A stretch of DNA of 64,000 bases from Elusimicrobiota bacterium (GTDB lineage: Bacteria; Elusimicrobiota; Elusimicrobia; UBA1565; JACRDR01), in the NCBI GenBank assembly GCA_016194745.1, contig JACQBA010000013.1, forward strand, positions 256,822 through 320,821. The letters are read 5' to 3'. The notes beneath the pieces are model-generated. The model did no database searches, was not told where the DNA came from, and saw only the letters and a program-made list of their open reading frames with translations. Every line of letters starts with the position of its first letter. Within the stretch, counting starts at the first letter, position 1. Made by a program: the position numbers and the translations under genes. This document shows, piece by piece, positions 1 through 64,000 of the stretch.

Positions 1-266
1 AGGATGTCGATGCGCCCCCATTTCTTCACCACGCTCGACACCCACGAGCGCGCGCCTTCCGCGTCGCGGACGTCGACCGCGTGCGCCGAGACCGGGACCC
101 GCGTCTTGCCCGCGATCTCGCGCGCGGCCGCCTCGGCGCGCTTCAAGCTCCTCGAGCAGAGGGCGACCTTGGCCCCCTCCCGGGACAGCGCGAGCGCCGC
201 CGCCTTGCCGAGCCCTTGGCTCGCCCCCGAGACGAGCGCCACACGGTCCTTGAGGTCCAAGTTCAT
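1..266 (-). CDS. Short-chain dehydrogenase/reductase (SDR), 5' part only; the gene continues beyond the window start
   Basis: Reverse translation from ATG at 266-264 gives MNLDLKDRVALVSGASQGLGKAAALALSREGAKVALCSRS...DVRDAEGARSWVSSVVKKWGRIDIL. This contains the glycine-rich NAD(P)-binding motif and the GRIDIL...NAG-type segment typical of FabG-like SDRs. Not in the ORF track because it runs off the window edge. Confidence 0.8.
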   Translation of the reverse strand, partial: MNLDLKDRVALVSGASQGLGKAAALALSREGAKVALCSRSLKRAEAAAREIAGKTRVPVSAHAVDVRDAEGARSWVSSVVKKWGRIDI

Positions 267-275
267 CGCGTCCTC

Positions 276-1064
276 CTATGCCAAAAGCTTCACTTCGTCG
301 CCGCTCGCCGCCACGCCTTCCTGCACCGTGACGGCGTACACGCCCGCGCAGCCCTCGTGCCTCTGCACCACCGTCTTGAGCACCGCGGGCGTGCTCTTCG
401 CCGTCTCCGGGTCGAGCGTGATGATGACGCAGCGCGTGTCCTTCTTCGCGACGAGCACGATCAGCTCTTGCCCGATCGCGAGCGTGCGCCCGACGAGCTC
501 GTCCTCCGCGAACGGCTCACGGTTCCACTCTATATAGAAGTTCGCCCGGAACTGGCGGTAGTCGATCGAGACGCCCGTCTCGTTCTCGAGGCGCGTCAGG
601 GTCGGGAAGCAGAAGATCGACAGCGGCCGGTCGTCCTGCATGCCCTGCTCCGAAAAGCGCAGCTCGAGCTTGCGCTTGAATCTGGCCTCGAGCGCCGCGA
701 GGAACGCGGGGTCCTCGGCGTCGAAGCGTCCCCCCTCCGGCGTCGTCACCTCGAGCTTGTAGCGGCGCTTCTGCGGGTAGCGCAGGTCCGGCTCCGGCGG
801 CTCGAGGAGGCGCGGCGTGAAGGTGACGAGCTCGGGCGCCTGCCGCGCGCTGAACCACGGGAACTCGGCCGGCTTCGTCGGATCGACGAGGGCGTAGACG
901 CGGTCGCCGGCGACGCCGGAGTACGTGACCAGCGCGCGCGCCAATTCTTCGCCGCGCATGCTCTTGAAGGGATAGCGCCGCAGATTCTTGACCCGGCCGA
1001 TCGTCTCCATCAGACCGCGCGCCTCATGCCAGCCGATCATAAGCAAAATGCGCCCCCCGCGCAA
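276..1064 (-). CDS. MOSC domain-containing protein (MOSC N-terminal beta-barrel plus MOSC domain)
   Basis: 262-aa ORF. Its architecture and conserved segments resemble YcbX/mARC-type MOSC proteins. Confidence 0.75.
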   Translation of the reverse strand: MRGGRILLMIGWHEARGLMETIGRVKNLRRYPFKSMRGEELARALVTYSGVAGDRVYALVDPTKPAEFPWFSARQAPELVTFTPRLLEPPEPDLRYPQKRRYKLEVTTPEGGRFDAEDPAFLAALEARFKRKLELRFSEQGMQDDRPLSIFCFPTLTRLENETGVSIDYRQFRANFYIEWNREPFAEDELVGRTLAIGQELIVLVAKKDTRCVIITLDPETAKSTPAVLKTVVQRHEGCAGVYAVTVQEGVAASGDEVKLLA

Positions 1065-1135
1065 GGGAAGGTGCCCGACGCGGCGCCGCGCTTGACACCC
1101 ATTCGCTGTCCTGGTACCCTGGAAGAATCGCGCTT

Positions 1136-2644
1136 ATGCAGCCCGTCTGCCTCGTCATTCCCCCGTCGGCGTTCCTGCTCGACGAACGCGTGTTCATGCC
1201 GCTGGGCATCCTGCGCGTGGCGGCGTGCCTGGAAAAGGCGGGCGTGCCGGTCGAGCTCCTCGACCTCTCGGGCATCGAGAACCCGCTCGACGTCGTGCGC
1301 GTGCACGCCGCGACGAGCCGGGCCTCCCACTTCGGCCTCACCGCGACGACGCCGCAGATGCCGGCCGCCTTCGAGATTGCCCGCGTGCTGCGCGAGGTGC
1401 GGCCCACGTCGAGGCTCATCCTCGGCGGGCCTCACGTCACCTTGGTCAACGCCGCGGTCAAAGGCGAGAGCGCCCGCAAGGGACCCGGCCGCGCGTCGGC
1501 CGCGCTCGCCAAGCTCAGCGGCGCCTTCGACACGCTCGTCGCCGGCGACGGCGAGGAGGCGGTTCTCGCGGCGATCAAGCCGGGGGCGCCGGCCTTGGTC
1601 GACGCGGACGATCCGAAATCGCCGCTGTTTTTGACCAGCGAGCGGCTCAACGCCCTGCCCTTCCCCGCGCGGCACTTGGTGGATGTGGGCTCCTACCACT
1701 ACTCCATCGACGGAACGCGCGCCCTCTCGATGATCGCCCAGCTCGGCTGCCCGTTCGAGTGCGGCTTCTGCGGAGGCCGCGAGTCGCCGATGCTGCGCCG
1801 CGTGCGCACGCGCACCTCCCACAGCATCGTCTCCGAGATGCTCGAGCTTCACCGCGCCTACGGCGTCAATGGGTTCATGCTCTACGACGACGAGCTCAAC
1901 GTCAACCGCGGCATGGTCGAGCTGATGGACCTGATCGCCAAGACCCAGCGCGAGGCCGGCGCCCAGTGGAACCTGCGCGGCTTCATCAAGGCGCAGCTCT
2001 TCACCGACGAGCAGGCCGAGGCGATGGCGCGCGCGGGGTTCAAGTGGATCCTCACGGGCTTTGAATCCGGCTCGCCCCGCATCCTCCAGAACATCAACAA
2101 GCGCTCGACGCGGGAGGAGAACACCCGCTGCCTCGAGATCGCGCGCCGGCACGGCCTCAAGGTCAAGGCGCTCATGTCGATCGGCCATCCCGGCGAGAGC
2201 GCGGAGACGGTCCGCGAGTCGCGCGAATGGCTGCTGGACGCCAAGCCGGACGATTTCGACGTGACGATCATCACGACCTACCCCGGGACGCCCTACTACG
2301 ACCGCGCCGTGCGCGACGCGAAGAAGCCCGATGTCTGGGTCTACACGTATAAAGGGAACGGAGACCGGCTGTACAGCTACGAGGTGGACTACACGAAGGT
2401 CGCCGACTACTACAAGGGCGACCCGAACGGGGGCTACCGTTCCTACGTCTACACCGACCATCTCTCGGCCGAGGAGCTCGTGGCGGCGCGCGACGGCGTC
2501 GAGCGCGACGTGCGGCGGGCGCTCAAGATCCCGTTCAATCCGAGCGCGGCCGCGCAGCGCTTCGAGCACTCGATGGGCCAGTTGGGGCTTCCTCCCCGCA
2601 TCTTGAGGGTGTCCGGCGGGCCTCGGGAGCAGGCGCGCGCATGA
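1136..2644 (+). CDS. B12-binding-domain radical SAM protein
   Basis: N-terminal cobalamin-binding-like domain followed by a radical SAM core with the CxxxCxxC cluster motif CPFECGFC. 502 aa. Confidence 0.85.
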   Translation: MQPVCLVIPPSAFLLDERVFMPLGILRVAACLEKAGVPVELLDLSGIENPLDVVRVHAATSRASHFGLTATTPQMPAAFEIARVLREVRPTSRLILGGPHVTLVNAAVKGESARKGPGRASAALAKLSGAFDTLVAGDGEEAVLAAIKPGAPALVDADDPKSPLFLTSERLNALPFPARHLVDVGSYHYSIDGTRALSMIAQLGCPFECGFCGGRESPMLRRVRTRTSHSIVSEMLELHRAYGVNGFMLYDDELNVNRGMVELMDLIAKTQREAGAQWNLRGFIKAQLFTDEQAEAMARAGFKWILTGFESGSPRILQNINKRSTREENTRCLEIARRHGLKVKALMSIGHPGESAETVRESREWLLDAKPDDFDVTIITTYPGTPYYDRAVRDAKKPDVWVYTYKGNGDRLYSYEVDYTKVADYYKGDPNGGYRSYVYTDHLSAEELVAARDGVERDVRRALKIPFNPSAAAQRFEHSMGQLGLPPRILRVSGGPREQARA

Positions 2645-3015
2645 GCGGCCGGCTCTTGGCGTCCCTCCTCCTGCTCGCGACGCTCCAATTGGCGGCCGGA
2701 CCGGTCCGCGCGCGGGATCCGCTTGCGCCCCCGGCCGACGACACGACCTTCGAGATCCTGCGCCCGGGCACCTACGTGTGCGACGTGAGCGGGCTGCTGT
2801 GCGAGGCGTGCGCCCGCGTGATCGCCGAGACGGTCTCCAAGGTCAAGGGCGTGCAGAAGGCGACGATGGATTTTCCGAACCACGAGCTCACCTTGATCAT
2901 CGCCGACAACAAGACCGTCCCGACCGCCGCGATCCTCCGCGCGCTACGCAAGGCCGCGGTCCGTGTCAATCTCGGGACCCAGTACCACCTGACCAAGGTG
3001 CGCTACGTCCCCTGA
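2641..3015 (+). CDS. Small exported heavy-metal-associated (HMA)-like domain protein
   Basis: Signal-peptide-like N-terminus (LLASLLLLATLQLAAG). CxxC metal-binding motif (LLCEAC) in an HMA-like beta-alpha-beta-beta context. Start overlaps the stop of the radical SAM gene (ATGA at 2641-2644). Confidence 0.5.
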   Translation: MSGRLLASLLLLATLQLAAGPVRARDPLAPPADDTTFEILRPGTYVCDVSGLLCEACARVIAETVSKVKGVQKATMDFPNHELTLIIADNKTVPTAAILRALRKAAVRVNLGTQYHLTKVRYVP

Positions 3016-3066
3016 CGGCCGCGGGGCGGAGTGCGGGGTAATCGCTCAATTTATTATACTCGCGTC

Positions 3067-4044
3067 ATGAAACGACACGCCTATGCGGGCGCGCTCGCGG
3101 CGCTGCTCTTCACGGGGATCGCGGCGGCCGCTCCCGCCGCACCCGCGACGAAGGAGAAGCCGAAATCCAAGGTCGGCATCCTGATCTGGAACGGGAAGGA
3201 GCCCCGGTTCGGGCTGGTCAAGCAGGCCATCTTGGACCAGCTCAAGCGCGAGGGCTTCGACCCGTCCAACACCACGTTTCTCATCGAGGACGCCGGCGCC
3301 AACAACGCCAAGAACGAGCTGTTCCTGAAAGTCATCTTGGCGGAGAACCCGGACGTGCTCGTGCCGATCGGCACGCCGGCGGCGCTCGCCGCGGCGAAGC
3401 ACGAGAAGAAGAAGCCGATCGTCTTCAGCCTGGTCTACGACCCGATCGAGTCGGGCATCGCCAAATCCTGGGAAAGCTCGGGCAACAACACGACCGGCGC
3501 GAGCACGTACGTATCGATCATCAAGTTCCTGCGGCGCGTCGAGGAGTTCATGCCGCTCAAGCGCATCGCCGTCCTCTACACGCCCGGCCAGAAGAACTCC
3601 GAGCTGCAGCTCGCCGCCGTCAGCGCGATGAAGCAGTTCACGCAATCGGACATCGTCGCGGTGCAGCTTCGCGGCCCCGTGGACGTCCCCGAGCTGGAGA
3701 CGGAGATCGGAAAGGTGAACGCGATCTTTCTGACCGCGGGCAGCACCGTCGGGATGAACATGGCCAAGATCATCGAGATCGCGGTGAAGAACAAGATCCC
3801 CACGCTGACCCACGTGGAGGACTTCGTCAACCGCGGGGCGATGCTGGGCCTCGGCGTCGACTCCGCGACGGTCGGGCGCCTGACCGGGCAAAAAGTCGCT
3901 CAGGTGCTGCGAAAGACCGATCCTTCGACGATCAAGATCGAGTATCCCGCGCCGGAACTCACGTTGAACCTCAAGACCGCCGCGGCGATGAAATACGACG
4001 TCCCTCAGGGCCTCAAGGACTGGGCGAGCAAGACGGTCAAATAG
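3067..4044 (+). CDS. ABC transporter substrate-binding protein (PF04392-like, orphan)
   Basis: Signal peptide MKRHAYAGALAALLFTGIAAAAPA followed by a periplasmic binding-protein-like fold. No cognate permease or ATPase adjacent. Start chosen at the internal Met with a signal peptide (ORF track start 3031). Confidence 0.6.
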   Translation: MKRHAYAGALAALLFTGIAAAAPAAPATKEKPKSKVGILIWNGKEPRFGLVKQAILDQLKREGFDPSNTTFLIEDAGANNAKNELFLKVILAENPDVLVPIGTPAALAAAKHEKKKPIVFSLVYDPIESGIAKSWESSGNNTTGASTYVSIIKFLRRVEEFMPLKRIAVLYTPGQKNSELQLAAVSAMKQFTQSDIVAVQLRGPVDVPELETEIGKVNAIFLTAGSTVGMNMAKIIEIAVKNKIPTLTHVEDFVNRGAMLGLGVDSATVGRLTGQKVAQVLRKTDPSTIKIEYPAPELTLNLKTAAAMKYDVPQGLKDWASKTVK

Positions 4045-4059
4045 CGGACGTTCGTCCGA

Positions 4060-4782
4060 CTACCAGCCCATGTCGTCGTCGACGATGGGGCGCACGATCA
4101 AGTCGTCTCCCTCGAACGACAGCGAGACGCGCGCGTCCGGGAGCGCGGCGATCTTCTCCCTCTTGTCGACGGCCTGGGCCTGCACAAGCACCGCCTGGAT
4201 GCCGAAGCGGGTGTCCTTCATGAACACGAGCGACGGTCGGCCGGCCGATTGGAAGAGTTCGCGCTGATAGGTGACCCGCCAATCCACGCCGATCGAGTCG
4301 AGCGGAACGCCGGTCGCGTAGATCGCCTTCTCGACCTCGCTGACGGAGATCGAGCGGACCACCGAGGCGCCGGCCGCGTCGCGGCTGAAGACGAAGGAGT
4401 AGCTCCGCTGATCGAAGCGGACGTAGAAGGGACCGCCCTTGAGCGGAGCCCGTTTCGCCGCCTTGGAGCGCGCGAGCGCCGAGAGACTCGCGGCGAAGGC
4501 CGGCCGGTGGGCGTTGCCGCCCTGTTTCAGCAGGACGATCTGTCGGTCCTTGTCGCGGCTGTACTGAAGGGAAACGTGGTACTGCTCGCCGCCGAGCTCG
4601 ATGAGGAGAGGCGTCCTTCGGAACTGCTGGAGGATCTTGAACGCGCGGATGCGGAACTCCGCGGGCCGCTGGCCGACGACGCGCGTCAGGGCCGGCACGG
4701 GCAACTCGCTCAGCTCGACGGGCATCGCGGCCTGCGCGCCCGCGGCGAACATCATGGGAACCAACCAGAGTCTACCGTTCAT
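4060..4782 (-). CDS. Hypothetical secreted protein
   Basis: Internal Met MNGRLWLVPMMFAAGAQAA gives a signal peptide. The upstream part of the 343-aa track ORF is low-complexity and probably not coding. Confidence 0.45.
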   Translation of the reverse strand: MNGRLWLVPMMFAAGAQAAMPVELSELPVPALTRVVGQRPAEFRIRAFKILQQFRRTPLLIELGGEQYHVSLQYSRDKDRQIVLLKQGGNAHRPAFAASLSALARSKAAKRAPLKGGPFYVRFDQRSYSFVFSRDAAGASVVRSISVSEVEKAIYATGVPLDSIGVDWRVTYQRELFQSAGRPSLVFMKDTRFGIQAVLVQAQAVDKREKIAALPDARVSLSFEGDDLIVRPIVDDDMGW

Positions 4783-5005
4783 GAACTCCTCCTGCGTCGC
4801 CCTCCGACAGCGCGGAGATGATACCACAGCGTCCGACAGCACGACCCCGACCGAACGGGTCACGTACGATCCGGGGCGAAGGACCCAGATTGGTTCAGCC
4901 CCATTGCAACGCTCCCGGTAGGCCCTTGGTCCGTATTCGAGAACGAGCCGCCCGGAGTATGATACGTGCCTGACGTCGGCATACGACTGAACCAGGAGAC
5001 CTGCC

Positions 5006-5563
5006 ATGAGATCGCCTCTGCCGCTGAGCCTCGCGCTGTCGCTGCTCGCTCCGCTCGCCTTCGCCGACGCCCCGGCCAAAGGCAACTTCAAATGGGAGTC
5101 CTTCGCGGGGAACTACGGCTTCGGCGATTGCCGGAACAGCCCCGGGCCGATCTGGGGAGACGGCTCCAACATGCACTACATCGTGGCCTATCCCTTCACC
5201 GACTATACCGTCAATCCCGCCAAAGTGTCGCTGGTCTTCATGCGCGTCAACCACACGAACAACCCGATCGGACTCGACTGGACGTTCGAGTACGTCAATC
5301 AGGGCCCTCAGGCGCGTCGGCATCCCGAGACCGGCGCCGTGATGACGTCCTTGGAGAGCTACGCGACGACCGACGGCATCTATGGGATGATGAGCTGGGA
5401 CAACCCCGGCAACCAAGGATTCTCCACGCTGCAGCTTTGGATGAACGCCGGCGTCGTGACCTACGAGATGCGCCAGAAGACCGACTCCGACCCCGAAGTC
5501 CGCGTCGAGCGCTGCACGTTGATCAAGATGAAGAAGGACGACTCAGGCCGAGACGCCGACTAG
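5006..5563 (+). CDS. Hypothetical secreted protein
   Basis: Clear signal peptide (MRSPLPLSLALSLLAPLAFADA) and a non-repetitive 185-aa product. No recognisable domain. Confidence 0.55.
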   Translation: MRSPLPLSLALSLLAPLAFADAPAKGNFKWESFAGNYGFGDCRNSPGPIWGDGSNMHYIVAYPFTDYTVNPAKVSLVFMRVNHTNNPIGLDWTFEYVNQGPQARRHPETGAVMTSLESYATTDGIYGMMSWDNPGNQGFSTLQLWMNAGVVTYEMRQKTDSDPEVRVERCTLIKMKKDDSGRDAD

Positions 5564-6598
5564 CTCCGAGAGAAAATCCGCGCCGAAGGCCTGCGACGGC
5601 GCGTAGGCGCCGGGAGCGATCGTCCCCTCCAAGACGCGGCACGCCGCGCGAAGCGCCGCGTCCGCCGTGACGGAATACCCGTTGGGCGTCACCGCCGTCC
5701 TGACGGCGCGACGACCCGATCCGTCGACCGCTTCCGCCCAGATCTCGTAGCGATGCTTCTCGCGCTCCGCCCTCGTCGGGCCGCGCACGGTCCGCTCGAT
5801 GCCGCGCTGGATCAGGCGCTGGACGGCCGGCGTGGCGAGGAGAGGCTTCAAGTACTTGGAGCCTCGGATCAAGGCGACGATGGTCGGCGCGATGCAGATG
5901 TACGTCTCGATATTCGGGATGCCGGTCGAGTAGAACGCGGAGGCGAGGTCGGCCCACGGCGCCATCACCGCCTTGCGCCGCCCGAGAGGGAAGTCGACGA
6001 CCCTCGTCCGGTATGCGGCCGGGACCGACATAAGCCGGCCGTCCTTGCGCACGAGCCCGCCCGCGTGCAGGCCTTCGGTCAGAGTCTTGAACGAGCCCGG
6101 GCTCGGCGGCCCCGCGATGTGGATCGCGAGCGTGAGATGGGTCGCCTCCGGCAACTCGCGTTTGAGCGCGGCGGCGAGGCAGTCCGTCGGGACGACGTCG
6201 AATCCGACGCCCGGGATCGCCACGATGCCCCGCTCGCGGCACGCCTCAGGACGCGAGAGGATCCGCTCGAAGACCCGGATCTCCCCGGCGATGTCGAGGT
6301 AGTGGACGCCCGCTTGGAGGCACGCCTTGAACATCGGGCGGCTCGTCGCGGAGAAAGGCCCCGCGCAGTGGAGCACCGCGCCGACGCCGTCGAGCTGCGG
6401 AAGGATCGTGCCGGGCGCGTCGCACGGGAACACGCGCGTGTCGAAGCCGAGCGCCTGTCCCAGCGCCGCGACCTTCGCCGGGTCCCGTCCGGCAAGAATC
6501 GGCCGCAGCCCGCGGCGCGCCGCCTCTTCGGCGACCAACGTCCCGCTGTAGCCCGTCGCGCCGTAGACGAGCAGACGCCGGGCGGCCGAATCCATCAT
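5543..6598 (-). CDS. Saccharopine dehydrogenase NADP-binding family oxidoreductase
   Basis: N-terminal Rossmann motif LLVYGATGYSGTLVAEEAARRGL and the overall architecture of the saccharopine dehydrogenase-like / trans-acting enoyl reductase family. Confidence 0.8.
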   Translation of the reverse strand: MMDSAARRLLVYGATGYSGTLVAEEAARRGLRPILAGRDPAKVAALGQALGFDTRVFPCDAPGTILPQLDGVGAVLHCAGPFSATSRPMFKACLQAGVHYLDIAGEIRVFERILSRPEACRERGIVAIPGVGFDVVPTDCLAAALKRELPEATHLTLAIHIAGPPSPGSFKTLTEGLHAGGLVRKDGRLMSVPAAYRTRVVDFPLGRRKAVMAPWADLASAFYSTGIPNIETYICIAPTIVALIRGSKYLKPLLATPAVQRLIQRGIERTVRGPTRAEREKHRYEIWAEAVDGSGRRAVRTAVTPNGYSVTADAALRAACRVLEGTIAPGAYAPSQAFGADFLSELVGVSA

Positions 6599-6644
6599 CG
6601 GCCGTATCGTAGCGAATTGCCGCGCTAGGCGTCAGCGCGGATCG

Positions 6645-7058
6645 TCAAAGACGGCGGCCGCACGCCCAGCAGCCCATCGGATTGCGCACGTGCCTGCGGA
6701 ATCCGCAGCCCTGCGCCCAGCTCGCACAGACCGCTTCGCTGGGTCTGCCGCCGAAGGAGTAGCAGCCGGGCATGCTCGGGTCCTCGACGCCGGGGCAATC
6801 GAAGCCGCTGCGCGCGGGGCGCCGACAGTCGATGAGACCGAGCGTGCAGAGCATCGCGTCGGAGGAGAGTCCTCCCGCGAGCGTCACGCGCGCCTCGCGC
6901 TCCTCGGCGACGCGCCTGGCGAACGCGTCGAACGCCGGCTGCGCGGACTGTTCCAGGACGACGGCCGCTTCCGCGAGAGACGGGTGCGCCGACGCCCCGC
7001 TGGCGCCGAGAATCGAGAAAAGAGATGCGGCCAACGCCGATAGGACGATGCGTTTCAT
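6645..7058 (-). CDS. Small secreted cysteine-rich protein
   Basis: Signal peptide MKRIVLSALAASLFSILGASGASA. 10 Cys concentrated in the C-terminal ~70 aa (CTLGLIDC...CPG...GC...C...GCG...GCWACG). Confidence 0.5.
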   Translation of the reverse strand: MKRIVLSALAASLFSILGASGASAHPSLAEAAVVLEQSAQPAFDAFARRVAEEREARVTLAGGLSSDAMLCTLGLIDCRRPARSGFDCPGVEDPSMPGCYSFGGRPSEAVCASWAQGCGFRRHVRNPMGCWACGRRL

Positions 7059-7214
7059 GTTGCCTCCGGTACGCTCCGGACAGGATACAACCGCGTCCGA
7101 GCGACACCAAGAGGCCTTGGCCTCATGGCCGAGTAGTGATTCCGCTCCAGAAATCGTCGCGGCGCCGGAAGCGGGACCGAGGAACTCCCGTTTCCGACGC
7201 CGCGGCGCGGGTCT

Positions 7215-8336
7215 CTAGTCCCGCGAGGACGGCGCCGGCTCCGTCTCGCCCGGAGCGGAGCCCGGAGGCGGCGGGATCGACTCCGGCTGCGGCGGCGCGG
7301 CCGAGGGCGTTACCTCGGCGGCCGCGGGCGAAGCGGGCGCGTCCAGAGGGTTGCCGTCCGCGTCGAAGACCGCGAACGTGCCGTCCTTGAACTCGGCGAG
7401 GATCTGCAGCGGTTTGCCCGACGCGCCGCCGCCCGTGAACCGCGCCTTCTCGATGTCGCGCCCGATGAACTTGAGCAGCACGGGCTGCGCGCCCGAGCTG
7501 TCGTAGAGGAACGCGTCGCCGAAGGAGCCCGCGATCTGGATCGACCGGCGCCCGTCCGGGCTCTTCCACCCCCCGGACGCGGCGGCCTTGGGCGCTTCGA
7601 CCGGAGGCGCTTGGACTTCCGGATGCTTCACCGTCACGACGCCGCCGTCGTAAGGGTAGTAGCTGTTGTCGACGTAGACATAGACGACGCCCGCGGGACC
7701 CGGCCACCACCAGCGGCCCCCCCACCAGTAGACCCATCGGGAGAAGCGGACGTCCCACCACCACCAATAGCCGGAATGATAGCGCGTCCAATAGAACCGC
7801 GGGCCGTGGTAGAACCCGTACCAATGCACGCGATGGCGGTCGTAGTAGTGCGCGTAGCGCACGCCGTGGTCATGATGCCAATAGTACCGGCCTGGCGCGA
7901 CCTCGATCCGCTGCTGGACGGCGATGTTCGACACGACGGCCTTGTTGTTGATCACGACCGAGTGGTGCGAGGGCGGATGGACGGCCTCATGCTGCCGGAT
8001 GCGCGCGCCGGCGTTATCCGTCCGCGGCGACGGGACGCGGCGATGATCGCGCACGACTTGCGCCGGGTCCGAGATCACCTTGGGCTGCGGGACGCGGACG
8101 CGGCGCATCTTCATCACGACGGGCGCCTCCGCGCTCCTCCGGCGTTCCGGCTCGGCGAAGCGCTGCCCCGGCGCGGCGCCGACGGCCGCGCCGGAGGCCG
8201 CTTGGACAGGGGCCCGGCTCCCGTGCCCGCGCCTCCAGCCTCCGCCTCCCTCCTTTTCCTTCGCGAACGCGGGCGACGCCGCAGCCATCAGCGGAGCAGC
8301 CGCCACGAGCGCCGCTCTCAGAAATCGATGGAACAT
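7215..8336 (-). CDS. Secreted protein with an extreme Trp/Tyr/His/Arg-rich core and Pro-rich C-terminus
   Basis: Signal peptide MFHRFLRAALVAAAPLMAAASPAFA. Central segment GRYYWHHDHGVRYAHYYDRHRVHWYGFYHGPRFYWTRYHSGYWWWWDVRFSRWVYWWGGRWWWPGPAG. Start chosen at the Met giving a signal peptide (track ORF extends to 8381). Confidence 0.6.
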   Translation of the reverse strand: MFHRFLRAALVAAAPLMAAASPAFAKEKEGGGGWRRGHGSRAPVQAASGAAVGAAPGQRFAEPERRRSAEAPVVMKMRRVRVPQPKVISDPAQVVRDHRRVPSPRTDNAGARIRQHEAVHPPSHHSVVINNKAVVSNIAVQQRIEVAPGRYYWHHDHGVRYAHYYDRHRVHWYGFYHGPRFYWTRYHSGYWWWWDVRFSRWVYWWGGRWWWPGPAGVVYVYVDNSYYPYDGGVVTVKHPEVQAPPVEAPKAAASGGWKSPDGRRSIQIAGSFGDAFLYDSSGAQPVLLKFIGRDIEKARFTGGGASGKPLQILAEFKDGTFAVFDADGNPLDAPASPAAAEVTPSAAPPQPESIPPPPGSAPGETEPAPSSRD

Positions 8337-8521
8337 TAGTACTCCTCCTCGGGGCGAGCCGTGGTGGCCTATCGCTCCCACTATTAAGACGCGCGGGACG
8401 GAATTCGGTTTAGCCCCGGCCGCCTGCCTTCATGCAACAGCGTTTGGGCATTTCACTCCACGCATTCTTAGTGCCTTCGACTCAGGTTGTTCGCGCGGCG
8501 ACGACGCTATCCTTCCTATAT

Positions 8522-9478
8522 ATGGCTCCCCGCGCCGCCCTAGCGCTCGTCGCCTCGCTCTGCCTCGCGTCGAACCAGGCGTCGGCGTCGGACGAGCCTG
8601 GCCGGCGTGAGGCTTCCGCGGCCGCGGAGCCCAAGTCTCCGCTCGAGAAAAAGCGCGGCGAGACGCTGGCGAAGCTCGACGAGAGCCGATGGCTGCTCGC
8701 GCGCCAGCGGGAGCAGAAGGTCGGGCGCGCCTACGCCGACATCGCGGTCTCCATCATGGAGGCCAAGGACGAGGCGGCTCTCGACGGGATGGGGCCCATG
8801 CTCGACTGGTTCCACCGGCGCGCCATCGTCGGCGCGGGCATGAGCGGCTTGCCGCCGCGCGAGATCGAGCGGGTCAAGGCTAGCCAAGCCGCCGCCATCG
8901 AGGAGATGGAGAGGCGCAAGATCGGCGGCCAGGCGAGCTGGCCGCGCGACACGGCGCTGCGCCCCCCGGTCGATCCCAAGGATTTCTACGGCGTCACCTC
9001 GCCCTTCGACCCCAAGCGCAAGCACCCGCTGTCCAAGATCGAGACGCCCCACCTCGGACTGGACGGGCGCGCGCAGAGGCCCGTGCCGATCCGCGCCTCC
9101 GCCGACGGCTGGATCATCTTCACCGGCATGGACCCTCTCGACCCGAAGCACGGCAACCGCGTGATCGTCCGCTATGACAACGGGATGTTCGGCTCCGTGT
9201 CGCACTTGAGCCGATTTCCCGCCTACATCGGCAGCGTCGTCTCCTCACAAAAGTCGGTGGGCACGAAGTTCGGACAACTCCCCGCGCCGGTGCGGGTGCG
9301 CGAGGGGCAGATCATCGGCTACTCCGGCGCGACGGGCGGCGTCAACGGACCGCACTGGCACGCCGAAGTCGGCACAAGCCCGCGCGGCGGCCGGTTCGAC
9401 CCGGAAGGGGCCTACCCGAGCCTTCCCCCCCTGCGGCCCCACAGCGGCTCGCTCACCGCGAGCGAGAAGATCCCCTAA
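8522..9478 (+). CDS. M23 family metallopeptidase (LytM-like)
   Basis: Signal peptide MAPRAALALVASLCLASNQASA. M23 catalytic motifs HLGLD ... HWH (GPHWHAEV) in the C-terminal half. Confidence 0.8.
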   Translation: MAPRAALALVASLCLASNQASASDEPGRREASAAAEPKSPLEKKRGETLAKLDESRWLLARQREQKVGRAYADIAVSIMEAKDEAALDGMGPMLDWFHRRAIVGAGMSGLPPREIERVKASQAAAIEEMERRKIGGQASWPRDTALRPPVDPKDFYGVTSPFDPKRKHPLSKIETPHLGLDGRAQRPVPIRASADGWIIFTGMDPLDPKHGNRVIVRYDNGMFGSVSHLSRFPAYIGSVVSSQKSVGTKFGQLPAPVRVREGQIIGYSGATGGVNGPHWHAEVGTSPRGGRFDPEGAYPSLPPLRPHSGSLTASEKIP

Positions 9479-9680
9479 GTCCTCGGCGTCAAGAAATCCC
9501 GGCCCGTCGTCCAAAGAGTCCCGTCCCGGAGTAGGTCCTTTTCCTCCGCGCGGGTTTGGCCCGAATGCCTCATCCCTCGGGCGCGCCGTTCGCGCTATTA
9601 TCCTATCCGCCGTCGGACTCATCTTGGAGGGAAGTTCGTCGCGTTGGCGTTCGCCTGCGGAGGGCGCGCCGCGGCGGTCC

Positions 9681-9694
9681 GCACCTGCTATAAT
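9681..9694 (+). promoter_or_regulatory. Extended -10 promoter element (TGnTATAAT) upstream of tRNA-Val
   Basis: GCACCTGCTATAAT. A perfect TATAAT at 9689-9694 with TG at -15/-14, 14 nt upstream of the tRNA 5' end. Conspicuous in a ~68% GC background. Confidence 0.45.
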
Positions 9695-9708
9695 TTCCGG
9701 ACGGCAGC

Positions 9709-9784
9709 GGGCCGTTAGCTCAATGGTTAGAGCACCGTCCTTACACGACGGGGGTTGGGGGTTCGAGTCCCTCACGGCCCACCA
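9709..9784 (+). tRNA. tRNA-Val (anticodon TAC), encoded CCA
   Basis: Cloverleaf read by hand: acceptor GGGCCGT/ACGGCCC, D-stem GCTC/GAGC, anticodon stem CCGTC/GACGG with loop CTTACAC, T-arm GGGGG-TTCGAGT-CCCTC, discriminator A then CCA. Confidence 0.9.
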
Positions 9785-9805
9785 CTTTCGATCCTAGGAA
9801 CGCCC

Positions 9806-10174
9806 ATGAAGGTCATCGTCTACGAATACGCGAAGTGCTCCACGTGCCGCAAGGCGCTGAAGTTCCTCGATGAGCGCGGCGTCGCCTACGACGCGAGGCC
9901 GATCGTCGACGCGCCGCCGACGCGCGCGGAGCTCTCGCGGATGCTGGGCCACGTCGGCGGCGACGTCCGCCGGCTGTTCAACGTATCCGGCGAGCTGTAT
10001 CGCGAGATGAAGCTGTCCGAGAAGATGAAGACTATCTCGCCCGACGAGGCGATCGCGCTCCTCGCCAAGCACGGCAAGCTCGTGAAGCGCCCTTTCGTGC
10101 TCGTCGACGCCGCCGCGGGCCTCGTCGGCTTCGACCCGAAGGCGTGGGCGGCGCTCTTCCCGATACAGCGCTAG
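9806..10174 (+). CDS. ArsC/Spx-family protein (YffB-like arsenate-reductase fold)
   Basis: MKVIVYEYAKCSTCRKALKFLDERGV... with the CxxC in the N-terminal thioredoxin-like fold, about 120 aa. Internal Met chosen just downstream of the tRNA. Confidence 0.75.
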   Translation: MKVIVYEYAKCSTCRKALKFLDERGVAYDARPIVDAPPTRAELSRMLGHVGGDVRRLFNVSGELYREMKLSEKMKTISPDEAIALLAKHGKLVKRPFVLVDAAAGLVGFDPKAWAALFPIQR

Positions 10175-10223
10175 ACGCCCGCGCCCGCCGCGCCGCCGCC
10201 GTCCGCCCGGGCGCGCCTCGGCG

Positions 10224-10237
10224 GCACCTGCTATAAT
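10224..10237 (+). promoter_or_regulatory. Second copy of the extended -10 cassette GCACCTGCTATAAT, immediately upstream of the PilZ gene
   Basis: Exact 14-nt repeat of 9681-9694, with ~30 nt of flanking similarity. TATAAT at 10232-10237 is only 6 nt before the ATG at 10244, implying a leaderless transcript. Confidence 0.4.
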
Positions 10238-10243
10238 CCTCGC

Positions 10244-10609
10244 ATGGGCTCGGACCAGCGCGCGGCCGTGCGCGCGAAGACGCAGGCGACCGTCCACGTC
10301 TGCTACATGACGGCGGACGGAAAGCGGGAAGGCGACGGGCGCATCGCCGACGTCTCGCGCACCGGCATGCGCTTCTTTACGGAGTACCGGGTCCGCGCCG
10401 AGACGCGGCTCGTCCTGAAGCTCCACTTCCCGCGCTCGTTCCATCGTCTCCCCCTGTCGATCAAGGCGACGGTCGTCCGCTGCGAACCGCAGGAGAACGG
10501 GCCGCTGTTCAACGTCGCGTGCCGGTTCGATAGCCAAACCGGCGAGGCCACCGCCCGGCTCACGCAATTCGTCGGCTGGCTCCTGACCCACGACCCGTCT
10601 CCTCAATAA
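10244..10609 (+). CDS. PilZ domain protein (putative c-di-GMP receptor)
   Basis: N-terminal RxxxR (RAAVRAK) and DxSxxG-like (DVSRTGMRF) motifs of PilZ domains. 121 aa. Confidence 0.7.
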   Translation: MGSDQRAAVRAKTQATVHVCYMTADGKREGDGRIADVSRTGMRFFTEYRVRAETRLVLKLHFPRSFHRLPLSIKATVVRCEPQENGPLFNVACRFDSQTGEATARLTQFVGWLLTHDPSPQ

Positions 10610-10716
10610 CGCAGGTTCATGGGCCTAAAGGCCTATACGCGGCGGGCGCGCAATGCCCAGGCTTTCGTCCCTCGCCGCGCCTACACTAGGGCGGATAGGA
10701 GGACTCACTAACCATC

Positions 10717-11172
10717 ATGAGCAGCGCTCGTGCGGCGATGTTGGCTTTTGCGATTTTGGCGTCCGCCGGCCGGCCCGCCTCGGCCATCCAGGTCTTCGAC
10801 AACGCCATCAGCACCGTGCAGCGCATGTTCCACCGCTCGTGCGCGACGCCCAAGCGGACGGGCCTCTCGGAAAAGGGCCTAGTGGCCGTCGAATACGAGG
10901 AGACCGAGCGGCAGCTCCTTCAGGTGCTCGCCCGCATCCGCGCCCAGGGAGGCGCGAGCCAGGCTGATTTCATCCTCGCCGCCGGCCCCTCGCCCGACGA
11001 AGTCGTCCGGAATTTTCTACGAGAGAAGCTCGCCCGCCTCGAGCAGCACCCGGCCCTCAACCCGGCCGCGATCCGCGTGATGCCGTCCGGCAACCGGGTC
11101 GTGGATATCGAGCGGCTCCGTCTCGTCGACGGCGTCGACTACCAAGTCGACTCCTGCCTCGACGGCCGTTAG
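10717..11172 (+). CDS. Hypothetical secreted protein
   Basis: Signal peptide MSSARAAMLAFAILASAGRPASA. No recognisable domain. Confidence 0.45.
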   Translation: MSSARAAMLAFAILASAGRPASAIQVFDNAISTVQRMFHRSCATPKRTGLSEKGLVAVEYEETERQLLQVLARIRAQGGASQADFILAAGPSPDEVVRNFLREKLARLEQHPALNPAAIRVMPSGNRVVDIERLRLVDGVDYQVDSCLDGR

Positions 11173-11176
11173 CGCT

Positions 11177-12463
11177 CTAACGCTTCGTCAGACTCCCGTC
11201 GAGCCTCGGCGCCTGGCTCGTCTTCGCCAGTTCCACCGCGAAGGCGACCGCGAGCTTGGCGAAGGGAACCGCGTGGCGCGAATCCCCGCCGGCGTTGGCA
11301 AGCGTGTCGTCCTCGGTATGGATGTGCTGGTTCATCGAGCCCTTCTGCGATTCGAAGGCGGCCGACGCCGGGAACCCGGCGCGGTGCCACGAGGCGTGGT
11401 CCGAACACGCGTAGCCGCAGCGGATGCCGATCGAGCGCGTGCCGCTGTAGGCGTCGACGAGCTTGCCCAGGAAGGCGGTCAAGGACGCGTCGGTGTAGTC
11501 GCCGAGCAGGTAGACATTGTCCCCCGAGCTGTTCAAGTTGGTCATGTCGTATTGGATGACCCCGACGACCTTCTTGCCGGAGTAGCTCGCCGCGATCTCC
11601 TGCGAGCCGCGCAGGCCGATCTCCTCGGCCGCGTAGCCCATGAATTGGACGGTGCGCTTGGGCTTGAACCCCGCCTGCGCGAGGACCCGCAGAGCCTCCG
11701 TGATCGTCGCGATCCCGGACGCATTGTCGTCGGCGCCCGGGGCGCGCACGTTCTCGTCGCCCCAGCCGCTCAAGTTGATCGAATCGAGATGCCCGCCCAG
11801 GACGACGAACTCATCCGGCGACTCCGTGCCCGGGATGGTCAAGATGACGGACGGCTGCTTCCAGCCCGAGTGCGCGACGTAGCGCACGGTCGCGCCCGGC
11901 AGGTTCGCCGCGAGCTCCTGCCAGCGCGCTCCGATCCAGCGCGCGGCGTCGACGCCGGCGCTCGATTGGTAGTAGCGGTTCTGAAAGGCGGCCAGCGTCT
12001 CGATCGTCGAGCGTATGCCCGCTTCCTTTACGTTGGGAAGCACGGGCGAAAGCCACGCGCCTTGGTCGACGGTGAAGGGCCCGGCCGGCGCCGCGCCCTC
12101 GGGCGGGTCCGACAAGTCTCGCTTGGCGTCGTCCAGCGTGCGGTGCGCGAAGAAGCCGCCGCAGCGATGGAATCGCTCGTGCATGTGGCGGGAAATCTGC
12201 GGCAGCGAGGCTTCCGACACTTGGTAGATCGCCGCGCGGCCGCTCTGCGCGAGCGGCGCGCTCATGAGGAAGCCCGCCGCTTTGAGGGAGACGACGTCCT
12301 CGGTCGCGACCGAGATCCACGTCGAAGGGCCGTCTTGAGGATGCGCCGAGGTCTTGAGGCCGATCGCCGGGATCGAGACGCCTTGATCGAACCCGGGACC
12401 CTCCGCCGCGTAGGATGAGAGCGCAAAAAGACAAAAGCCCGCCGCCAGGACGTGCTTAGACAT
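11177..12463 (-). CDS. M28 family aminopeptidase
   Basis: Signal peptide MSKHVLAAGFCLFALSSYAA. M28 metal-ligand blocks (HLDS..., GADDNASG, EE..., DYTD..., final H) resemble Vibrio/Streptomyces leucine aminopeptidases. Confidence 0.85.
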   Translation of the reverse strand: MSKHVLAAGFCLFALSSYAAEGPGFDQGVSIPAIGLKTSAHPQDGPSTWISVATEDVVSLKAAGFLMSAPLAQSGRAAIYQVSEASLPQISRHMHERFHRCGGFFAHRTLDDAKRDLSDPPEGAAPAGPFTVDQGAWLSPVLPNVKEAGIRSTIETLAAFQNRYYQSSAGVDAARWIGARWQELAANLPGATVRYVAHSGWKQPSVILTIPGTESPDEFVVLGGHLDSINLSGWGDENVRAPGADDNASGIATITEALRVLAQAGFKPKRTVQFMGYAAEEIGLRGSQEIAASYSGKKVVGVIQYDMTNLNSSGDNVYLLGDYTDASLTAFLGKLVDAYSGTRSIGIRCGYACSDHASWHRAGFPASAAFESQKGSMNQHIHTEDDTLANAGGDSRHAVPFAKLAVAFAVELAKTSQAPRLDGSLTKR

Positions 12464-12569
12464 GACACCTCCCTCCAATTTCCTAGGCCCTAAGACCTAG
12501 TCCGCACCCAGGTCCTATGGTCCATAATTTTTACGTTTCTGTCAACAAGTTCTGTGCTATTCTTGGCCC

Positions 12570-12974
12570 ATGAACCCACGGCTCATCACGCAGTACAGCG
12601 TCTTCATGGCGAACAAGCCGGGCTCGCTCGCGCGCCTGGCCCGCCTGTTCTACGAGCGCGGCGTGAACATCGTCGGCATCGCTTCGGAGGTCCGTGACGA
12701 CACCGGCATGGTGCGCATCGCGCTCGACACCCAGGACGTCTGCTCCGACATCCTCTCGAAAGCCGGCTTCGCGAGCGTCGAGACCCGTCTCCTGTCGGTC
12801 GAGCTCGAGGACAAGCCGGGCCAGCTCCACCGCATCGCCCAGATCCTCGGCGACGGCGGCGTCAACATCACGACCGTCTACGGCACCGCGCTCGTCGGGC
12901 AGAACACGGGCCGCCTCCTGTTCGCCGTCGACGACGCGAACCGCGCGCTCGACATTTTGAAACGCACCTCGTGA
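12570..12974 (+). CDS. ACT domain pair protein
   Basis: Two tandem ACT-like beta-alpha-beta-beta-alpha-beta units (SVFMANKPGSLARLARLFYERGVNIVGIAS ... LSVELEDKPGQLHRIAQILGDGGVNI). Confidence 0.8.
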   Translation: MNPRLITQYSVFMANKPGSLARLARLFYERGVNIVGIASEVRDDTGMVRIALDTQDVCSDILSKAGFASVETRLLSVELEDKPGQLHRIAQILGDGGVNITTVYGTALVGQNTGRLLFAVDDANRALDILKRTS

Positions 12975-13024
12975 CTCGTTTACCCCTGGAAAAAAAATCC
13001 CGAGGGGTGTATACTGCAAACGTC

Positions 13025-13198
13025 ATGAAGAAGAAAAGCCGTCCGGCTTCCGCTCCGAAAAAGTCCCGAACTGCGGCGAAAGAATTCTATCCGGATAACG
13101 ACCCCGAGTGGGAGCATCTGGAAGAGCGCTACAGCACGATCGGCGACGACATGCGGAAGCTGGCGAGCCTCCTGACGCCCGCTACGGACATCGAGTAG
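13025..13198 (+). CDS. Small hypothetical protein (Lys-rich N-terminus, acidic C-terminus)
   Basis: 57-aa ORF MKKKSRPASAPKK...EFYPDNDPEWEHLEERY. TATACT -10-like hexamer upstream. No homology recognised. Confidence 0.3.
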   Translation: MKKKSRPASAPKKSRTAAKEFYPDNDPEWEHLEERYSTIGDDMRKLASLLTPATDIE

Positions 13199-13270
13199 CG
13201 GCCTTCGGCCAGCCGAGCCCCCGAACCGCATCCGCACCGCGGGCCGGTTCCCGTTCCTTCCTTTAGATCA

Positions 13271-14320
13271 TCATCCGTACGGCGGCAGCAGGCGCCTGAA
13301 CCCGTGCGCCAGGACGATCGCCAGGAAAATCGCGTTGCGCGGGGCGATGAGGGGCCAGGCGATGGGCAGCTCGCCCGCAGTCCCCGTCTCGGCGACGGCA
13401 TGCAGGCGCCCTCCGAGCGCCCGGACCCACTCCGTCGAGCGCGGCGACTCGCAGATGCCGGACAGCCACTCCTTCGGGACGCCTTCCGCGCCGACGGCCG
13501 CGCCGCACAGCCCGCCGCAGACGGCCCCCGTCGTATCGGAATCCCCGCCGAGGGCGATCACCCGCGTCAGGCTTTCCTTGAGATCGAAGGGAGACCGCAG
13601 CCACGCCCACAACGCGGCCGGAACGGTATGGTAGACGTACCCGGAGACGCCGTTCGCAAATCCCATCCGCGCCACGAACGCGGCGTCCTCCCGCTCCTCG
13701 ATCGCGGCGAGCCACTTCATCGCCTCCGCATCCCCTTCGAGGACTCCCGCGAGCTCGGCCATGAGCTCCGGAGCCGAAAAATCCGCCGGACCGTGCGTCG
13801 CGCCGTAGCGCGCCGCGACGGCGACCGCGAGCGCTCCGCGTTCGGCGCGCGGATCGGTGTGCGTGAGGAGCGTCGAGGCGCGCACGTACGCGCGAAGCGC
13901 CGCGTCGTCGCCGCAGGCGAGCCCCAGGACAGGCGCCCGGATCGCGGGGCCGTTGCCCGCCGAACGCACGCCGCTGCGAGCCGCCGGGAACCCCATCCAA
14001 AGCTTGAAGATCGACCGCAGCGTCGCGAACCCGATCCCCGCGGGAAGTCCGAGGAACCAGAACCGCAGCTTCCAGCCGAGCGCCGACGCGAAGCGGCCGG
14101 CGTCCGCGGGATGCGCGGCGAACGCCTGCGCCGTGAAGCACGCGAGCTCCGTGTCGTCGCTGGTCATGCCGCGGCCGAAGACGAGCGCGTGCCGCAGCTC
14201 GCGGCCGAACATCCTCTCGGCGCGTCTAGGCGAAAGCCCCTCCCGCGGCAGACCGAGCGCGTCCCCCGCCATGAGGCCGAGCAGGCAACCTTGGAAGCGC
14301 GAGACGCCGGGGATGTCCAT
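13271..14320 (-). CDS. ADP-ribosylglycohydrolase family protein (DraG/ARH-like)
   Basis: N-terminal GCLLGLMAGDALGLP and DDTELA metal-binding motifs characteristic of ADP-ribosylglycohydrolases. Start at the internal Met MDIPGVSRFQ. Confidence 0.8.
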   Translation of the reverse strand: MDIPGVSRFQGCLLGLMAGDALGLPREGLSPRRAERMFGRELRHALVFGRGMTSDDTELACFTAQAFAAHPADAGRFASALGWKLRFWFLGLPAGIGFATLRSIFKLWMGFPAARSGVRSAGNGPAIRAPVLGLACGDDAALRAYVRASTLLTHTDPRAERGALAVAVAARYGATHGPADFSAPELMAELAGVLEGDAEAMKWLAAIEEREDAAFVARMGFANGVSGYVYHTVPAALWAWLRSPFDLKESLTRVIALGGDSDTTGAVCGGLCGAAVGAEGVPKEWLSGICESPRSTEWVRALGGRLHAVAETGTAGELPIAWPLIAPRNAIFLAIVLAHGFRRLLPPYG

Positions 14321-14421
14321 CGAGCCCGGAGAGTTTACGCCAATCGGGGGGGAAGGCTCAAGGGCCCGGAGCGATCCTGCCCCTTGGGCCCACCCGCCGT
14401 CGCCCGGCAACGGGTATACTC

Positions 14422-14955
14422 TTGGAAATGAGACTCTTTACCGCGCTGCTCGTCCTCGCCGGGCCCGCGTCCGCCGCCGGACCGGAGTTCATGCCGGTCG
14501 CGCGGCACAACGCGCACACCGCCGTTTTCTGCCCGGACGCGGAGGACGGCCAGATCTGCAAGATGAGCCACCGGGACGCCGAGCGCTACTGCAAGGACAT
14601 CATCGCGGAGCTACCCACGACGCGCGACTTCGGGCGGCTGGCGCAGGCCAACGGCTCGAAAGGCTTGCTCGAGGTGGCCGACGTCAAGAAGCTGCCGGGC
14701 GGCGTCCCGCCTCCCGGCTACTACCTCGTCGACTCGCACGACGGCGACACGTTCTACTTCAACAACGAGGGCTACCGCGCCCCCGAAGGACTTCTGGGCA
14801 CCGAATCCTTCTGGACCGCCTCGATCGTGACGAACAAGACCGAGTACGCGCATGTCTATTACGGAAAGCTCGGCGGAGGCGGCGGGACTCCCGAAGAGCA
14901 CAAGCGCAGCCATCCGCACGCCGTAGTCTGCATCCGCCGCGATTTGCTACAATAA
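14422..14955 (+). CDS. Secreted DUF1566-like (Lcl C-terminal domain) protein
   Basis: Signal peptide MEMRLFTALLVLAGPASAAG. Elements ELPTTRDF, FWTAS, and a C-terminal HAVVCIRRD resembling the DUF1566 'vRCVR' ending. Confidence 0.5.
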   Translation: MEMRLFTALLVLAGPASAAGPEFMPVARHNAHTAVFCPDAEDGQICKMSHRDAERYCKDIIAELPTTRDFGRLAQANGSKGLLEVADVKKLPGGVPPPGYYLVDSHDGDTFYFNNEGYRAPEGLLGTESFWTASIVTNKTEYAHVYYGKLGGGGGTPEEHKRSHPHAVVCIRRDLLQ

Positions 14956-14967
14956 CGCTCTACCCAC

Positions 14968-15046
14968 GGGGTCGTGGTGTAGCCTGGCCTAACACGCCGC
15001 CCTGTCAAGGCGGAGACCGCGGGTTCAAATCCCGTCGACCCCGCCA
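14968..15046 (+). tRNA. tRNA-Asp (anticodon GTC), encoded CCA
   Basis: Acceptor GGGGTCG/CGACCCC, D-arm GTGT-AGCCTGGCCTA-ACAC, anticodon stem CCGCC/GGCGG with loop CTGTCAA, T-arm GCGGG-TTCAAAT-CCCGT, discriminator G then CCA. Confidence 0.9.
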
Positions 15047-15132
15047 GTTTTTTTCGAAAACAAAAGAGTCCATCGACGCGCTTATCGCCGTCAGGGTTCG
15101 CCGCTGGACTCGCGCCGTCCAGTAGGATATTC

Positions 15133-17535
15133 TTGGGTGTGGCGCAGACGCTTCCGATCTCCCCCTTCCGCGACCGAATCCTAGGCGAGTTGACCCGCGC
15201 CGGCTGCCTGCTCCTGAGTGCCCCGACCGGCAGCGGCAAGTCCACGCAAGTCCCGCAGTTTCTCCTCGACGCGCCCGGAAAGACCCTCGTGCTCGAGCCC
15301 CGGCGGCTGTCGGCCCGGAGCCTCGCCGCCCGCGTGGCCGCGGAGACGCGGACCGAACTCGGCGGAAAGATCGGATACCAGGTGCGGTTCGACAGCCGCT
15401 GCGGCGCCGCGACCTCCGTCCTCTTTCAGACCTACGGCCTCTTCCTCCAACGGATGCTCTCCGATCCACGGCTGCCGGGCGTGGGAGCGGTGCTCCTCGA
15501 CGAGTTCCACGAGCGGAGCTTGGATTGCGACCTCGCCCTTGCGTGGCTCAAGCGGCTGCGTCTCGAGCGCCGGGAGCTCAAGCTCGTCGTCATGTCGGCG
15601 ACCCTCGAGGAGGGAGCGCTGTCCCGCTACCTTCCCGACGCCGCCCGCCTGGACGTCCCGGGCAGGTTGTTTCCCGTGGACATCCGCCATCGCCCCGCCG
15701 GGCCGCGCGACGATCCGGCTCAGGGAGCCCTCGCCGCCCTCCGGGACTTGGAGCGCGAAGGCCTCGACGGCTCCGTGCTCGTCTTCATGCCCGGAATGCG
15801 GGAGATCCGCCGCGGCCTCGAAGTCCTCGGTCCTTTCTGCCGCGAGCGCGGCCTCGAGCTGCTCGGGCTTCACGGCTCGATGGAGCCACGGGAGCAGGAC
15901 CGCGTCCTGTCCCCTTCCGAAAAAAAGCGCGTCATCGTCGCCACGAACGTCGCCGAGACCGGCCTGACGATCCCGCAGGTGACGATGGTCGTCGACAGCG
16001 GGCTCCACCGCGTCGCCGGTTACGACGCGGCGCGCGGCATCAACACGCTCTACCTCGCCCGGATCAGCCTCGCCAACGCGGATCAGCGCGCCGGCCGCGC
16101 CGGCCGGACCGCGCCCGGCCGCTGCGTGCGCCTATGGTCGAAGGCGGACGAGACCGGGATGCCCGAGAGCCTCACGCCCGAGATCGCGCGCCTGGAGCTT
16201 GGCGGCTTGCGGCTCGCGGCCTCGTCGTTGCCCGAGGAAGTCGATTGGCTGAGCGTCCCGCCGGCGGCGGCCTGGGAGGAGGCGCGACGCGTACTCGAGT
16301 CCTTGAAAGCCGTGGACGCCTCGGGCCGCGTCACGCAAAGGGGCCGAGCGCTCCTGGCGTATCCCTCCGCGCCCCGCGTCGCCGCGGTGCTCGAGGACGC
16401 GCGCTCCCTCGGGGCCGGCGCCTTCGAGCGGGCATGCGCCATGGCCGCCGTCTTCGAGACCTCCGACCAACTCCGCCGGGAGCAGGGCGCGGACCTGACG
16501 GCGCTGGCCGACGACCTCCTGAGCGGCGCGGGCGATTTTCCCCGCGAGACCGGCGACGTCCTTCGCCAGCTCAGGCGGTCGGTCGAGCCCGGCCCGAAGG
16601 GAACCCCGGCGCCCAAAGGCGCCCTCGAGCGCGTCTGGCTGGCCGCGTTCCCCGACCGGCTCGCCGCGCGCGAAGGCGAGGGCGCGTACTACCGCTTGGC
16701 GAACGGGCGCGGCGCTCTATTGGCCGTCAAGAAAGACCCTCCGGCCTTGATCTTGGCCCTCGATATCCGGGAACGCGCGGGCGGCGGCCGGGCGCGGGAA
16801 GTCGGGGTCCAGCTGTACCTCCCGGTCGCGGCCGAGACGGCGCTGAGCGTCTTCGCCGACGAGTGCGCCTGGACGAAAGTGTCCGAGCTCGACGCGCGCC
16901 GGCAGCGCGTCGTCACCGAGGAGCGCCTGATGTTTCGCGGCCTCGTGCTGGATCGCCGCGCACCGCGCAAGGACGACCGCGAGGCCTCCGCCGAGATCTG
17001 GGCCGAGAAATTCGCCTCGGGCGAGCTGGAGCACCCCGGCCTCGACGAGCGGGCGCGCCAGCTCGTCGTGAGGATCGGGCTCATGCGCAAGTTCTATCCC
17101 GACATGGGCTATCCCGAGATGAGTTTGGACGACTGGCTCCTGATCTACGGAGAGGTTTGCGGCCGGCGGACGCGACTCAAGGACATCGAGCGGGTCGCCC
17201 TGCTGCCCCACATCGAGAGCTACCTCGGGCCGGCCCTGGCGGGATTTTTGGCCCGCAGACTGCCGCCCACCCACGCGCTGCCCTCCGGCAAGACCGGCCG
17301 CTTCACCTACTACGAATCTCAGCCCGCGGAGCTGAAGGCGCGACTGGGCGACTTCATCCGGATGCACGGGACCTTGAGCCTCTGCGACGGCCGCCTCCCG
17401 GTCTCTTTCGATATCCTCGGACCGAACCATCGGACCGTGCAGAAGACGCAGGATCTCAGCTCGTTTTGGAAGAACACGTATCCGGCCGTGAAAAGGGAAA
17501 TGCAGCGCCGCTACCCGAAGCATCCGTGGCCTTAG
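15133..17535 (+). CDS. hrpB: ATP-dependent RNA helicase HrpB (DEAH-box)
   Basis: Walker A APTGSGKST, DEFH box (LLDEFHERSL), SAT motif and helicase C-terminal/HA2 region. 800 aa, typical of HrpB. Confidence 0.9.
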   Translation: MGVAQTLPISPFRDRILGELTRAGCLLLSAPTGSGKSTQVPQFLLDAPGKTLVLEPRRLSARSLAARVAAETRTELGGKIGYQVRFDSRCGAATSVLFQTYGLFLQRMLSDPRLPGVGAVLLDEFHERSLDCDLALAWLKRLRLERRELKLVVMSATLEEGALSRYLPDAARLDVPGRLFPVDIRHRPAGPRDDPAQGALAALRDLEREGLDGSVLVFMPGMREIRRGLEVLGPFCRERGLELLGLHGSMEPREQDRVLSPSEKKRVIVATNVAETGLTIPQVTMVVDSGLHRVAGYDAARGINTLYLARISLANADQRAGRAGRTAPGRCVRLWSKADETGMPESLTPEIARLELGGLRLAASSLPEEVDWLSVPPAAAWEEARRVLESLKAVDASGRVTQRGRALLAYPSAPRVAAVLEDARSLGAGAFERACAMAAVFETSDQLRREQGADLTALADDLLSGAGDFPRETGDVLRQLRRSVEPGPKGTPAPKGALERVWLAAFPDRLAAREGEGAYYRLANGRGALLAVKKDPPALILALDIRERAGGGRAREVGVQLYLPVAAETALSVFADECAWTKVSELDARRQRVVTEERLMFRGLVLDRRAPRKDDREASAEIWAEKFASGELEHPGLDERARQLVVRIGLMRKFYPDMGYPEMSLDDWLLIYGEVCGRRTRLKDIERVALLPHIESYLGPALAGFLARRLPPTHALPSGKTGRFTYYESQPAELKARLGDFIRMHGTLSLCDGRLPVSFDILGPNHRTVQKTQDLSSFWKNTYPAVKREMQRRYPKHPWP

Positions 17536-17676
17536 GGCACGCCGACGACCCGCGGGGGTCCCGAGCGGTGTTTCCACACAGACTGTTCGACAATATCAGG
17601 TTTCGATCGTCTGAAACTGATAGAATAGTCTTGCACGCGCGGCACCACCCCCTCCATCCGGCGCGATAACCAAACC

Positions 17677-19029
17677 ATGGGCTTTTCCGTCTTCAACTTC
17701 GACCCCCGCATCTCCGCCGGCATCCGCGCGCTGGGATACACGTCACCCACGCCCATCCAGGCTCAGTCAATCGCTCCGATACTCCAAGGCCGCGACGTCA
17801 TGGGGCTCGCGCAGACCGGCACCGGCAAGACCGCGGCGTTCGCGCTGCCCATCCTCCAGCGTCTGCTCTCGGGCCCCCGCGGCGTCACGCGCGCGCTGGT
17901 CCTCGCGCCGACGCGCGAGCTGGCCGACCAGATCCAGGACGCCTTCCGCGACCTGGGCCGGCAGACGGGACTGCGCAGCGCGACGGTCTACGGCGGCGTC
18001 GGCGCCGGCCCTCAGATCAGCTCGCTGCGAAACGGCGTCGAGATCATCGTGGCCTGTCCCGGACGCCTGCTCGACCATCTGCAGCAGGGAGCCTTCAAGC
18101 CGTCGCGCCTCGAGGTCCTCGTTCTCGACGAGGCCGACCGGATGTTCGACATGGGATTTTTGCCCGATATCCGCAGGATCCTCAAGCATCTTCCCGCGCA
18201 CCGGCAGACCTTGCTGTTCTCGGCCACGATGCCGGACGACATCCGCAAGCTCGCGCACGAGGTCCTGCGCCAGCCGATCACCGTTCAGGCCGGCCACACC
18301 GTGCCGCTGGCAACGGTGACCCACGCCCTCTACCCCGTCGTCGAGCACCTCAAGTCCGCGCTGCTGACGAAGCTGCTGGAGCAGACCGGCGGGACGTCCG
18401 TGCTGATCTTCACCCGCACCAAGCACCGGGCCAAGCGGCTCGCGCAGCGCCTCAACGAGCAGAACCGGGACGTCACCTGCCTGCAGGGAAATCTCTCGCA
18501 GAGCCAGCGCAAGGCCGCGCTTGAGGGCTTCCGGGAAGGCCGCTTCAACATCCTCGTCGCCACCGACATCGCCTCGCGCGGCATCGACATCTCCCAGATC
18601 ACGCATGTGATCAACTTCGACATCCCCGACACGACCGAGGCCTATACGCACCGCATCGGACGCACGGGCCGCGCGGCGAAGACCGGCGACGCCTTCACCT
18701 TGGTCACCCAGCAGGACGAGGCGATGGTGCGCGACATCGAGCGAGCCATGGGCGTCCGGCTCGAGCGCCGCAAGATCGAGGGCTTCGATTATTCCGCCAA
18801 GCAGCCCGCCGGGACGCCGCAGGGCGGACAGCGAGGGCGACAGCCCGGACACGGACATGGGCACGGGCACCACCATCCCAAGAAGACCGCCCACGCGCCG
18901 CAGCCTTCGCGCCCGGCCCACTCGTCCCATGCGGCAGGCGGCCCGGGTCATTCCACGCCGGCGGCCAAGCCGGCGAGCGGCTTTCACGGGCGATTCGGCC
19001 GGCTGCGGTCCCGCAGGCGCCGCCGCTAG
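17677..19029 (+). CDS. DEAD-box ATP-dependent RNA helicase (RhlE-like) with a His-rich basic C-terminal tail
   Basis: Q motif, AQTGTGKT, DEAD (VLDEADRM) and SAT. C-terminal GHGHGHHHPKK... tail. Confidence 0.9.
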   Translation: MGFSVFNFDPRISAGIRALGYTSPTPIQAQSIAPILQGRDVMGLAQTGTGKTAAFALPILQRLLSGPRGVTRALVLAPTRELADQIQDAFRDLGRQTGLRSATVYGGVGAGPQISSLRNGVEIIVACPGRLLDHLQQGAFKPSRLEVLVLDEADRMFDMGFLPDIRRILKHLPAHRQTLLFSATMPDDIRKLAHEVLRQPITVQAGHTVPLATVTHALYPVVEHLKSALLTKLLEQTGGTSVLIFTRTKHRAKRLAQRLNEQNRDVTCLQGNLSQSQRKAALEGFREGRFNILVATDIASRGIDISQITHVINFDIPDTTEAYTHRIGRTGRAAKTGDAFTLVTQQDEAMVRDIERAMGVRLERRKIEGFDYSAKQPAGTPQGGQRGRQPGHGHGHGHHHPKKTAHAPQPSRPAHSSHAAGGPGHSTPAAKPASGFHGRFGRLRSRRRRR

Positions 19030-19038
19030 ACCGTCGGG

Positions 19039-19950
19039 ATGCATCCGCGCAACCGGCACTCCGGCCGGTACGACTTCGAAGCGCTCGCGAGGAGCGTCCC
19101 GGAGCTCGCTCGGTTCGTCAGGCCGAACCCGTCCAACGAGAGCACGATCGATTTCGCCGATCCCGCGGCCGTCAAGACGCTCAATTGGGCGCTCCTGAAG
19201 ACGTACTACGGCGTGGACCATTGGGATCTTCCACCCGGCTACCTTTGCCCGCCGGTTCCGGGGCGCGCGGATCACGTCCACTACGCGGCGGACCTGCTGG
19301 GCGAAATCAACGACGGGACGGTGCCGCGCGGGAAGAGCGTGCGCGTGCTGGACGTCGGCGTCGGCGCCAATTGCATCTACCCCATCATCGGCCGGGCCGA
19401 GTACGGCTGGCGCTTCGTGGGTTCCGAAATCGACGCGGTCGCGGCGGCCTGCGCGAAGACGATCGTGGGCGCGAACGCCTCGCTCTCGAACTCGGTCGAG
19501 GTGCGGCCGCAGCGCCCGCCCCGCATCTTGGAGGGGCTACTCGAGCCCGACGAACGGTTCGACCTGACTCTTTGCAATCCCCCGTTCAACGCGTCCGTCG
19601 ACGATGCCGACGCCGGCGCCAAGCGCAAATGGAGCAATCTCGGCCGCGCGGAGACCGGTAAGAACTTCGGCGGCCAAGGAACGGAGCTGTCGACGCCGGG
19701 CGGCGAAGCGGCGTTCGCGTCGCGCATGATCGCCGAAAGCGCGGCCCTCGGCGCCCAGGTCCTGTGGTTCTCGACCTTGATCTCGAAGTCGGCCAACTTG
19801 CCGGGCGTCCAAAACGCGCTTGGCCGGGCGAGGCCCGCCGACACGCGGACGATCGCGCTGTCTCAAGGCCAGAAGAAGAGCCGGATCGTCGCGTGGACCT
19901 TCCTCGACAAGAAGCGGCGGGACGAATGGCGCCGGCGGTGGACCCGTTAG
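19039..19950 (+). CDS. rlmF: 23S rRNA (adenine1618-N6)-methyltransferase RlmF
   Basis: The NPPF (CNPPFNAS) methyltransferase motif and overall RlmF/YbiN-like sequence. Confidence 0.8.
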   Translation: MHPRNRHSGRYDFEALARSVPELARFVRPNPSNESTIDFADPAAVKTLNWALLKTYYGVDHWDLPPGYLCPPVPGRADHVHYAADLLGEINDGTVPRGKSVRVLDVGVGANCIYPIIGRAEYGWRFVGSEIDAVAAACAKTIVGANASLSNSVEVRPQRPPRILEGLLEPDERFDLTLCNPPFNASVDDADAGAKRKWSNLGRAETGKNFGGQGTELSTPGGEAAFASRMIAESAALGAQVLWFSTLISKSANLPGVQNALGRARPADTRTIALSQGQKKSRIVAWTFLDKKRRDEWRRRWTR

Positions 19951-20789
19951 GGCGCCGTGAAGTTCATGATTCCCGGGGTATCGATCCACGTCGAGCCCGC
20001 GGGACCGGGGATCAGCACGGCCCCCGTCGTCGTGTGGCGGCCCATTCCGCTCCTCGCGTTGACCGCGCCGACGCGGCCGGCGGTGTCGTCGCGCAGAAGC
20101 CGCCGCAGGAGCGAGGTCTTGCCGACGCCCGAATTCCCGCAGAACGCCACGGTCTTGCCGCGCACCAGCGCCTCCAGGGCCTGGACGCCGTCGCCGATCC
20201 GCGCGCTGCATTCGAGCACGGTGACGCCGGTGGACGCGTACGAATTCCACGGCCGCGCCGCGCCCGGCGCCAAGAGGTCCGCCTTGTTGACGCAGAGTGC
20301 GACGGGGATGCTCTGGGCGCGCGCCGCTCCCATGAACCGGTCGACGATGCCCGGCGAGAACTCCGGATCGCGCGCCGCGGCGACGACCACCAGCAGCTCG
20401 ATGTTCGCGACGATGACGTGCAGGATCGGGTTGCGCGCGTTCGGGGCGGTGCGCACGAGGCTGTTTCGCCGCTCGCACCGGTGGACTACGACGCCCGCCT
20501 CTACCTTGACGCGGTCGCCAACGCAGACCGGGGACCGCTCGCGTCCCGGCCCTCGCGACGCGAGCGTCGCCATCCGATAGCCGCACAAGACCGCGTCGGC
20601 CTGCCCGTCGAGACGCACCGCGCTTTGGTTGGGGAACAGTTCTACGACCGTCGCGTTGCCTTCGTCCGGCCCGAGGACGATCGCCCGGCCCTCGAGCGGC
20701 TTCTTGGCCTCGCGCTTGGGCCGCGGAGCGCGTTGGACGTCGTCATCGTCGTCGGCGCTGCCGGAGTCGAATCGATCTTGAGGTCTCAT
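19947..20789 (-). CDS. rsgA: Ribosome small-subunit-dependent GTPase A (RsgA/YjeQ), C-terminally short
   Basis: N-terminal OB-fold region, then circularly permuted GTPase motifs NKADL (G4), GNSGVGKTSL (G1), DTPG (G3). The protein ends 10 aa after G3 with no Zn-finger. Start at MRPQDRFD. Confidence 0.75.
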   Translation of the reverse strand: MRPQDRFDSGSADDDDDVQRAPRPKREAKKPLEGRAIVLGPDEGNATVVELFPNQSAVRLDGQADAVLCGYRMATLASRGPGRERSPVCVGDRVKVEAGVVVHRCERRNSLVRTAPNARNPILHVIVANIELLVVVAAARDPEFSPGIVDRFMGAARAQSIPVALCVNKADLLAPGAARPWNSYASTGVTVLECSARIGDGVQALEALVRGKTVAFCGNSGVGKTSLLRRLLRDDTAGRVGAVNARSGMGRHTTTGAVLIPGPAGSTWIDTPGIMNFTAP

Positions 20790-20872
20790 GGGAGATTTCG
20801 CGACTACTCCACCATGATACCATCTCCGGACCGGAGACAGGTTTTCAATCTTACTCGACGAGCGCCGCGCGA

Positions 20873-21301
20873 CTAGGGCCAGTTCGCGCCTTCGTCGATC
20901 CAGCGGGTGAGGACGCCGACGTCCTTGGCCGACAGAGGCTTCCACGTCTCCCCTTTCTTGGGCATCGGCATGGCGTCGATCTCCTTCTCGTCGTCCTTGC
21001 CGCCCGTTCCCTCCGGGCGCGGGACGGGGCCGGCGAGCAGCTTGACGAGCAGGCTGCCCTTGCCGTTGCCCGGGACGATCGCGGCGCCGCTGCGGCCTCC
21101 GCTCATCGCGCCCGTCTTGTCGTCGAGGCGGAGCTTCGCCGCGGCCTTCTTCTTCGGCTTCTTCGGATTGAGGCCGTGGCATTGGATGCAGTTGGCCTTG
21201 AAGATCGGTTCGACATCCTTCTTGAAGTCGACCTTCTTGTCCTGCGCGGACGCGAGAGTGCCCGTCAACGCGACGCACAGCGCCGCCGTCACGATCTTCA
21301 T
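20873..21301 (-). CDS. Planctomycete-type cytochrome c (PSCyt1-like), exported
   Basis: Signal peptide MKIVTAALCVALTGTLASA. Heme-binding CIQCH. Downstream G...SGAAIVPG...S motifs as in the PSCyt1 domain. Confidence 0.65.
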   Translation of the reverse strand: MKIVTAALCVALTGTLASAQDKKVDFKKDVEPIFKANCIQCHGLNPKKPKKKAAAKLRLDDKTGAMSGGRSGAAIVPGNGKGSLLVKLLAGPVPRPEGTGGKDDEKEIDAMPMPKKGETWKPLSAKDVGVLTRWIDEGANWP

Positions 21302-21314
21302 TGAGGCCTCCATA

Positions 21315-21854
21315 TCAGGGGTGAACTCGGCGAAAGCCGGCGCTCGGCACCGACTTCCAGACTTTCTGCGGCTTCTCCGTCAGTGAGCTCATGTTCTTCA
21401 AGAACAGCGCGATCTTCCACAGCTCCGTCTCGGACAGCGCCTCGCGGAAGGCCGGCATGCCCGTCATGCGGATGCCGTGCTGGATCGTCCAGAAAATCTC
21501 GCCGTCCTCCCAATCCTCGACCCCGTATTTTGCGAATTGAGGCGCCTTCTGGTAAAGCCCCTGGGCGATGTGGGACGCCGTCCCGTCGGACGCACCGTGG
21601 CAGACGGCGCAGTCGACGGCGTAGAGTTGGATCCCTTCGACGAGGTTCTCGTCCGTTTCCGCCACCGGGTTCGGCCCCTTGGGCGCGCCGCGCCAGATCG
21701 CGGACTTGAGCGCCTTGCGCGCGATCCACTTCTCCCAGCGCGGCGGCTTGGCGTCGGCGTGGGCGGGGAGCCGGCCGCTCGCCGCCGCGAAATAGCCGGC
21801 GGCCGCGAGCGCCGCGAGCGTGCCGAGGACCCCGATCAATATGCCTTTCGTCAT
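21315..21854 (-). CDS. Monoheme c-type cytochrome, membrane-anchored/exported
   Basis: N-terminal TM/signal MTKGILIGVLGTLAALAAAGYF. Single CAVCH heme-binding motif. Met ligand region HGIRMTGMP. Confidence 0.7.
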   Translation of the reverse strand: MTKGILIGVLGTLAALAAAGYFAAASGRLPAHADAKPPRWEKWIARKALKSAIWRGAPKGPNPVAETDENLVEGIQLYAVDCAVCHGASDGTASHIAQGLYQKAPQFAKYGVEDWEDGEIFWTIQHGIRMTGMPAFREALSETELWKIALFLKNMSSLTEKPQKVWKSVPSAGFRRVHP

Positions 21855-21897
21855 GATCCGTCCATATTTTACTTTAGAATGACGCCGCCGCGCCGCT

Positions 21898-22599
21898 CTA
21901 GAGGTCCGCGGCGCCGAGGAGCGGGGACTTCGCGTGCGCCGGCTCCGCGGCGGCGATGCGCAGCGCGATCGCGGCGCACGCCACCGAAAGGAGGATCCAC
22001 GCGACGCCCCAGACCTTGGCGGGGACATGCGTCAGATCGGCGAGATAGCTCGCGTCCGACTTAATGGAGCGCGTGATGACGTCCGACCAGATGTCCCACA
22101 CCGCGTACAGGCAGGAGGTGAGGCCAACGACTTTGAGCAGCAGATCGTTCATCCATTCCTCGAGCCATCGGCCGCACGCGAGCAACGCGGCCGACGCGGT
22201 CAAGCCGAACAAGAATCCGAAGCGGGTGCGCACGTACCAGAGCGTCACGATCCCCAGGACGGCGCCGAGCGCGAAGGTGATCTGCCGGTCGTAGCGCGTG
22301 CGCGCCGCCGCGACGAGGAGGACCGAGCCCCAGAGCATGCTGCCCAAGTATCCCGCCGAGTAGATGAGAAACAGCGAGCCGCCGTGGCACCAGGCGAGCC
22401 CGCCTTCCTGCGCGACGAGCTCGATGTGGTCGAGGGAACCGCCGGTCAGGATGGCCGCGGCCCCGTGGCTGATCTCGTGGAAAAACACGACGAGGATCCG
22501 GAGCGGCCAGACGAACTTGCTGTTCCAAAAGAAACCGACGACGAGGACGATCGCCAAGAGCTGCGCGAGCATCCTGCCATTCGCCTTCTCGTCCGTCAT
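21898..22599 (-). CDS. M50B-like integral-membrane zinc metallopeptidase
   Basis: HEISH (HExxH) in the first TM region. Multiple predicted TM helices. Similar to the Peptidase_M50B family. Confidence 0.6.
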   Translation of the reverse strand: MTDEKANGRMLAQLLAIVLVVGFFWNSKFVWPLRILVVFFHEISHGAAAILTGGSLDHIELVAQEGGLAWCHGGSLFLIYSAGYLGSMLWGSVLLVAAARTRYDRQITFALGAVLGIVTLWYVRTRFGFLFGLTASAALLACGRWLEEWMNDLLLKVVGLTSCLYAVWDIWSDVITRSIKSDASYLADLTHVPAKVWGVAWILLSVACAAIALRIAAAEPAHAKSPLLGAADL

Positions 22600-22703
22600 C
22601 GTGGTCTCATGAATCAGCGCGGCTTAGGACGATAGCGTACCCCCGCATCCGGCGCGGGGCAAGGGGGTCTTGATTAACCCGCGCCGTCTGCTACCCTTAC
22701 GGC

Positions 22704-23600
22704 ATGTCGACGTTTCGGCCGGCGCTCGCGCTCTCTTGCGCGGCACTCCACGTCTTCGCGCTTCACCTGAGCGCCAAGACGCCGACGCTCGAGGCGCCGT
22801 CGATGAGCGCGTCCGCGCGCGCCGCGTTCGAGCAGCAATGGCGGGACAAGGGCGACGAACGGCGCGTCGCGGCCAAATGGCTCGAGGGCGGGACACTGCT
22901 GGTCGTGGCGGAGCCCGACGTCGATCCGGCCGTCGCGGCCAAGATAGTCGAGGGCGTGCGCGCGCAGCTCGCGGAGCTCGGCGCCCGCCGCTTCGGCGTG
23001 GAGACCGTCCCGCCGCCCACGGTGCTCGAGCCCTTCCCGTGCGTCCAGGGCGGAATCATCAGCAAGGCATGCTTCGAGAAGCGAGTGCGGTCGTATCGGA
23101 ATTCCGATGCGCGCTTTGCCCGCTCGGTCGTCTACTACCTGACGAACGCCGCGATCGACCGGCTGCCCCGCGACTTGGGCGGCGGACATTCGGAGGGCCC
23201 GCCGGCCGGCACCGCCTCCTACTCCGACGGCTGGATGCTTCAGAGCTTCTATTACCGCGCGGCGCATCAAAAGACGGACCCCACGCTCGCCCGCTACGGC
23301 GGCATGGAGTTCTCGATCCACAGCCTCGAGCACACGGCGCGCCACGAGCTGGGGCATCTCCTCGGCCTCCCGCACCACGAGGCGCTCGGCAACCCGGGGT
23401 TTCCGGAGGCGCTGCCGTGCAATAAGTGCACCCATCGAGGATCCGGCGCGCACCGGATCGCGCACGCGGAGTGCCTTATGACGTGCGGCTCCGGCGACGA
23501 CGAGTGGTTCCATCGCGAGACCTTCGGCAAGGGCTTCGGCCTGTGCGAGAAGTGCCGCACGGCCGCCGTCGCCTATCTCCGCGGACTCGAGGGCCGCTGA
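22704..23600 (+). CDS. Secreted metzincin-like zinc peptidase with a C-terminal Cys cluster (archaemetzincin-like)
   Basis: HELGHLLGLPHH (HExxHxxGxxH), followed by CNKC ... CLMTC ... CEKC. Signal-peptide-like N-terminus. Confidence 0.65.
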   Translation: MSTFRPALALSCAALHVFALHLSAKTPTLEAPSMSASARAAFEQQWRDKGDERRVAAKWLEGGTLLVVAEPDVDPAVAAKIVEGVRAQLAELGARRFGVETVPPPTVLEPFPCVQGGIISKACFEKRVRSYRNSDARFARSVVYYLTNAAIDRLPRDLGGGHSEGPPAGTASYSDGWMLQSFYYRAAHQKTDPTLARYGGMEFSIHSLEHTARHELGHLLGLPHHEALGNPGFPEALPCNKCTHRGSGAHRIAHAECLMTCGSGDDEWFHRETFGKGFGLCEKCRTAAVAYLRGLEGR

Positions 23601-23604
23601 CGCC

Positions 23605-24057
23605 ATGACGAGCACGGCCGGCAACATCGAGAACGTCGCGAGGCTGATCCAACTCGCCGTCGCCCCTATCTTCCTCCTCACCGCCGTCGCGACGACGCTC
23701 ATGGTGCTGGCGGGACGTCTCGCCCGCATCGTGGACCGCGGCCGCGTGCTCGAGCGAATCGCTCCCGTGGAGCGCTCGCCCCACAAGGACGAGCTCCTCC
23801 AGCTCGAACGGCGCGCCCACATCATCTACCGCGCGTTGACGCTCGGGGTGACCGCGGCCATCCTCGTCTGCCTTCTCATGACCGCCGCGTTCGTATCCGA
23901 GCTGGCCGGCTTTCACGCAGGACCCGCGGTCGCGGTGCTCTTCATCGGCGCCCTCTTCGCCTACACCGGGTCGCTCGTCTGCCTCTTGCGCGAGGTGTTC
24001 TTCGCGGTCGGGAGCTTCCAGCTCGGGATTCACCCCGGACCAAACGCCGCCTCCTAG
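23605..24057 (+). CDS. DUF2721 family membrane protein
   Basis: 150 aa, two hydrophobic segments separated by a conserved charged helix (RIVDRGRVLERIAP), as in DUF2721. Confidence 0.6.
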   Translation: MTSTAGNIENVARLIQLAVAPIFLLTAVATTLMVLAGRLARIVDRGRVLERIAPVERSPHKDELLQLERRAHIIYRALTLGVTAAILVCLLMTAAFVSELAGFHAGPAVAVLFIGALFAYTGSLVCLLREVFFAVGSFQLGIHPGPNAAS

Positions 24058-24109
24058 CGATCCGTAGGACCCGGGATCATCGGCCGGGGGCCCGTGATAG
24101 AATCGGGCC

Positions 24110-24886
24110 ATGATGCGCCGATCCTTCGCCTCGCTGTTGGCCGCGGCGACGCTCCTCGGGGGCGGCCCCGCGCGCGCCGAGCTCGAGAACGCCGTCTACG
24201 GAGGCCGCGCGCCGGGCGCGACGGGATATCGCAGGTCGACCGTGGCGATCATGCTCTCCCCGGGCGACTATCAGCCGATGATCCCTTGCACGGGCGTCCT
24301 CATCGCCCCGAACCTCGTGCTCACCGCGGCGCACAATTTCGACGGCGCCCATCAGCCGGTCTCCGTCGAGTTCTTCGACGACGAGGGCCGATCGAGGGCG
24401 ATGCGGCAGGTCACGGGCAAGCGGCTTCACGCGGAATACAAGGACGACGCCTACACGAACGACATCGCCGTCGTGTCCTTCGCGGGCTCCCTGCCTACCG
24501 GCTACGCGGCCGCGGACTGGTCCAAGAACCCGGCCGAGCCCGCGGTCGGCGACTCGATCACCCTCGCGGGCGCGGGCCTCACCCAAAATAAGAGCTACGA
24601 GGGTTTGAGGATCGGCACCATGAAGGTCGACGGCACCTTCCCCAGCCATCGATTGTTCTCGGGCGCGCCGGACGAAACGAAGGCGAGCGGCTGCTCCGGG
24701 GACTCCGGCGGTCCCGCTTATAAAGGAACGGCCGAAGCGCCGGTCATCGTGGGCCTCGTCGCGGCCGGCCAATACAAGGATTGCTCCAACTTCGGCTGGG
24801 TGGGATTCACCGCGGTCGCTCCCTACAAGGAGTGGATCGAGACGGCGATCGCGGAACTGGGCGCTCGACCGGCGCCCCCTCGATGA
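24110..24886 (+). CDS. Trypsin-like serine protease (S1 family), secreted
   Basis: Signal peptide. Catalytic triad contexts TAAHN (His), NDIAV (Asp), GDSGGP (Ser). Confidence 0.85.
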   Translation: MMRRSFASLLAAATLLGGGPARAELENAVYGGRAPGATGYRRSTVAIMLSPGDYQPMIPCTGVLIAPNLVLTAAHNFDGAHQPVSVEFFDDEGRSRAMRQVTGKRLHAEYKDDAYTNDIAVVSFAGSLPTGYAAADWSKNPAEPAVGDSITLAGAGLTQNKSYEGLRIGTMKVDGTFPSHRLFSGAPDETKASGCSGDSGGPAYKGTAEAPVIVGLVAAGQYKDCSNFGWVGFTAVAPYKEWIETAIAELGARPAPPR

Positions 24887-25512
24887 CGGCCGCGGCGCGC
24901 CTCCTGCTCGCGGCGGTCCTGGTTTCGGCACCGAACGCCGCGCTCGCCGAGGATGGGATACGCAGCATCGAGGACGGGCTGCCCCCTCGCGCGGTCGAGC
25001 GCCTGCGCGCGCGCATCGATGAGCGCTTGCGCTGGATCCACGCCCTGATGAAAACGCTCCGCCTGGACTACGAGATGCCGAGCGTCCGCCCCGAGATGCA
25101 CCTCGTCTCGCGCGCATGGGTGCTGGCGCACGAGCGGGAGGTGTGCTTCTCCTCGGCCTCCGCCGAGGAGATCCGCGCCTGCTCGAGCCGCGTCTTCGGC
25201 TGGATCGACGACGATCGAAGAATCTACGTGGTGCGCGGCGAGGACGTCCCGTCGACCGAAGGGCTCCCCCCGATGCGGGATTTCCCGGTCGAGTTGTGGG
25301 TCGAGATGACGTGGACGCACGAGCTCGTCCATTTCATCCAGCTCGAGCGCTCCGAATGGAAGCCGACCACGCTGCCGTGCGACACCCTGTACAAATGGGA
25401 GCACGAGGCGTTCCTCATCGCGGCGCAATGGCTTCACAGCCTCCAGAACGCCGACGCCGAGCGCATCAACGCGGTCTTTCGCGGGCAGCTTCCTCGTGCA
25501 CGCTGTTCGTAA
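24883..25512 (+). CDS. Secreted HExxHxxQ (DUF4157-like) putative zinc metallopeptidase
   Basis: Signal peptide MTAAARLLLAAVLVSAPNAALA. WTHELVHFIQLE matches the HExxHxxQ signature of DUF4157. Start overlaps the stop of the S1 protease (ATGA at 24883-24886). Confidence 0.55.
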   Translation: MTAAARLLLAAVLVSAPNAALAEDGIRSIEDGLPPRAVERLRARIDERLRWIHALMKTLRLDYEMPSVRPEMHLVSRAWVLAHEREVCFSSASAEEIRACSSRVFGWIDDDRRIYVVRGEDVPSTEGLPPMRDFPVELWVEMTWTHELVHFIQLERSEWKPTTLPCDTLYKWEHEAFLIAAQWLHSLQNADAERINAVFRGQLPRARCS

Positions 25513-25608
25513 CCCCGCCGTGATCCCGCCGGGCCCGAATTGAACCGCGCCCTTCGGCCCACGGCCCCGTGGGACCTTCGCCTCATACGGATTTCTCCGT
25601 CCTGAGGT

Positions 25609-27072
25609 ATGATGTCGTCCATGGAAAATCCGAGCCATCCCTTCGCCTACCGCCTCCGCCGCGCCCTCAACTGGATCCCCCTCGGCCTCGCGTACGCCTT
25701 CTTCTACATGGGGCGCTACAACTTGACCGTCGCCAAGAGCGCCTTGGGAGACGCCCTGATGTCGAAGGCGGAGTTCGGCACGATCTTCGCGGTCGGCGCG
25801 TGGGCCTACGCCCTCTCCTTCGTCGCGACGGGCCCGCTGACGGACCGGCTCGGCGGCCGCCGCGCGATGCTCGTCGGCACGGCCGGGACCATCGCGGTCA
25901 ACACGCTCATGGGCCTCGCGCTCTACGGCATCACGCAGTGGCATTGGCCGCTCTCCATCTTCTGGACGTTCACGGGCCTCTACGCGCTCAACATGCACTT
26001 CCAGAGCTACGGCGCGGCGGCCATCGTCACGGTGAAGGCTCCGTGGTTCCACGTCCGCGAACGCGGCACGTTCTCCACGATCTTCGGCGCGATGATCACG
26101 CTGGGCATCTACTTCGCCTTCGACTGGGGCTTCGCCATCGTCTCGGCGACGCGCGCCAAGGCGCCCAAGGACCTCGGCTTCTGGGGCGGCGCGTTCAAGT
26201 CCATCCTCGGCACGGGCGGCGCGGCCGTCGACCAGAACTGGTGGCTCTTCTTCACGCCGGCGATCCTCATGTCCGCCTGCTGGATCGCCATGTACGCCTA
26301 CATGCGCGACACCCCCAGCCAAGCCGGCTTCGCGGACTTCGACACCGGAGAGGAATCGGTCTCGGGCGACGGGCAACGCCTGCCGATCCGCCAGGTGTTC
26401 CTTAAAATCGTCACCCACCCCGTCCTCATGGTCGTCTGCGGGATCGAGTTCTGCAGCGGCATTCTCCGCAACGGCATCATGCACTGGTACCCGCTCTTCG
26501 CGGCCGAAGTCGGCTTCAAGAAGACGTTCGTCATCACCCAGAATTGGGGGCTCATGCTCCTCATCGCCGGCCTCGGGGGCTCGTTCCTCACCGGCTGGGC
26601 GTCCGACAAGTTCTTCCAGTCCCGCCGCGGGCCGATGGCCTCGATGCTCTACGCGCTGATGATCGCCTCGGTGGGCGTCATGGCCTTCACGCTCAGCGGC
26701 AACGTCTGGTTCGCGGGCGCGGCGACCTTCCTCATCTCCCTGTCGGTCATCGGCGTGCACAGCATTCTCTCCGGCACCTCGACCGCGGACTTCGGCGGCG
26801 CCAAGAACGCTGGCGCGGCCGTCGGCATCGTGGACGGGATGGTCTATCTCGGGACCGGCATCCAGTCGGTCGCGATCGGCTCCCTCGCCCCGGTCGGCGA
26901 GGCGGCGAAGAACCCGAACAACTGGTTCTGGTGGCCCGTCTTCCTCGCGCCGTTCGCGGTCGTCGGCTTCGGCCTCTGCCTCAAGATCTGGAACGCCGCG
27001 CCGAAGATGAAGGCCGCGCGCGCCACGCCGGCGCCCGCGCCGGAGCCGCTGGCCGAGCCCGTCGCCGCGTAA
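25609..27072 (+). CDS. MFS transporter (organophosphate:Pi antiporter-like, GlpT/UhpT-type)
   Basis: 12 predicted TM segments with MFS signature regions. Similarity to sugar-phosphate antiporters. Confidence 0.8.
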   Translation: MMSSMENPSHPFAYRLRRALNWIPLGLAYAFFYMGRYNLTVAKSALGDALMSKAEFGTIFAVGAWAYALSFVATGPLTDRLGGRRAMLVGTAGTIAVNTLMGLALYGITQWHWPLSIFWTFTGLYALNMHFQSYGAAAIVTVKAPWFHVRERGTFSTIFGAMITLGIYFAFDWGFAIVSATRAKAPKDLGFWGGAFKSILGTGGAAVDQNWWLFFTPAILMSACWIAMYAYMRDTPSQAGFADFDTGEESVSGDGQRLPIRQVFLKIVTHPVLMVVCGIEFCSGILRNGIMHWYPLFAAEVGFKKTFVITQNWGLMLLIAGLGGSFLTGWASDKFFQSRRGPMASMLYALMIASVGVMAFTLSGNVWFAGAATFLISLSVIGVHSILSGTSTADFGGAKNAGAAVGIVDGMVYLGTGIQSVAIGSLAPVGEAAKNPNNWFWWPVFLAPFAVVGFGLCLKIWNAAPKMKAARATPAPAPEPLAEPVAA

Positions 27073-27113
27073 GTCCGCCGGAAATTGCTAGGATCGTCTC
27101 CCTCGAGACGATC

Positions 27114-27899
27114 ATGCTCGCCCGAAAGGACCAGGCCGAAGCCGCGCCCGAAGCGCCCCCGCGCCGCGTCGGCGCCAGGACCTTCTTGGCGTTCGCCGCA
27201 GCGGCGTTGCTCGCGCTCAACTTCGCCGTCCAGATCGGCCGCAAGCCGACCGAGCTGCTGCGCTTCGCCGGCTTCGGCGGCGGCAAAGCACCGCGCGACA
27301 CCTGGCGCGCGTTCGGCGATCAATTTCGCGAGCACGCGACCGACATCGTCACGCCGGATTTCCTCGCCGCGCTGACGCAGGTCGAGAGCTCGGGAAATCC
27401 TCTCGCCAGCCCGGGCTGGACCTGGCGCTGGACGACGGACCCCTTCAGGCTGTACGGGCCGGCCTCGAGCGCCGTCGGCCTGCTCCAGATGACCGACGGC
27501 AACTACGACCGAGCGAAGACGCTCTGCGTGAAGGACGGCCGCGTCGCCCGCGCCGGTCCGTGGCTCGACCCGGACGCGTGCAGGACGACCGCCTTCTACT
27601 CGCGGCTCGTCCCGTCCGACTCGATCCAGATGACGTCCGCGTTCCTGGACGTGCACGTCCGCAAGACCGCCGCCGCCGCGTCGGCGCGCCTGCCGCTGCG
27701 CCGAAAACAAGAGCTGGCCGCCGTCATCCATCTCTGCGGCCCCGAGAAGGGTCCGGCGTTCGTCCGCGCCGGCTTCGACCCGGACGCTCTCGGGCGGTGC
27801 GGGAGCCAGCCCGTCGGGTCCTACGTGCGGCTCGTCATGAAGCACCGGCTCGATTTCGAGCGATTGGCCCGCCCGGCGGCGGCGCGCCGTTCCTTCTGA
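27114..27899 (+). CDS. Lytic transglycosylase (SLT domain) protein
   Basis: N-terminal TM. LTQVESSGNP matches the catalytic E-S motif block of SLT domains, followed by LLQMTD. Confidence 0.65.
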   Translation: MLARKDQAEAAPEAPPRRVGARTFLAFAAAALLALNFAVQIGRKPTELLRFAGFGGGKAPRDTWRAFGDQFREHATDIVTPDFLAALTQVESSGNPLASPGWTWRWTTDPFRLYGPASSAVGLLQMTDGNYDRAKTLCVKDGRVARAGPWLDPDACRTTAFYSRLVPSDSIQMTSAFLDVHVRKTAAAASARLPLRRKQELAAVIHLCGPEKGPAFVRAGFDPDALGRCGSQPVGSYVRLVMKHRLDFERLARPAAARRSF

Positions 27900-28290
27900 C
27901 GGCGGAAATCCGGCCTACGCCTCCCCGGCGCAGACAGCCGGACGCAGCTCGCGCCGCGCGGCGAGCGCGATGGCGGCGAGGAACATGAAGGCGATGCCCG
28001 CCGATCCCTTGCGGGAGCGATGGGACTGGTCGTTCGTCGGGAAGGCGCTGCGGATGGACGGCGGGGGCACGTCGTGCGTGACGACGGTGCAGGCCTCCGG
28101 GGGGCGGCAAGCGCCGGGCCCCAGGCCCGAGGCCCCGGCCGCGCCGGCATGCCCGGCTAGACTCAAGAACAGCGCCCACTGCATCCGCCTCGCCGCCGCT
28201 TTTCGGATCATCGCCGCCTCCTGTCCATCCATGGGTGTAGGATGCCGGAGCGGCCTATGGAGTGCCGGAGCGAATTTTAACGACTTTCTA

Positions 28291-28319
28291 TTGACACATC
28301 CTGCCTTTGCTCCCATACT
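28291..28319 (+). promoter_or_regulatory. Sigma70-like promoter for the sensor kinase gene
   Basis: TTGACA (28291-28296), 17-nt spacer, CATACT (28314-28319), about 55 nt upstream of ATG 28376. Confidence 0.4.
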
Positions 28320-28375
28320 TTGCGCGTGACCCGTTCTCGACGACCGTGAGGATCCGCACCCGCTTCGGGTTGGCC

Positions 28376-30160
28376 ATGAGCGGCGTGGCGGCGGCTAGCT
28401 TTCTATCCGCCTGGTTCGTCTCGTCCTTGGTCTCCGCCAACGTCATCATGGACATGCAGCGGGAGGTGCAGCGCCGGTCCGCGGGCGCCCTCGGAGCGGC
28501 CGCGGCGGCCGCGCTTCGGCCCGGCGCGACGCCGACCGACGTGCTGCGGCAGTTCGTCCGCTTTCTGCCCGCCGTGGCGCCCAACGTCGAGTACGCCTAC
28601 GTCGAGGCGGCGGACGGGAGCATCCTGATGCACACGGACCCCGCCGCCGAGCGGAGCCCCAAGGGCGCCTGGAATCCGGCTCCGGGCACCGCCGACTTCG
28701 CGAAGGCCGCCTCGGACGCCAAAGGTACCGTGGCGACGGCCCACGTGGGCGCGCCCGCCGATCTGGACGCCTTCGTCGCGCGCCGCGTCCGGAGCATCCT
28801 GCTGCCGTCCATCGTCTTGTTCGGCGCGATCGGCGCCGTCATGAGCCTCATCCTGGGCTTCGGCCTCTCGCACCTGATGGTGCGCCCGATCGCCCGGCTC
28901 GCCGAGGCGGCGGAAGAGGTGGGGCGCGGCGACCTCGCGGTCGAGGTGCCGGTCGACTCCTCCGACGAGGTCGGCGAGTTGTCCGGCCGCTTCAACGACA
29001 TGGTCGAGCGGCTGCGCTCGCTCGACGAGATGAAGGCGAAGTTCATCGCGAGCGTCTCCCACGATCTGCGCAGTCCTCTCGCGGCGATCAAGATGTCGCT
29101 GGATTTCCTGCTGCGGGACGATGCGGACAGCGACAAGATCCTGCCGCAGCACCGGCGGACGCTGGCGACCGTCGTGGACGGAGCGTCCCGGCTGAGCGTC
29201 TTCGTCTCCAACATCCTCGACGCCGCGAAGATCGACGCCGGCCGCATGGATTACCGCCTCGAGCCCGTGCGCCTGGAGACCGTCGCCCGCCGGCTCGAGG
29301 AGCTCTACGCGGCCGCCGCGCGGGAGCGCCGGATCGACGTCGATCTTTCGGTCCCGGCGGACCTTCCACCCGCGCTCGCGGACGCGGAGCGGCTCGAGCG
29401 CGTGCTGGCCAATCTCCTCTCCAACGCGCTCAAGTTCACCGGGCCCGGCGGCACGATCCGCCTGCGCGCCCGTTCGGACGGCGGCGGGCTCCTGCTCTCG
29501 GTCTCCGACACGGGCGAAGGCATCCCCGCGGAGGACCTGCCGCGGCTGTTCAAGCCGTTCGAGCAGGCGCACGGCGATGGCCGGGACGCTTCCGGCCGGC
29601 ACGGGACGGGCCTCGGGCTCTACATCGTGAAGGACTCCGTCGAGTCGATGGGAGGGACAGTCTCCCTCGAGTCGACGTACGGCAAGGGGACCACGGTGAC
29701 GGTCCGCCTTCCCGCGGCGGGCGCCGCGCCCGCGCCCGCGGGGCCGCCTCCGTCCGGAACGGTCCCGCCCCGGCCCCGGGCGGGCCGTCCCGCCAAGGTG
29801 CTCGTCCTCGACGATGATTACGCCTCGGCGGAGATCCTCAAGCAGATCCTGGAGTCGAAGGGCTACGAGCCGGTCGCGAGCCGCGACGGGCGCCGCACGC
29901 TGGAACTCGCGCTCCGGGAGAAGCCGGACGCCATCGTCATGGACGTGCAGTTGCGAACGGCGGGCGGCGTCGACATGATGCTCGCGCTGCGCGAGAACGC
30001 GGCCACGTCCAAGATCCCCGTGCTGCTCTGCTCCGCCGCGCCCGACCTGCGGGAGATCGAGCCGGCGCTCGCGGCCGGGGCGTCCTGCTTCCTGTCGAAG
30101 CCCGTGCAGGCCATGGAGCTCGACTTGCGCATCCGCGAGGCGTTGTCCGGAGGATCATGA
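28376..30160 (+). CDS. Hybrid sensor histidine kinase/response regulator (2 TM, HAMP, HisKA, HATPase_c, REC)
   Basis: H-box SVSHDLRSPLAAIK. N/G boxes in the HATPase region. C-terminal receiver with DD...D...K (KVLVLDDD ... MDVQL ... SKP). The track's TTG start at 28307 lies inside the predicted promoter, so ATG 28376 is preferred. Confidence 0.85.
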   Translation: MSGVAAASFLSAWFVSSLVSANVIMDMQREVQRRSAGALGAAAAAALRPGATPTDVLRQFVRFLPAVAPNVEYAYVEAADGSILMHTDPAAERSPKGAWNPAPGTADFAKAASDAKGTVATAHVGAPADLDAFVARRVRSILLPSIVLFGAIGAVMSLILGFGLSHLMVRPIARLAEAAEEVGRGDLAVEVPVDSSDEVGELSGRFNDMVERLRSLDEMKAKFIASVSHDLRSPLAAIKMSLDFLLRDDADSDKILPQHRRTLATVVDGASRLSVFVSNILDAAKIDAGRMDYRLEPVRLETVARRLEELYAAAARERRIDVDLSVPADLPPALADAERLERVLANLLSNALKFTGPGGTIRLRARSDGGGLLLSVSDTGEGIPAEDLPRLFKPFEQAHGDGRDASGRHGTGLGLYIVKDSVESMGGTVSLESTYGKGTTVTVRLPAAGAAPAPAGPPPSGTVPPRPRAGRPAKVLVLDDDYASAEILKQILESKGYEPVASRDGRRTLELALREKPDAIVMDVQLRTAGGVDMMLALRENAATSKIPVLLCSAAPDLREIEPALAAGASCFLSKPVQAMELDLRIREALSGGS

Positions 30161-30855
30161 AAGGCAAGAAAGGAGTCGTGCTGGTAGTCGACGATGACCC
30201 GATGATCCGGGAGATGCTCGAGCCCGCCCTCAAACAGGCCGGCTACGAGACACGCATGACGTCTAGCGCGGACAAGGCGTTCGCCGTCCTCAGGTCGGGA
30301 CCCGTGGATATTCTCATTCTCGATATCGTGCTGCCGGGGATCGACGGGATACAGATGCTCGGCCTCTTGAAGAAGGACGCGGCTACGGCGGGGCTCCCCG
30401 TGCTCATGCTGACGAACCAAGTCTCCGAACGCAGCAAAGTGTCCGGCTTGAAGACGGGCGCGGACGACTACGTGGTCAAGCCCTTCTCGATCCACGAGCT
30501 CCTGGCCCGGGTCGAGGCCCTGCTGCGGCGATCGCAGCGCTCCGGCCGCATGGACGCCGTGCTCGAGGCGGGAGGGATCGTCATGAACATCGACGCGCGT
30601 TCCGTGACGGCGAACGGCAAGAAGGTCGACCTGACCGTCATCGAGTTCGACCTGCTGGCGCTCCTGATCCGGCGGGAAGGAAACGTGCTCTCCTACCAGG
30701 CGCTTTCCGACGCGATGTCCGAAGGCGCGCGCATCATGACGTCCGAGTCGGTCTACAACCACGTCAAGAACATCCGCGCGAAGCTGGGGGGCGCCGGAAA
30801 GCGCATCGAAACAGTCCACGGCATCGGCTACAAGTTCGACCGCGACGCGAAATAA
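30157..30855 (+). CDS. OmpR-family response regulator (REC plus winged helix)
   Basis: VLVVDDD ... DILILDIVLPG ... KP receiver. C-terminal trans_reg_C (winged-helix, IGYKF). Start overlaps the kinase stop. Confidence 0.9.
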   Translation: MKGKKGVVLVVDDDPMIREMLEPALKQAGYETRMTSSADKAFAVLRSGPVDILILDIVLPGIDGIQMLGLLKKDAATAGLPVLMLTNQVSERSKVSGLKTGADDYVVKPFSIHELLARVEALLRRSQRSGRMDAVLEAGGIVMNIDARSVTANGKKVDLTVIEFDLLALLIRREGNVLSYQALSDAMSEGARIMTSESVYNHVKNIRAKLGGAGKRIETVHGIGYKFDRDAK

Positions 30856-30861
30856 CCGCGG

Positions 30862-31977
30862 TTACGGACGAGGCTCGATCAGCCGGATGTTGTCGACGGG
30901 AGCGGGAGCGGCGGGAGGCTGCGCCGGCATTTCATCCTCTCGTCGAGTCGTAACGCCGGGCGTCCGCACCGGTGCCCGCTCCTGAGGTTCCCGTGTTTCC
31001 TCTCGCGGAGGGCCGTCCCGATTGGCCACCGTCCGGTTGCGAATTTCATCGGGACGCTCCGGATGCGGCCTGAGGACCTCGCGGCTGCCGACGTCCCTCC
31101 TGGATCTTTCCACCGTCGCCTTCTGCTCGGCCGCTCTCTTGAGCGCCTCGGCTGCCGCGGCCGCCTCGGCCTCCGTGACCTGCCTTTCCAAAATCGTTTC
31201 GTCCTTAACGAAGCCTCCGTACACCTCCTCGGCCACTTGGCTCTTGGCCAGCGCCGCGCGCGGAATCTTCACCGCCACGGCTCCGGAGATCGTCGGGACT
31301 TTCGCCGTCTTCTGCGGGACGGCCGCGGCATTCTCTTCGAGCAGCGCGCGGTTCTTGAGGAAGGCGCCCACGCCAAAACTATTGCCGGCGTCCTGCGTGC
31401 TGACTGGGAAATCGAGCACTGTAGTCGGCCGGCGCGATCGCGCGGAAGCCGTCGCCTTCACCTGCGCGGACTTCCCCCCCGGCACCGCCGTTCGGAGCGT
31501 CCGCGCCGAAGGAGCTTCGCCCGATGTCGCCACGCTCGAGTTCATCGACCACGCCGCGGCCGTGCGTTTTTCGCCCGGGAGCGGCACGGAAATACCGTCG
31601 AGCGAGCGGGCTTGCCGCCCCTCCGCAGAATCCGACGCCCCGGCGACCGGCCTTCCTGTAACTTCGACGCCATGGACGAATCGGACTTTCTTGCGCTGCA
31701 AAGACCAATAGTCGCGCCCGACGCGCGAGCCGCTGAACAAAAAGGCAGTGCGCGTCCCCGCCCGCCCGGCCCACTCGCTCAGCGCGAAATGGACGCGCCG
31801 CGCCAGCGCGAGCCCCTCGGAAAGGGGCGTATTCCACCAGGTCGCGGCCGAAGGAGCCCCGCGCGTAGCGAGGGCGATCAGCCTCTTGTGATTGGCGGCG
31901 GTGACGACAAACAGCAATGCAACGATAAGCGCCGATAAATAAAAGACTTTTTTACCACTGGAGGATGATCCGAACAT
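30862..31977 (-). CDS. Hypothetical membrane-anchored protein with Pro/Glu/Arg-rich C-terminus
   Basis: N-terminal TM VFYLSALIVALLFVVTAA. No recognisable domain. Its stop is part of a 12-bp palindrome shared with the convergent regulator gene. Confidence 0.45.
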   Translation of the reverse strand: MFGSSSSGKKVFYLSALIVALLFVVTAANHKRLIALATRGAPSAATWWNTPLSEGLALARRVHFALSEWAGRAGTRTAFLFSGSRVGRDYWSLQRKKVRFVHGVEVTGRPVAGASDSAEGRQARSLDGISVPLPGEKRTAAAWSMNSSVATSGEAPSARTLRTAVPGGKSAQVKATASARSRRPTTVLDFPVSTQDAGNSFGVGAFLKNRALLEENAAAVPQKTAKVPTISGAVAVKIPRAALAKSQVAEEVYGGFVKDETILERQVTEAEAAAAAEALKRAAEQKATVERSRRDVGSREVLRPHPERPDEIRNRTVANRDGPPREETREPQERAPVRTPGVTTRREDEMPAQPPAAPAPVDNIRLIEPRP

Positions 31978-32058
31978 AGGCTTTCAAGGCCTATTCGCCT
32001 TGTCGGAGTATAACAGGGGCCCCTGGCCGTTTCAAGTGTCCTGCCGACGAATATCGAG

Positions 32059-32087
32059 GCCCCCGAAAGAGGAGAACCCTCGGGGGC
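32059..32087 (-). terminator. Stem-loop (8-bp GC stem) downstream of the paralog-array operon; possible terminator
   Basis: GCCCCCGA-13 nt loop-TCGGGGGC. No clear U-tract. Confidence 0.25.
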
Positions 32088-32112
32088 CTCCAGATAATCC
32101 GCACGGTCTTCC

Positions 32113-32730
32113 TCAACGCACCGGAACCTTCACAAGCTCGACATTGGGTCCGTCGATCACCACCGAGACATAGTACTTGTAGCCCGGGTCCGGCGCCTTG
32201 AAATTCCCCACGAGGCGCCCGTATTCCCTGACGTCGCCCGTCACCTCGTCGATTTCGACGCTGCGCTTCTTGACCTGCTCCGACAGACGCAGGTAGTCCG
32301 CCAAGGTCCCGTCGCCGTATTTCACCCGGACGATGCGCCCGCCGTCACCCGTCAGCTCGCTTTGGACTTTCTCCGCCGCGCTTTGGAATGCGGCGCCGCG
32401 CGGATCGGGCCCGAGCTGCAGATGCAGGTTCCCGCGGAAGACGCCGTCCTTATAGATGCCGACCGACTTGCACCTGCAGTCCGGAGTCATCGTGGCCGGC
32501 CCGAACCGCACCCTGTAGCGCTCCTCCAGAGCGTCCAACACGTCCTTTATGATCAAAGCCTGCTGGTGCGCCCCTCTTGCGTCCTCTAGGCGTTCCGGCA
32601 TCCGTCGGCCCAAATCCTTGGCCGCGTCCATCACTCGGGGCTCTCCGCCGTCCGCCCTGGTTCCGAGCGCCGAAAGGACCGCGCCTGCGATCACCATCCA
32701 AGTGCTAGGCTTCATCGTGCCTCCCCTCAC
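32113..32730 (-). CDS. Secreted protein of unknown family, paralog 3 of a tandem triplet
   Basis: Signal peptide. Shares TPDCxCKSVGxY, DPRG, YGDGxLADYLRxS and EVTG blocks with 32727-33332. Confidence 0.6.
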   Translation of the reverse strand: MRGGTMKPSTWMVIAGAVLSALGTRADGGEPRVMDAAKDLGRRMPERLEDARGAHQQALIIKDVLDALEERYRVRFGPATMTPDCRCKSVGIYKDGVFRGNLHLQLGPDPRGAAFQSAAEKVQSELTGDGGRIVRVKYGDGTLADYLRLSEQVKKRSVEIDEVTGDVREYGRLVGNFKAPDPGYKYYVSVVIDGPNVELVKVPVR

Positions 32731-33332
32731 TGTCGTCGCGTCGGGATCTTCAGGAACTCGATGTCCTTCCCATCATCGTTTACCGACACCCAGTAGCGAT
32801 AGCGACCGATCTCATCCTTGAAGTTGTCCACGACCTGACCGCGCTGCGTGATCTCTCCCGTGACCTCGTTGACGCCGATCTTGTTGTCCTCCCGCTTCAT
32901 TGCCCCGGAGATGCGAAGGTAGTCGGCCAAGCTCCCATCCCCGTACCGCAGGGAGACGAATTCGGCGCCGCTCCGGCTGCTCAGGTGTCGTTGGAGCTGA
33001 TCGGCCCATTTCTGAAAGTCCGTCCCGCGAGGATCCTGCAGAAGTTCCAAGTGAACGTCTCCGAGGAACTCCTTGCCTCTGTAAAGACCCACGGACTTGC
33101 AGGGGCAGTCAGGCGTAGTCGTAGGCTCACGGAACGTGATCCCGTACCGGTCTTCCAGCGCCTTGAACACGTCCCGTTCAGGCCGGAGGAGCTGGCGTTC
33201 CCGCCTCAGGTCCTCTCGACGCGTTCTCAATCGTTCGATCGCCCCGGCGCCGCGCGTCTCCGCGCTGGCCTCGCTCTCCCAGAAGACTCCCGCGGACAAC
33301 AGTACCGCCGTGATCCAAAGCACGCGCATCAT
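32727..33332 (-). CDS. Secreted protein of unknown family, paralog 2 of a tandem triplet
   Basis: Signal peptide MMRVLWITAVLLSAGVF. Conserved blocks shared with 32113-32730. ATGA overlap with the downstream paralog. Confidence 0.6.
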   Translation of the reverse strand: MMRVLWITAVLLSAGVFWESEASAETRGAGAIERLRTRREDLRRERQLLRPERDVFKALEDRYGITFREPTTTPDCPCKSVGLYRGKEFLGDVHLELLQDPRGTDFQKWADQLQRHLSSRSGAEFVSLRYGDGSLADYLRISGAMKREDNKIGVNEVTGEITQRGQVVDNFKDEIGRYRYWVSVNDDGKDIEFLKIPTRRQ

Positions 33333-33333
33333 G

Positions 33334-33795
33334 TTATCGCCTCCTGCCGCATTCCTGAATTCCGGTACGCGGGTTCGCTACGCAATCGACGTCCTGTCGC
33401 TCGGAACCCTGCCGGCGCTCGAGCTCGAGCTTCTCCCTAGCCTTGCGATTGAACAAGTCCTCTATTTTGGCGGTCCAATTCTCCATTCCTCCGGGGCCCC
33501 CGGGGGAGTAGTACGAACGGATGGTTCCGACGTATTTTCCATCCTTGTGGACCTCGAGCATGGCGCACTGGCAGCCGGCCTCGTAGGTTGTCGGTTCTAT
33601 GAGCTTTATCCCGAACTTCTCCTCGAGAGCTCGACGCGCTTTCATCGTATTCTCCCTTTGCTCGTGTTCCGATTGGACCCGTTTCCCAAGTCTATTGGTC
33701 AATTCTCCGATCGGTTCGGCGGCGTACGCCGCTCCCGACAAGAACACCGCCGCCGCGATCGCCGCCACCTTCTCGTTCCAGGAATTGCGTGTCAT
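33334..33795 (-). CDS. Secreted protein of unknown family, paralog 1 (N-terminal module only)
   Basis: Signal peptide. ALEEKFGIKLIEPTTYEAGCQCAMLEV aligns with ALEDRYGITFREPTTTPDCPCKSVGLY and ALEERYRVRFGPATMTPDCRCKSVGIY of the neighbours. Confidence 0.55.
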   Translation of the reverse strand: MTRNSWNEKVAAIAAAVFLSGAAYAAEPIGELTNRLGKRVQSEHEQRENTMKARRALEEKFGIKLIEPTTYEAGCQCAMLEVHKDGKYVGTIRSYYSPGGPGGMENWTAKIEDLFNRKAREKLELERRQGSERQDVDCVANPRTGIQECGRRR

Positions 33796-33901
33796 GAGTC
33801 CTCCTCTCCAGCGCTAATCGGAGGATGCCCGTCCTGGTCAAGGATTGCCGGAGTGGTTTTTAAGTTTTTTTTAAGACGCGGCCGGGGAGGCCGATGCGGC
33901 G

Positions 33902-34552
33902 CTAGTTGACCGGAGCCGGAGGAACGGGCTGCTGGCGCTCGATCTCCTGCTTCAGGCGCTCCATCACGCGCTGGGCATGGCCGTCTTCCAAGTAAGGATC
34001 GTGCAGGAGGATGTTCATCGTCCCGTCCTCGTTGTACTTGAAGATGCTCTTGATCGGGACGAGGGCGTCCTCGGGCATCTTGTCGAAGGGGGCGGGCAAG
34101 TCCGCCTGCCGCAGGTTCATGCGCTTGTACATGAAATCGCCGGGCTCGCCGAAGTTGTCCCAGGAATAGGCGTTTTGGAGCGCGTTCTGGACGTCGCGCC
34201 GCTTCAGGAAATCGAGGAACGCCTGAGAGTTGTCGTCAGGTCCGCCCGTCGCCTTCATCATGCGGAACTGGAACAAGCGCCACGCGCCGCTCCCGTCCCA
34301 GGCGTACTGCGCCGAGTCGAGCACGAAGGGGCCCATCCGCGGGTCCCGCGCGCCCATCTTGGCGTCCTCGCGCCGCGTATCCCCGAGCGTCAGCATGAAC
34401 AACTCGGTTCTCCGCGTCGGCCCGCCGACGGGCGTCACGCTCCGCCACCCGTAATGGTGGATCGCCAGAGGAAACTCCTCCGGAGAGAAAGGCCGGGGCG
34501 CGGCCCACGCGGAGGCGGTCGACAAGAGCAGGCACAGCGAAATGAATCTCAT
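33902..34552 (-). CDS. Hypothetical secreted protein
   Basis: Signal peptide MRFISLCLLLSTASAWAAP. No recognisable domain. Confidence 0.5.
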   Translation of the reverse strand: MRFISLCLLLSTASAWAAPRPFSPEEFPLAIHHYGWRSVTPVGGPTRRTELFMLTLGDTRREDAKMGARDPRMGPFVLDSAQYAWDGSGAWRLFQFRMMKATGGPDDNSQAFLDFLKRRDVQNALQNAYSWDNFGEPGDFMYKRMNLRQADLPAPFDKMPEDALVPIKSIFKYNEDGTMNILLHDPYLEDGHAQRVMERLKQEIERQQPVPPAPVN

Positions 34553-34719
34553 ACGCGGAGGATATCGAAATCTACGCCGGTACCGCATCCGCCGATCGGC
34601 TCCCGCCGCCGAAGGGCCGAAGACCCACGATCTTGCGGCGCCGTGACGGCCCCGTGACGCGGTATTGACGGTTTCCGTTTATCCTGATAGACTCAGAGCG
34701 GTCCCGCTTTCCTTATAGA

Positions 34720-35697
34720 ATGACATCTTGTGGCAGATCGTGGGCATTGGCCGCCGTACTATCCTGGGCGTCGGCTACGGCTATCGCGCAGGTGAAAGCC
34801 GCTCCCAAACCGACGAACGCGCCGACCGATCTTGTCATCATCTTCGACACGAGCGGGAGCATGGGCGACCGGCTTCCCGCCGGACGCAAACTCGACATCG
34901 CCAAGGCCGCGATGTGGAAGTTCGTCGACGCCTTGCCCAAGAGCGTCAACGTCGGCCTGGTGCGCTACAGCGACTACAACGACTGCGGCGCGAAAGTCGT
35001 ATCGCCCATCATGAAATCTTCGCCCGAAAACCGCGCCCAGTTGAGGTCCGCCATCGCCTCTCTGCGCGCCTACGGCAACACGCCAATCGGCGCCTCCCTG
35101 CGGCGCGCGACCGAGCTCCTCGAATCCTCGAAGGGCAAGAAGCGGATCGTCGTCATGACCGACGGCGAGGACACCTGCAACGAGGCGGAAGTGGGGCGCG
35201 CCTCGGACGAGGCGTGGAAAAAAGGGATCAAGGTCTACGCGATCGGCTTCGCCTTCGGCGCGCTTCCCAGCAAGACGCTGCGCCGCATCGGCATATACAA
35301 GGACGCCAACGACGACGCGCAGCTCGCTTCCGTCTTCGCGGACATCAAGAAATCCCTCGAGCGGGAACCGGGCAAGTTCGACGAGGGCAGGCGCGACCCG
35401 GCTCTCGCCGAAACCCCGCCGGTATCGCTCAAGGGCAAGAGCGGCGCCTTCAGATCGTCGGGGCCTCACGCGGGCAAGCTGTTCAAGACGCTGCAGCTCA
35501 ATTCGTCATACGAGCACCGGTTCGACGAGAACGACCGGTTCACGGTGCTCGAGCACGGCTACCACGTGCTGTTCAACGAGCAGGAGTACATGGTGGACAA
35601 GGTCGAGGTGATGCGCGTACGGCTGGAGGAAAAGTTCAGCTTCATCTACGGCGGCGTCGAGGGATTCGTTTTCGCGCAGGACGTGACGGTACGATAG
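34720..35697 (+). CDS. Secreted von Willebrand factor type A (VWA) domain protein
   Basis: Signal peptide. MIDAS residues DTSGSM ... T ... MTDGEDT. Confidence 0.8.
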   Translation: MTSCGRSWALAAVLSWASATAIAQVKAAPKPTNAPTDLVIIFDTSGSMGDRLPAGRKLDIAKAAMWKFVDALPKSVNVGLVRYSDYNDCGAKVVSPIMKSSPENRAQLRSAIASLRAYGNTPIGASLRRATELLESSKGKKRIVVMTDGEDTCNEAEVGRASDEAWKKGIKVYAIGFAFGALPSKTLRRIGIYKDANDDAQLASVFADIKKSLEREPGKFDEGRRDPALAETPPVSLKGKSGAFRSSGPHAGKLFKTLQLNSSYEHRFDENDRFTVLEHGYHVLFNEQEYMVDKVEVMRVRLEEKFSFIYGGVEGFVFAQDVTVR

Positions 35698-35722
35698 CGA
35701 GGGACTAGGGAGGCATTCAACC

Positions 35723-36448
35723 ATGTGGGCAAGGTTCACCAGGCTAATACGAGCGTTCGCCGGCTTCTTCATCAGCACGATGGAGGACCCGAAGATGATC
35801 CTCGAGCAGACGATGCGAGACATGCAGGACAAGATCCCCGTCATGAACCAGGGCTTGGCCAAGGCGCGCGGCGGGATCATCATGCTCGAGAACGAGGCGA
35901 AGCAGTATGAGCGCGAGGTCGCCCTCCTGACGGCCAAGATCAAGGCCTGCGTCCAGAACAAGGAAGAGAGCCTCGGCGCCCAATACGCGATCCGCCTCAA
36001 GAAGACGCAGGAAGCGCTCGCCCGCAACCGCGAGCAAAGCGCCGCGGCCAAAGCCGGCTACGAGTCCCTCTTGAAGATGAAGGAGAAGTTCATGCGCGAG
36101 ATGAAGGCCAAGACCGAGGAGGCGATGGCCGCCATCCGCGACGCCGAGGCCTCGAAATGGAAGGGCGAGCTCGCCGACGTCTTCGAGCAGTTCGAGGTCG
36201 CCGGTGTCGACGCCACCTACGACGAGATGCTCGGCAAGCTCCGCCAGAAGAACGTGGAGGCCGAGGGGCGTCTCGCCATGGCCGCCGACAGCATCGACTC
36301 CAAGGCCATCGAGATCGACGAGAAGGCCGAGACGCTGGAAGGCAAGGAACTCTTCAAGCAGTTCCAAATGGAGATGGGCGTCGCCGACTCCGGCGACGGC
36401 AAGAAGGAAGAAGGCAAGAAAACGATCGGCATGAAGGAGAAAGAGTAA
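35723..36448 (+). CDS. PspA/IM30 (Vipp1) family protein, ESCRT-III-like
   Basis: N-terminus MWARFTRLIRAFAGFFISTMEDPKMILEQTMRDMQ matches the PspA/IM30 start (amphipathic helix plus EDPEKMLEQ...RDM). Long coiled-coil remainder. 241 aa. Confidence 0.8.
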   Translation: MWARFTRLIRAFAGFFISTMEDPKMILEQTMRDMQDKIPVMNQGLAKARGGIIMLENEAKQYEREVALLTAKIKACVQNKEESLGAQYAIRLKKTQEALARNREQSAAAKAGYESLLKMKEKFMREMKAKTEEAMAAIRDAEASKWKGELADVFEQFEVAGVDATYDEMLGKLRQKNVEAEGRLAMAADSIDSKAIEIDEKAETLEGKELFKQFQMEMGVADSGDGKKEEGKKTIGMKEKE

Positions 36449-38158
36449 ATGGAACTCAAGCTCGGCGGCAAGATCGCGCTGCTTCTCGTCATCCTGGGCC
36501 TCGGCCTCGGAGCCCTGTACAAATTCGGCCTGATCTCGGGCACCGGATTGCCCGGGAGCGGAGGCGCCGGAGCGGCCTCCCCCATCAAGAAGGAGACCCT
36601 CGACAAGATCCGCAAGGGCGAGGAGACGCCCACCACGGCGAAGAACTACAACTTCGTCGCCAAGCAGTCGATCACCGAGGTTAAAGGCACGAGCAACTAC
36701 CAATTCAAGGACAAGACGGTCGTCTTCCCGATCAACATCTGGGGCGGCTGGGCTCCCATCATCGCGGCCAACAACGGCTTCGGCCCGAACAAGGACTCGC
36801 TGTTCTTCAAGAACTACGGATTCCTGGTGGACTTGAAGCTCATCGACGACCCGGTCGCGGCGCGCGACGCCTTCGCCTCCGGACAGTCCCACGTCCTATG
36901 GGGTACGCTCGACATGATCGCGCTCTTCGCGCCGGGCCTGTCGCGGGACTCGCGTACCACGCCGATCGTCTTCCAGCAGATCGACTGGTCGAACGGCGGC
37001 GACGGCATCGTCGTCCGGGCGCACATCAACGAGGCGAAGGACCTGCGGGGCAAGACGATCGTGCTCGCGCAGAACTCGCCCTCGCACTACTACATCCTGA
37101 GCGTGCTGACGGACGCGGGCATCTCGCCGTCGGAGGTGAACTTCAAATTCACGGCGACCGCCTTCGAGGCCGCCAAGGCCTTCGTCGACAACGCCGGGAT
37201 CGACGCCTGCGTATCCTGGGCGCCGGACATCTACAACATCGTCGACGAGAAGTACGGCGGCAAGAAGGGCGGCGTCCAAGGGGCGCGCCTGCTGACGACG
37301 ACGCGCGACGCCTCCCAGCTCATCGCCGACGTGTGGGCGGTGCGGGCCGACTTCGCGCGGGACCACAAGGACATCGTCAAGGGACTCGCGGCCGGGATCT
37401 TCAAGGGCTACGACCTGGTCAAGCAGGACGGGCCCAAGATCGCGGCGCTGATGGCGAAAGGCTTCGGCGTGTCGGTGGACGAGGCGAAGTCCATGATGAT
37501 GGACGCCCACCTGACCAATTACCTGGAGAACAAGAAGTTCTTCCTCGACAAGGACAACCCGGCGAACTTCGCGCGCACGTGGGCGGCCGCGAGCTACGTC
37601 TACAAGGCGTACGGCGCCATCGGCACGCCCACGCGGGCCGAGGAGATCGCCGACACGACGGTCCTCGGCGAGCTCGACGGGCAGTTCCCGCACCACAAGG
37701 ACGAGTACATCCCGGCCTTCAACAAGGTGAACATCTCGCGCATGAAGCTCGAGAGCCAGCCTATTCTGACGAAGTCCGTCATGATCTCGTTCCCGCCCAA
37801 CCAGTGGGCGCTCGACCGCAAGTACGACCAGAACATCGACAACGTGCTCGAGGAGTCCGCGAAGCTCTCGGGCAAGTTCGCCGCCGCGCGCATCGTGATC
37901 GAGGGCAACGTGGACACGAGCCGCAAGATCGAGTTCCAGCGCGAGGGGCCGCGCGTGTTCAAGGAGATGTCCTTGGCCGTGCAGGAGCTCAGCGAGAAGC
38001 GCGCGGAGTCGGTCAAGCAGGCGATCGTGAACAAGTTCAAGTTCAACCCGAACAAGCTCGCCGTGATCGGCAACGGCTGGGACAACCCGGCGTCGCTGAC
38101 CGACCACACGAAGAACCGCCGCGTCGAAATCAAGGTCTATCCGCCCGAGGCCGAGTAG
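36449..38158 (+). CDS. Membrane-anchored ABC substrate-binding protein (NMT1/NitT-TauT type) fused to a C-terminal OmpA-like domain
   Basis: N-terminal TM KIALLLVILGLGLGALY. NMT1/SsuA-like binding fold. C-terminal ~110 aa with OmpA-C-like blocks (LSEKRAESVKQAIV ... NRRVEIKV). ATG immediately follows the PspA TAA. Confidence 0.7.
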   Translation: MELKLGGKIALLLVILGLGLGALYKFGLISGTGLPGSGGAGAASPIKKETLDKIRKGEETPTTAKNYNFVAKQSITEVKGTSNYQFKDKTVVFPINIWGGWAPIIAANNGFGPNKDSLFFKNYGFLVDLKLIDDPVAARDAFASGQSHVLWGTLDMIALFAPGLSRDSRTTPIVFQQIDWSNGGDGIVVRAHINEAKDLRGKTIVLAQNSPSHYYILSVLTDAGISPSEVNFKFTATAFEAAKAFVDNAGIDACVSWAPDIYNIVDEKYGGKKGGVQGARLLTTTRDASQLIADVWAVRADFARDHKDIVKGLAAGIFKGYDLVKQDGPKIAALMAKGFGVSVDEAKSMMMDAHLTNYLENKKFFLDKDNPANFARTWAAASYVYKAYGAIGTPTRAEEIADTTVLGELDGQFPHHKDEYIPAFNKVNISRMKLESQPILTKSVMISFPPNQWALDRKYDQNIDNVLEESAKLSGKFAAARIVIEGNVDTSRKIEFQREGPRVFKEMSLAVQELSEKRAESVKQAIVNKFKFNPNKLAVIGNGWDNPASLTDHTKNRRVEIKVYPPEAE

Positions 38159-38167
38159 GCGGCGCTC

Positions 38168-38974
38168 ATGATGCTGGCCCCCGTGCAGTTCAAGATTCGG
38201 GGCGACTCCGCCCCGAGGAGCCGTTTCCTCCTCGGGGCGGCGAGCGTCACGATCGTCCTGCTGCTCTGGTGGCTGCTGACGGCGGGCGAAAGCGTGGAGA
38301 CGCGCTACCTCAGCCCGCAGATTCTTCCTAACCCGGTGGAAGTGCTGCAGTCGTCGGGCTCCCTGTACACGGAGCGCAACCTGACGACCAGCATCGCCTA
38401 CAGTTTCTTCCGGACCACGGTCGGCTTCCTCATCGCGGCGCTCATCGCGGTGCCGCTCGGGATCCTCATGGCGTCGTTCACGTCCGTGCGGGACTTTTTC
38501 CGCCCGCTCAGCACGATCGGCGGCTACATCCCGATCGCAGTGCTCGTCCCGCTGACGCTGTCGTGGTTCGGGCTCGGGGAGAAGCAAAAGATATTATTTC
38601 TCGCCATCGCGACGTTCGTGATGCTCCTGCCGCTGATTGTCAACGCCATCGACCAGGTGGACGACGTCTACCTGCAGACGGCCTACACGCTCGGCGCCAC
38701 CCCGTGGCAGACCGTCTTTTACGTGCTTGTCCCGGTGGCGCTCGTGGGGATATACGACTATCTCTGCTTGACCTACGGCATCGGCTGGGGATACATCATC
38801 CTCGCCGAGGTCATCGACGCGCGCTTCGGCCTTGGGAGCCTCATCATCACGTCCCAGCGTCGGGGCCCGTACGAGCACGTCTACGCGGTCTTGATCGTGA
38901 TCATACTCATCAGCATCTTGATCAACAACGCGCTCGCGTACGTCGGCAAATGGCTGTTCCCCTATCGAGAGTGA
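38168..38974 (+). CDS. ABC transporter permease (NitT/TauT family, BPD_transp_1)
   Basis: Six TM segments with the EAA-like loop, 268 aa. Confidence 0.85.
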   Translation: MMLAPVQFKIRGDSAPRSRFLLGAASVTIVLLLWWLLTAGESVETRYLSPQILPNPVEVLQSSGSLYTERNLTTSIAYSFFRTTVGFLIAALIAVPLGILMASFTSVRDFFRPLSTIGGYIPIAVLVPLTLSWFGLGEKQKILFLAIATFVMLLPLIVNAIDQVDDVYLQTAYTLGATPWQTVFYVLVPVALVGIYDYLCLTYGIGWGYIILAEVIDARFGLGSLIITSQRRGPYEHVYAVLIVIILISILINNALAYVGKWLFPYRE

Positions 38975-38976
38975 CC

Positions 38977-39876
38977 ATGGACCTTCGCGGAAAGATCGGC
39001 GGCGCCGTCTCGAGGATCCGCGGGCTGTTCGCCCGGCCGGAAGCGCCCGCGCAGGACCCGGCGCGGTTCGCCGCCTACTCGGACACGTCGATCCCGGTGA
39101 TCGAGTGCAAGAACGTCACCAAGATCTTCAAGGATCGCCGCACCGGCAAGGAATCGATCGCGCTCGAGAACGTGTCGTTCACGATCGAAGATCTTCCCAA
39201 TATGGGCGAGTTCATCACGATCCTCGGCCCCTCGGGCTGCGGGAAGAGCACGCTGCTGAACATCATCTCCGGCCTGGAGCCGCACTACCCGCAGACCAAG
39301 GGCGAGGTGAAGGTCAAGGGCGCCCCGGTGGCGGGCCCGGGCTCCGACCGCGGCATGGTTTTCCAGAGCTACTCCTCGTTCCCGTGCTACACCGTGCTCG
39401 AGAACGTCGCGTTCGGGCTCATGCTCAAGGGCGCGCCGGAGAAGGAGCGCGAGGACATCGCGGCGGATTGGATCAAGAAGGTTAAGCTCGCCGGATTCGA
39501 GCGGAAATACCCCAAAGAGCTCAGCGGCGGCATGCGCCAGCGTGTCGCGCTCGCCCGGACGCTCGCGGTCAATCCGAGGATCGTTCTCATGGACGAACCC
39601 TTCGGCGCGCTCGACCGCATCACCCGCTGGGAGATGCAGGACCTCCTCATCGAACTATGGGAGAAGGTCCAGGCGACCGTGTTCCTCGTGACGCACGACA
39701 TCCCCGAAGCGGTGTATCTGGGCGACCGGCTGTTCTTGATGACGCCGCGGCCCGGCCGCCTGACCGAGATCGTGAAGCTCCCCCGGCCCACGGAGAAGGC
39801 CGCCGAGATGCAGCGCACCTCCCGCTTCGCGGAGACCGTCAACGAGATCAGCCGCAAGGTGGAGTCGATCCACTAG
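38977..39876 (+). CDS. ABC transporter ATP-binding protein (NitT/TauT family)
   Basis: Walker A GPSGCGKST, signature LSGGMRQRVALAR, Walker B IVLMDEPFGALD, H-loop VTHD. MVFQ...FPCYTVLENVAFGL is typical of SsuB/TauB-like ATPases. The track ORF start at 38563 is a frame run-on through the permease, so the real start is ATG 38977. Confidence 0.9.
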   Translation: MDLRGKIGGAVSRIRGLFARPEAPAQDPARFAAYSDTSIPVIECKNVTKIFKDRRTGKESIALENVSFTIEDLPNMGEFITILGPSGCGKSTLLNIISGLEPHYPQTKGEVKVKGAPVAGPGSDRGMVFQSYSSFPCYTVLENVAFGLMLKGAPEKEREDIAADWIKKVKLAGFERKYPKELSGGMRQRVALARTLAVNPRIVLMDEPFGALDRITRWEMQDLLIELWEKVQATVFLVTHDIPEAVYLGDRLFLMTPRPGRLTEIVKLPRPTEKAAEMQRTSRFAETVNEISRKVESIH

Positions 39877-39879
39877 CCC

Positions 39880-40704
39880 ATGGCCGACAAGATCAACTAC
39901 GTCAAGGAGGCGTTCAAGCGCCAGGAGAACCTGATCACCCTGGCCGGACTGGGCGTCGCCGGCGTGGCGTTCAATGCGGGATTCCTCCTCTTGGGCGGCG
40001 CCCTCGAGCTGGCCTATCTCTGGCTCATCTCGTCGAATCCGCGGTTCCAGCGCGTCGTGAATTCCGAGAAGAGCCAAGCCCGCCTGCGCTTCGACCAGTC
40101 CGAGAAGGACAAGCTCGCCGCCGCCCTGCCGATGAACGAGCATCGCCGCTTCCAGGAGCTCCAAGGCGTGCGCCAGCGCGTCTACGAGGCCTGGCAGGCC
40201 CGGGACGCGGTCACACAGTCGCTCCTGCAGCCGAGCGTCGACAAGCTGGACTACCTTTTGGATACTTTCCTGCGCGCCCAAGTGACCCTGCACCACATGC
40301 GGTCCCACCTGGCGTCCAGCGACCGGGCGTTCCTTCAGAAGCAGGCGCAGATGATCGAGGCGGAGATCGCGCGGGGGCTCACGGACAAGGTCCGCGAGGT
40401 GAAGGAGCGCAACTTGGACATTCTCAAGCAGCGCCTGGCGAAGCTCCAGAAGCTGCAGGAGGACCAGGAAATCGTCAAGACGCAGCTCGATACCCTCGAG
40501 AACGCGATCAAGTTCGTGAGCGACCAGTCCGTATCGCTCACGGATCCTCAGCAGATCACGGGCCAGATCGACCGGGCGGTCTCCGAGGTAGGCGACACGG
40601 AGCGCTCTCTGCAAGAAGTCGAATCGTTTCTCGGCATGCAGGAAGGCGTCGACAAGAAACAGGAGGGCGCGGCGCGGCAGCAGGCGCAGCAGAAACAAGA
40701 ATGA
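39880..40704 (+). CDS. Membrane-anchored coiled-coil protein, unknown function
   Basis: One N-terminal TM/hairpin (LITLAGLGVAGVAFNAGFLLLGGALELAYLWLI), then ~200 aa of predicted coiled coil and a Gln-rich tail. Confidence 0.55.
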   Translation: MADKINYVKEAFKRQENLITLAGLGVAGVAFNAGFLLLGGALELAYLWLISSNPRFQRVVNSEKSQARLRFDQSEKDKLAAALPMNEHRRFQELQGVRQRVYEAWQARDAVTQSLLQPSVDKLDYLLDTFLRAQVTLHHMRSHLASSDRAFLQKQAQMIEAEIARGLTDKVREVKERNLDILKQRLAKLQKLQEDQEIVKTQLDTLENAIKFVSDQSVSLTDPQQITGQIDRAVSEVGDTERSLQEVESFLGMQEGVDKKQEGAARQQAQQKQE

Positions 40705-42407
40705 GCCTCGAAGGATATCCCGGCTGGGCGAAGGACCTGGCGGACCGCTACATGAGCGGAGCGTCGTCGCTGTTCTTGATCTACGGGAACGTCAACGACT
40801 GGGTGCCCCTGCGCGAGGGCGGCAAGGTGCGCTTCGTGTCCCTGCCCGAGTTCCTCAAGACCGCGGTCTTCGGCAAGCGGGAGATGGTCCTCCAGTACGA
40901 CCAAGGCAGCGGCATCACCATGAGCCGCGACATGGTCACCGATTTCTACAAGGTCGTCGAGGCGATGGACGCCGCCGCCGGCACCGGCTACGCCAAGCGC
41001 CTGCCGAAGGCTCCCGCCGAGGCCCTCGCGGTGATCGACCGCTACCTGCGCACCCGCGCCTCGGCCAAGGGCGGCACCGCGGCCATCATCGACTACGCCC
41101 ACATGGTGGCGCCGCGTAGCGACGTCCAGTTCATGAGCCAGGAGGATTTCCGGACGATCATCCTTCTGCAGAAGTGGGCGAACGATCCGGAGCTCTCCCG
41201 CTCCGACGTGACGATCGCGCTGGTGACCGCGAACCTCCAGGACTTGAACGAGGCGATCATCAACAATCCGTTCACCTCGAAGGTCGAGATTCCGCTCCCC
41301 GACGAAGCCGAACGGCTCGAGTACATCCAATCCACCGCCCTTCAGGTCAAGTACGAAGGCCTGACGCCGGAGACCTTCGCCCGGCAGACGAACGCGCTGT
41401 CGCGGGTCGACATCGAAGTCATCCTGCGCGAGGCGCAGCGGGTGGGCAAGCTCGACCTGGGCTTCGTCGCCAAGAAGAAGAAGGAACTCATCGAGAAGTC
41501 CTGCTTCGGTCTGCTCGAGTTCCTGGAGCCGCGGGCGACCCTCGATGCGGTCCAGGGACAGGGCGCCGCCAAGCAGCGCTTGCGCGAGGACATCGAGCTC
41601 ATCAAGAAGGGGCAATGGGACGCGCTGCCCATGGGATACCTGTTCTGCGGCCCGGTCGGCACGGGCAAGACATATCTCGCGACCTGCGCAATCGGCGAAC
41701 TCGGCGTGCCCTGCGTCCAGCTCCTTAATTTCCGCTCCAAATGGGTCGGAGCGACGGAAGGCAACCTCGAGAAGATCCTGCTCACGCTGCGCGCCCTCGG
41801 CCCGGTCGGGGTCATCATCGACGAGGCCGACGCCTTCATGGGCAGCCGCTCGCAGGACGGCGACAGCGGCACGTCCAACCGCATCTTCGCCCAGTTCGCG
41901 AGCCAGATGGGAGACACCAAGTACCGCGGCAAAATCCTATGGTTCCTCCTGACCTGCAGACCCGACCTGCTTCCCGTGGACATCAAGCGGCAAGGACGCG
42001 TCGAGATCCACATCCCCCTCTTTTATCCGCAGACCGACGCCGAGAAGGGAGAACTCTTCGTGGCCATGTCGAAGAAGCAGAAATGGCCGATCGACGCCAA
42101 GGACGTCGACCCCTCGAGCTTCAATGGCAAGAAATTGTCGGGAGCCGACATCGAGGCCATCCTCGTCAGCGCCAAGCGCAAGAGCCTCCTCGACGGCGAC
42201 GCCAAGGAGAAGAAGCACTACCTGAAGCTCGCGGCCACGGACTTCATCCCCGCGACGAGCTCTTCCGAGGTCCAATACCAGGAGCTCGCCGCGGTCGTGG
42301 AATGCACGGACCGAGGCTTCCTCCCGGAGATCTACCGGAAGGCCGACCGCCTCGAGCTGCTCAAGGAGTTCAACCGCCTCAAGCTCGTCCTCGGAGAGGC
42401 CGCATGA
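40701..42407 (+). CDS. AAA-family ATPase (classical clade) with a degenerate N-terminal AAA-like domain
   Basis: C-terminal domain has Walker A GPVGTGKT, Walker B VGVIIDEADAF and second region of homology TCRPDLLPVDIKRQGRVEIHIPLFYP. The N-terminal ~270 aa lack a P-loop but keep an AAA-like segment (TIALVTANLQDL...FTSKVEIPLPDEAERLEYI). ATGA overlaps on both sides. Confidence 0.8.
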   Translation: MSLEGYPGWAKDLADRYMSGASSLFLIYGNVNDWVPLREGGKVRFVSLPEFLKTAVFGKREMVLQYDQGSGITMSRDMVTDFYKVVEAMDAAAGTGYAKRLPKAPAEALAVIDRYLRTRASAKGGTAAIIDYAHMVAPRSDVQFMSQEDFRTIILLQKWANDPELSRSDVTIALVTANLQDLNEAIINNPFTSKVEIPLPDEAERLEYIQSTALQVKYEGLTPETFARQTNALSRVDIEVILREAQRVGKLDLGFVAKKKKELIEKSCFGLLEFLEPRATLDAVQGQGAAKQRLREDIELIKKGQWDALPMGYLFCGPVGTGKTYLATCAIGELGVPCVQLLNFRSKWVGATEGNLEKILLTLRALGPVGVIIDEADAFMGSRSQDGDSGTSNRIFAQFASQMGDTKYRGKILWFLLTCRPDLLPVDIKRQGRVEIHIPLFYPQTDAEKGELFVAMSKKQKWPIDAKDVDPSSFNGKKLSGADIEAILVSAKRKSLLDGDAKEKKHYLKLAATDFIPATSSSEVQYQELAAVVECTDRGFLPEIYRKADRLELLKEFNRLKLVLGEAA

Positions 42408-43105
42408 GCCTCGGCGACTGGCTCGACAAGTACGTCATCAGCATCGGGCCGCGCAAGGACGCGCCGCCCTCGGGCGAGGTGGACCTTTCCGAGATCGGCC
42501 TCAAGGCGGACGGCAAGATGGATGCGATCGCGGCTCAGGTGGACGAGTCCAAGCTGCGCGCGGTCCCCGGCTTGGACACCCCGTTCCAGAAAATTTACGA
42601 CGCCGCCCGCATCGCCGTGCCCGAGCACAAGTTCACGGTGGAAAAGATCGGCGAGATGCTCGCCCATCCTAAGCTCGCCTCCCTCGCCCGCGAGGCCAAG
42701 GCCGCGGCCGTCCTCGTCGCCCTCGACGCGCAAGGCGTCTCCATCAACAGCGTCCTCGAGGACGCCGTCAAAAAGGACCGCGCGCTCGACATCTTCGAGA
42801 AGGTCCAGCGCGACCACCTGAAGCAGTCGGTGCAGGCCAAGGAGGAGGAAAACCGGCGCCTCGTCGAGGAGATCGAGAAGGTCACGCGGGAGAAGCAGAA
42901 GCTCATCGAGGACAACAAAAAGGCCATCGTCGACATTCAGGCGAAGGCGGCAGACTGGCTGGAGCGGAAGCGAGCCATGGAAAACAACCTCCACGAGATC
43001 GTCCAGCATTTCACGACGGACAATCCGATCACGATCGAGGCGATCGAACTGCCCGCGGCCACGGTAAAGATCACGGACCTCACCCAGCCGAAGAAGGGCT
43101 CATGA
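42404..43105 (+). CDS. Hypothetical protein (C-terminal coiled coil)
   Basis: 233 aa. Translationally coupled to the AAA ATPase gene. No recognisable domain. Confidence 0.55.
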   Translation: MSLGDWLDKYVISIGPRKDAPPSGEVDLSEIGLKADGKMDAIAAQVDESKLRAVPGLDTPFQKIYDAARIAVPEHKFTVEKIGEMLAHPKLASLAREAKAAAVLVALDAQGVSINSVLEDAVKKDRALDIFEKVQRDHLKQSVQAKEEENRRLVEEIEKVTREKQKLIEDNKKAIVDIQAKAADWLERKRAMENNLHEIVQHFTTDNPITIEAIELPAATVKITDLTQPKKGS

Positions 43106-43701
43106 GCGAACAGGCGTCCCCGGTCTTCCCCTCGAAAGGGCACTACCTCGTCGGTTCCCGCCGCGCGGCGCGCGTGGGCGAGACGCCTCTCGACGATCTC
43201 GTGGAAATCTGGCAGCGCGTGACGTCCAGAGTCGTCAAGTACGGCTTCAAGATCGCCTACGAGGACCTCGAGCCGCCCAGGACGGGCATCTTCGACGGAC
43301 ACCGCATCGTCATGGACCCGGACGTCGGGTTCGAGATGCAGTGCTTCGTCCTCCTCCATCTCTTCGGGCATTCCGTTCAGTGGGTCGCCCCCTCCTTGGA
43401 GGCGAAGCTCGCGGCGATCACCGACACCAAGGACAAGGGACGATTCATGGAGGCGCTCAAGGCCTACGAGTTCGAGGCGGCGCGCTTCGGCCTCCAACTT
43501 CTGCGCGAGGCGGACGTCGATGGCATAGACCAGTGGTACAGCGACTTCGTCCATACAGACTGGCGCTACGTCGAGCGCTATTACGAGACCGGCTCGATCC
43601 CCCCGTGGACGTCGTGCGTCGTGACCGGCGCCGCGCCGATCAAGCCCCTCGCGATCCCGCCCCTCAAGCACCGAGCCGTCGAAGTGCGCTTCGCTTTCTG
43701 A
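43102..43701 (+). CDS. Hypothetical protein
   Basis: 199 aa. ATGA overlap upstream and TGATG overlap downstream. No recognisable domain. Confidence 0.55.
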   Translation: MSEQASPVFPSKGHYLVGSRRAARVGETPLDDLVEIWQRVTSRVVKYGFKIAYEDLEPPRTGIFDGHRIVMDPDVGFEMQCFVLLHLFGHSVQWVAPSLEAKLAAITDTKDKGRFMEALKAYEFEAARFGLQLLREADVDGIDQWYSDFVHTDWRYVERYYETGSIPPWTSCVVTGAAPIKPLAIPPLKHRAVEVRFAF

Positions 43702-44396
43702 TGAGCCGTCCCTTCCTGCGGTTGCGGGCGATTCTCTTCCGCTCCCGAGGCATGCTGACGGTGGTCGGCGTATGGTTCGTTCTCGGATTCCTCGGGTTCC
43801 ATTTCGGCGGCGGACTCGATTGGCGGGATTCGTTCCTGTCCGCCATCTACTTCGAGGTGCAGCCGGACAATTTCAGCCAGGGCTACGCCTTCTGGGGTCA
43901 GTCCATGCTTTTCGGCTTCGTCGTCGCCGCGCTGCTGCGGGAGACTCAAGAAAATCACACGGAGAGGTGCCGCGTCATGTCCGGCTTGATGAAGAACCAC
44001 ACGATCATCGTCGGCTTCACCCACCTAGGGAGCCGGCTCGTCGACCACTGCATCGCCAACAAGATCCCCTACGTGCTGATCGAGAAGGAAAAACGGCTCG
44101 TGGACGACCTGATCCGGGCCAACGAGCCGGTCATCGTCGACGACGCCCGCTCGCGCGACGCCCTGCCCAGCGCGAACATCACGCACGCGCGCCGGGTGAT
44201 CATCGCGGCCAACAACATCGAGACCGCGCTGGTGGTCACCAAGAACGCGCGCGACGCCAATCCGTCCTGCCGGATCGCCGCGCGCTGCGCCATCGACGAC
44301 CTTGTCGGCGTCCTGGAAAAGCTGGGTGCGGACCGCGTCTACTTGGCCTCGCTCGCCGCCTTCAATGAGCTGTCTCAATTCCTGGACGAATCCTGA
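43701..44396 (+). CDS. Ion-channel-like protein: two TM segments plus a cytoplasmic RCK/TrkA-N domain
   Basis: Two hydrophobic helices with a re-entrant-like segment. Then GxGxxG-type Rossmann TIIVGFTHLGSRLVDHC...VLIEKE of TrkA-N/RCK domains. No canonical TVGYG K+ filter. Confidence 0.6.
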   Translation: MSRPFLRLRAILFRSRGMLTVVGVWFVLGFLGFHFGGGLDWRDSFLSAIYFEVQPDNFSQGYAFWGQSMLFGFVVAALLRETQENHTERCRVMSGLMKNHTIIVGFTHLGSRLVDHCIANKIPYVLIEKEKRLVDDLIRANEPVIVDDARSRDALPSANITHARRVIIAANNIETALVVTKNARDANPSCRIAARCAIDDLVGVLEKLGADRVYLASLAAFNELSQFLDES

Positions 44397-44406
44397 CGCC
44401 TAGACG

Positions 44407-44841
44407 CTAGACGTGCGCGGCGAAAGACACGCGCCGGACGACCTCTCCGGCCTTGCGGGGAGTGGTTTTGAGAGCGATGTCCGCCTGAGACACGATGCCG
44501 ACGCAGCGTCCGTCCTCATCGACGACGGGCACCCGACGGATCTGGTTCTCCTCGAGCAGCCGGCAGCATTCCTCGATCCCCGTTTCCCGCGTCACGGTGA
44601 CGCAGTCGTTGGTCATGCAGTCCCGCGCCTTGGCCTGCTTGGCGTCGACGCCGCGGGCGACGACGCGGCATGCGATGTCGCGGTCGGTGATCACGCCGAT
44701 CGGACGCATAGAACTCTTGCCGTCCACCACAGGGATCTCCCCGCAGTCGTGGTCGCACATCATCCGCGCGACGGCCTGAACGTCGGTATCCGCGGTGCAG
44801 CACGCCGGATTCTCGGTCATGACGTCCTTTACATGTTGCAT
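44407..44841 (-). CDS. CBS domain pair protein
   Basis: Two CBS motifs (VKDVMTENPACCTADTDVQAVARMMCDHDCGEIPVVD ... IRRVPVVDEDGRCVGIVSQADI). Confidence 0.8.
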   Translation of the reverse strand: MQHVKDVMTENPACCTADTDVQAVARMMCDHDCGEIPVVDGKSSMRPIGVITDRDIACRVVARGVDAKQAKARDCMTNDCVTVTRETGIEECCRLLEENQIRRVPVVDEDGRCVGIVSQADIALKTTPRKAGEVVRRVSFAAHV

Positions 44842-45042
44842 TGGGCCCTCCTACCCATAGTATAGCCCCGCCGACATGTACGTCGTGTAATAGTTTCGCG
44901 CAGCCATGGGCGCTTCAAAATAAAGTGACCCCCCCGCCATAGGGTCGCGGGCCGAATGGAACTACAGTTAAAGGAAGGCGCAACGGCACGCTGCGTGCGC
45001 CTGTCGGACGACGCACCCCGGACACCTTAAGGAGGCTCCACC

Positions 45043-45474
45043 ATGGCTATGGCGCGCAAACCAAGACAAAGAAACGACGGCAAGCGGCGATCCCCGGCGG
45101 CATCCGACCGAGACGGGGAGCAACTCCAGCGCGAGACGCAGCAGGCGCGGCTCCGCCTGGACGACGATCGGGACAAACTGGAGTATCGCGGCCGGGAACC
45201 GCATCACTTCGGGACGACCGGACTATCCGAGCGGGACCGCTACGAGCCGTTGGGAAGCTATCCTGAGGGGCGCGGGATCGATTTTCCGGAAGATCGCGGC
45301 CCCAATGCCGGGGAGGACCTTTCCGACGACCGCCGCAGCCTCTTGCATCAGGGCCTTGAATACGGCGGACGCCAGCCCAGTGAAAAGGGCATCGAGGAGA
45401 AGACTCCGGACCGCCATGCCCGGCGAACGCCCTCCAAGCGCGGGAACGAGGGCAAGGCTCCTCGAGGCCGCTGA
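45043..45474 (+). CDS. Highly charged, probably disordered protein (Arg/Asp/Glu-rich)
   Basis: Perfect Shine-Dalgarno AAGGAGG 7 nt upstream of the ATG. Composition-biased 143-aa product. No homology recognised. Confidence 0.4.
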   Translation: MAMARKPRQRNDGKRRSPAASDRDGEQLQRETQQARLRLDDDRDKLEYRGREPHHFGTTGLSERDRYEPLGSYPEGRGIDFPEDRGPNAGEDLSDDRRSLLHQGLEYGGRQPSEKGIEEKTPDRHARRTPSKRGNEGKAPRGR

Positions 45475-45531
45475 CGGAGATCGAATCGGCGGGGCGGCGA
45501 CGCCGTCCGCCCCGCCGTCCTCCCCCCGCCC

Positions 45532-46626
45532 ATGGCCCCCACCGATCGCCGCGCGTCGACCTTGTCTCTAGCGGTCCTGCTCTTCGTCGTCGGCCTCCTG
45601 TTCCTCACCATGGTGTCCCCGTTCGTGCTTGCCCTTTCGATGGGCGCGCTCGCCGCCACGCTGACCCACCCGATCTATCGAAGGCTCGAGCGCCTGCTCG
45701 GCCCGCTGACGTCCGCCGCCCTCGTCGTCGCGGGACTGACGGTGCTCGCGGTAGGGCCGCTATCGGTGTTCGCCGCGATCGCCCTCAAGGAAGGCCGGGA
45801 GCTTTTCTCGCAACTCACCAAGGACGGGGCCGGCGTCTCCCCGTCGGCGTTGGCGGCGAGCGCGGCGCGCCGATTCCCCCTGCTTCGTACGATCGGAGGC
45901 CCCGAAGACATCGAGCGCGGCGTGAGCGGGTTTCTTATGGCAAGTGTGAGTCAACTGAGCGAGGAGGTCCTCGCGAGGTTCAGCGGCGTGCCGGAAGCCG
46001 CGCTCCAAGGGCTCCTGGCGCTGATCTCCTGCTTCTTTTTCCTCATGGAAGGAGAGCGGCTCTTGGATTGGGCGTTCGCACGCATCCCGCTGGCGGCAGA
46101 GCCGCGCCGGTCCGTGCTTGACGCGCTTCGAGACGGGGTGAGGTCCTCGATCCTGGCGGCGTTCGCCGCGGCGCTGGCGCAGACCCTCCTGCTGCTCCTC
46201 GGATTCGTCGCGCTGGGCATCCCCGGAATATTCTTCGCCGTCGGCGTGTCCTTCGTGCTGTCATGGCTTCCCATCATCGGATGCTCCCCGGTCTGGATCG
46301 GGGCCTCCGTCTACCTCTTCGCCCAAGGCGCGACGGGACGCGCAATCGCCATGCTCTGCATCGGGCTGGCGACGAGCGTCGTCGACAACATCGTGCGGCC
46401 GCTGGTCTTGAAGGGCCGCGGCGACATCCACCCGCTGCTCGGATTCGTCGCGATACTGGGCGCGATCCGGCTCTTCGGCGTCGCCGGGGTGTTCCTCGGG
46501 CCCGTCGTCGCGACCTTGCTCATCGCGCTGCTGGACGCCATTCCGCCGCCACGAACCGAATCGGACGACTCGACGCGCCGCGGCCGAGGAGAAGCCTCCC
46601 GCGCCGAGGCGCTCGAGCCGCCCTGA
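45532..46626 (+). CDS. AI-2E family transporter (UPF0118/PerM-like)
   Basis: About 8 TM segments with the AI-2E architecture and a charged C-terminal tail. Confidence 0.8.
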   Translation: MAPTDRRASTLSLAVLLFVVGLLFLTMVSPFVLALSMGALAATLTHPIYRRLERLLGPLTSAALVVAGLTVLAVGPLSVFAAIALKEGRELFSQLTKDGAGVSPSALAASAARRFPLLRTIGGPEDIERGVSGFLMASVSQLSEEVLARFSGVPEAALQGLLALISCFFFLMEGERLLDWAFARIPLAAEPRRSVLDALRDGVRSSILAAFAAALAQTLLLLLGFVALGIPGIFFAVGVSFVLSWLPIIGCSPVWIGASVYLFAQGATGRAIAMLCIGLATSVVDNIVRPLVLKGRGDIHPLLGFVAILGAIRLFGVAGVFLGPVVATLLIALLDAIPPPRTESDDSTRRGRGEASRAEALEPP

Positions 46627-46630
46627 CGGA

Positions 46631-47068
46631 TCAACTGTACTGATCGCTCAGGCGAGCCAGCGCCATGGCGCCGACCATGAGCCCGAAATCTCGAAGAGCG
46701 ACATCGAAGAATCCGGGCAGGAGCAGCATATTCACGATGATGCCGGCCAGCCAGACCGCCACCACGCGCGCTCCGATCCTCGGGTTGAACGCCACCAGGA
46801 TGCCGGCCGCGATTTCCACGATCCCGACCATCCTCATCATGAGCGCGAGACGGCCGCCGAAGAGGGACAGATACGCCGGCGACGCGTACATGCTCCAGTC
46901 CACGAGCATGTTGAAGAACTTGTCGACGCCGGCGACGATCGGCAGACCCACGAAGCCCGCGTACAGCAAGGAGAACGCCTGATACCCCGGGTTCGTGCCC
47001 CCCGCGGCGCGCCCCATGCGCTCACCCTCGACGGCTCGCTCCCTGCCCAGCGTGCTCTGCATCGCCAT
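46631..47068 (-). CDS. DoxX-like small membrane protein (start uncertain)
   Basis: Four hydrophobic helices in ~130 aa with DoxX-like composition. Alternative starts at 47062 or 47017. Confidence 0.45.
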   Translation of the reverse strand: MAMQSTLGRERAVEGERMGRAAGGTNPGYQAFSLLYAGFVGLPIVAGVDKFFNMLVDWSMYASPAYLSLFGGRLALMMRMVGIVEIAAGILVAFNPRIGARVVAVWLAGIIVNMLLLPGFFDVALRDFGLMVGAMALARLSDQYS

Positions 47069-47313
47069 AAACGCCTCCCTGCCGTACATCGGCACACTCT
47101 TAGGATACCTCGCGCGCGAGGCGCCCGACCATCGAGTCGTCGCAACGGAATGATGTCCGCTCCGTGACTCAGAGGACGGCCGGCGCGTCACACGGCCGTC
47201 AAACAAGAATTACGAGGACGTCACTGGCGGTTTTCTATCATTCTCTTTACGCTTGAGCACGGTCCGCGAGCCTGGCACTTGCGGGTCGAAAGCTCGGGGA
47301 ATAAACTATTGCT

Positions 47314-48935
<1,622 letters not shown>

Positions 48936-48939
<4 letters not shown>

Positions 48940-50804
48940 TGACTCGACACGCCATGCTCGCGCTGGCCGCCCGCGTCTTCAAGGCGTGGCTCGCCGTCTG
49001 CGTCGCCGCGTTCGCCTTCTCGCTCTTGTGGCCCGAAAACGTGGCGTTGCCCGTCCGGTTCCTCCGCGAGTTCGCCGAAGTCACGTTGCTCGTGCTCGGC
49101 ACGCTGCTCGCCGTGCACTGGTCGATGCGCCACCTCATCCAGCAGCTCGCCGACTGGATGCGCCTGACGCGGACCGGGCAGACCGTCGCACCGCCGCCGG
49201 CGGTGCCCCAAGGCCTTCTCGCGCCGCTCGTCGAGGAGGCGGCGACGATGGCGCAGAGCTTGTCGCGGGCCCAGTCCTCCGCCGAGCTCGAGGCGCGCCT
49301 GCGGCTTCAGGCCGACTCGCTGTGGACCGCCGAGCGTCTCCGCGAACAGGTCAAGGCGAAACTCCAAGGGAGGTCGCTCCTGGTGGTAGGCAATCGCCAG
49401 CCCTACCGGCACGTCCGGCGCGGCGGCGCGGTGACCTTCGAGATGCCGGCAAGCGGCCTCGTGACCGGCCTCGAGCCGGTCCTGCGCGCCTGCGGCGGCA
49501 CCTGGATCGGCCAGGGAGACGGGAACGCGGACAAGGAGACCGCCGACGAACACGGCCGCTTGCGGGTACCGCCGGATGATCCGCAGTACGTCCTGCGGCG
49601 AGTCTGGCTCAGCCCCGAGGAGGAAGCGGGCTTCTATTACGGCTTCTCCAACGAAGGCCTGTGGCCGTTGTGCCATATCGCGCACACGCGCCCCGTGTTC
49701 CGCGCGGCGGACTGGGAGCATTACCAGGCCGTCAACCGGAAATTCGCCGAGGCCGTGCTTGAGGAGATCGTCAATCTCGAGGAGCCTTTCCTATTGATCC
49801 AGGACTACCACTTCACGCTGCTCCCGCGGATGATCAAGGAGCGCCGCCCGGACGCCCGCGTGGCTCTCTTTTGGCACATCCCCTGGCCCAATGCGGAGGC
49901 ATTCGGCATCTGCCCTTGGCAAACGCAGCTGCTGTCGGGAATGCTCGCCTCCGACATCGTCGGCTTCCACACCCAATACCACTGCAACAACTTCCTGGAC
50001 ACGGTCGACCGCGTCGTCGAATGCCGGATCGACCGCGAGCATTTCTCGGTGCAGCGCGGCTCGCACACCGCGTACGTAAAGCCGTTCCCGATCAGCGTGG
50101 CGTTTTCCGAGCCGGTCCCGGGCCGGTTCGACCGCGCGCGGGCCCGCGCGATCGTGAAGGAGAAGACCGGCGCGTCGGCGCCGCTCCTGGCGGTCGGCGT
50201 CGACCGGATGGACTACACGAAGGGCATCGCCGAGCGCTTCCGCGGCGTCGAGCGGTTCTTGGAGAAGTACCCCCGCTACATGGGCAAGTTCTCTCTCGTG
50301 CAACTGGGGGCCCCCAGCCGCACCAACATCCAGGCCTACGGACGGTTCGTGAGCGAGATGGAAGCGGAGGCGCGCCGCATCAACGAGCGCTTCGACACCG
50401 AGGATTGGCAGCCGATCGTGCTGGTCGAGAAGCACCACAGCCACGAGGAGATACTCCCGTTCTACCAAGCCGCCGACGTCTGCATGGTCACCTCGCTGCA
50501 CGACGGCATGAACCTCGTCGCCAAGGAGTTCGTCGCCGCGCGCGAGGACGACCGCGGCTCCCTGATCCTCAGCCGGTTCACCGGCGCGGCACGCGAGCTG
50601 CAGGACGCGCTCCTCATCAATCCCTACGACGCCGAGGACACCGCCGAGGCGATCCGCGCCGCGGTCGAGATGAGCGAGACGGAACAAGCCCTGCGGATGG
50701 TCCGGCTGCGCAGGACCGTGCGCGAGAACAACGTCTATCGCTGGGCGGCGAACCTGATCTCGGAACTGGCCGCCGTCCGGCTCGACATCGCCGTCCGCAG
50801 ATAA
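48936..50804 (+). CDS. otsA: Alpha,alpha-trehalose-phosphate synthase (OtsA, GT20) with a ~175-aa N-terminal membrane extension
   Basis: The GT20 core aligns from [10 protein letters not shown] (compare E. coli OtsA RLVVVSNRIAP) through [10 protein letters not shown]. The N-terminal extension has two predicted TM helices. ATGATG overlap with the treS stop. Confidence 0.85.
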
Positions 50805-50826
50805 TCGCCGCTGCTAGGAGGCAGCC

Positions 50827-51603
50827 ATGGCCGCCCGAATACCCGCGACAAGACGCGTCCTGTTCCTGCTGGACTTCGACGGCACCTTGTGCAAAACGGT
50901 CCCGCGGCCCGAGTTCGCGAAGCTGCCGAGGACGCGGCGCGAATTTCTCGCCCGGCTCAACCGCGACCGGCACACCCTGGCGATCATCACCGGCCGTTCC
51001 TTGCCGGACATCCGCGAGAAGGTCGGCCTCGCCGGCATCTACTACGGCGGCGACTTCGGCCTGGAGATCCACGGCCCGAGATGCCGCTTCCTGCATCCCG
51101 AGGCGCCGAGATGCCGTCCCCTGCTCAACACGATGTATCGCCGGCTGTCGGAACTCGTCCGGGACATTCCCTTCGCGTGGGTCGAGCGCAAGCGCTGGAG
51201 CCTCACGGTGCACCACCGGCGCGTCCAGCCGCGCGACCTGCGCCGGCTGAGAAAACGCCTTGCCGACGTTCGCGAGAAGCCGGTCTTGGGACTGAAGTGG
51301 AAGCGGGGGATCCAATGCTGGGAAGTCTGCCCCGACATCGCCTGGGACAAAGGCAACGCGGCTCTCCTGCTGTGGCACCGCCTGGGCAAGCCCTATGCCA
51401 TCGCGATCGGCGACAACGTGGCCGACAAGCCCATGTTCCACGCGGTCGCGGACAAGGGACTCGCCCTGAGCGTCGGCAAGCGTCGGATCCCGCCGGCGTC
51501 GCGCCGCATCAAGAGCGTGCCGGAGGTCTACCGGTTCCTCGCGCGGCAGATCGCGCGCAAGGAGCCCCACGCGCTCCGGCACCCGCTCAACGGCTCGAAC
51601 TGA
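50827..51603 (+). CDS. otsB: Trehalose-6-phosphate phosphatase (OtsB, HAD family)
   Basis: HAD motif I LLDFDGTL. Motif III/IV region (GDNVAD). Size and context match OtsB. Confidence 0.8.
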   Translation: MAARIPATRRVLFLLDFDGTLCKTVPRPEFAKLPRTRREFLARLNRDRHTLAIITGRSLPDIREKVGLAGIYYGGDFGLEIHGPRCRFLHPEAPRCRPLLNTMYRRLSELVRDIPFAWVERKRWSLTVHHRRVQPRDLRRLRKRLADVREKPVLGLKWKRGIQCWEVCPDIAWDKGNAALLLWHRLGKPYAIAIGDNVADKPMFHAVADKGLALSVGKRRIPPASRRIKSVPEVYRFLARQIARKEPHALRHPLNGSN

Positions 51604-51637
51604 CCCGCCCTCCCGGCCGCCGAGCGGGAGACGGGTT

Positions 51638-51666
51638 CCTGTTGTCCCGACAGGGCGATCTTTATT
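51638..51666 (+). terminator. Possible intrinsic terminator after otsB
   Basis: Hairpin CCTGT-tgtcccg-ACAGG followed by gcgaTCTTTATT. Confidence 0.35.
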
Positions 51667-51793
51667 AGGATGCGCCTATCGCCCGGGCAGGCGGGGGCCG
51701 GCGGCGCTGGATCGCGCGACCCTCAGGACGCATTCGCCGGCTTGCGGCGGGATTCGGGCTCGACTGAGTCATCCCACTCGCAAAGAGGATTCC

Positions 51794-54100
51794 ATGATCA
51801 GGTTCCCCGCATTGATCGCCGCAGTCGTCGTCGCCGCCTCTCCCCTGGCCGCGACCCCTCCCATGGACGAGCTCCGCGACGCGCCGGCGGCGAAGCCGGC
51901 GCCCGCGGCGGCGGTCATCCGGATCCCCCGACGCCCGACTACGCAGCGCCCCGCGGTGCTCGATCGCCGGATCGAATCCAAGATCGAGCAGCTGCTCAAG
52001 CGCATGACGCTCGAGGAGAAGCTCGGCCAGCTCCAGCAGCTGGGCGACGACGGCAAGGGCGGCCACATCGAGGCCGCCAAGAAAGGCCGCCTCGGCTCGA
52101 CCCTCAGCATCTCCGGAGCGGCCAAGCTCAACGAGATTCAGCGGGCGAATATGGAGCATTCGCGGCTCAAGATCCCGGTCCTTTTCGCCCACGACGTGAT
52201 CCACGGCTTCCGGACGATCTTCCCGATCCCACTCGGCGAAGCTGCGATGTGGGATCCGGAGGCGGCGGAGAAAGCGTCCGCCGTCGCGGCCGCCGAGGCC
52301 GGCGCGGCCGGCTTGCGCTGGACGTTCGCCCCGATGGTGGACATCGCGAGAGATCCCCGCTGGGGGCGCATCGCCGAAGGCGCCGGCGAGGATCCTTACC
52401 TCGGGGCGGCGATGGCGCGGGCCCGCGTCCGGGGCTTCCAAGGGAGCGATCCTTCGGCTCCGGACAAGCTCCTCGCGTGCGCCAAGCATTGGATCGGCTA
52501 CGGCGCCGCCGAAGGCGGACGGGACTACAACTCCACCGACATGTCCCTACGCACGATGCGAGAGATCTATTTCCCTCCTTTTAAAGCCGCGGTCGACGCG
52601 GGCGTCGCGACGTTCATGAGCGCGTTCAACGACCTCAACGGCGTCCCGTCGAGCGGCAACGCCTTCACGCTCACGCAGGTCCTCCGCGGCGAGTGGGGGT
52701 TCACGGGCTTCGTCGTCAGCGACTATGAATCGGTACGCGAGCTGATCCCGCACGGCTTCGCGAAGGACGCGGCCGACGCGGCGCGGCTGGGGCTCGCGTC
52801 CGGCGTCGACATGGAGATGGTCAGCCGCACGTACGCCGAGAACGCGCCCAAGCTCCTCGAGAAGGGCCTCCTGTCCCAGGCGGCCATCGACGAATCCGTG
52901 CGGCGCGTGCTGCGCCAGAAGTTCCGCGCGGGCGTCTTTGAGCGCCCCTACGCCGACGAGGCGGCCGAAAAGACCGCCTTCCTCAAGCCGGAGTACGTGC
53001 GTCTGGCGCGCGAGAACGCGGCCCGCTCCTTCGTCCTCCTGAAGAACGAGAAGGGCCTGCTGCCGCTCGAGGGTCCCGGCCGCACGATCGCGGTGATCGG
53101 CCCGCTCGCGGACGACGCGAGCGCGATGCTCGGAACGTGGGCCGGCGAAGGCAAGAAGGAAGACGCGGTCACGATCCTGCAGGGACTCAAGTCCGAGGCT
53201 CCCGCGGGGACGAAGATTCGCCACGCCAGGGGCTGCGACGCGGACTGCAAGACGACCGACGGGTTCGCGGCGGCCGTCGACGCCGCGAGGAATGCCGACG
53301 TGGTCGTCGCCGTGGTCGGCGAGACCGGAGACATGAACGGCGAAGCGGCGTCGCGGAGCACGCTGGACCTGCCCGGACGGCAGCTCGAGCTCGTCCAGGC
53401 CCTCCACGCGACCGGCAAGCCCGTCGTCGCGGTGCTCGTCAACGGCCGGCCCCTGACGATCGGCTGGCTCGCGGAGAACGTGCCCGCCATCCTCGAGACG
53501 TGGCACGCGGGAGTGCAGGCGGGGCCCGCGGTCGCCGATGCGCTGTTCGGCCGCGTCACTCCCGGCGGAAAGCTGCCGGTCACTTTCCCGCGCACGGTCG
53601 GGCAGGTGCCGATCTACTACAACCAGAAGACGACCGGGCGGCCGCCGACGATGGACGACTGGGTCAAGGAGCGCTACGTCTCGCGCTATCAGGATTTGCC
53701 GCTCGGCCCTCTCTACGAGTTCGGCTTCGGCCTGAGCTACACCACCTTCCGCCTTTCCGACTTCGCGCTCAGCGCGACGTCCATCAAGCCCGACGGGCGC
53801 ATCACCGCGAAGGTCGCGGTCGAGAACACCGGCGCGCGCGACGGAGACGAGGTCGTGCAGCTCTATATCCGCCGGCCCTCCGCGAGCGTCACGCGGCCCG
53901 TGCGCGAGCTCAAGGGCTTCAAGCGCGTCTCGCTCAAGCCGGGCGAGACGCGCGAGGTCGCCTTCGACCTCGGCCCCGCGGACCTGGGCTTCCTCGGCCC
54001 AAACCTCGAGTTCGGCGTCGAGCCGGGGATCGTCGAAGCATACGCCGGCACGAGCTCGTCGGGCGGGCTGAAGGCGTTCTTCGAGATCGTCGCACGGTGA
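51794..54100 (+). CDS. Periplasmic beta-glucosidase, glycoside hydrolase family 3 (BglX-like)
   Basis: Signal peptide. GH3 N-domain (LEEKLGQLQQ, KIPVLFAHDVIHGF) with catalytic Asp region (GFVVSDYE). GH3 C-domain and Fn3-like tail. Confidence 0.9.
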   Translation: MIRFPALIAAVVVAASPLAATPPMDELRDAPAAKPAPAAAVIRIPRRPTTQRPAVLDRRIESKIEQLLKRMTLEEKLGQLQQLGDDGKGGHIEAAKKGRLGSTLSISGAAKLNEIQRANMEHSRLKIPVLFAHDVIHGFRTIFPIPLGEAAMWDPEAAEKASAVAAAEAGAAGLRWTFAPMVDIARDPRWGRIAEGAGEDPYLGAAMARARVRGFQGSDPSAPDKLLACAKHWIGYGAAEGGRDYNSTDMSLRTMREIYFPPFKAAVDAGVATFMSAFNDLNGVPSSGNAFTLTQVLRGEWGFTGFVVSDYESVRELIPHGFAKDAADAARLGLASGVDMEMVSRTYAENAPKLLEKGLLSQAAIDESVRRVLRQKFRAGVFERPYADEAAEKTAFLKPEYVRLARENAARSFVLLKNEKGLLPLEGPGRTIAVIGPLADDASAMLGTWAGEGKKEDAVTILQGLKSEAPAGTKIRHARGCDADCKTTDGFAAAVDAARNADVVVAVVGETGDMNGEAASRSTLDLPGRQLELVQALHATGKPVVAVLVNGRPLTIGWLAENVPAILETWHAGVQAGPAVADALFGRVTPGGKLPVTFPRTVGQVPIYYNQKTTGRPPTMDDWVKERYVSRYQDLPLGPLYEFGFGLSYTTFRLSDFALSATSIKPDGRITAKVAVENTGARDGDEVVQLYIRRPSASVTRPVRELKGFKRVSLKPGETREVAFDLGPADLGFLGPNLEFGVEPGIVEAYAGTSSSGGLKAFFEIVAR

Positions 54101-54264
54101 TCCGGCGCGCGTCACCCGTCCGCTAGGTCTCCAACATTTTAGGGGCCCTAGGGCCTAGACCCGCAACGTCATCGGCCCACGGCGGAAGGGGTCCATTGTT
54201 GAACGCATAGGTCCCGCGAGACCTCCCATTTCAAAAGCACGCGCGTTGTATACTTCCGTCCGCA

Positions 54265-56187
54265 ATGATTGCAGGGGGGATTGCGCGCATGAGAAAACTC
54301 GCTTCGTTCGTCGCCGCCGCATGTCTCGTACTGTCGAGCGCCCCGCCAGGCGCTGCGCAGCGCGCGCCCATCGAGACCCGAGCGCCGTCGACCTCCGGAG
54401 CGATCCCCGTCGTCTTCCAGCCCGCGGCCGCGTCCCTTTCGCTGAGTCTCTGGGGCTCCGGCCTCGAGGCGACCACGTCGCTGCCGCTCGACGCGGGCGG
54501 GCTCGCCGCGGCTCCCGCCGCGCCTCTCGGCGCGCTCTCGCTGTCCCCGGCCTTTCCGCCGTCCCTGACGTCGTCCCTCGCTTCGGCTCCCGCCGCGCCT
54601 CTCGGCGCTCCCGTCGCCGCGCTGCGCTCCCAGGCTCCGGCGCCCCACGCGGGGCCCTCGCTCGATGCGCTGCCGGCTCTCGGCTCCCTCGAGCGCGCGG
54701 TCGCGCCCTCGGGCGGCTCCTCCGGCGTAGCGTCGCGGTCGCCGGAGTCCGGCCTCGCGGCGCCATCGGAGTTCTTCGACGAAGCGGCGGTTCGCGGCAA
54801 GACGCTGCTCCTGGTCGGCACGCGCGCGTCCCGAGAGTTCATCCTGAACGAGACGGTCCGCGTTTCGAAGAAGCTCGGCCTGAACCTGGTGCTGCTCGAT
54901 CGTCCCGAGGACCGCGCGCATTCGGCGCCGCATGTCCCGGAGGCCAATTTCATTCCCGCCCCGATCGACGACCGCACCGCCCCGACGATCGCCTCCAACG
55001 CGGCAAGGGTCGTGGACTTCGCGAGGAATTCCGCGGTCGACGCCGTGATCTCCTTCAGGAGCCACCATGCGAAGCTCACGGGTGAGATCGTCGACCGGCT
55101 GCGCGCGCGCGGGGTGGCCAAGCGCGCCGTGGTGACCGCCGATACCAAGCCCCTCATGCGCGAGGCGGTCAACGCCAAGGTGCCCGAACAAAGCGTGCCG
55201 TTCCGAAGGATCACGAGCGTTGAGGAAGCTCGTCGCGCCTACGCCGAGCTCGGCGGAGGGAAATTCATCCTCAAGACCGTTCAAGGCGAGAACAGCCGCT
55301 TCCTCGCGACCGGCCTCGATTCCGCCGAGGCGGTCGCCGCCGCCTACCGGCGCATGGACAAGGCCGTCAGCGCCTTCGCCAAGCAGCACCGCGAGACCTC
55401 GAGCATCTTCAACCGGCATCCGGGGATATTCATGGAGCGCGAACTCGAACCGGTCCCCGGCACCAACGAAGTGTCCGTGGAGGTCGTGATGCAGCGCGGC
55501 AAGGCCGCCATCGCCGTCGTCTCCGACACCCTCAAGATCGGCAAGAAGGACGAGCTGGCCGGCGCGAGCATGACGTTCCCCTCGCAGCTCGGCCGGGACA
55601 TGCAGAAGGCTTTCGTCGCGGCGGCCGAGAAGGCCCTGAACGCCGTCGGAATCCTGGAAGGCAACGCGCGCATCGACATGATGATGACCAAGGACGGAGC
55701 GCGCGTCATCGAGATCAACCCCTACCTAGGAGGCTCGGCGGTGCACACCGCGGTGCTGCTCCAGACGGGCGTCAGCCTCATCGAGCAGGGCATCCGCGCC
55801 ATCCTCGGGCTCAAGGTCGAGCCCATCGGAGAGCCGCTGGTCGTCGTGGATTACCGCTTCGCGGCGTCGGCGGCCGACGGCACGCTCGAGGCCGTCGGGG
55901 GATTCGACGACGCCCGCGGGTCTCCCGGCGTCCAGCACCTCCAGATGCTCAACGAGATCGGCGACTCGGTGACCGCGCCCGTCGACAACGGCTACGAGGA
56001 AAACTCGGAAATCATGGCCGTGGGCAAGGACTTCCCGGAGGCGCGAGGCAGGAACGTGAAGGCCCTCGGCAAGCTCAGGCTGTACATCCGAAAGGCGGAC
56101 GGCACTCTCCTCGAGCAGAAAGCGGATTACCTGCAGCCCGGCGGCTCCGACTCGACGAAGGCCGTCTCGGGAATCCCCGGGCGCTGA
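54265..56187 (+). CDS. ATP-grasp domain protein with signal peptide and low-complexity Ala/Pro/Ser-rich N-terminal region
   Basis: Signal-peptide-like MRKLASFVAAACLVLSSAPPGAAQ (alternative start 54289). About 150 aa low-complexity. Then an ATP-grasp fold with VIEINPYLGGS. Confidence 0.65.
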   Translation: MIAGGIARMRKLASFVAAACLVLSSAPPGAAQRAPIETRAPSTSGAIPVVFQPAAASLSLSLWGSGLEATTSLPLDAGGLAAAPAAPLGALSLSPAFPPSLTSSLASAPAAPLGAPVAALRSQAPAPHAGPSLDALPALGSLERAVAPSGGSSGVASRSPESGLAAPSEFFDEAAVRGKTLLLVGTRASREFILNETVRVSKKLGLNLVLLDRPEDRAHSAPHVPEANFIPAPIDDRTAPTIASNAARVVDFARNSAVDAVISFRSHHAKLTGEIVDRLRARGVAKRAVVTADTKPLMREAVNAKVPEQSVPFRRITSVEEARRAYAELGGGKFILKTVQGENSRFLATGLDSAEAVAAAYRRMDKAVSAFAKQHRETSSIFNRHPGIFMERELEPVPGTNEVSVEVVMQRGKAAIAVVSDTLKIGKKDELAGASMTFPSQLGRDMQKAFVAAAEKALNAVGILEGNARIDMMMTKDGARVIEINPYLGGSAVHTAVLLQTGVSLIEQGIRAILGLKVEPIGEPLVVVDYRFAASAADGTLEAVGGFDDARGSPGVQHLQMLNEIGDSVTAPVDNGYEENSEIMAVGKDFPEARGRNVKALGKLRLYIRKADGTLLEQKADYLQPGGSDSTKAVSGIPGR

Positions 56188-58239
56188 TTACTTCTTGAGG
56201 GAGGCGGGCGGCGCCCCGCCGCGAAGGTTCTTGGCGAGCCGAAGGTATCCGTACGCCATCGCGGTCGCGCCCGCGCCGACGAGCCAGAACGCGCCCGTAC
56301 CGAAGAGCTGGAAGAGGGCGCCCCATAGAAAGAAGCTGATCGCGTACGAGGAATAGGTCAGCGTGCGCTCGGCCCCGATGATGCTCGCGGCCTTGTCCTC
56401 CGGCATCTGGTCCGACATCATCGAATCCAGGTGCGTCAGCGCCACCTGCGCCGTAAGCCCGATGAGCAGGAGCGCCGGAGTGACCCAATAGACGGGCCAC
56501 GTGATGATCGTGAACAGGTACGCTTGGTTCACGAACGCCCAGGCGCCCAGGAGAGCCGCCGCGGAGAATTTGAGGGACAGCTCGGCTCCCCGTACCAGCA
56601 TCTCCTCCTGCTTAGCGGCCTTGGCCGCCTTTTCCAGAGTCTCCGTGCGCTTTGAGATATGGCGCGCCACTGCGAACATGACGAACGCCGCGGCGATCGC
56701 TCCGATGCCGTAGACGCCCGTGAGCGCCGAGGACACGAGCGCGGCCTTCTGGAGCACGCCGGCCGCGGCGAACACGCCGAACGCCGTCGCGGTGATGTAG
56801 TAGAGAGTGTAGAAGAAGTTGTTAATCATCACCTTGCCGACGAAGTACCGCCGCAGGGACGGGCTGCCGAACAACCCGTCGAAGCCCTCGCGGAAGGACG
56901 TCTTCTCCAGGGCGCTCGCCGAAGGGCCCGGCAACCGCACGAAGAAGGCGATAAGCGCCGCCACGGCGAAGAACACCGGCGCCGCGTAGACGACGGAACC
57001 GAATCCGAAGACGACGATCAGCCAGCCGGCGCCCAGCGTCGAGAACACCGTCCCGTACTCCACGAAGTCCCGGATCGTCCCGAAGTAGGTGTTCTGCACC
57101 TTGTTCCCCTTGAACCACGCGACGCGGAGCGTCTGCTCGGCGACGCGGTTGACCGAGTGGACGAGGATATCGGCGATGAACAGGGCGGCGAGCGCCATGA
57201 TCGGGATCGTCTGCGAGACGGGGTCGAACAGGAAGGCGACCGCCGTCCAGATGCCGGTGCGCGCGATCAATCCGGTCCGGTAGATGCCCCCGACGCCGAA
57301 GCGCTTGACGAGCGGGCCGCCGACGAAGGCGCCGATCGCGTAGGCGACGTAGCTCGCGGCCGCGATGGAGCCGACGATCAAGAACCCGTACGGCGCCAGC
57401 GGGTTGGCAAGCTGCGGGATGACGAGGCCGATCGATTCGACGGCGACTTGGATGAGGATGAAGCTGGAGAAAAAGCTGAGGACGTTCGTCGTGAACACCG
57501 AGCGCGGCTTGACGGGGCCGTCGTCTCCCTGTGTCCCCGTCGCGGGCAGCGCGGCGCGCGCGACTTGTGGCGATTCGGCCTGCGGGGCGGCCCCTGCGAC
57601 GGGCGCAAGGCCGCCGCCGGCCGCCGCGCGGCCTTCGGCCGAAGTGCCCGGCGTCTCCGGCGCGGCGTCCTTGGAGCGGATGCCGTGATAGAGATCGGAG
57701 AGGACGCGAGAGCCCGCCAGGCCCGAAGGGTCCGCGCCGAGCGCCTTCGACGCGCTCGCCCCGGTCGAGGACAAGGCCGCCGCGGCTCCTCCGCCCCATC
57801 GCTCCAGACCCGCGTCCGCGGGCGCAGCGCCGGCCGGCGGCGGCGCCAGTCTCGCGGGCAGCGCGGCGGCCGCGGCGGCCGCTCCCGTCTGCATGGACGC
57901 GGCGCTCGGCGACGCCGCGCCCCCGAGGCGTCGGACCGGAGAGGAAAGCTCGAGCGAACCGAAGGCTCCCGCCGGCGAGGCGGGAGACAGCGACAAGACC
58001 GCCGCCTCCGAAAGCCCGAGTCCGGGCGCGGCCAAGCCGAGACCCGTAGGACCGAACGAGAAGGCATCGAAGCCGACGAGACTTCCAGCGGCGAATGAGG
58101 TTAAGGAAAAGCCCTTTGACGAATTGGCCGGGGCGACCTCTACCGCGACCGGGCGCACCTGCGTCCACCCCGTACCCGGCGCGGCGCCGATCGAGATCGC
58201 CACGACGGCCGCCAGCCAACGCTTGCCTTTCGCCATCAT
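56188..58239 (-). CDS. MFS transporter with a ~250-aa low-complexity Ala/Gly/Ser/Pro-rich N-terminal extension
   Basis: Signal-peptide-like start MMAKGKRWLAAVVAISIGAAPGTG. About 12 TM in the C-terminal ~430 aa. Convergent and abutting the ATP-grasp gene. Confidence 0.7.
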   Translation of the reverse strand: MMAKGKRWLAAVVAISIGAAPGTGWTQVRPVAVEVAPANSSKGFSLTSFAAGSLVGFDAFSFGPTGLGLAAPGLGLSEAAVLSLSPASPAGAFGSLELSSPVRRLGGAASPSAASMQTGAAAAAAALPARLAPPPAGAAPADAGLERWGGGAAAALSSTGASASKALGADPSGLAGSRVLSDLYHGIRSKDAAPETPGTSAEGRAAAGGGLAPVAGAAPQAESPQVARAALPATGTQGDDGPVKPRSVFTTNVLSFFSSFILIQVAVESIGLVIPQLANPLAPYGFLIVGSIAAASYVAYAIGAFVGGPLVKRFGVGGIYRTGLIARTGIWTAVAFLFDPVSQTIPIMALAALFIADILVHSVNRVAEQTLRVAWFKGNKVQNTYFGTIRDFVEYGTVFSTLGAGWLIVVFGFGSVVYAAPVFFAVAALIAFFVRLPGPSASALEKTSFREGFDGLFGSPSLRRYFVGKVMINNFFYTLYYITATAFGVFAAAGVLQKAALVSSALTGVYGIGAIAAAFVMFAVARHISKRTETLEKAAKAAKQEEMLVRGAELSLKFSAAALLGAWAFVNQAYLFTIITWPVYWVTPALLLIGLTAQVALTHLDSMMSDQMPEDKAASIIGAERTLTYSSYAISFFLWGALFQLFGTGAFWLVGAGATAMAYGYLRLAKNLRGGAPPASLKK

Positions 58240-58417
58240 CGAAACTCTATTCTACTCCCGACCCGGCCGGGAACCTAGAGCCGAAGGGCCCACCCCTTGG
58301 CCAGGAAACACCCCCTAAGCGATTAGGTCCCTGGGCCTCTCATAGGGCGGGCGTCCGGCGCGTGGATCCCCGCCGCCCGGGCTTGACGGCCTCGGCAAGT
58401 CCCCTCATACTTGCGAC

Positions 58418-59923
58418 ATGTTCCTCGTCTGGCTCGCCGCGTGCGCGCTGGCGGCCTTGTTCGTCCACGATCGCTGGTTCTCCGGAGACAACATCCTCCG
58501 GAACTTTCCAGTGCTCGGCCGATTTCGCTATTTCCTGATCGAGATCGGCCCGGAGCTGCGCCAATACATCGTCGCGGGAAATCACGAGGAGCTTCCGTTC
58601 AACCGCGAGGAGCGCGATTGGATCTACCGTACCGCCCGCGGCGAGAACAACTACTTCGGCTTCGGGACGGACGACCAGCTCTACAACATCGGCTACCCGG
58701 TCATCAAACACGCGGTCTTCCCCCATGGCGAGGTCGGATTTACGGCCTCGATCCACGACAAGCTCCACGAAGTGCCCTGCGCGAAGACGCTCGGCGAGAT
58801 CCGGGACCGCGCGAAGGCCTGGCGCCCGCGCTCCATCGTCAACATCTCGGCGATGTCGTTCGGCGCACTGGGGGCGCACGCGGTCGAGGCGCTCAACCGC
58901 GGCGCCAAGACGGCGGGCTGCTACCACAACACCGGGGAAGGCGGCATCTCGCCGCACCACAAGCACGGCGCCGACGTCATCTACCAGATCGGGACCGGGT
59001 ACTTCGGATGCCGAAATTTGGACGGGGGCTTCTCCATGGACAAACTCCTCGAGACCCTGGGCGGCTGCCCCCAGGTGCGGGGCATCGAGATCAAATTGTC
59101 TCAAGGAGCCAAACCCGGAAAGGGCGGCGTACTGCCCGGAGCGAAGGTGACCGAGGAGATCGCCGGCATCCGCGGCGTGCGCGCCGGCACGGACTGCGTG
59201 AGCCCGAACAACCACGGCGCTTTCCGGGATATCCGGGGCATGATCGCCTTCATCGAGGAGATCGCGGCGGCGACCGGGCTGCCGGTGGGCATCAAATCGG
59301 CAGTGGGGCACACCGGATTCTGGCGGGAGTTGGCGGCCGCCATGCGGGAGGGAGGAAAGGGCCCGGACTGGATCACGATCGACGGCGGAGAGGGCGGCAC
59401 CGGCGCGGCGCCGCTGACCTTCGCCGATCACGTGTCGCTTCCGTTTCGCGTCGCTTTCCCCCGCGTCTACAAGGAGTTCCTCGATGCGGGCGCCGCCGAC
59501 AGGACCGTTTGGATCGCGAGCGCCAAGCTGGGCTTTCCCGATCGCGCCATCGTGGCGTTCTGCCTGGGCGCCGACCTGATCAACATTGCCCGCGAGGCGA
59601 TGCTGTCCATCGGCTGCATCCAAGCCCAGAAATGCCACACGGACTTGTGCCCCAGCGGCGTCGCCACGCACAGCGCCTACCTGCAGCGGGGCCTGGCCCC
59701 CGAGGTCCAGTCCCAGCGGTTCGCGCGCTTCTGCCAGTCCTTCCGCAACGAGCTTCTCGCCGTGACGCACGCCTGCGGCTACGAACACCCGTCTCAATTC
59801 ACCGCCGAGGACGTCGAGGTCAGCGCAGGCCCCGGCCAGTTCAAATCCCTCCGAGAACTGTACGGCTACACGCCCGGCCGGACCTGGTCCGGGATTGCGG
59901 GCTGGGGCGTGTCAGCCGCCTGA
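58418..59923 (+). CDS. FMN-binding glutamate synthase family protein (GltB domain-2-like)
   Basis: N-terminal TM. Conserved glutamate-synthase central-domain blocks (IKLSQGAKPGKGGVLPG, GGEGGTGAAP, DLINIAR...C...C). Confidence 0.85.
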   Translation: MFLVWLAACALAALFVHDRWFSGDNILRNFPVLGRFRYFLIEIGPELRQYIVAGNHEELPFNREERDWIYRTARGENNYFGFGTDDQLYNIGYPVIKHAVFPHGEVGFTASIHDKLHEVPCAKTLGEIRDRAKAWRPRSIVNISAMSFGALGAHAVEALNRGAKTAGCYHNTGEGGISPHHKHGADVIYQIGTGYFGCRNLDGGFSMDKLLETLGGCPQVRGIEIKLSQGAKPGKGGVLPGAKVTEEIAGIRGVRAGTDCVSPNNHGAFRDIRGMIAFIEEIAAATGLPVGIKSAVGHTGFWRELAAAMREGGKGPDWITIDGGEGGTGAAPLTFADHVSLPFRVAFPRVYKEFLDAGAADRTVWIASAKLGFPDRAIVAFCLGADLINIAREAMLSIGCIQAQKCHTDLCPSGVATHSAYLQRGLAPEVQSQRFARFCQSFRNELLAVTHACGYEHPSQFTAEDVEVSAGPGQFKSLRELYGYTPGRTWSGIAGWGVSAA

Positions 59924-60019
59924 CACCGCTGACAATCCCGGTCTTGACTTCCGAGACTATTCCACGTATATACATGTCGAGACGGCATGCAGTGAAGTTG
60001 ACGGGAATTTTTCCTTTCT

Positions 60020-60385
60020 TTGACCATGGCGAAAGTGCTAATTATTGATGATTCTCGCCTCACCCGGGCGATGATCAAGAATATGCTGAAAAGTCTGGGA
60101 CACGAGATCGTCGGCGAGGCCGAGGATGTCCCTCAAGCGCTTGATTTCTTCAAATCCCTCTCGCCGGAGGCCGTGACGCTCGATATGGTCCTTCCGAGCG
60201 GCTCGGGCCTGGATATCCTGCGCGCGATCCGCGCTCAGAACGCGACGACGCGCGTCATCGTCGTCACTGCCAGCGGCCAGGACGGCATCGACCGCCAAGT
60301 GATGGAGCTAGGCGCCAACGCCGTCATGCACAAGCCGTTCACGCCCGACGAATTTAAATCCACCATACACAAGACTTTGGCTTGA
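60020..60385 (+). CDS. Single-domain response regulator (CheY-like)
   Basis: VLIIDDS ... LDMVLP ... KP receiver motifs, 121 aa, no output domain. Confidence 0.85.
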   Translation: MTMAKVLIIDDSRLTRAMIKNMLKSLGHEIVGEAEDVPQALDFFKSLSPEAVTLDMVLPSGSGLDILRAIRAQNATTRVIVVTASGQDGIDRQVMELGANAVMHKPFTPDEFKSTIHKTLA

Positions 60386-61014
60386 TGAGCCTGCCCCCCC
60401 CGGAATCCCTCACTAAGCATGAGCAGGACTATTTTCAAAAGCTCATCGAAGCGAGCGTCGAAACGAGCATGCAGTCGATGGCCAAGCTCACGCAGCGAGA
60501 TTGGTCCATCACGTCCGTCGGCCTGACCGACGGCCATACGCAGGACTTTCTAAAGATCTTCGAGAGCCAGCAAGGAGTTCATTCCGGCGTCCAGCTCTGG
60601 TCGAAGGGATCGTACCCGCTCCTGTTCCTCCTCCTATTCTCGCCGAAGAGTTCCGCGGCCCTGACGGCGGCGTTGAGCAGCATCTATCAGCTCGAGTTGA
60701 GCGAGGCAGCTTTGTCGCGGAAGCTCGTCCTTGAGGAAGTGGGCAACATCATCATCAGCTCCTTCTTGAAGCGGCTGGCGAATACGCTCAAGCAGACGAT
60801 CCTGACGACGACGCCCGCCTATCTCGAGGGAAGCAAGAAAGAGCTGCTCACCGCCACGATGGCTTCCCTGGGCGGACGAAAGGGAACGGGCGAGCACGCC
60901 GTAATGGTGCACATCGGCATGTCGTCCGCGAGCCTTTCCGCGGACTGCGATTTGATGATTCTGGCCGATCCGGCCTGTCTAAGACAGCTGGTGATGGAGT
61001 GCAGCGGACAATAG
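60382..61014 (+). CDS. CheC-like CheY-P phosphatase
   Basis: 210 aa. The second half aligns with B. subtilis CheC (LEEVGNIIISSFLKRLANTLKQTILTTTP vs ELGNILAGSYLTALADLTKLQLYPSVP; GEHAVMVHIGM vs GEHAIVVDTSI). ATGA overlap with the CheY-like gene. Confidence 0.65.
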   Translation: MMSLPPPESLTKHEQDYFQKLIEASVETSMQSMAKLTQRDWSITSVGLTDGHTQDFLKIFESQQGVHSGVQLWSKGSYPLLFLLLFSPKSSAALTAALSSIYQLELSEAALSRKLVLEEVGNIIISSFLKRLANTLKQTILTTTPAYLEGSKKELLTATMASLGGRKGTGEHAVMVHIGMSSASLSADCDLMILADPACLRQLVMECSGQ

Positions 61015-61018
61015 GAGG

Positions 61019-61984
61019 ATGCGAATGTTGAAGAAGATCGCCGTGTTGGTCGCAGCCGCATTGTTTACTGGTGGACTTCGCGCGCCCGCGTACGCCTGGG
61101 AGCCCGGGGATACGGTTGAGCTCGTGGTGCCTGCCGCCAAAGGCGGCGCCGACGCGATGATCCGCGCGATCGCGGACATCATCGAAAAGAACAAGCTGAC
61201 CAAGCAGAAAATCGTCGTGGTCAACAAGCCGGGCGGCTCCGGAGCCGAGGGATACCTCTACATCAAGGGCAAGCCTGGAAGCGACACCTTGGTGATCACG
61301 CTCTCGAACATCTTCACGCTGCCCGTCACGATGGGCACGAACTTCAAGTGGGACGAACTCACGCCCCTGGCGCGCATGGCCCTCGACCCGTTCATACTGT
61401 GGGTCAATGCGGACACGCCGTACAAGAAAGCGGACGACTATCTCGCGGCGGCGCGCGCCGAGTCCGGCAAGTACAAGATGGGAGGCACCGGGGCCGCGCA
61501 GGAGGACCAGATCGTGACGGGCCTTCTCGAACAGTCCTCCAAAGCGAAGTTCGTTTACGTCCCCCTCAAAGGCGGCGGGGACGTCGCGAAGGCGCTCGCG
61601 GCGAAGGAGATCGACTCTTCGGTCAACAACCCGTCCGAGGCCGAGGCGCTTTGGAAGGAAGGCAAGGTGAGGCCTCTTGGTTTGTTTTCCTCCAGCCGTA
61701 TGACGCTTCCTGCCTGGAAAGACGTCCCGACGATGAAGGAGCAGGGGCACAACGTCGAGTACGTGATGATGCGCGGCATCTTCGGCCCTCCCGACATGAA
61801 GCCGGAAGCGGTGAAGTACTACACGGCCCTTCTTCAAAAGGTCGCCAAGACGAAGGAGTTTCAGGACTACCTGATCAAAAACGGCCTTCTGAACGCCTAC
61901 ATCGCCGATAAGGAGTTCAGGACGTGGGTCGCGGAACAGGACGACATGCACCGCAAACTCCTGGGGACCCTGGGCCTAAAGTAA
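61019..61984 (+). CDS. Tripartite tricarboxylate transporter substrate-binding protein (TctC/Bug family)
   Basis: Signal peptide. Bug-family fold, about 320 aa (ELVVPAAKGGADAMIRAIADI ... KPGGSGAEGY). Confidence 0.8.
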   Translation: MRMLKKIAVLVAAALFTGGLRAPAYAWEPGDTVELVVPAAKGGADAMIRAIADIIEKNKLTKQKIVVVNKPGGSGAEGYLYIKGKPGSDTLVITLSNIFTLPVTMGTNFKWDELTPLARMALDPFILWVNADTPYKKADDYLAAARAESGKYKMGGTGAAQEDQIVTGLLEQSSKAKFVYVPLKGGGDVAKALAAKEIDSSVNNPSEAEALWKEGKVRPLGLFSSSRMTLPAWKDVPTMKEQGHNVEYVMMRGIFGPPDMKPEAVKYYTALLQKVAKTKEFQDYLIKNGLLNAYIADKEFRTWVAEQDDMHRKLLGTLGLK

Positions 61985-61987
61985 GGG

Positions 61988-63556
61988 ATGCAGATTCTCG
62001 AAGGACGGAACCACGTCTTCACGCTCAGGCTGCTGGCGGCCGGCCTCCTCATGGCCGCCACCCTGAGCGTGACGACGGTTCTGACCGTCTATTACCATAA
62101 GATCCTTTCCGACGCGGTGTACGCGGCCTTCTTCCAAAGCAACGACGATATCCTCGGGGGCGTCGGCAAGACGGTGACGGTGCCCTTGGCCACCTTCGAC
62201 CTCGACACGGTCGGGCGAATCGTGGTCAAATCCGCCCAGTCGAACTCCGCCACCCTCGTCGCCCTCGGTGTCACGGATTCCGTGGGCATCCTCCAAGCGG
62301 CGTACCCGAACAAGGAAGCGGTCGAGAGGCTGATAAAGGACGCCGACAAGGCGAAGGCCTGGGGCGCTCTTCGCAAATTCGAGAACGGCGAACTGCTCGT
62401 CCTGTCGGCGCCGATCGAGAGCAAGCGCTGGGGCCAAAAAGGCGAAGAGAACACCGTCGTGCTCGGAAAGGTGGTCGGGGCGTTTTCCACGAGTTCCGTG
62501 CGCGCCTCGATGCGAGCGACGCTGTTTCGGACCCTGTTGATTCTCATCCTATGCTCCGGAATCGTGATCAGCCTGTCGTATTGGGCCCTGCAGCGCCTCG
62601 TCGTCGAACCCATCCGAGCGTTGGCGGACCGCATGAAGGTCATGGCCGACGGGCGGCTCGACATGGCGGAGCGCTCGTTCGAACACCGGACCACCGAGGA
62701 GATCATGGTATTGTCGGACGAGATGCGGACCATGGCGACGACGCTCTCCAATCTCGTGCGGACCGTGCAGGGCACCGCCGACCAGCTGGCCGACTCCTCG
62801 AAGAATCTGACCGCGATCACGCAGCAGTCCTCGACCAATCTAGGCCAATCCGTCGACGTGATGAACCAGGTCGCGCAGACCACGGGCCAGGTGGCGCAAA
62901 GCGCGCAGCTCGTGGCCACGGCGACCCAGCAGGCGGGCAACAACGCGCAGGAAGGCGGCCGCCTCGTCACGCAGGTGGTCGACAAGATGAAGCAGGCCCA
63001 AACGTCCGTCGAGGGTGCCGCCGGCTTCATCCACGAACTCGGCAAGCGCTCGGACCAGATCGGCAAGATCGTCGACGTCATCACGCGCATCGCCGACCAG
63101 ACGAACCTGCTCTCGCTCAACGCCGCGATCGAGGCCGCGCGCGCCGGAGAGGCGGGCCGGGGATTTGCGGTCGTCGCCGAGGAGATCCGCAAGCTCGCCG
63201 AAACTTCCGCCGACAGCACCCAGCAGATCACCAACCTGATCCATGAGGTGCAGGCGCAGACGAGCAAGGCGATCGAGAGCACGGAGCGCGGCAACCTCGA
63301 GTTCCGCGAGAGCTACGAGCTCACGCTCCAGGCGTCCAAGATTTTCGCGGAGATATCGCGCGAGGTCCATCAGATCAACTCGCAGATGACGAACGTCGCC
63401 TCGAGCACGCAGCAGGTGGCCGCGTCCACCCAAGAGATGACCGCATCGGGCGAAGAGCAGTCGGCCGCCATCGAGCAGGTCGCCACCAACGCAACGGAAC
63501 TTTCGGAGATCGTGCAGAAGCTGAGATCCATCGTCGCGAAATTCAAGACAAACTAA
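61988..63556 (+). CDS. Methyl-accepting chemotaxis protein
   Basis: Two TM segments flanking a ~150-aa periplasmic domain. HAMP. MCP signalling domain with highly conserved core ([32 protein letters not shown]). Confidence 0.9.
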
Positions 63557-63566
63557 TGGGGGTTCC

Positions 63567-64000
63567 ATGACTCGACGAGACATTGGGGTTTGCGGAGCGG
63601 CGGCGTTCCTGCTGGCCGCGAGCGTCGCCTGGACTGAGACGGGCGTGATGGACAAGGAGATCCTCATCGGCTCCTGCGCGGTCCTCGACGGTCCGACGAA
63701 GTTCCTCGGCACGGAGACCGTGCGCGGCGCGAAGCTCTACTTCGACCACATCAACTCCCAGGGCGGGGTGAACGGACGCAAGCTGAAGCTGGACTCCAAC
63801 GACGACGGCTACGAACCGGACAAGGCCATCAACTGCTTCAAGAAGCTGGAAAGCGACGGCGTCTTCGCGGCCGGCTTCTTCGTCGGGACTCCGACCGCGG
63901 CCAAATACGCTCCGATGGCCAAGACCGCGAAGATCCCGATCCTAGGCTTCTTCACCGGAGCCCAATTGCTGCGCGAGCCCTTCCAGCGTTACATCATCAA
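63567..64000 (+). CDS. Branched-chain amino acid ABC transporter substrate-binding protein (LivK-like), 3'-truncated by window end
   Basis: Signal peptide MTRRDIGVCGAAAFLLAASVA. Peripla_BP_6 N-terminal blocks (IGSCAVLDGPTKFLGTETVRGAKLYFDHINSQGGVNGRKLKL). GGGGG-rich RBS upstream. Not in the ORF track because it runs off the edge. Confidence 0.7.
   Translation, partial: MTRRDIGVCGAAAFLLAASVAWTETGVMDKEILIGSCAVLDGPTKFLGTETVRGAKLYFDHINSQGGVNGRKLKLDSNDDGYEPDKAINCFKKLESDGVFAAGFFVGTPTAAKYAPMAKTAKIPILGFFTGAQLLREPFQRYII

What the first reader, a model, noticed from the sequence alone, without database searches (positions are those of the whole stretch)
40701..42407. Tandem AAA protein (degenerate D1-like + active classical D2) co-operonic with PspA — possible bacterial Vps4 analog
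The C-terminal domain carries the Walker A/B motifs and a second region of homology with two Arg (RQGRVEIHI), as in the classical AAA clade (Vps4, katanin, FtsH, p97). The N-terminal ~270 residues retain AAA-like helical segments but no P-loop, so they are probably an inactive AAA-like or substrate-recognition domain.

Classical-clade AAA proteins are rare as stand-alone bacterial proteins outside FtsH. Physical linkage to an ESCRT-III-fold gene makes a disassembly or remodelling role plausible.
Basis: partly seen in the sequence, partly recalled or inferred. Interest (0 to 1): 0.7.

Follow-up and report, generated by a model that had tools for sequence, protein, structure and literature searches.

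The report
PspA-operon tandem AAA ATPase
This gene encodes a two-domain AAA ATPase (dead first domain, active second) from a widespread bacterial family that nearly always sits beside a PspA membrane-repair gene, so it is a testable candidate for the missing bacterial Vps4 counterpart, an idea already published in 2024.

Summary
Window 40701-42407 (+) is a real 568-aa gene. Residues ~1-270 form an AAA-like domain without a P-loop. Residues ~277-500 form a classical-type AAA domain with Walker A/B, a KWVG pore loop and two SRH arginines. It is the seventh gene of a tightly packed nine-gene operon that begins with a vWA gene and PspA.

Synteny is strong from the AAA side. Of 53 related loci with at least 7 kb of upstream sequence, 48 carry PspA and/or a conserved membrane-anchored coiled-coil protein (TMCC), across at least five phyla. 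TMCC is the gene translationally coupled to the ATPase here.

The protein is not a Vps4 family member. It has no MIT or Vps4_C domain, scores far below the CdvC cut-off, and never groups with Vps4 in a bootstrap tree. Its D2 is a separate lineage, with Cys replacing the sensor-1 Asn.

PspAs of this subfamily often lack an adjacent ATPase (7 of 7 deliberately sampled). The ATPase therefore looks like an accessory.

"Works like Vps4 on PspA" is plausible but untested. It is also not new: Ravi et al. 2024 (mSystems) described this exact gene order and proposed ATP-dependent remodelling. Verdict: a new member of a known, experimentally uncharacterised kind.

The parts
34720..35697 (+). First gene of the operon: vWA-domain protein with a hydrophobic N-terminus.
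   Evidence: Pfam VWA E 1.3e-19. A weak sigma-70-like site at 34665-34693 lies just upstream; this is a consensus match only.
35723..36448 (+). PspA/IM30 (ESCRT-III-superfamily) protein, 241 aa, with a conserved N-terminal amphipathic segment and a C-terminal KTIG motif (residues 233-236, nt 36419-36430).
   Evidence: PF04012 at 45.5 bits against a cut-off of 33.9. It is 43-59% identical to AAA-linked PspAs of three other phyla. The K[TS][IVLM][GA] tail is present in all 46 complete AAA-linked orthologues (the 47th ORF, L002, runs on past the gene end).
36449..38158 (+). Solute-binding protein (NMT1/TauA/SsuA-like) fused to a C-terminal OmpA peptidoglycan-binding domain.
   Evidence: Pfam NMT1 3.8e-6 and OmpA 5.5e-9. 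NCBIfam urea/sulfonate/taurine SBP models.
38168..38974 (+). ABC transporter permease.
   Evidence: BPD_transp_1 1.2e-20. TauC/SaoP-like.
38977..39876 (+). ABC transporter ATPase (TauB/NitT family).
   Evidence: ABC_tran 5.7e-30. Taurine ABC ATPase model 1.1e-68, below its cut-off. Start read.
39880..40704 (+). TMCC: 274-aa protein with a hydrophobic hairpin (residues 18-50, nt 39931-40029) followed by long cytoplasmic coiled-coil helices. It is translationally coupled to the ATPase and is a candidate membrane anchor, adaptor or second substrate.
   Evidence: Its stop overlaps the AAA start. It is 27% identical (E 2e-32) to the gene at the same position in an acidobacterial operon. A homologue is present in 44 of 53 loci with enough upstream sequence. 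AF2 gives an all-helical model, pLDDT 80.5. No ESCRT-III similarity was detected.
40701..41510 (+). AAA protein, D1-like domain (residues 1-270). The fold is AAA alpha/beta plus lid. The nucleotide site is degenerate: FLIYGNVNDWVP replaces the P-loop, IIDYAH replaces Walker B, and there are no arginine fingers.
41529..42200 (+). AAA protein, D2 catalytic domain (residues ~277-500). Coordinates: Walker A 41649-41672, pore loop 1 KWVG 41739-41750, Walker B 41814-41831, sensor-1 position LLTCRPD 41946-41966 (Cys in place of Asn), SRH arginines 41988-41999.
   Evidence: PF00004 E 3.1e-23. Invariant residues in 40 homologues. A short helix at 344-347 between beta2 and alpha2 in the AF2 model. Coordinates.
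42201..42407 (+). AAA protein, conserved C-terminal helical extension (residues ~501-568; F515, Q527, E534, C535, T536 invariant or nearly so). Its role is unknown.
42404..43105 (+). d233: 233-aa conserved accessory protein (coiled coil, 'NPIT' motif). In Acidobacteriota its homologue lies immediately upstream of PspA.
   Evidence: ATGA overlap with the AAA stop. Homologues at E 1e-25 to 1e-32 upstream of PspA in 15 loci. No Pfam family.
43102..43701 (+). d199: 199-aa last gene of the operon, with weak metallopeptidase-like similarity (HLFGH).
   Evidence: Overlaps the d233 stop. Homologues lie just downstream of the AAA on the opposite strand in 6 acidobacterial loci. DUF6782 E 0.016, below cut-off. 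Terminator-like hairpins at 43680-43728.

Best explanation
The gene encodes a cytoplasmic tandem AAA ATPase with a structural, non-catalytic D1 ring and an ATP-hydrolysing, substrate-threading D2 ring. It belongs to a distinct bacterial family that is an accessory module of a particular PspA subfamily.

The most likely mechanism is as follows. The protein forms a hexamer. The membrane-anchored coiled-coil protein TMCC, whose gene is translationally coupled to it, holds it at the inner membrane. The D2 pore loops (K-W-V-G) pull on PspA and/or TMCC subunits, disassembling, recycling or remodelling PspA polymers on the membrane. That would make it a functional analogue of Vps4 acting on ESCRT-III. 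Architecturally it is closer to Pex1/Pex6, which has an inactive D1, an active D2 and a membrane receptor.

The co-encoded ABC importer, whose binding protein carries an OmpA peptidoglycan-binding domain, places the system in envelope or solute-stress physiology.

Shown here: gene, domain architecture, motif conservation, operon structure, and cross-phylum synteny. Inferred: hexamer formation, ATPase activity, membrane recruitment by TMCC, and PspA as the substrate.
For: Architecture and motifs. Invariant residues include the pore-loop W348/G350, Walker A K323, Walker B D374/E375 and R430/R433.

Operon: nine + strand genes run from 34720 to 43701 with gaps of at most 25 nt. There are three ATGA overlaps around the ATPase.

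Synteny from the AAA side:
- PspA-AAA dyads 6-44 nt apart in Planctomycetota and Riflebacteria.
- The full PspA-SBP/OmpA-permease-ABC-TMCC-AAA order in Acidobacteriota.
- Of 53 loci with at least 7 kb upstream, 41 have PspA, 44 have TMCC and 48 have either. Four of the 5 exceptions are Myxococcales, where PspA sits about 7.5-8 kb upstream, at the edge of the fetched flank.

The AAA-linked PspAs are unusually conserved (43-59% identity across phyla). They share a C-terminal K-T-[IV]-G tail after a variable linker, in all 46 complete orthologues. E. coli PspA has no such tail.

The same inference from the same gene order was made independently by Ravi et al. 2024.

The field has no known PspA disassemblase.
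Against: - There is no experimental datum for any member of the family.
- Seven of seven PspA-subfamily genes sampled from the PspA side have no such ATPase within 10 kb. These were chosen on long contigs not already known to carry the AAA. Six of the seven keep the KT[IV]G-type tail. PspA therefore does not require an adjacent ATPase, and the tail does not co-vary with ATPase adjacency.
- In this window PspA is four genes away, whereas TMCC is the coupled neighbour.
- The sensor-1 Asn is Cys, so ATPase competence is assumed rather than shown.
- D2 does not group with Vps4.
- TMCC shows no detectable ESCRT-III or PspA similarity.
Confidence: 0.5

Rival explanations
1. The ATPase works on TMCC or on membrane proteins of the co-encoded ABC transporter, as an extraction or quality-control motor like Msp1/ATAD1, FtsH or Pex1/6. 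PspA is only a co-regulated stress protein and is not the substrate.
Against: Planctomycetota and Riflebacteria have bare PspA-AAA dyads with no TMCC detected and no ABC transporter in the same operon. This points to PspA as the minimal partner.
Confidence: 0.2
2. The regulatory direction is reversed. PspA binds and controls the ATPase, as PspA inhibits the AAA+ protein PspF in E. coli, and the ATPase acts on another target released under membrane stress.
For: There is precedent for PspA acting as an AAA+ adaptor or inhibitor of PspF (papers read). PspA often occurs without the ATPase.
Against: The protein has no sigma-54 interaction domain and no HTH; only PF00004 is found. The invariant aromatic pore loop and double Arg finger indicate a polypeptide-threading motor. 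No alternative target is conserved in the dyad loci.
Confidence: 0.15
3. The operon is an anti-phage defence system of the IetA/IteA AAA type.
For: Generic similarity of D2 to IetA/IteA models: PADLOC E 1.9e-16, and NCBIfam IteA 61.5 bits against a cut-off of 510.
Against: No IetS-like protease and no other PADLOC component is present in the operon. The hits cover only the AAA core. The conserved partners are PspA, a transporter and coiled-coil proteins. The gene order is stable across phyla rather than sitting in variable islands.
Confidence: 0.03
4. The adjacency is fortuitous and there is no functional coupling to PspA or TMCC.
For: PspA-side sampling shows that many PspAs lack the ATPase.
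Against: 48 of 53 AAA loci from at least five phyla carry PspA and/or TMCC on the same strand within 8 kb. My own rough estimate, not a computed figure, is that a gene present once or twice per genome would land that close by chance in well under 1% of loci. Overlapping stop and start codons link the genes in the window.
Confidence: 0.05

Closest known systems
PspA-associated 'inactive classical AAA + classical AAA' ATPase operons described by Ravi et al., mSystems 2024 (PMC11237479; example OGG56892.1, Candidatus Handelsmanbacteria)
   Same: The gene order is identical: PspA -> SBP(PBPB)+OmpA -> permease -> ABC ATPase -> TM protein -> inactive AAA + classical AAA. The functional proposal, ATP-dependent membrane remodelling, is also the same.
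   Different: The host phylum differs (Elusimicrobiota). This operon adds a vWA gene in front and two accessory genes (d233, d199) behind. The paper calls the TM protein a 'divergent Snf7'; I could not reproduce this with Pfam, hhalign or Foldseek.
Vps4/CdvC with ESCRT-III (archaea and eukaryotes)
   Same: A classical-type AAA with a Vps4-like pore loop (S-K-W-x-G) and a double Arg finger, encoded with an ESCRT-III-superfamily protein. The partner PspA carries a short conserved C-terminal motif after a flexible linker, which is formally like a MIM.
   Different: There is no MIT domain, no Vps4_C or beta-domain, and an extra degenerate AAA domain. The CdvC model score is far below its cut-off. 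Bootstrap support for grouping with Vps4 is 0%. Identity is 24-28%. Sensor-1 is Cys.
Pex1/Pex6 (type II AAA with inactive D1, active D2, recruited by a membrane anchor)
   Different: There are no N-terminal double-psi barrel domains. It is a single gene rather than a heterohexamer pair. The family is bacterial, and identity is only 16%.
p97/Cdc48/VAT, Rix7/NVL and Drg1/Afg2
   Same: These are the best sequence and Foldseek matches, with full-length D1-D2 alignment.
   Different: There is no N-domain and D1 has no nucleotide site. TIGR01243 scores 74.6 bits against a cut-off of 802. It does not group with p97 D1 or D2 in the tree.
PspF-PspA (E. coli)
   Same: An AAA+ protein genetically linked to PspA.
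   Different: PspF is a sigma-54 enhancer-binding protein with an HTH, from a different AAA+ clade. Neither domain is present here.

Membership tests
Classical AAA clade (PF00004) | Walker A GxxGxGK[ST] and Walker B hhhhDE. | tested here: met
   GPVGTGKT 317-324 and IIDEAD 372-377, invariant in 40 homologues. PF00004 E 3.1e-23.
Classical AAA clade (PF00004) | Second region of homology with two arginines. | tested here: met
   R430 and R433 are invariant.
Classical AAA clade (PF00004) | Short helix inserted between beta2 and alpha2, ahead of pore loop 1. This criterion is from my own knowledge of AAA+ classification. | tested here: met
   In the AF2 model, strand 338-341 is followed by helix 344-347, then KWVG, then helix 353-366. 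This rests on a model, not an experimental structure.
Classical AAA clade (PF00004) | Sensor-1 Asn in the T-N motif. | tested here: not met
   The motif is LLTCRPD. C419 is conserved in at least 90% of homologues and is Ala in the rest. T418 is invariant.
Classical AAA clade (PF00004) | Groups with classical families rather than other AAA+ clades. | tested here: inconclusive
Vps4/CdvC | N-terminal MIT domain. | tested here: not met
   There is no Pfam MIT hit. The N-terminus is an AAA-like domain.
Vps4/CdvC | Single AAA cassette with Vps4_C, or reaching the CdvC equivalog score. | tested here: not met
   No Vps4_C hit. NF041006 CdvC scores 53.4 bits against a cut-off of 650.
Vps4/CdvC | Phylogenetic grouping with Vps4 or the meiotic clade. 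| tested here: not met
   Bootstrap support is 0% for family+Vps4 and for family+(Vps4, spastin, katanin), from 500 NJ bootstraps over 221 columns. The reference sequences were verified identical to PDB chains, apart from the engineered Walker B E->Q mutation in the katanin chain.
Vps4/CdvC | Encoded next to an ESCRT-III-superfamily gene. | tested here: met
   PspA is in the same operon here, and directly adjacent in Planctomycetota and Riflebacteria.
Vps4/CdvC | ATP-dependent disassembly of ESCRT-III polymers. | not testable with these tools
   This needs biochemistry.
PspA-associated tandem AAA operon (Ravi et al. 2024) | Two AAA domains in one polypeptide, with the N-terminal one inactive. 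| tested here: met
PspA-associated tandem AAA operon (Ravi et al. 2024) | Operon containing PspA, a PBPB+OmpA binding protein, a permease, an ABC ATPase and a membrane-anchored helical protein. | tested here: met
   The gene order is identical to the Table S3 entry OGG56892.1.
PspA-associated tandem AAA operon (Ravi et al. 2024) | The membrane-anchored partner has a divergent Snf7 domain. | tested here: not met
   No Snf7 hit at E<=5 in four orthologues. hhalign against PspA gives probability 0.5%. Foldseek against the PDB gives a best E of 0.07 with no ESCRT-III among the hits. More sensitive profile methods might still find it.
Cdc48/p97 | N-terminal double-psi barrel domain, two active or nucleotide-binding cassettes, and the TIGR01243 score. 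| tested here: not met
   The protein starts directly with D1. D1 lacks a P-loop. TIGR01243 scores 74.6 bits against 802.65.
PspF-type enhancer-binding protein | Sigma-54 interaction domain and a C-terminal HTH. | tested here: not met
   Only PF00004 (and, below its cut-off, AAA_22) is found.
IetA/IteA defence ATPase | Reaches the model cut-off and is paired with an IetS protease. | tested here: not met
   61.5 bits against a cut-off of 510. No other PADLOC hit in the operon.

The most novel reading that the evidence does not exclude
This family is a true bacterial counterpart of the ESCRT-III/Vps4 pair that arose independently of Vps4. In this reading, a membrane-tethered tandem AAA hexamer docks on TMCC. 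It recognises the conserved C-terminal K-T-[IV]-G tail of its cognate PspA as a MIM-like signal. It then threads PspA through the D2 pore to disassemble or recycle the polymer. This would overturn the current view that bacteria lack a dedicated ESCRT-III disassemblase.
Probability: 0.25. Interest if true: 0.8.

Novelty: new member of a known kind. Interest (0 to 1): 0.45.

Why it matters
How bacterial ESCRT-III-superfamily polymers (PspA, Vipp1) are taken apart is an open question. A 2025 review states that a Vps4-like ATPase appears absent in bacteria (PMC7619361). Structural work invokes unnamed chaperones or PspF (PMC11746142).

This family is the best genomic candidate for such a motor. 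It occurs in cultured organisms: Myxococcus eversor, Corallococcus spp., Gracilimonas mengyeensis DSM 21985 and Fodinibius sediminis DSM 21194. The hypothesis can therefore be tested directly.

The value is tempered in two ways. The association and its interpretation are already published (Ravi et al. 2024). And many PspAs of this subfamily lack an adjacent ATPase.

Tried and rejected
- TMCC as an ESCRT-III/Snf7 protein. I tested this with a profile search against PDB sequences, hhalign against an AAA-linked PspA profile, Foldseek of an AF2 model against the PDB, and lenient Pfam scans of four orthologues. None showed similarity, so I do not call it ESCRT-III.
- Vps4 orthology. Rejected by domain content, model scores and the tree.
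- Defence system. Only generic IetA-type AAA similarity was found.
- Regulatory RNA in the operon. No Rfam match; the window holds only two distant tRNAs.
- Promoter and terminator scans. Counts are not above shuffled expectation. I used them only as weak hints for operon ends.
- KT[IV]G tail as an ATPase-specific docking signal. I checked whether it disappears when the ATPase is not adjacent. It persists in 6 of 7 such PspAs. The idea is kept only as speculation.
- The downstream gene d233 compared with the gene downstream of the ATPase in an acidobacterial locus showed no similarity. Its true homologues lie upstream of PspA there.
- Whole-genome checks.
Full report
**The gene.** Window 40701-42407 (+) is a 568-codon ORF. 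Its ATG overlaps the stop codon of the upstream gene (caagaATGAgc). Its stop overlaps the ATG of the downstream gene at 42404. A 100% identical protein is on record from an Elusimicrobia metagenome-assembled genome on a 386-kb contig. The family is large: 7339 hits at E<=1e-10, most of them full length at 45-76% identity.

**C-terminal domain (D2).** Pfam finds PF00004 (AAA) at residues 314-439 with E 3.1e-23 and nothing in the N-terminal half. In an alignment of 40 diverse homologues the following are conserved:
- Walker A GPVGTGKT (317-324), with G317, P318, G320-K323 invariant and T324 nearly so.
- Pore-loop W348 and G350 (K-W-V-G here), invariant.
- Walker B D374 and E375 (IIDEAD), invariant.
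- SRH arginines R430 and R433 (KRQGRVEIHI), invariant.
- The canonical sensor-1 Asn is replaced by a nearly invariant Cys (LLTCRPD). Calling D2 'active' is therefore an inference.

**N-terminal domain (D1).** The N-terminal 270 residues are a degenerate AAA domain.
- FLIYGNVNDWVP sits where the P-loop should be, and IIDYAH where Walker B should be.
- An hhalign comparison of the N-half profile with the C-half profile gives E 8.8e-5 (probability 60%). It aligns in register at the Walker-B strand, the sensor-1 strand, the 'IPLPD..ER' segment and the lid.
- The AlphaFold2 model built on the 40-sequence alignment is confident (pLDDT 88.7, pTM 0.82).
- Foldseek aligns the model over about 560-610 columns with D1-D2 of p97/Cdc48, Rix7 and Drg1, at E about 1e-18 and TM-score up to 0.56.

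**Which AAA clade.**
- The best solved-structure sequence matches are Cdc48/p97 D2, at 2e-28.
- All NCBIfam matches are far below their curated cut-offs: CDC48 74.6 of 803 bits, PAN 63 of 500, IteA 61.5 of 510, CdvC 53.4 of 650, FtsH 52.4 of 600.
- The model shows the short helix (344-347) between beta2 and alpha2 that I know as a hallmark of the classical clade.

**Tree.** I built a neighbour-joining tree on 221 columns. The references were yeast Vps4, human spastin, katanin and p97 D1/D2, M. jannaschii PAN, and E. coli FtsH, ClpX and Lon.
- The E. coli sequences came from NC_000913.3.
- The family's D2 is monophyletic at 100%.
- The seven classical references cluster to its exclusion at 98%.
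- Support for the family joining Vps4, the meiotic clade, p97, PAN or FtsH is 0%.
- Identity to the window D2 is 23-28% for classical references (Vps4 highest at 27.6%) and 18-21% for ClpX and Lon.

D2 is thus a separate, divergent lineage at the base of, or beside, the sampled classical families. It is not a Vps4 relative. This tree is small and distance-based, and a dense ML analysis is still needed.

**The operon.** Nine + strand genes are packed from 34720 to 43701:
1. vWA protein.
2. PspA (PF04012, 45.5 bits against a cut-off of 33.9).
3. NMT1/TauA-like solute-binding protein fused to OmpA.
4. ABC permease.
5. ABC ATPase.
6. A 274-aa protein with a hydrophobic hairpin and long coiled coils (TMCC).
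7. The tandem AAA.
8. A 233-aa protein (d233).
9. A 199-aa protein (d199).

Gaps are at most 25 nt, and three junctions are ATGA overlaps. PspA is 4.25 kb upstream of the ATPase. The translationally coupled neighbour is TMCC.

**Synteny from the ATPase side.** Four contexts fetched by protein identity gave the following:
- PspA directly upstream of the AAA in a planctomycete (6-nt gap) and a riflebacterium (28-nt gap).
- The full PspA-SBP-SBP/OmpA-permease-ABC-TMCC-AAA order in an acidobacterium.
- One locus where the gene caller missed PspA, but a PspA-like ORF follows the AAA.

The best 80 come from Elusimicrobiota, Riflebacteria, Planctomycetota, Acidobacteriota, Myxococcota and Balneolaceae/Bacteroidota, including cultured strains.

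I then searched six-frame ORFs of all 84 loci with the window's operon proteins.
- Acidobacteriota show d233-PspA-SBP/OmpA-permease-ABC-TMCC-AAA, often with d199 downstream on the other strand.
- Balneolaceae show PspA-x-TMCC-enoyl-CoA hydratase-CNNM-AAA.
- Myxococcales show PspA-SBP-TMCC followed by 4-5 kb of other genes and then the AAA.

Among 53 loci with at least 7 kb upstream, 41 contain PspA, 44 contain TMCC and 48 contain one or both. Four of the five exceptions are Myxococcales, where PspA sits at the very edge of the fetched flank in sister loci. TMCC of the window is 27% identical (E 2e-32) to the acidobacterial protein at the same position.

**Synteny from the PspA side.** The window PspA retrieves a compact subfamily of 108 hits, all at 39% identity or more.
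- None has the ATPase within 10 kb, and this was confirmed by six-frame search.
- Two (Rhodocaloribacter litoris, Rubricoccus marinus) keep PspA-x-TMCC-ECH-CNNM but lack the AAA at the position it occupies in Balneolaceae.
- Six other subfamily members appear to share a contig with a listed AAA homologue, judged by matching contig lengths.

The dependence is therefore one-sided. The ATPase almost always comes with PspA/TMCC, but PspA often comes without an adjacent ATPase. Whether those genomes encode it elsewhere could not be checked.

**Extra observations on the partners.**
- AAA-linked PspAs are 43-59% identical across phyla. They share an N-terminal MWxRFxRxxRSFxGFF segment and a C-terminal K-T-[IV]-G motif 6-10 residues from the end, after a variable acidic or Pro/Ala-rich linker. 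The motif is present in all 46 complete AAA-linked orthologues, the 47th ORF (L002) running on past the gene end. It is present in 84 of 101 full-length subfamily members.
- E. coli PspA is 21% identical and ends without such a tail.
- Formally this resembles the MIM motifs that Vps4 recognises. But the tail persists in six of the seven PspAs that have no adjacent ATPase, so it is not evidence for ATPase docking.
- TMCC orthologues outside Elusimicrobiota end in a basic R-x-R-[VIL]-[RK] tail.
- Ravi et al. call TMCC a divergent Snf7. I found no support in the tests I could run: the PDB profile search returned nothing relevant, hhalign against PspA gave probability 0.5%, Foldseek of the pLDDT-80.5 helical model gave a best E of 0.07 against BAR and coiled-coil proteins, and Pfam Snf7 was not hit at E<=5 in four orthologues.

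[quoted passage not shown] They suggest ATP-dependent membrane remodelling comparable to Snf7-Vps4.

Their Table S3 entry for OGG56892.1 has exactly the gene order seen here. I found no experimental study in the searchable library.

A 2025 review still says a Vps4-like ATPase 'appears absent in bacteria'. A 2024 PspA structure paper attributes putative turnover to 'chaperones or PspF'.

**Mechanism and rivals.** The best-supported reading is a membrane-proximal, substrate-threading tandem AAA motor that remodels or disassembles PspA and/or TMCC assemblies.
- It would be a functional analogue of Vps4.
- Architecturally it is closer to Pex1/Pex6.
- TMCC is the likely receptor.
- I give this about 0.5.

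Rivals:
- The ATPase acts on TMCC or on transporter and membrane proteins, with PspA merely co-regulated (0.2).
- PspA regulates the ATPase, as it does PspF (0.15).
- Defence system (0.03); only generic IetA similarity was found.
- Chance adjacency (0.05); contradicted by the synteny.

**Verdict.** This is an Elusimicrobiota member of a published, experimentally untested PspA-associated tandem-AAA system. Interest is moderate, because the open question it addresses is real and testable in cultured hosts.

Noticed in passing
window 36419-36430 (PspA residues 233-236); loci L001-L084: AAA-linked PspAs from five phyla share a C-terminal K-T-[IV]-G motif after a variable linker. It is present in all 46 complete AAA-linked orthologues and in 84 of 101 subfamily members. 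It is absent from E. coli PspA and from Rubricoccaceae PspAs. It persists in PspAs without an adjacent ATPase.
   Followed up: partly
window 41946-41966 (AAA residues 416-422): The sensor-1 Asn of the classical T-N motif is replaced by a nearly invariant Cys (Ala in a few homologues) across the whole family. The consequence for ATP hydrolysis is unknown.
   Followed up: partly
TMCC orthologues, e.g. L003 5457-6398, L041 4850-5734, L048 2566-3363: Outside Elusimicrobiota, the membrane-anchored coiled-coil partner ends in a conserved basic tail R-x-R-[VIL]-[RK]-x after an acidic, low-complexity linker. The window's own TMCC lacks it.
   Followed up: no
window 42404-43105; e.g. L020 1139-1900, L045 2290-3081: The 233-aa protein downstream of the ATPase has homologues (E 1e-25 to 1e-32, shared 'ENPIT' motif) that sit immediately upstream of PspA in 15 acidobacterial loci. 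It is a conserved but positionally mobile member of the system, with no family assignment.
   Followed up: partly
window 43102-43701; L053, L055, L064, L067, L078, L083 about 9730-10380 (-): The 199-aa last gene has homologues just downstream of the ATPase on the opposite strand in Acidobacteriota. It has a weak sub-threshold match to a putative metallopeptidase family (DUF6782, E 0.016) around an HLFGH segment.
   Followed up: partly
L041 5735-7877; L048 4451-5230; L087 12461-14689; L088 12420-14628: An enoyl-CoA hydratase gene follows TMCC in Balneolaceae, Rhodothermales and Myxococcaceae loci; in the Balneolaceae and Rhodothermales loci it is followed by a CNNM/CorC transporter gene. A pyrimidine-nucleoside phosphorylase often precedes PspA. 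The reason for the link is unknown.
   Followed up: no
L092 1-11399: A PspA of this subfamily (KTVG tail) lies on a 98.7-kb contig. The surrounding region is full of short unannotated ORFs plus an Anti-Pycsar Apyc1-like gene, a poly(A) polymerase/HD gene and DFP/flavoprotein genes. It looks phage-like, so this may be a phage-encoded PspA.
   Followed up: no
L093 13128-14889: In a Bryobacteraceae locus the operon d233-PspA-SBP/OmpA-permease is followed by an AbiEii/AbiEi toxin-antitoxin pair on the opposite strand, in place of ABC-TMCC-AAA. This suggests disruption or replacement of the distal half.
   Followed up: no
window 39657-42407 (+), 40548-41615 (-), 41342-42013 (-): Long alternative-frame ORFs (up to 916 aa) overlap the real genes. 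These are a by-product of about 64% G+C and are not genes. The true start of the ATPase is the ATG at 40701.
   Followed up: yes
window 47314-48939 (+) and about 49000-50804 (+): Downstream of the operon are ORFs that, by eye only, look like an alpha-amylase/trehalose-synthase-type enzyme and a trehalose-6-phosphate synthase (OtsA). No family search was run on them. If correct, osmoprotectant genes lie near an envelope-stress operon.
   Followed up: no

Follow-up and report, generated by a model that had tools for sequence, protein, structure and literature searches.

Two genes converge in the window (the whole 64,000-nucleotide stretch of DNA analysed here), one encoding an ATP-grasp ligase and the other an MFS transporter, and both proteins begin with a signal-peptide-like head followed by a long low-complexity stretch. 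ATP-grasp chemistry requires ATP. On which side of the membrane does such a ligase work, and does it work with the adjoining transporter?

Two convergent genes and their N-terminal extensions

The genes and the N-terminal parts of their products lie as follows.

54289 to 56187, forward strand: ATP-grasp ligase gene, 632 aa with likely start M9 at 54289 (Pfam)
54289 to 54360, forward strand: signal-peptide-like ligase N-terminus, MRKLASFVAAACLVLSSAPPGAA/Q (read from the sequence)
54361 to 54768, forward strand: disordered Ala/Ser/Pro/Leu/Gly ligase linker, 136 aa (composition, AF2 pLDDT)
56188 to 58239, reverse strand: MFS transporter gene, 683 aa (Pfam)
57502 to 58158, reverse strand: disordered Ala/Gly/Ser/Pro/Leu MFS extension, aa 28-246 (composition, AF2 pLDDT)
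57670 to 57711, reverse strand: SRVLSDLYHGIRSK, a degenerate match to the helix motif VWxHAxxRGF (comparison with N-extensions of the MFS subfamily)
58159 to 58239, reverse strand: signal-peptide-like MFS N-terminus, MMAKGKRWLAAVVAISIGAAPGTGWT/Q (read from the sequence)

The convergent, abutting arrangement given in the initial annotation was verified: the ligase stop TGA (56185-56187, forward strand) touches the MFS stop TAA (56188-56190, reverse strand). The longest ligase ORF starts at 54265 (640 aa), but M9 at 54289 is the likely start, matching the NCBI record. This codon has an SD-like GGGGGG 9 nt ahead of it, and the 632-aa form has exactly the sequence of P0001, a protein of an Elusimicrobia MAG.

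By a rule-of-thumb reading, both heads show the sequence features of Sec (SPase I) signal peptides, namely a positive n-region, a hydrophobic h-region and small residues at -3/-1. The ligase head, parsed as MRK-LASFVAAACLVLSS-APPGAA/Q, has an n-region charge of +2, about 20 apolar residues and a small-x-small site with Arg immediately after the Gln; AF2 modelled only residues 4-13 as a helix, with low confidence. An equivalent head was found in nearly all homologues. The MFS head, parsed as MMAKGKR-WLAAVVAISIGAA-PGTGWT/Q, has a charge of +3, about 20 apolar residues, a small-x-small site with Arg two residues past the Gln, and an AF2 helix at 2-19 (pLDDT about 65). It aligns with the motif APWPAWAQTAR of the clade in which ligase and MFS are fused, where the head consists of a conserved n-region MKxRALRSA, an apolar stretch and then an APWPAWA/Q site. 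Behind the heads, the ligase linker comprises 24% A, 17% S, 15% P, 14% L and 10% G with only 5 K+R and 6 D+E, and the low-complexity part of the MFS extension, about 217 aa, comprises 25% A, 15% G, 12% S, 10% P and 10% L. AF2 pLDDT was below 50 at ligase residues 13-156 and at MFS residues 19-244, which predicts disorder in the low-complexity stretch earlier noticed on each protein. A low-confidence helix at MFS residues 171-185 coincides with the degenerate copy of VWxHAxxRGF, a motif conserved among the N-extensions of this MFS subfamily.

The two extensions had also been proposed to form a common module on account of shared short motifs: LSLSPAFPPS (54535-54564) and GLAAAP (54499-54516) on the forward strand in the ligase linker, LSLSPASPAG (57967-57996) and GLAAPG (58021-58038) on the reverse strand in the MFS extension. 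Against composition-matched shuffles, the exact 6-mer LSLSPA in both extensions gave P=0.10 and the ungapped 7-of-10 match gave P=0.5, so the motif sharing is at chance level. Composition-adjusted BLASTP found no similarity between the extensions. Collinear Smith-Waterman alignment scored 111 versus 72.5 ± 9.8 in global shuffles (P about 0.001), and was marginal when local composition was kept, with P 0.01-0.03 over the full extension and 0.03-0.08 when the linker was aligned by itself. Thus the proposed common module holds as architecture, which appears to be shared by ligase and MFS across every family member, and not in the motifs quoted for it.

Could the extensions instead be untranslated upstream DNA, left open by rare stops at 67-79% GC, with the true starts close to the folded domains? 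The locus is indeed highly GC-rich (0.74-0.79), and the MFS has an in-frame GTG precisely at TM1 (codon 248). However, codons 2-200 of the ATP-grasp ORF contain no in-frame ATG, GTG or TTG, GC3 stays at 0.7-0.9 throughout both extensions, and the heads, MKxRALRSA and VWxHAxxRGF are conserved in frame down to about 25-30% core identity. Of the full-length homologues examined, nearly all show the head and linker layout too. An artefact of this kind is hardly credible, and these data indicate that the extensions of both ligase and MFS are translated.

The folded cores and their coupling across the family

The folded parts of the two proteins carry the following features.

54769 to 56184, forward strand: ATP-grasp catalytic core of L-amino-acid-ligase (Lal) type (Pfam, AF2, Foldseek, phmmer)
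55663 to 55737, forward strand: metal/ATP-site motifs NARID (R461, D463) and VIEINPYLGGS (E475, N477), the latter at 55705-55737 (homologue alignment)
55855 to 56088, forward strand: LAL_C2 domain of the ligase (Pfam)
56191 to 57501, reverse strand: 12-TM MFS core (Pfam, AF2, positive-inside count)
57277 to 57321, reverse strand: motif-A-like loop between TM2 and TM3, GGPLVKRFGVGGIYR (sequence)

The canonical ATP-grasp fold first recognised from IEINPYLGGS is present, and Pfam, AF2 and Foldseek agree on its three domains. Pfam matched LAL_C2 (PF18603; 33.8 bits, cutoff 29.4), ATP-grasp_3 (26.0 bits, cutoff 23.2) and ATP-grasp_4, and AF2 pLDDT of the core exceeded 90. Foldseek returned Lal enzymes, biotin carboxylases, PurT and PurD at E 1e-25 to 1e-18, with 3vot, 3vmm and 4wd3 on top; BL00235 (3vot_B) gave TM 0.81 and E 7e-25, followed by BacD and RizA. 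With phmmer against the PDB, 3vot and BacD were matched. Weak matches to Ddl were also obtained. The core is thus closest to the L-amino-acid ligases BL00235, BacD and RizA; by homology it is a probable Lal-type enzyme, for which the family activity, ATP-dependent synthesis of alpha-dipeptides from unprotected L-amino acids, would be a candidate reaction.

K329, R461, D463, E475 and N477 are invariant across 63 homologues; among them, K329 in the central domain and D463 with the E-x-N pair (E475, N477) in the C-domain make up the conserved ATP/Mg2+ ligands. BL00235 carries an Arg 4 residues past the Mg-binding Glu (EVGARIGG), which may be a family-defining feature of Lal enzymes. The window ligase has Tyr there (EINPYLGG), and the E-x-x-x-R position is Phe or Tyr throughout its clade and Arg in P0113, P0085 and P0093. 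The window clade therefore may differ in chemistry from classical Lal enzymes. The invariant R461, two residues ahead of D463, may substitute for the missing Arg.

In the transporter, MFS_1 (PF07690) was matched at 60.1 bits (cutoff 33.4) over profile positions 3-345 of 347. The 12 TM segments, the motif-A-like loop, a confident AF2 core and many MFS structure matches place it in the MFS fold, and its structural neighbours are importers and exporters alike. It belongs to a small subfamily that always has the N-terminal extension, and its core shares 41% identity (E 6e-88) with the MFS portion of the fusion P0016.

Most ligase homologues are a single polypeptide of about 1000-1060 aa in which head, linker, ATP-grasp and MFS follow one another; 49 of 67 exceed 900 aa, most of them with both LAL_C2 and MFS_1. 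The reverse order, MFS and then a Lal-type ATP-grasp, is found on a distant branch (P0085, P0093) and represents a separate, independent fusion. We compared 29 species-representative genomes, titled Elusimicrobia or Elusimicrobiota except for one 'bacterium' and one 'Candidatus Endomicrobium', with sufficient flank at 28 loci. An MFS of the small subfamily was fused or within about 6 kb at all 28 testable loci, and at 23 it followed the ligase directly in frame. In the others it was adjacent and convergent as in the window (L008, L017), about 5 kb away (L009, L010) or co-directional with a 4-nt overlap (L004). Ligase and MFS halves track one another in similarity, each half of a split system being nearest to other split-system proteins. 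The initial annotation had suggested a ligase-transporter pair and co-occurrence in other genomes as its check; with fusions in two orders, strict co-occurrence and co-tracking halves, a functional pairing is strongly supported. The module is uncharacterised and so far seen only in Elusimicrobia (one record being titled 'bacterium').

Comparison of the flanks of homologous loci revealed no conserved neighbours beyond ligase and MFS, and context therefore gives no clue to the pathway. Several relatives carry GNAT-like domains, all weakly assigned (E 3e-4 to 7e-3): tails right behind TM12 in P0094 (Acetyltransf_1) and P0095, homologous to the tail behind the ATP-grasp in P0085, and a GNAT-like enzyme with the same head and linker at L036 (Acetyltransf_6). 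Fusion of the same MFS subfamily to such domains in P0094, P0085 and L036 would suit an envelope function, in which the ligase would aminoacylate, on the inner leaflet, a membrane-bound lipid or lipid-linked precursor and the MFS would flip the product out, MprF- or LtaA-like, with a GNAT/FemAB-like domain adding the amino acid in relatives. Head and tether could hold the enzyme at the membrane surface, and the R-x-D...E-x-N site resembles that of cell-wall ligases such as Ddl, although the Ddl matches are weak. Against this stand the global fold and LAL_C2, which indicate soluble amino-acid substrates, the absence of conserved lipid- or cell-wall-synthesis genes nearby, and the faintness of the GNAT assignments. 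We regard this envelope route as doubtful.

Side of the membrane and direction of transport

Topology was read from hydropathy and the positive-inside rule, and is thus an inference from a rule rather than an experiment. K+R residues in cytoplasmic-by-homology loops versus others numbered 30:1 in the window MFS, 33:0 in the fusion P0016 and 1093:64 over 38 family members, which places the MFS N-in and C-in. In the fused orthologues, 49% identical to the window ligase, the ATP-grasp lies directly upstream of MFS TM1. Scanning the linkers of the family, we found no conserved TM segment separating the head from the enzyme or MFS core; linker segments had a median KD19 of 1.1-1.4, were Pro-rich and varied in position. 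With the MFS core N-in, both the ATP-grasp of the fusions and the last stretch of the MFS extension must lie in the cytoplasm. A conventional cleaved signal peptide on the MFS would be topologically impossible, and the chain downstream of the head is not translocated, as behind a Sec peptide, in the MFS or the fused orthologues. On both proteins the head is probably a membrane tether rather than an export signal, although the positive N-flank argues against an N-out anchor. The reading of the ATP-grasp as secreted thus gives way to the initial annotation's own alternative, a cytoplasmic disordered region behind a misread signal peptide, which is the better-supported half of its interpretation.

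The stand-alone ligase has no second hydrophobic segment beyond its head, and nothing in its sequence forbids export. In the split system, its signal peptide could be cleaved and the ATP-grasp work in the periplasm or at the surface, with nucleotide or activated substrate coming through the MFS. The textbook n-h-c N-terminus with its small-x-small site favours this, as do the neighbouring exported GH3 enzyme, likewise with a signal peptide and short Ala/Pro linker, and the signal-like segment that P0085 and P0093 retain right ahead of their internal ATP-grasp. Yet we know of no ATP pool in the bacterial periplasm, the ATP-grasp of fused orthologues must be cytoplasmic, a similar head sits on the MFS where it cannot act as a conventional signal, and the GNAT-like tails of relatives directly follow the cytoplasmic MFS C-terminus. 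We consider an exported ligase improbable, and slightly more improbable still a whole extracytoplasmic ATP-grasp system in which heads would export split ligases and L036-type GNAT-like enzymes and the MFS would supply energy or substrate.

Our preferred reading, to which we give a probability of about 0.55, is that the pair is the split, two-gene form of a module of amide-bond ligase and dedicated MFS, with the ligase cytoplasmic and tethered to the membrane. On the cytoplasmic side of the inner membrane, the ligase would convert a carboxylate (an amino acid being the likeliest) to an acyl-phosphate and couple it to an amine, and the amide-linked product would be handed to the MFS and exported; import of substrate by the MFS is less likely. 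Hydrophobic head and long disordered linker would serve as a flexible tether or assembly handle and not to direct export. The data show the domain identities, an intact ATP/Mg site, fusion and co-occurrence, an N-in MFS core, and extensions that are disordered and conserved; that the stand-alone ligase sits in the cytoplasm, that the head acts as a tether, which way transport runs and what class of substrate is used are what we infer.

Fusion and co-occurrence are silent on direction, and the MFS core has importers as well as exporters among its structural neighbours. The MFS might thus import an amino acid, amine or small peptide that the tethered ligase ligates instantly, rendering uptake irreversible, and LplT-Aas is a precedent for an MFS whose cytoplasmic partner modifies the incoming substrate. 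However, known Lal clusters carry an efflux MFS, as in bacD/bacE, and catabolic or downstream genes are not conserved beside the pair. Import with trapping is an unlikely reading, albeit one to keep in mind.

With natural fusions in two orders, this module would be a clear example of a biosynthetic ligase tied physically to a transporter of its own, a two-component "make-and-move" unit. To our knowledge, hardly any member of the phylum Elusimicrobia is in culture and few biochemical experiments have been done on it, and through the module one might reach a small amide or dipeptide metabolite, or an envelope modification, that is new for these bacteria. Dozens of proteins bear a textbook-looking signal peptide that, on the MFS and the fusions, cannot act as one, and "secretome" predictions across genomes of these lineages would put them in the wrong class. 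The way in which such a head, with an uncharged disordered linker of 100-250 aa, is seated at the membrane bears on membrane-protein topogenesis.

Comparison with known systems

In the bacilysin cluster, the ligase BacD/YwfE is paired with the MFS efflux protein BacE. The window ligase resembles BacD/YwfE, BL00235 and RizA, its best structure and sequence matches, in ATP-grasp fold and LAL_C2, and resembles BacD/BacE in its genetic pairing with an MFS. It is, however, only 13-18% identical to BacD, BL00235 and RizA, and differs from them by its signal-like head and linker of about 140 aa; compared with BL00235, its catalytic Arg lies in R-x-D and not after E-x-N. Unlike Lal clusters, the pair has no further biosynthetic genes, most relatives of the ligase are covalently fused to the MFS, and the transporter falls in a separate small subfamily defined by its N-extension.

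LplT-Aas joins a lysophospholipid transporter with an acyltransferase/acyl-ACP synthetase, the MFS adjoining or being fused to an ATP-using cytoplasmic enzyme. It likewise places an MFS with the enzyme acting on the transported molecule, and such fusions function. Enzyme family and substrate are different, LplT has neither signal-like head nor disordered extension, and no homology to LplT beyond the MFS fold was detected. MprF is an aminoacyl-phosphatidylglycerol synthase fused to a flippase; the likeness is conceptual, an amino-acid-adding enzyme at the cytoplasmic face fused to a product-exporting membrane domain, and MprF, with its aminoacyl-tRNA substrate, non-MFS flippase and lack of ATP-grasp, is not homologous.

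For the head, the closest comparison is the monotopic PglC, whose re-entrant N-terminal helix mimics a signal anchor while the catalytic domain stays cytoplasmic (PMC6133551). In PglC this helix abuts the catalytic domain, whereas here 110-220 aa of disordered linker intervene, and the prolines of the window and fused-clade heads (APPGAA or APWPAW) end the apolar stretch rather than lying in mid-stretch. Shared with PglC are the N-terminal hydrophobic segment, the positive N-flank and the proline break (PMC6133551).

Layout of the gene pair and nature of the N-terminal extensions

The two genes converge with their stop codons touching (TGA at 56185-56187; TTA at 56188-56190, which is TAA on the other strand).

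54265-56187, + strand: ATP-grasp ligase ORF, 640 aa, the longest ORF
56188-58239, - strand: MFS transporter ORF, 683 aa

The ligase was identical to P0001, a 632-aa "ATP-grasp domain-containing protein" from an Elusimicrobia MAG, the start of which corresponds to M9 (54289). An SD-like G-run is present 9 nt 5' of the ATG at 54289, and 54265 has no comparable element. A promoter search at the pair gave no convincing candidate. No terminator was found between the convergent genes and, since their stop codons abut, the ligase and MFS transcripts must run into each other's coding regions. The intergenic gap, 0 nt here, is 66 nt and 185 nt in L017 and L008, respectively, two loci from other genomes with the same convergent layout.

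Directly upstream of the ligase (51794-54100) is a GH3 beta-glucosidase-type enzyme with Glyco_hydro_3 N and C domains, an Fn3-like domain, a signal peptide and a ~45-aa Ala/Pro-rich linker. The region divergent from the MFS gene (58418-61984) encodes a 501-aa protein that has a Glu_synthase domain (PF01645) and a hydrophobic N-terminus; next come a CheY-like receiver, a CheC-like protein and a TctC-family receptor. L001 carries an identical block, which is not kept beside the pair in other genomes.

The extensions are genuine parts of both proteins. GC3 was 0.7-0.9 throughout both N-terminal regions, and between codons 2 and 200 of the ligase ORF no ATG, GTG or TTG occurs in frame, so that the ligase cannot be made without its extension. 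That the extensions are artefacts of start-codon choice is scarcely credible. GC content peaks in the linker-coding DNA (0.79 at 57500-58000 and 0.74 at 54500-55000, against about 0.65-0.70 around), owing to its Ala/Gly/Pro codons. In AlphaFold2 models built on family alignments, ligase residues 160-630 were mostly above pLDDT 90 and the 12-helix MFS core was confident; pLDDT below 50 for ligase residues 13-156 and MFS residues 19-244 predicts that these are disordered, with helix in the N-terminal regions limited to the first 10-19 residues. Both linkers carry very few charges (ligase: A 24, S 17, P 15, L 14, G 10%; MFS: A 25, G 15, S 12, P 10, L 10%). Long linkers of this type are not a general trait of exported proteins in the window, whose other signal-peptide proteins lack them, the neighbouring GH3 enzyme having only about 45 residues. 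The ORF at 25609-27072, the N-terminus of which reads like that of what we take to be an ordinary MFS transporter, has no extension; a long extension is thus specific to the ligase-associated MFS subfamily and not a genome-wide habit.

The initial annotation had proposed an N-terminal module common to both proteins, quoting shared motifs. These did not exceed composition-matched chance: the 6-mer LSLSPA was shared in 10% of the shuffles and a 7-of-10 match in 50%, and composition-adjusted BLASTP between the two extensions gave no match. A gapped collinear alignment scored 111, compared to 72.5 ± 9.8 for global shuffles and 80 for the reversed sequence; shuffles that kept the local composition gave P of 0.01-0.03 (whole extension) and 0.03-0.08 (linker only). 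Ligase/MFS extension pairs from the same genome gave z of 2.4-5.2, as compared to about 2 across genomes, a weak hint that they may be under shared constraints. What the two extensions have in common is their design, found family-wide in both protein classes; the proposed module therefore holds as an architecture and fails as a set of specific motifs.

Fusion and co-occurrence of ligase and transporter

Most ligase homologues are single chains of ~1000-1060 aa, comprising a signal-like head, an Ala/Pro/Ser linker, an ATP-grasp domain (LAL_C2), a short linker and MFS_1; of 67 homologues retrieved by the ligase query, 49 exceed 900 aa. The ligase showed 49% identity with the ATP-grasp half of one such fusion, P0016, and the MFS core (aa 248-676) 41% identity with its MFS half (E 6e-88). 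Thus, the pair in the window is this module in its unfused state.

A scan taking one genome per species gave 29 loci. All were MAGs titled Elusimicrobia or Elusimicrobiota, except one "bacterium" and one Candidatus Endomicrobium. The subfamily MFS was present in every locus having enough flanking DNA (28/28), directly after the ligase and in frame in 23. It is convergent and adjacent in L008 and L017, as in the window, and ~5 kb from the ligase in two other loci. The L004 pair is co-directional, with a 4-nt overlap. Two distant proteins, P0085 and P0093, have the opposite order of head, linker, MFS and a Lal-type (L-amino-acid ligase) ATP-grasp domain 27% identical to the window ligase. Split-system ligases are each other's closest relatives, and likewise split-system MFS proteins. 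Taken together, the two fusion orders, strict co-occurrence and split-split kinship make it about as certain as comparative genomics can that ligase and transporter are functionally coupled. The earlier suggestion of a ligase-exporter pair is borne out as far as coupling goes; export of the product is still a proposal.

The MFS protein matched MFS_1 over the whole Pfam profile (2e-16). Its core gave no match in the PDB by phmmer, and the structures matched by Foldseek were all generic MFS proteins that pointed to no particular subfamily; it is a generic 12-TM MFS core without an informative close relative. A full-length query of a 5.8-billion-protein set returned only itself, as low-complexity words swamped the candidates, and core-only HMMER was used instead. 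Exhaustive search of 1.84 billion representative proteins yielded only 44 relatives of the core, and nearly all full-length ones carry 150-255 residues ahead of it: a signal-like head, a low-charge linker of 100-150 aa, a conserved short helix motif (VWxHAxxRGF) and a Pro/Ala/Lys-rich stretch up to TM1. The window copy of the motif is degenerate (SRVLSDLYHGIRSK, 57670-57711). That the extension is the leftover of a deleted ATP-grasp domain was not supported, since distant, ligase-free MFS relatives already have both extension and motif, which would make the split state ancestral and N-terminal fusion derived. Two MFS relatives (L005:14632-16734 and P0071) have a ~60-aa insertion with two extra hydrophobic helices in the TM9-TM10 loop.

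At L036:4619-11265, in another genome, three consecutive same-strand genes each encode a signal-like head and Ala/Pro/Ser linker, followed in P0113 by a divergent Lal-type ATP-grasp, in a 1046-aa protein by a Lal-like ATP-grasp with a fused 12-TM domain and, in a 560-aa protein, by a weak GNAT match (Acetyltransf_6). Head and linker together seem to be the mark of an entire group of enzymes that are normally cytoplasmic. Conserved neighbours were rejected as a pathway clue: genes for a secreted CN_hydrolase, a small secreted protein and a Lon-like protease show synteny in the fused subclade alone, and are absent from the window and the other split loci. The carbon-nitrogen hydrolase (PF00795, 1.4e-6; L026:6645-7472 and 10 other fused-clade loci) bears a signal peptide, is encoded divergently next to the fused ligase-MFS gene and might act outside the cytoplasm as an amidase on the exported product. 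With no other gene conserved alongside the pair, the module appears self-contained.

Membrane topology of the ligase and transporter

Both N-termini resemble Sec signals by rule of thumb: a positively charged n-region leads into ~20 apolar residues, and a small-x-small site precedes Gln. In the fused clade, MKxRALRSA (n-region) and APWPAW[AGS]Q-T-A-R (c-region) are retained across species. The ATP-grasp protein had accordingly been described as secreted, but the topology speaks against export. Lys+Arg numbered 30 in the loops that are cytoplasmic in every MFS and 1 in the other loops of the window protein (1093 and 64 in 38 family members), so TM1 starts on the cytoplasmic side. The segment just upstream (in stand-alone MFS proteins the last part of the extension, in fusions the whole ATP-grasp domain) is therefore cytoplasmic. 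A hidden stop-transfer helix in the linkers, giving type-I topology after signal-peptide cleavage, was rejected: second hydrophobic peaks are weak (median KD19 1.1-1.4), proline-rich and of shifting position, with no TM-grade segment. Neither the MFS nor the fused ligases can thus have a conventional cleaved signal peptide.

In P0094 and P0095, a GNAT-like tail directly follows TM12 of the MFS and must be cytoplasmic. P0085 has a homologous tail after its ATP-grasp domain and a signal-like hydrophobic segment ahead of that internal domain, so the segment travels with the enzyme module even where an N-terminal signal role is impossible. The segment lies between MFS and ATP-grasp at residues 789-807 in P0085 and 802-820 in P0093, behind a conserved stretch of ~90 aa (53% identity between the two).

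The most economical reading, given the topology and the need for ATP, is that the enzyme works on the cytoplasmic face, tethered to the membrane by its hydrophobic head and a long flexible linker. A ligase genuinely working outside the cytoplasm, for which the signal-like N-termini would speak, is improbable on the same evidence, and export of the window's stand-alone ligase in particular, though compatible with its own sequence, is equally improbable. The head of the cytoplasmic-face enzyme could be peripheral, an atypical anchor or re-entrant as in PglC (PMC6133551); a plain N-out helix is disfavoured by its positive N-flank.

Enzyme class, proposed function and comparison with known systems

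Pfam assigned the ligase to LAL_C2 (4e-8, over cutoff), ATP-grasp_3 and ATP-grasp_4; NCBIfam gave only weak partial matches (a fused ATP-grasp/argininosuccinate-lyase model, BacD and D-Ala-D-Ala ligases). The structures nearest to its model were the L-amino-acid ligases BL00235 (3vot; E 7e-25, TM 0.81), BacD/YwfE (3vmm, 3wnz) and RizA (4wd3), ahead of biotin carboxylases and PurT/PurD, and sequence search of the PDB was consistent (3vot 5e-5, BacD 4e-4). A core-only word-indexed search with the ligase gave fewer matches than the full-length query, and no outgroup. K329, R461, D463, E475 and N477 are unchanged in 63 homologues, so the ATP/Mg site is intact. BL00235 has Arg four residues past the Mg-binding Glu (EVGARIGG), whereas the window clade has Tyr or Phe there (EINPYLGG); Arg after E-x-N/G is also present in P0113, P0085 and P0093. 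Window-clade ligases read R-x-D...E-I-N-P-[YF] (55663-55737), with an invariant Arg two residues before the first acidic ligand (NARID). The R-x-D...E-x-N arrangement is, we presume, that of D-Ala-D-Ala ligase, and is offered as a lead only. The catalytic Arg appears to be relocated, giving a D-Ala-D-Ala-ligase-like arrangement within a Lal-like fold.

In the best-supported reading, the ligase would produce an amide-linked small molecule at the inner membrane face, by default for its fold a dipeptide-like product, and the MFS would carry it out of the cell. Ligase-MFS pairing of the bacD/bacE type is known and, by analogy, would favour this direction over import of a compound that the ligase then traps, a possible but rather unlikely alternative. 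That the ligase modifies a lipid-linked precursor which is then flipped is less likely still. The gene pair is real and testable; we infer its substrate, the direction of transport and the role of the head.

Literature searches gave no account of ATP-grasp-MFS fusions, of this extended MFS subfamily, or of bacterial ATP-grasp ligases that are secreted or have signal-like heads; the sole predicted secreted ATP-grasp found was the eukaryotic C7orf58 (PMC2824669). In contrast to known systems of a Lal-type ligase with an MFS partner, the two are here covalently fused in two orders, are confined to one phylum within reach of our searches, and carry a conserved module at the N-terminus that has the look of a signal peptide and, in most family members, is unable to act as one.
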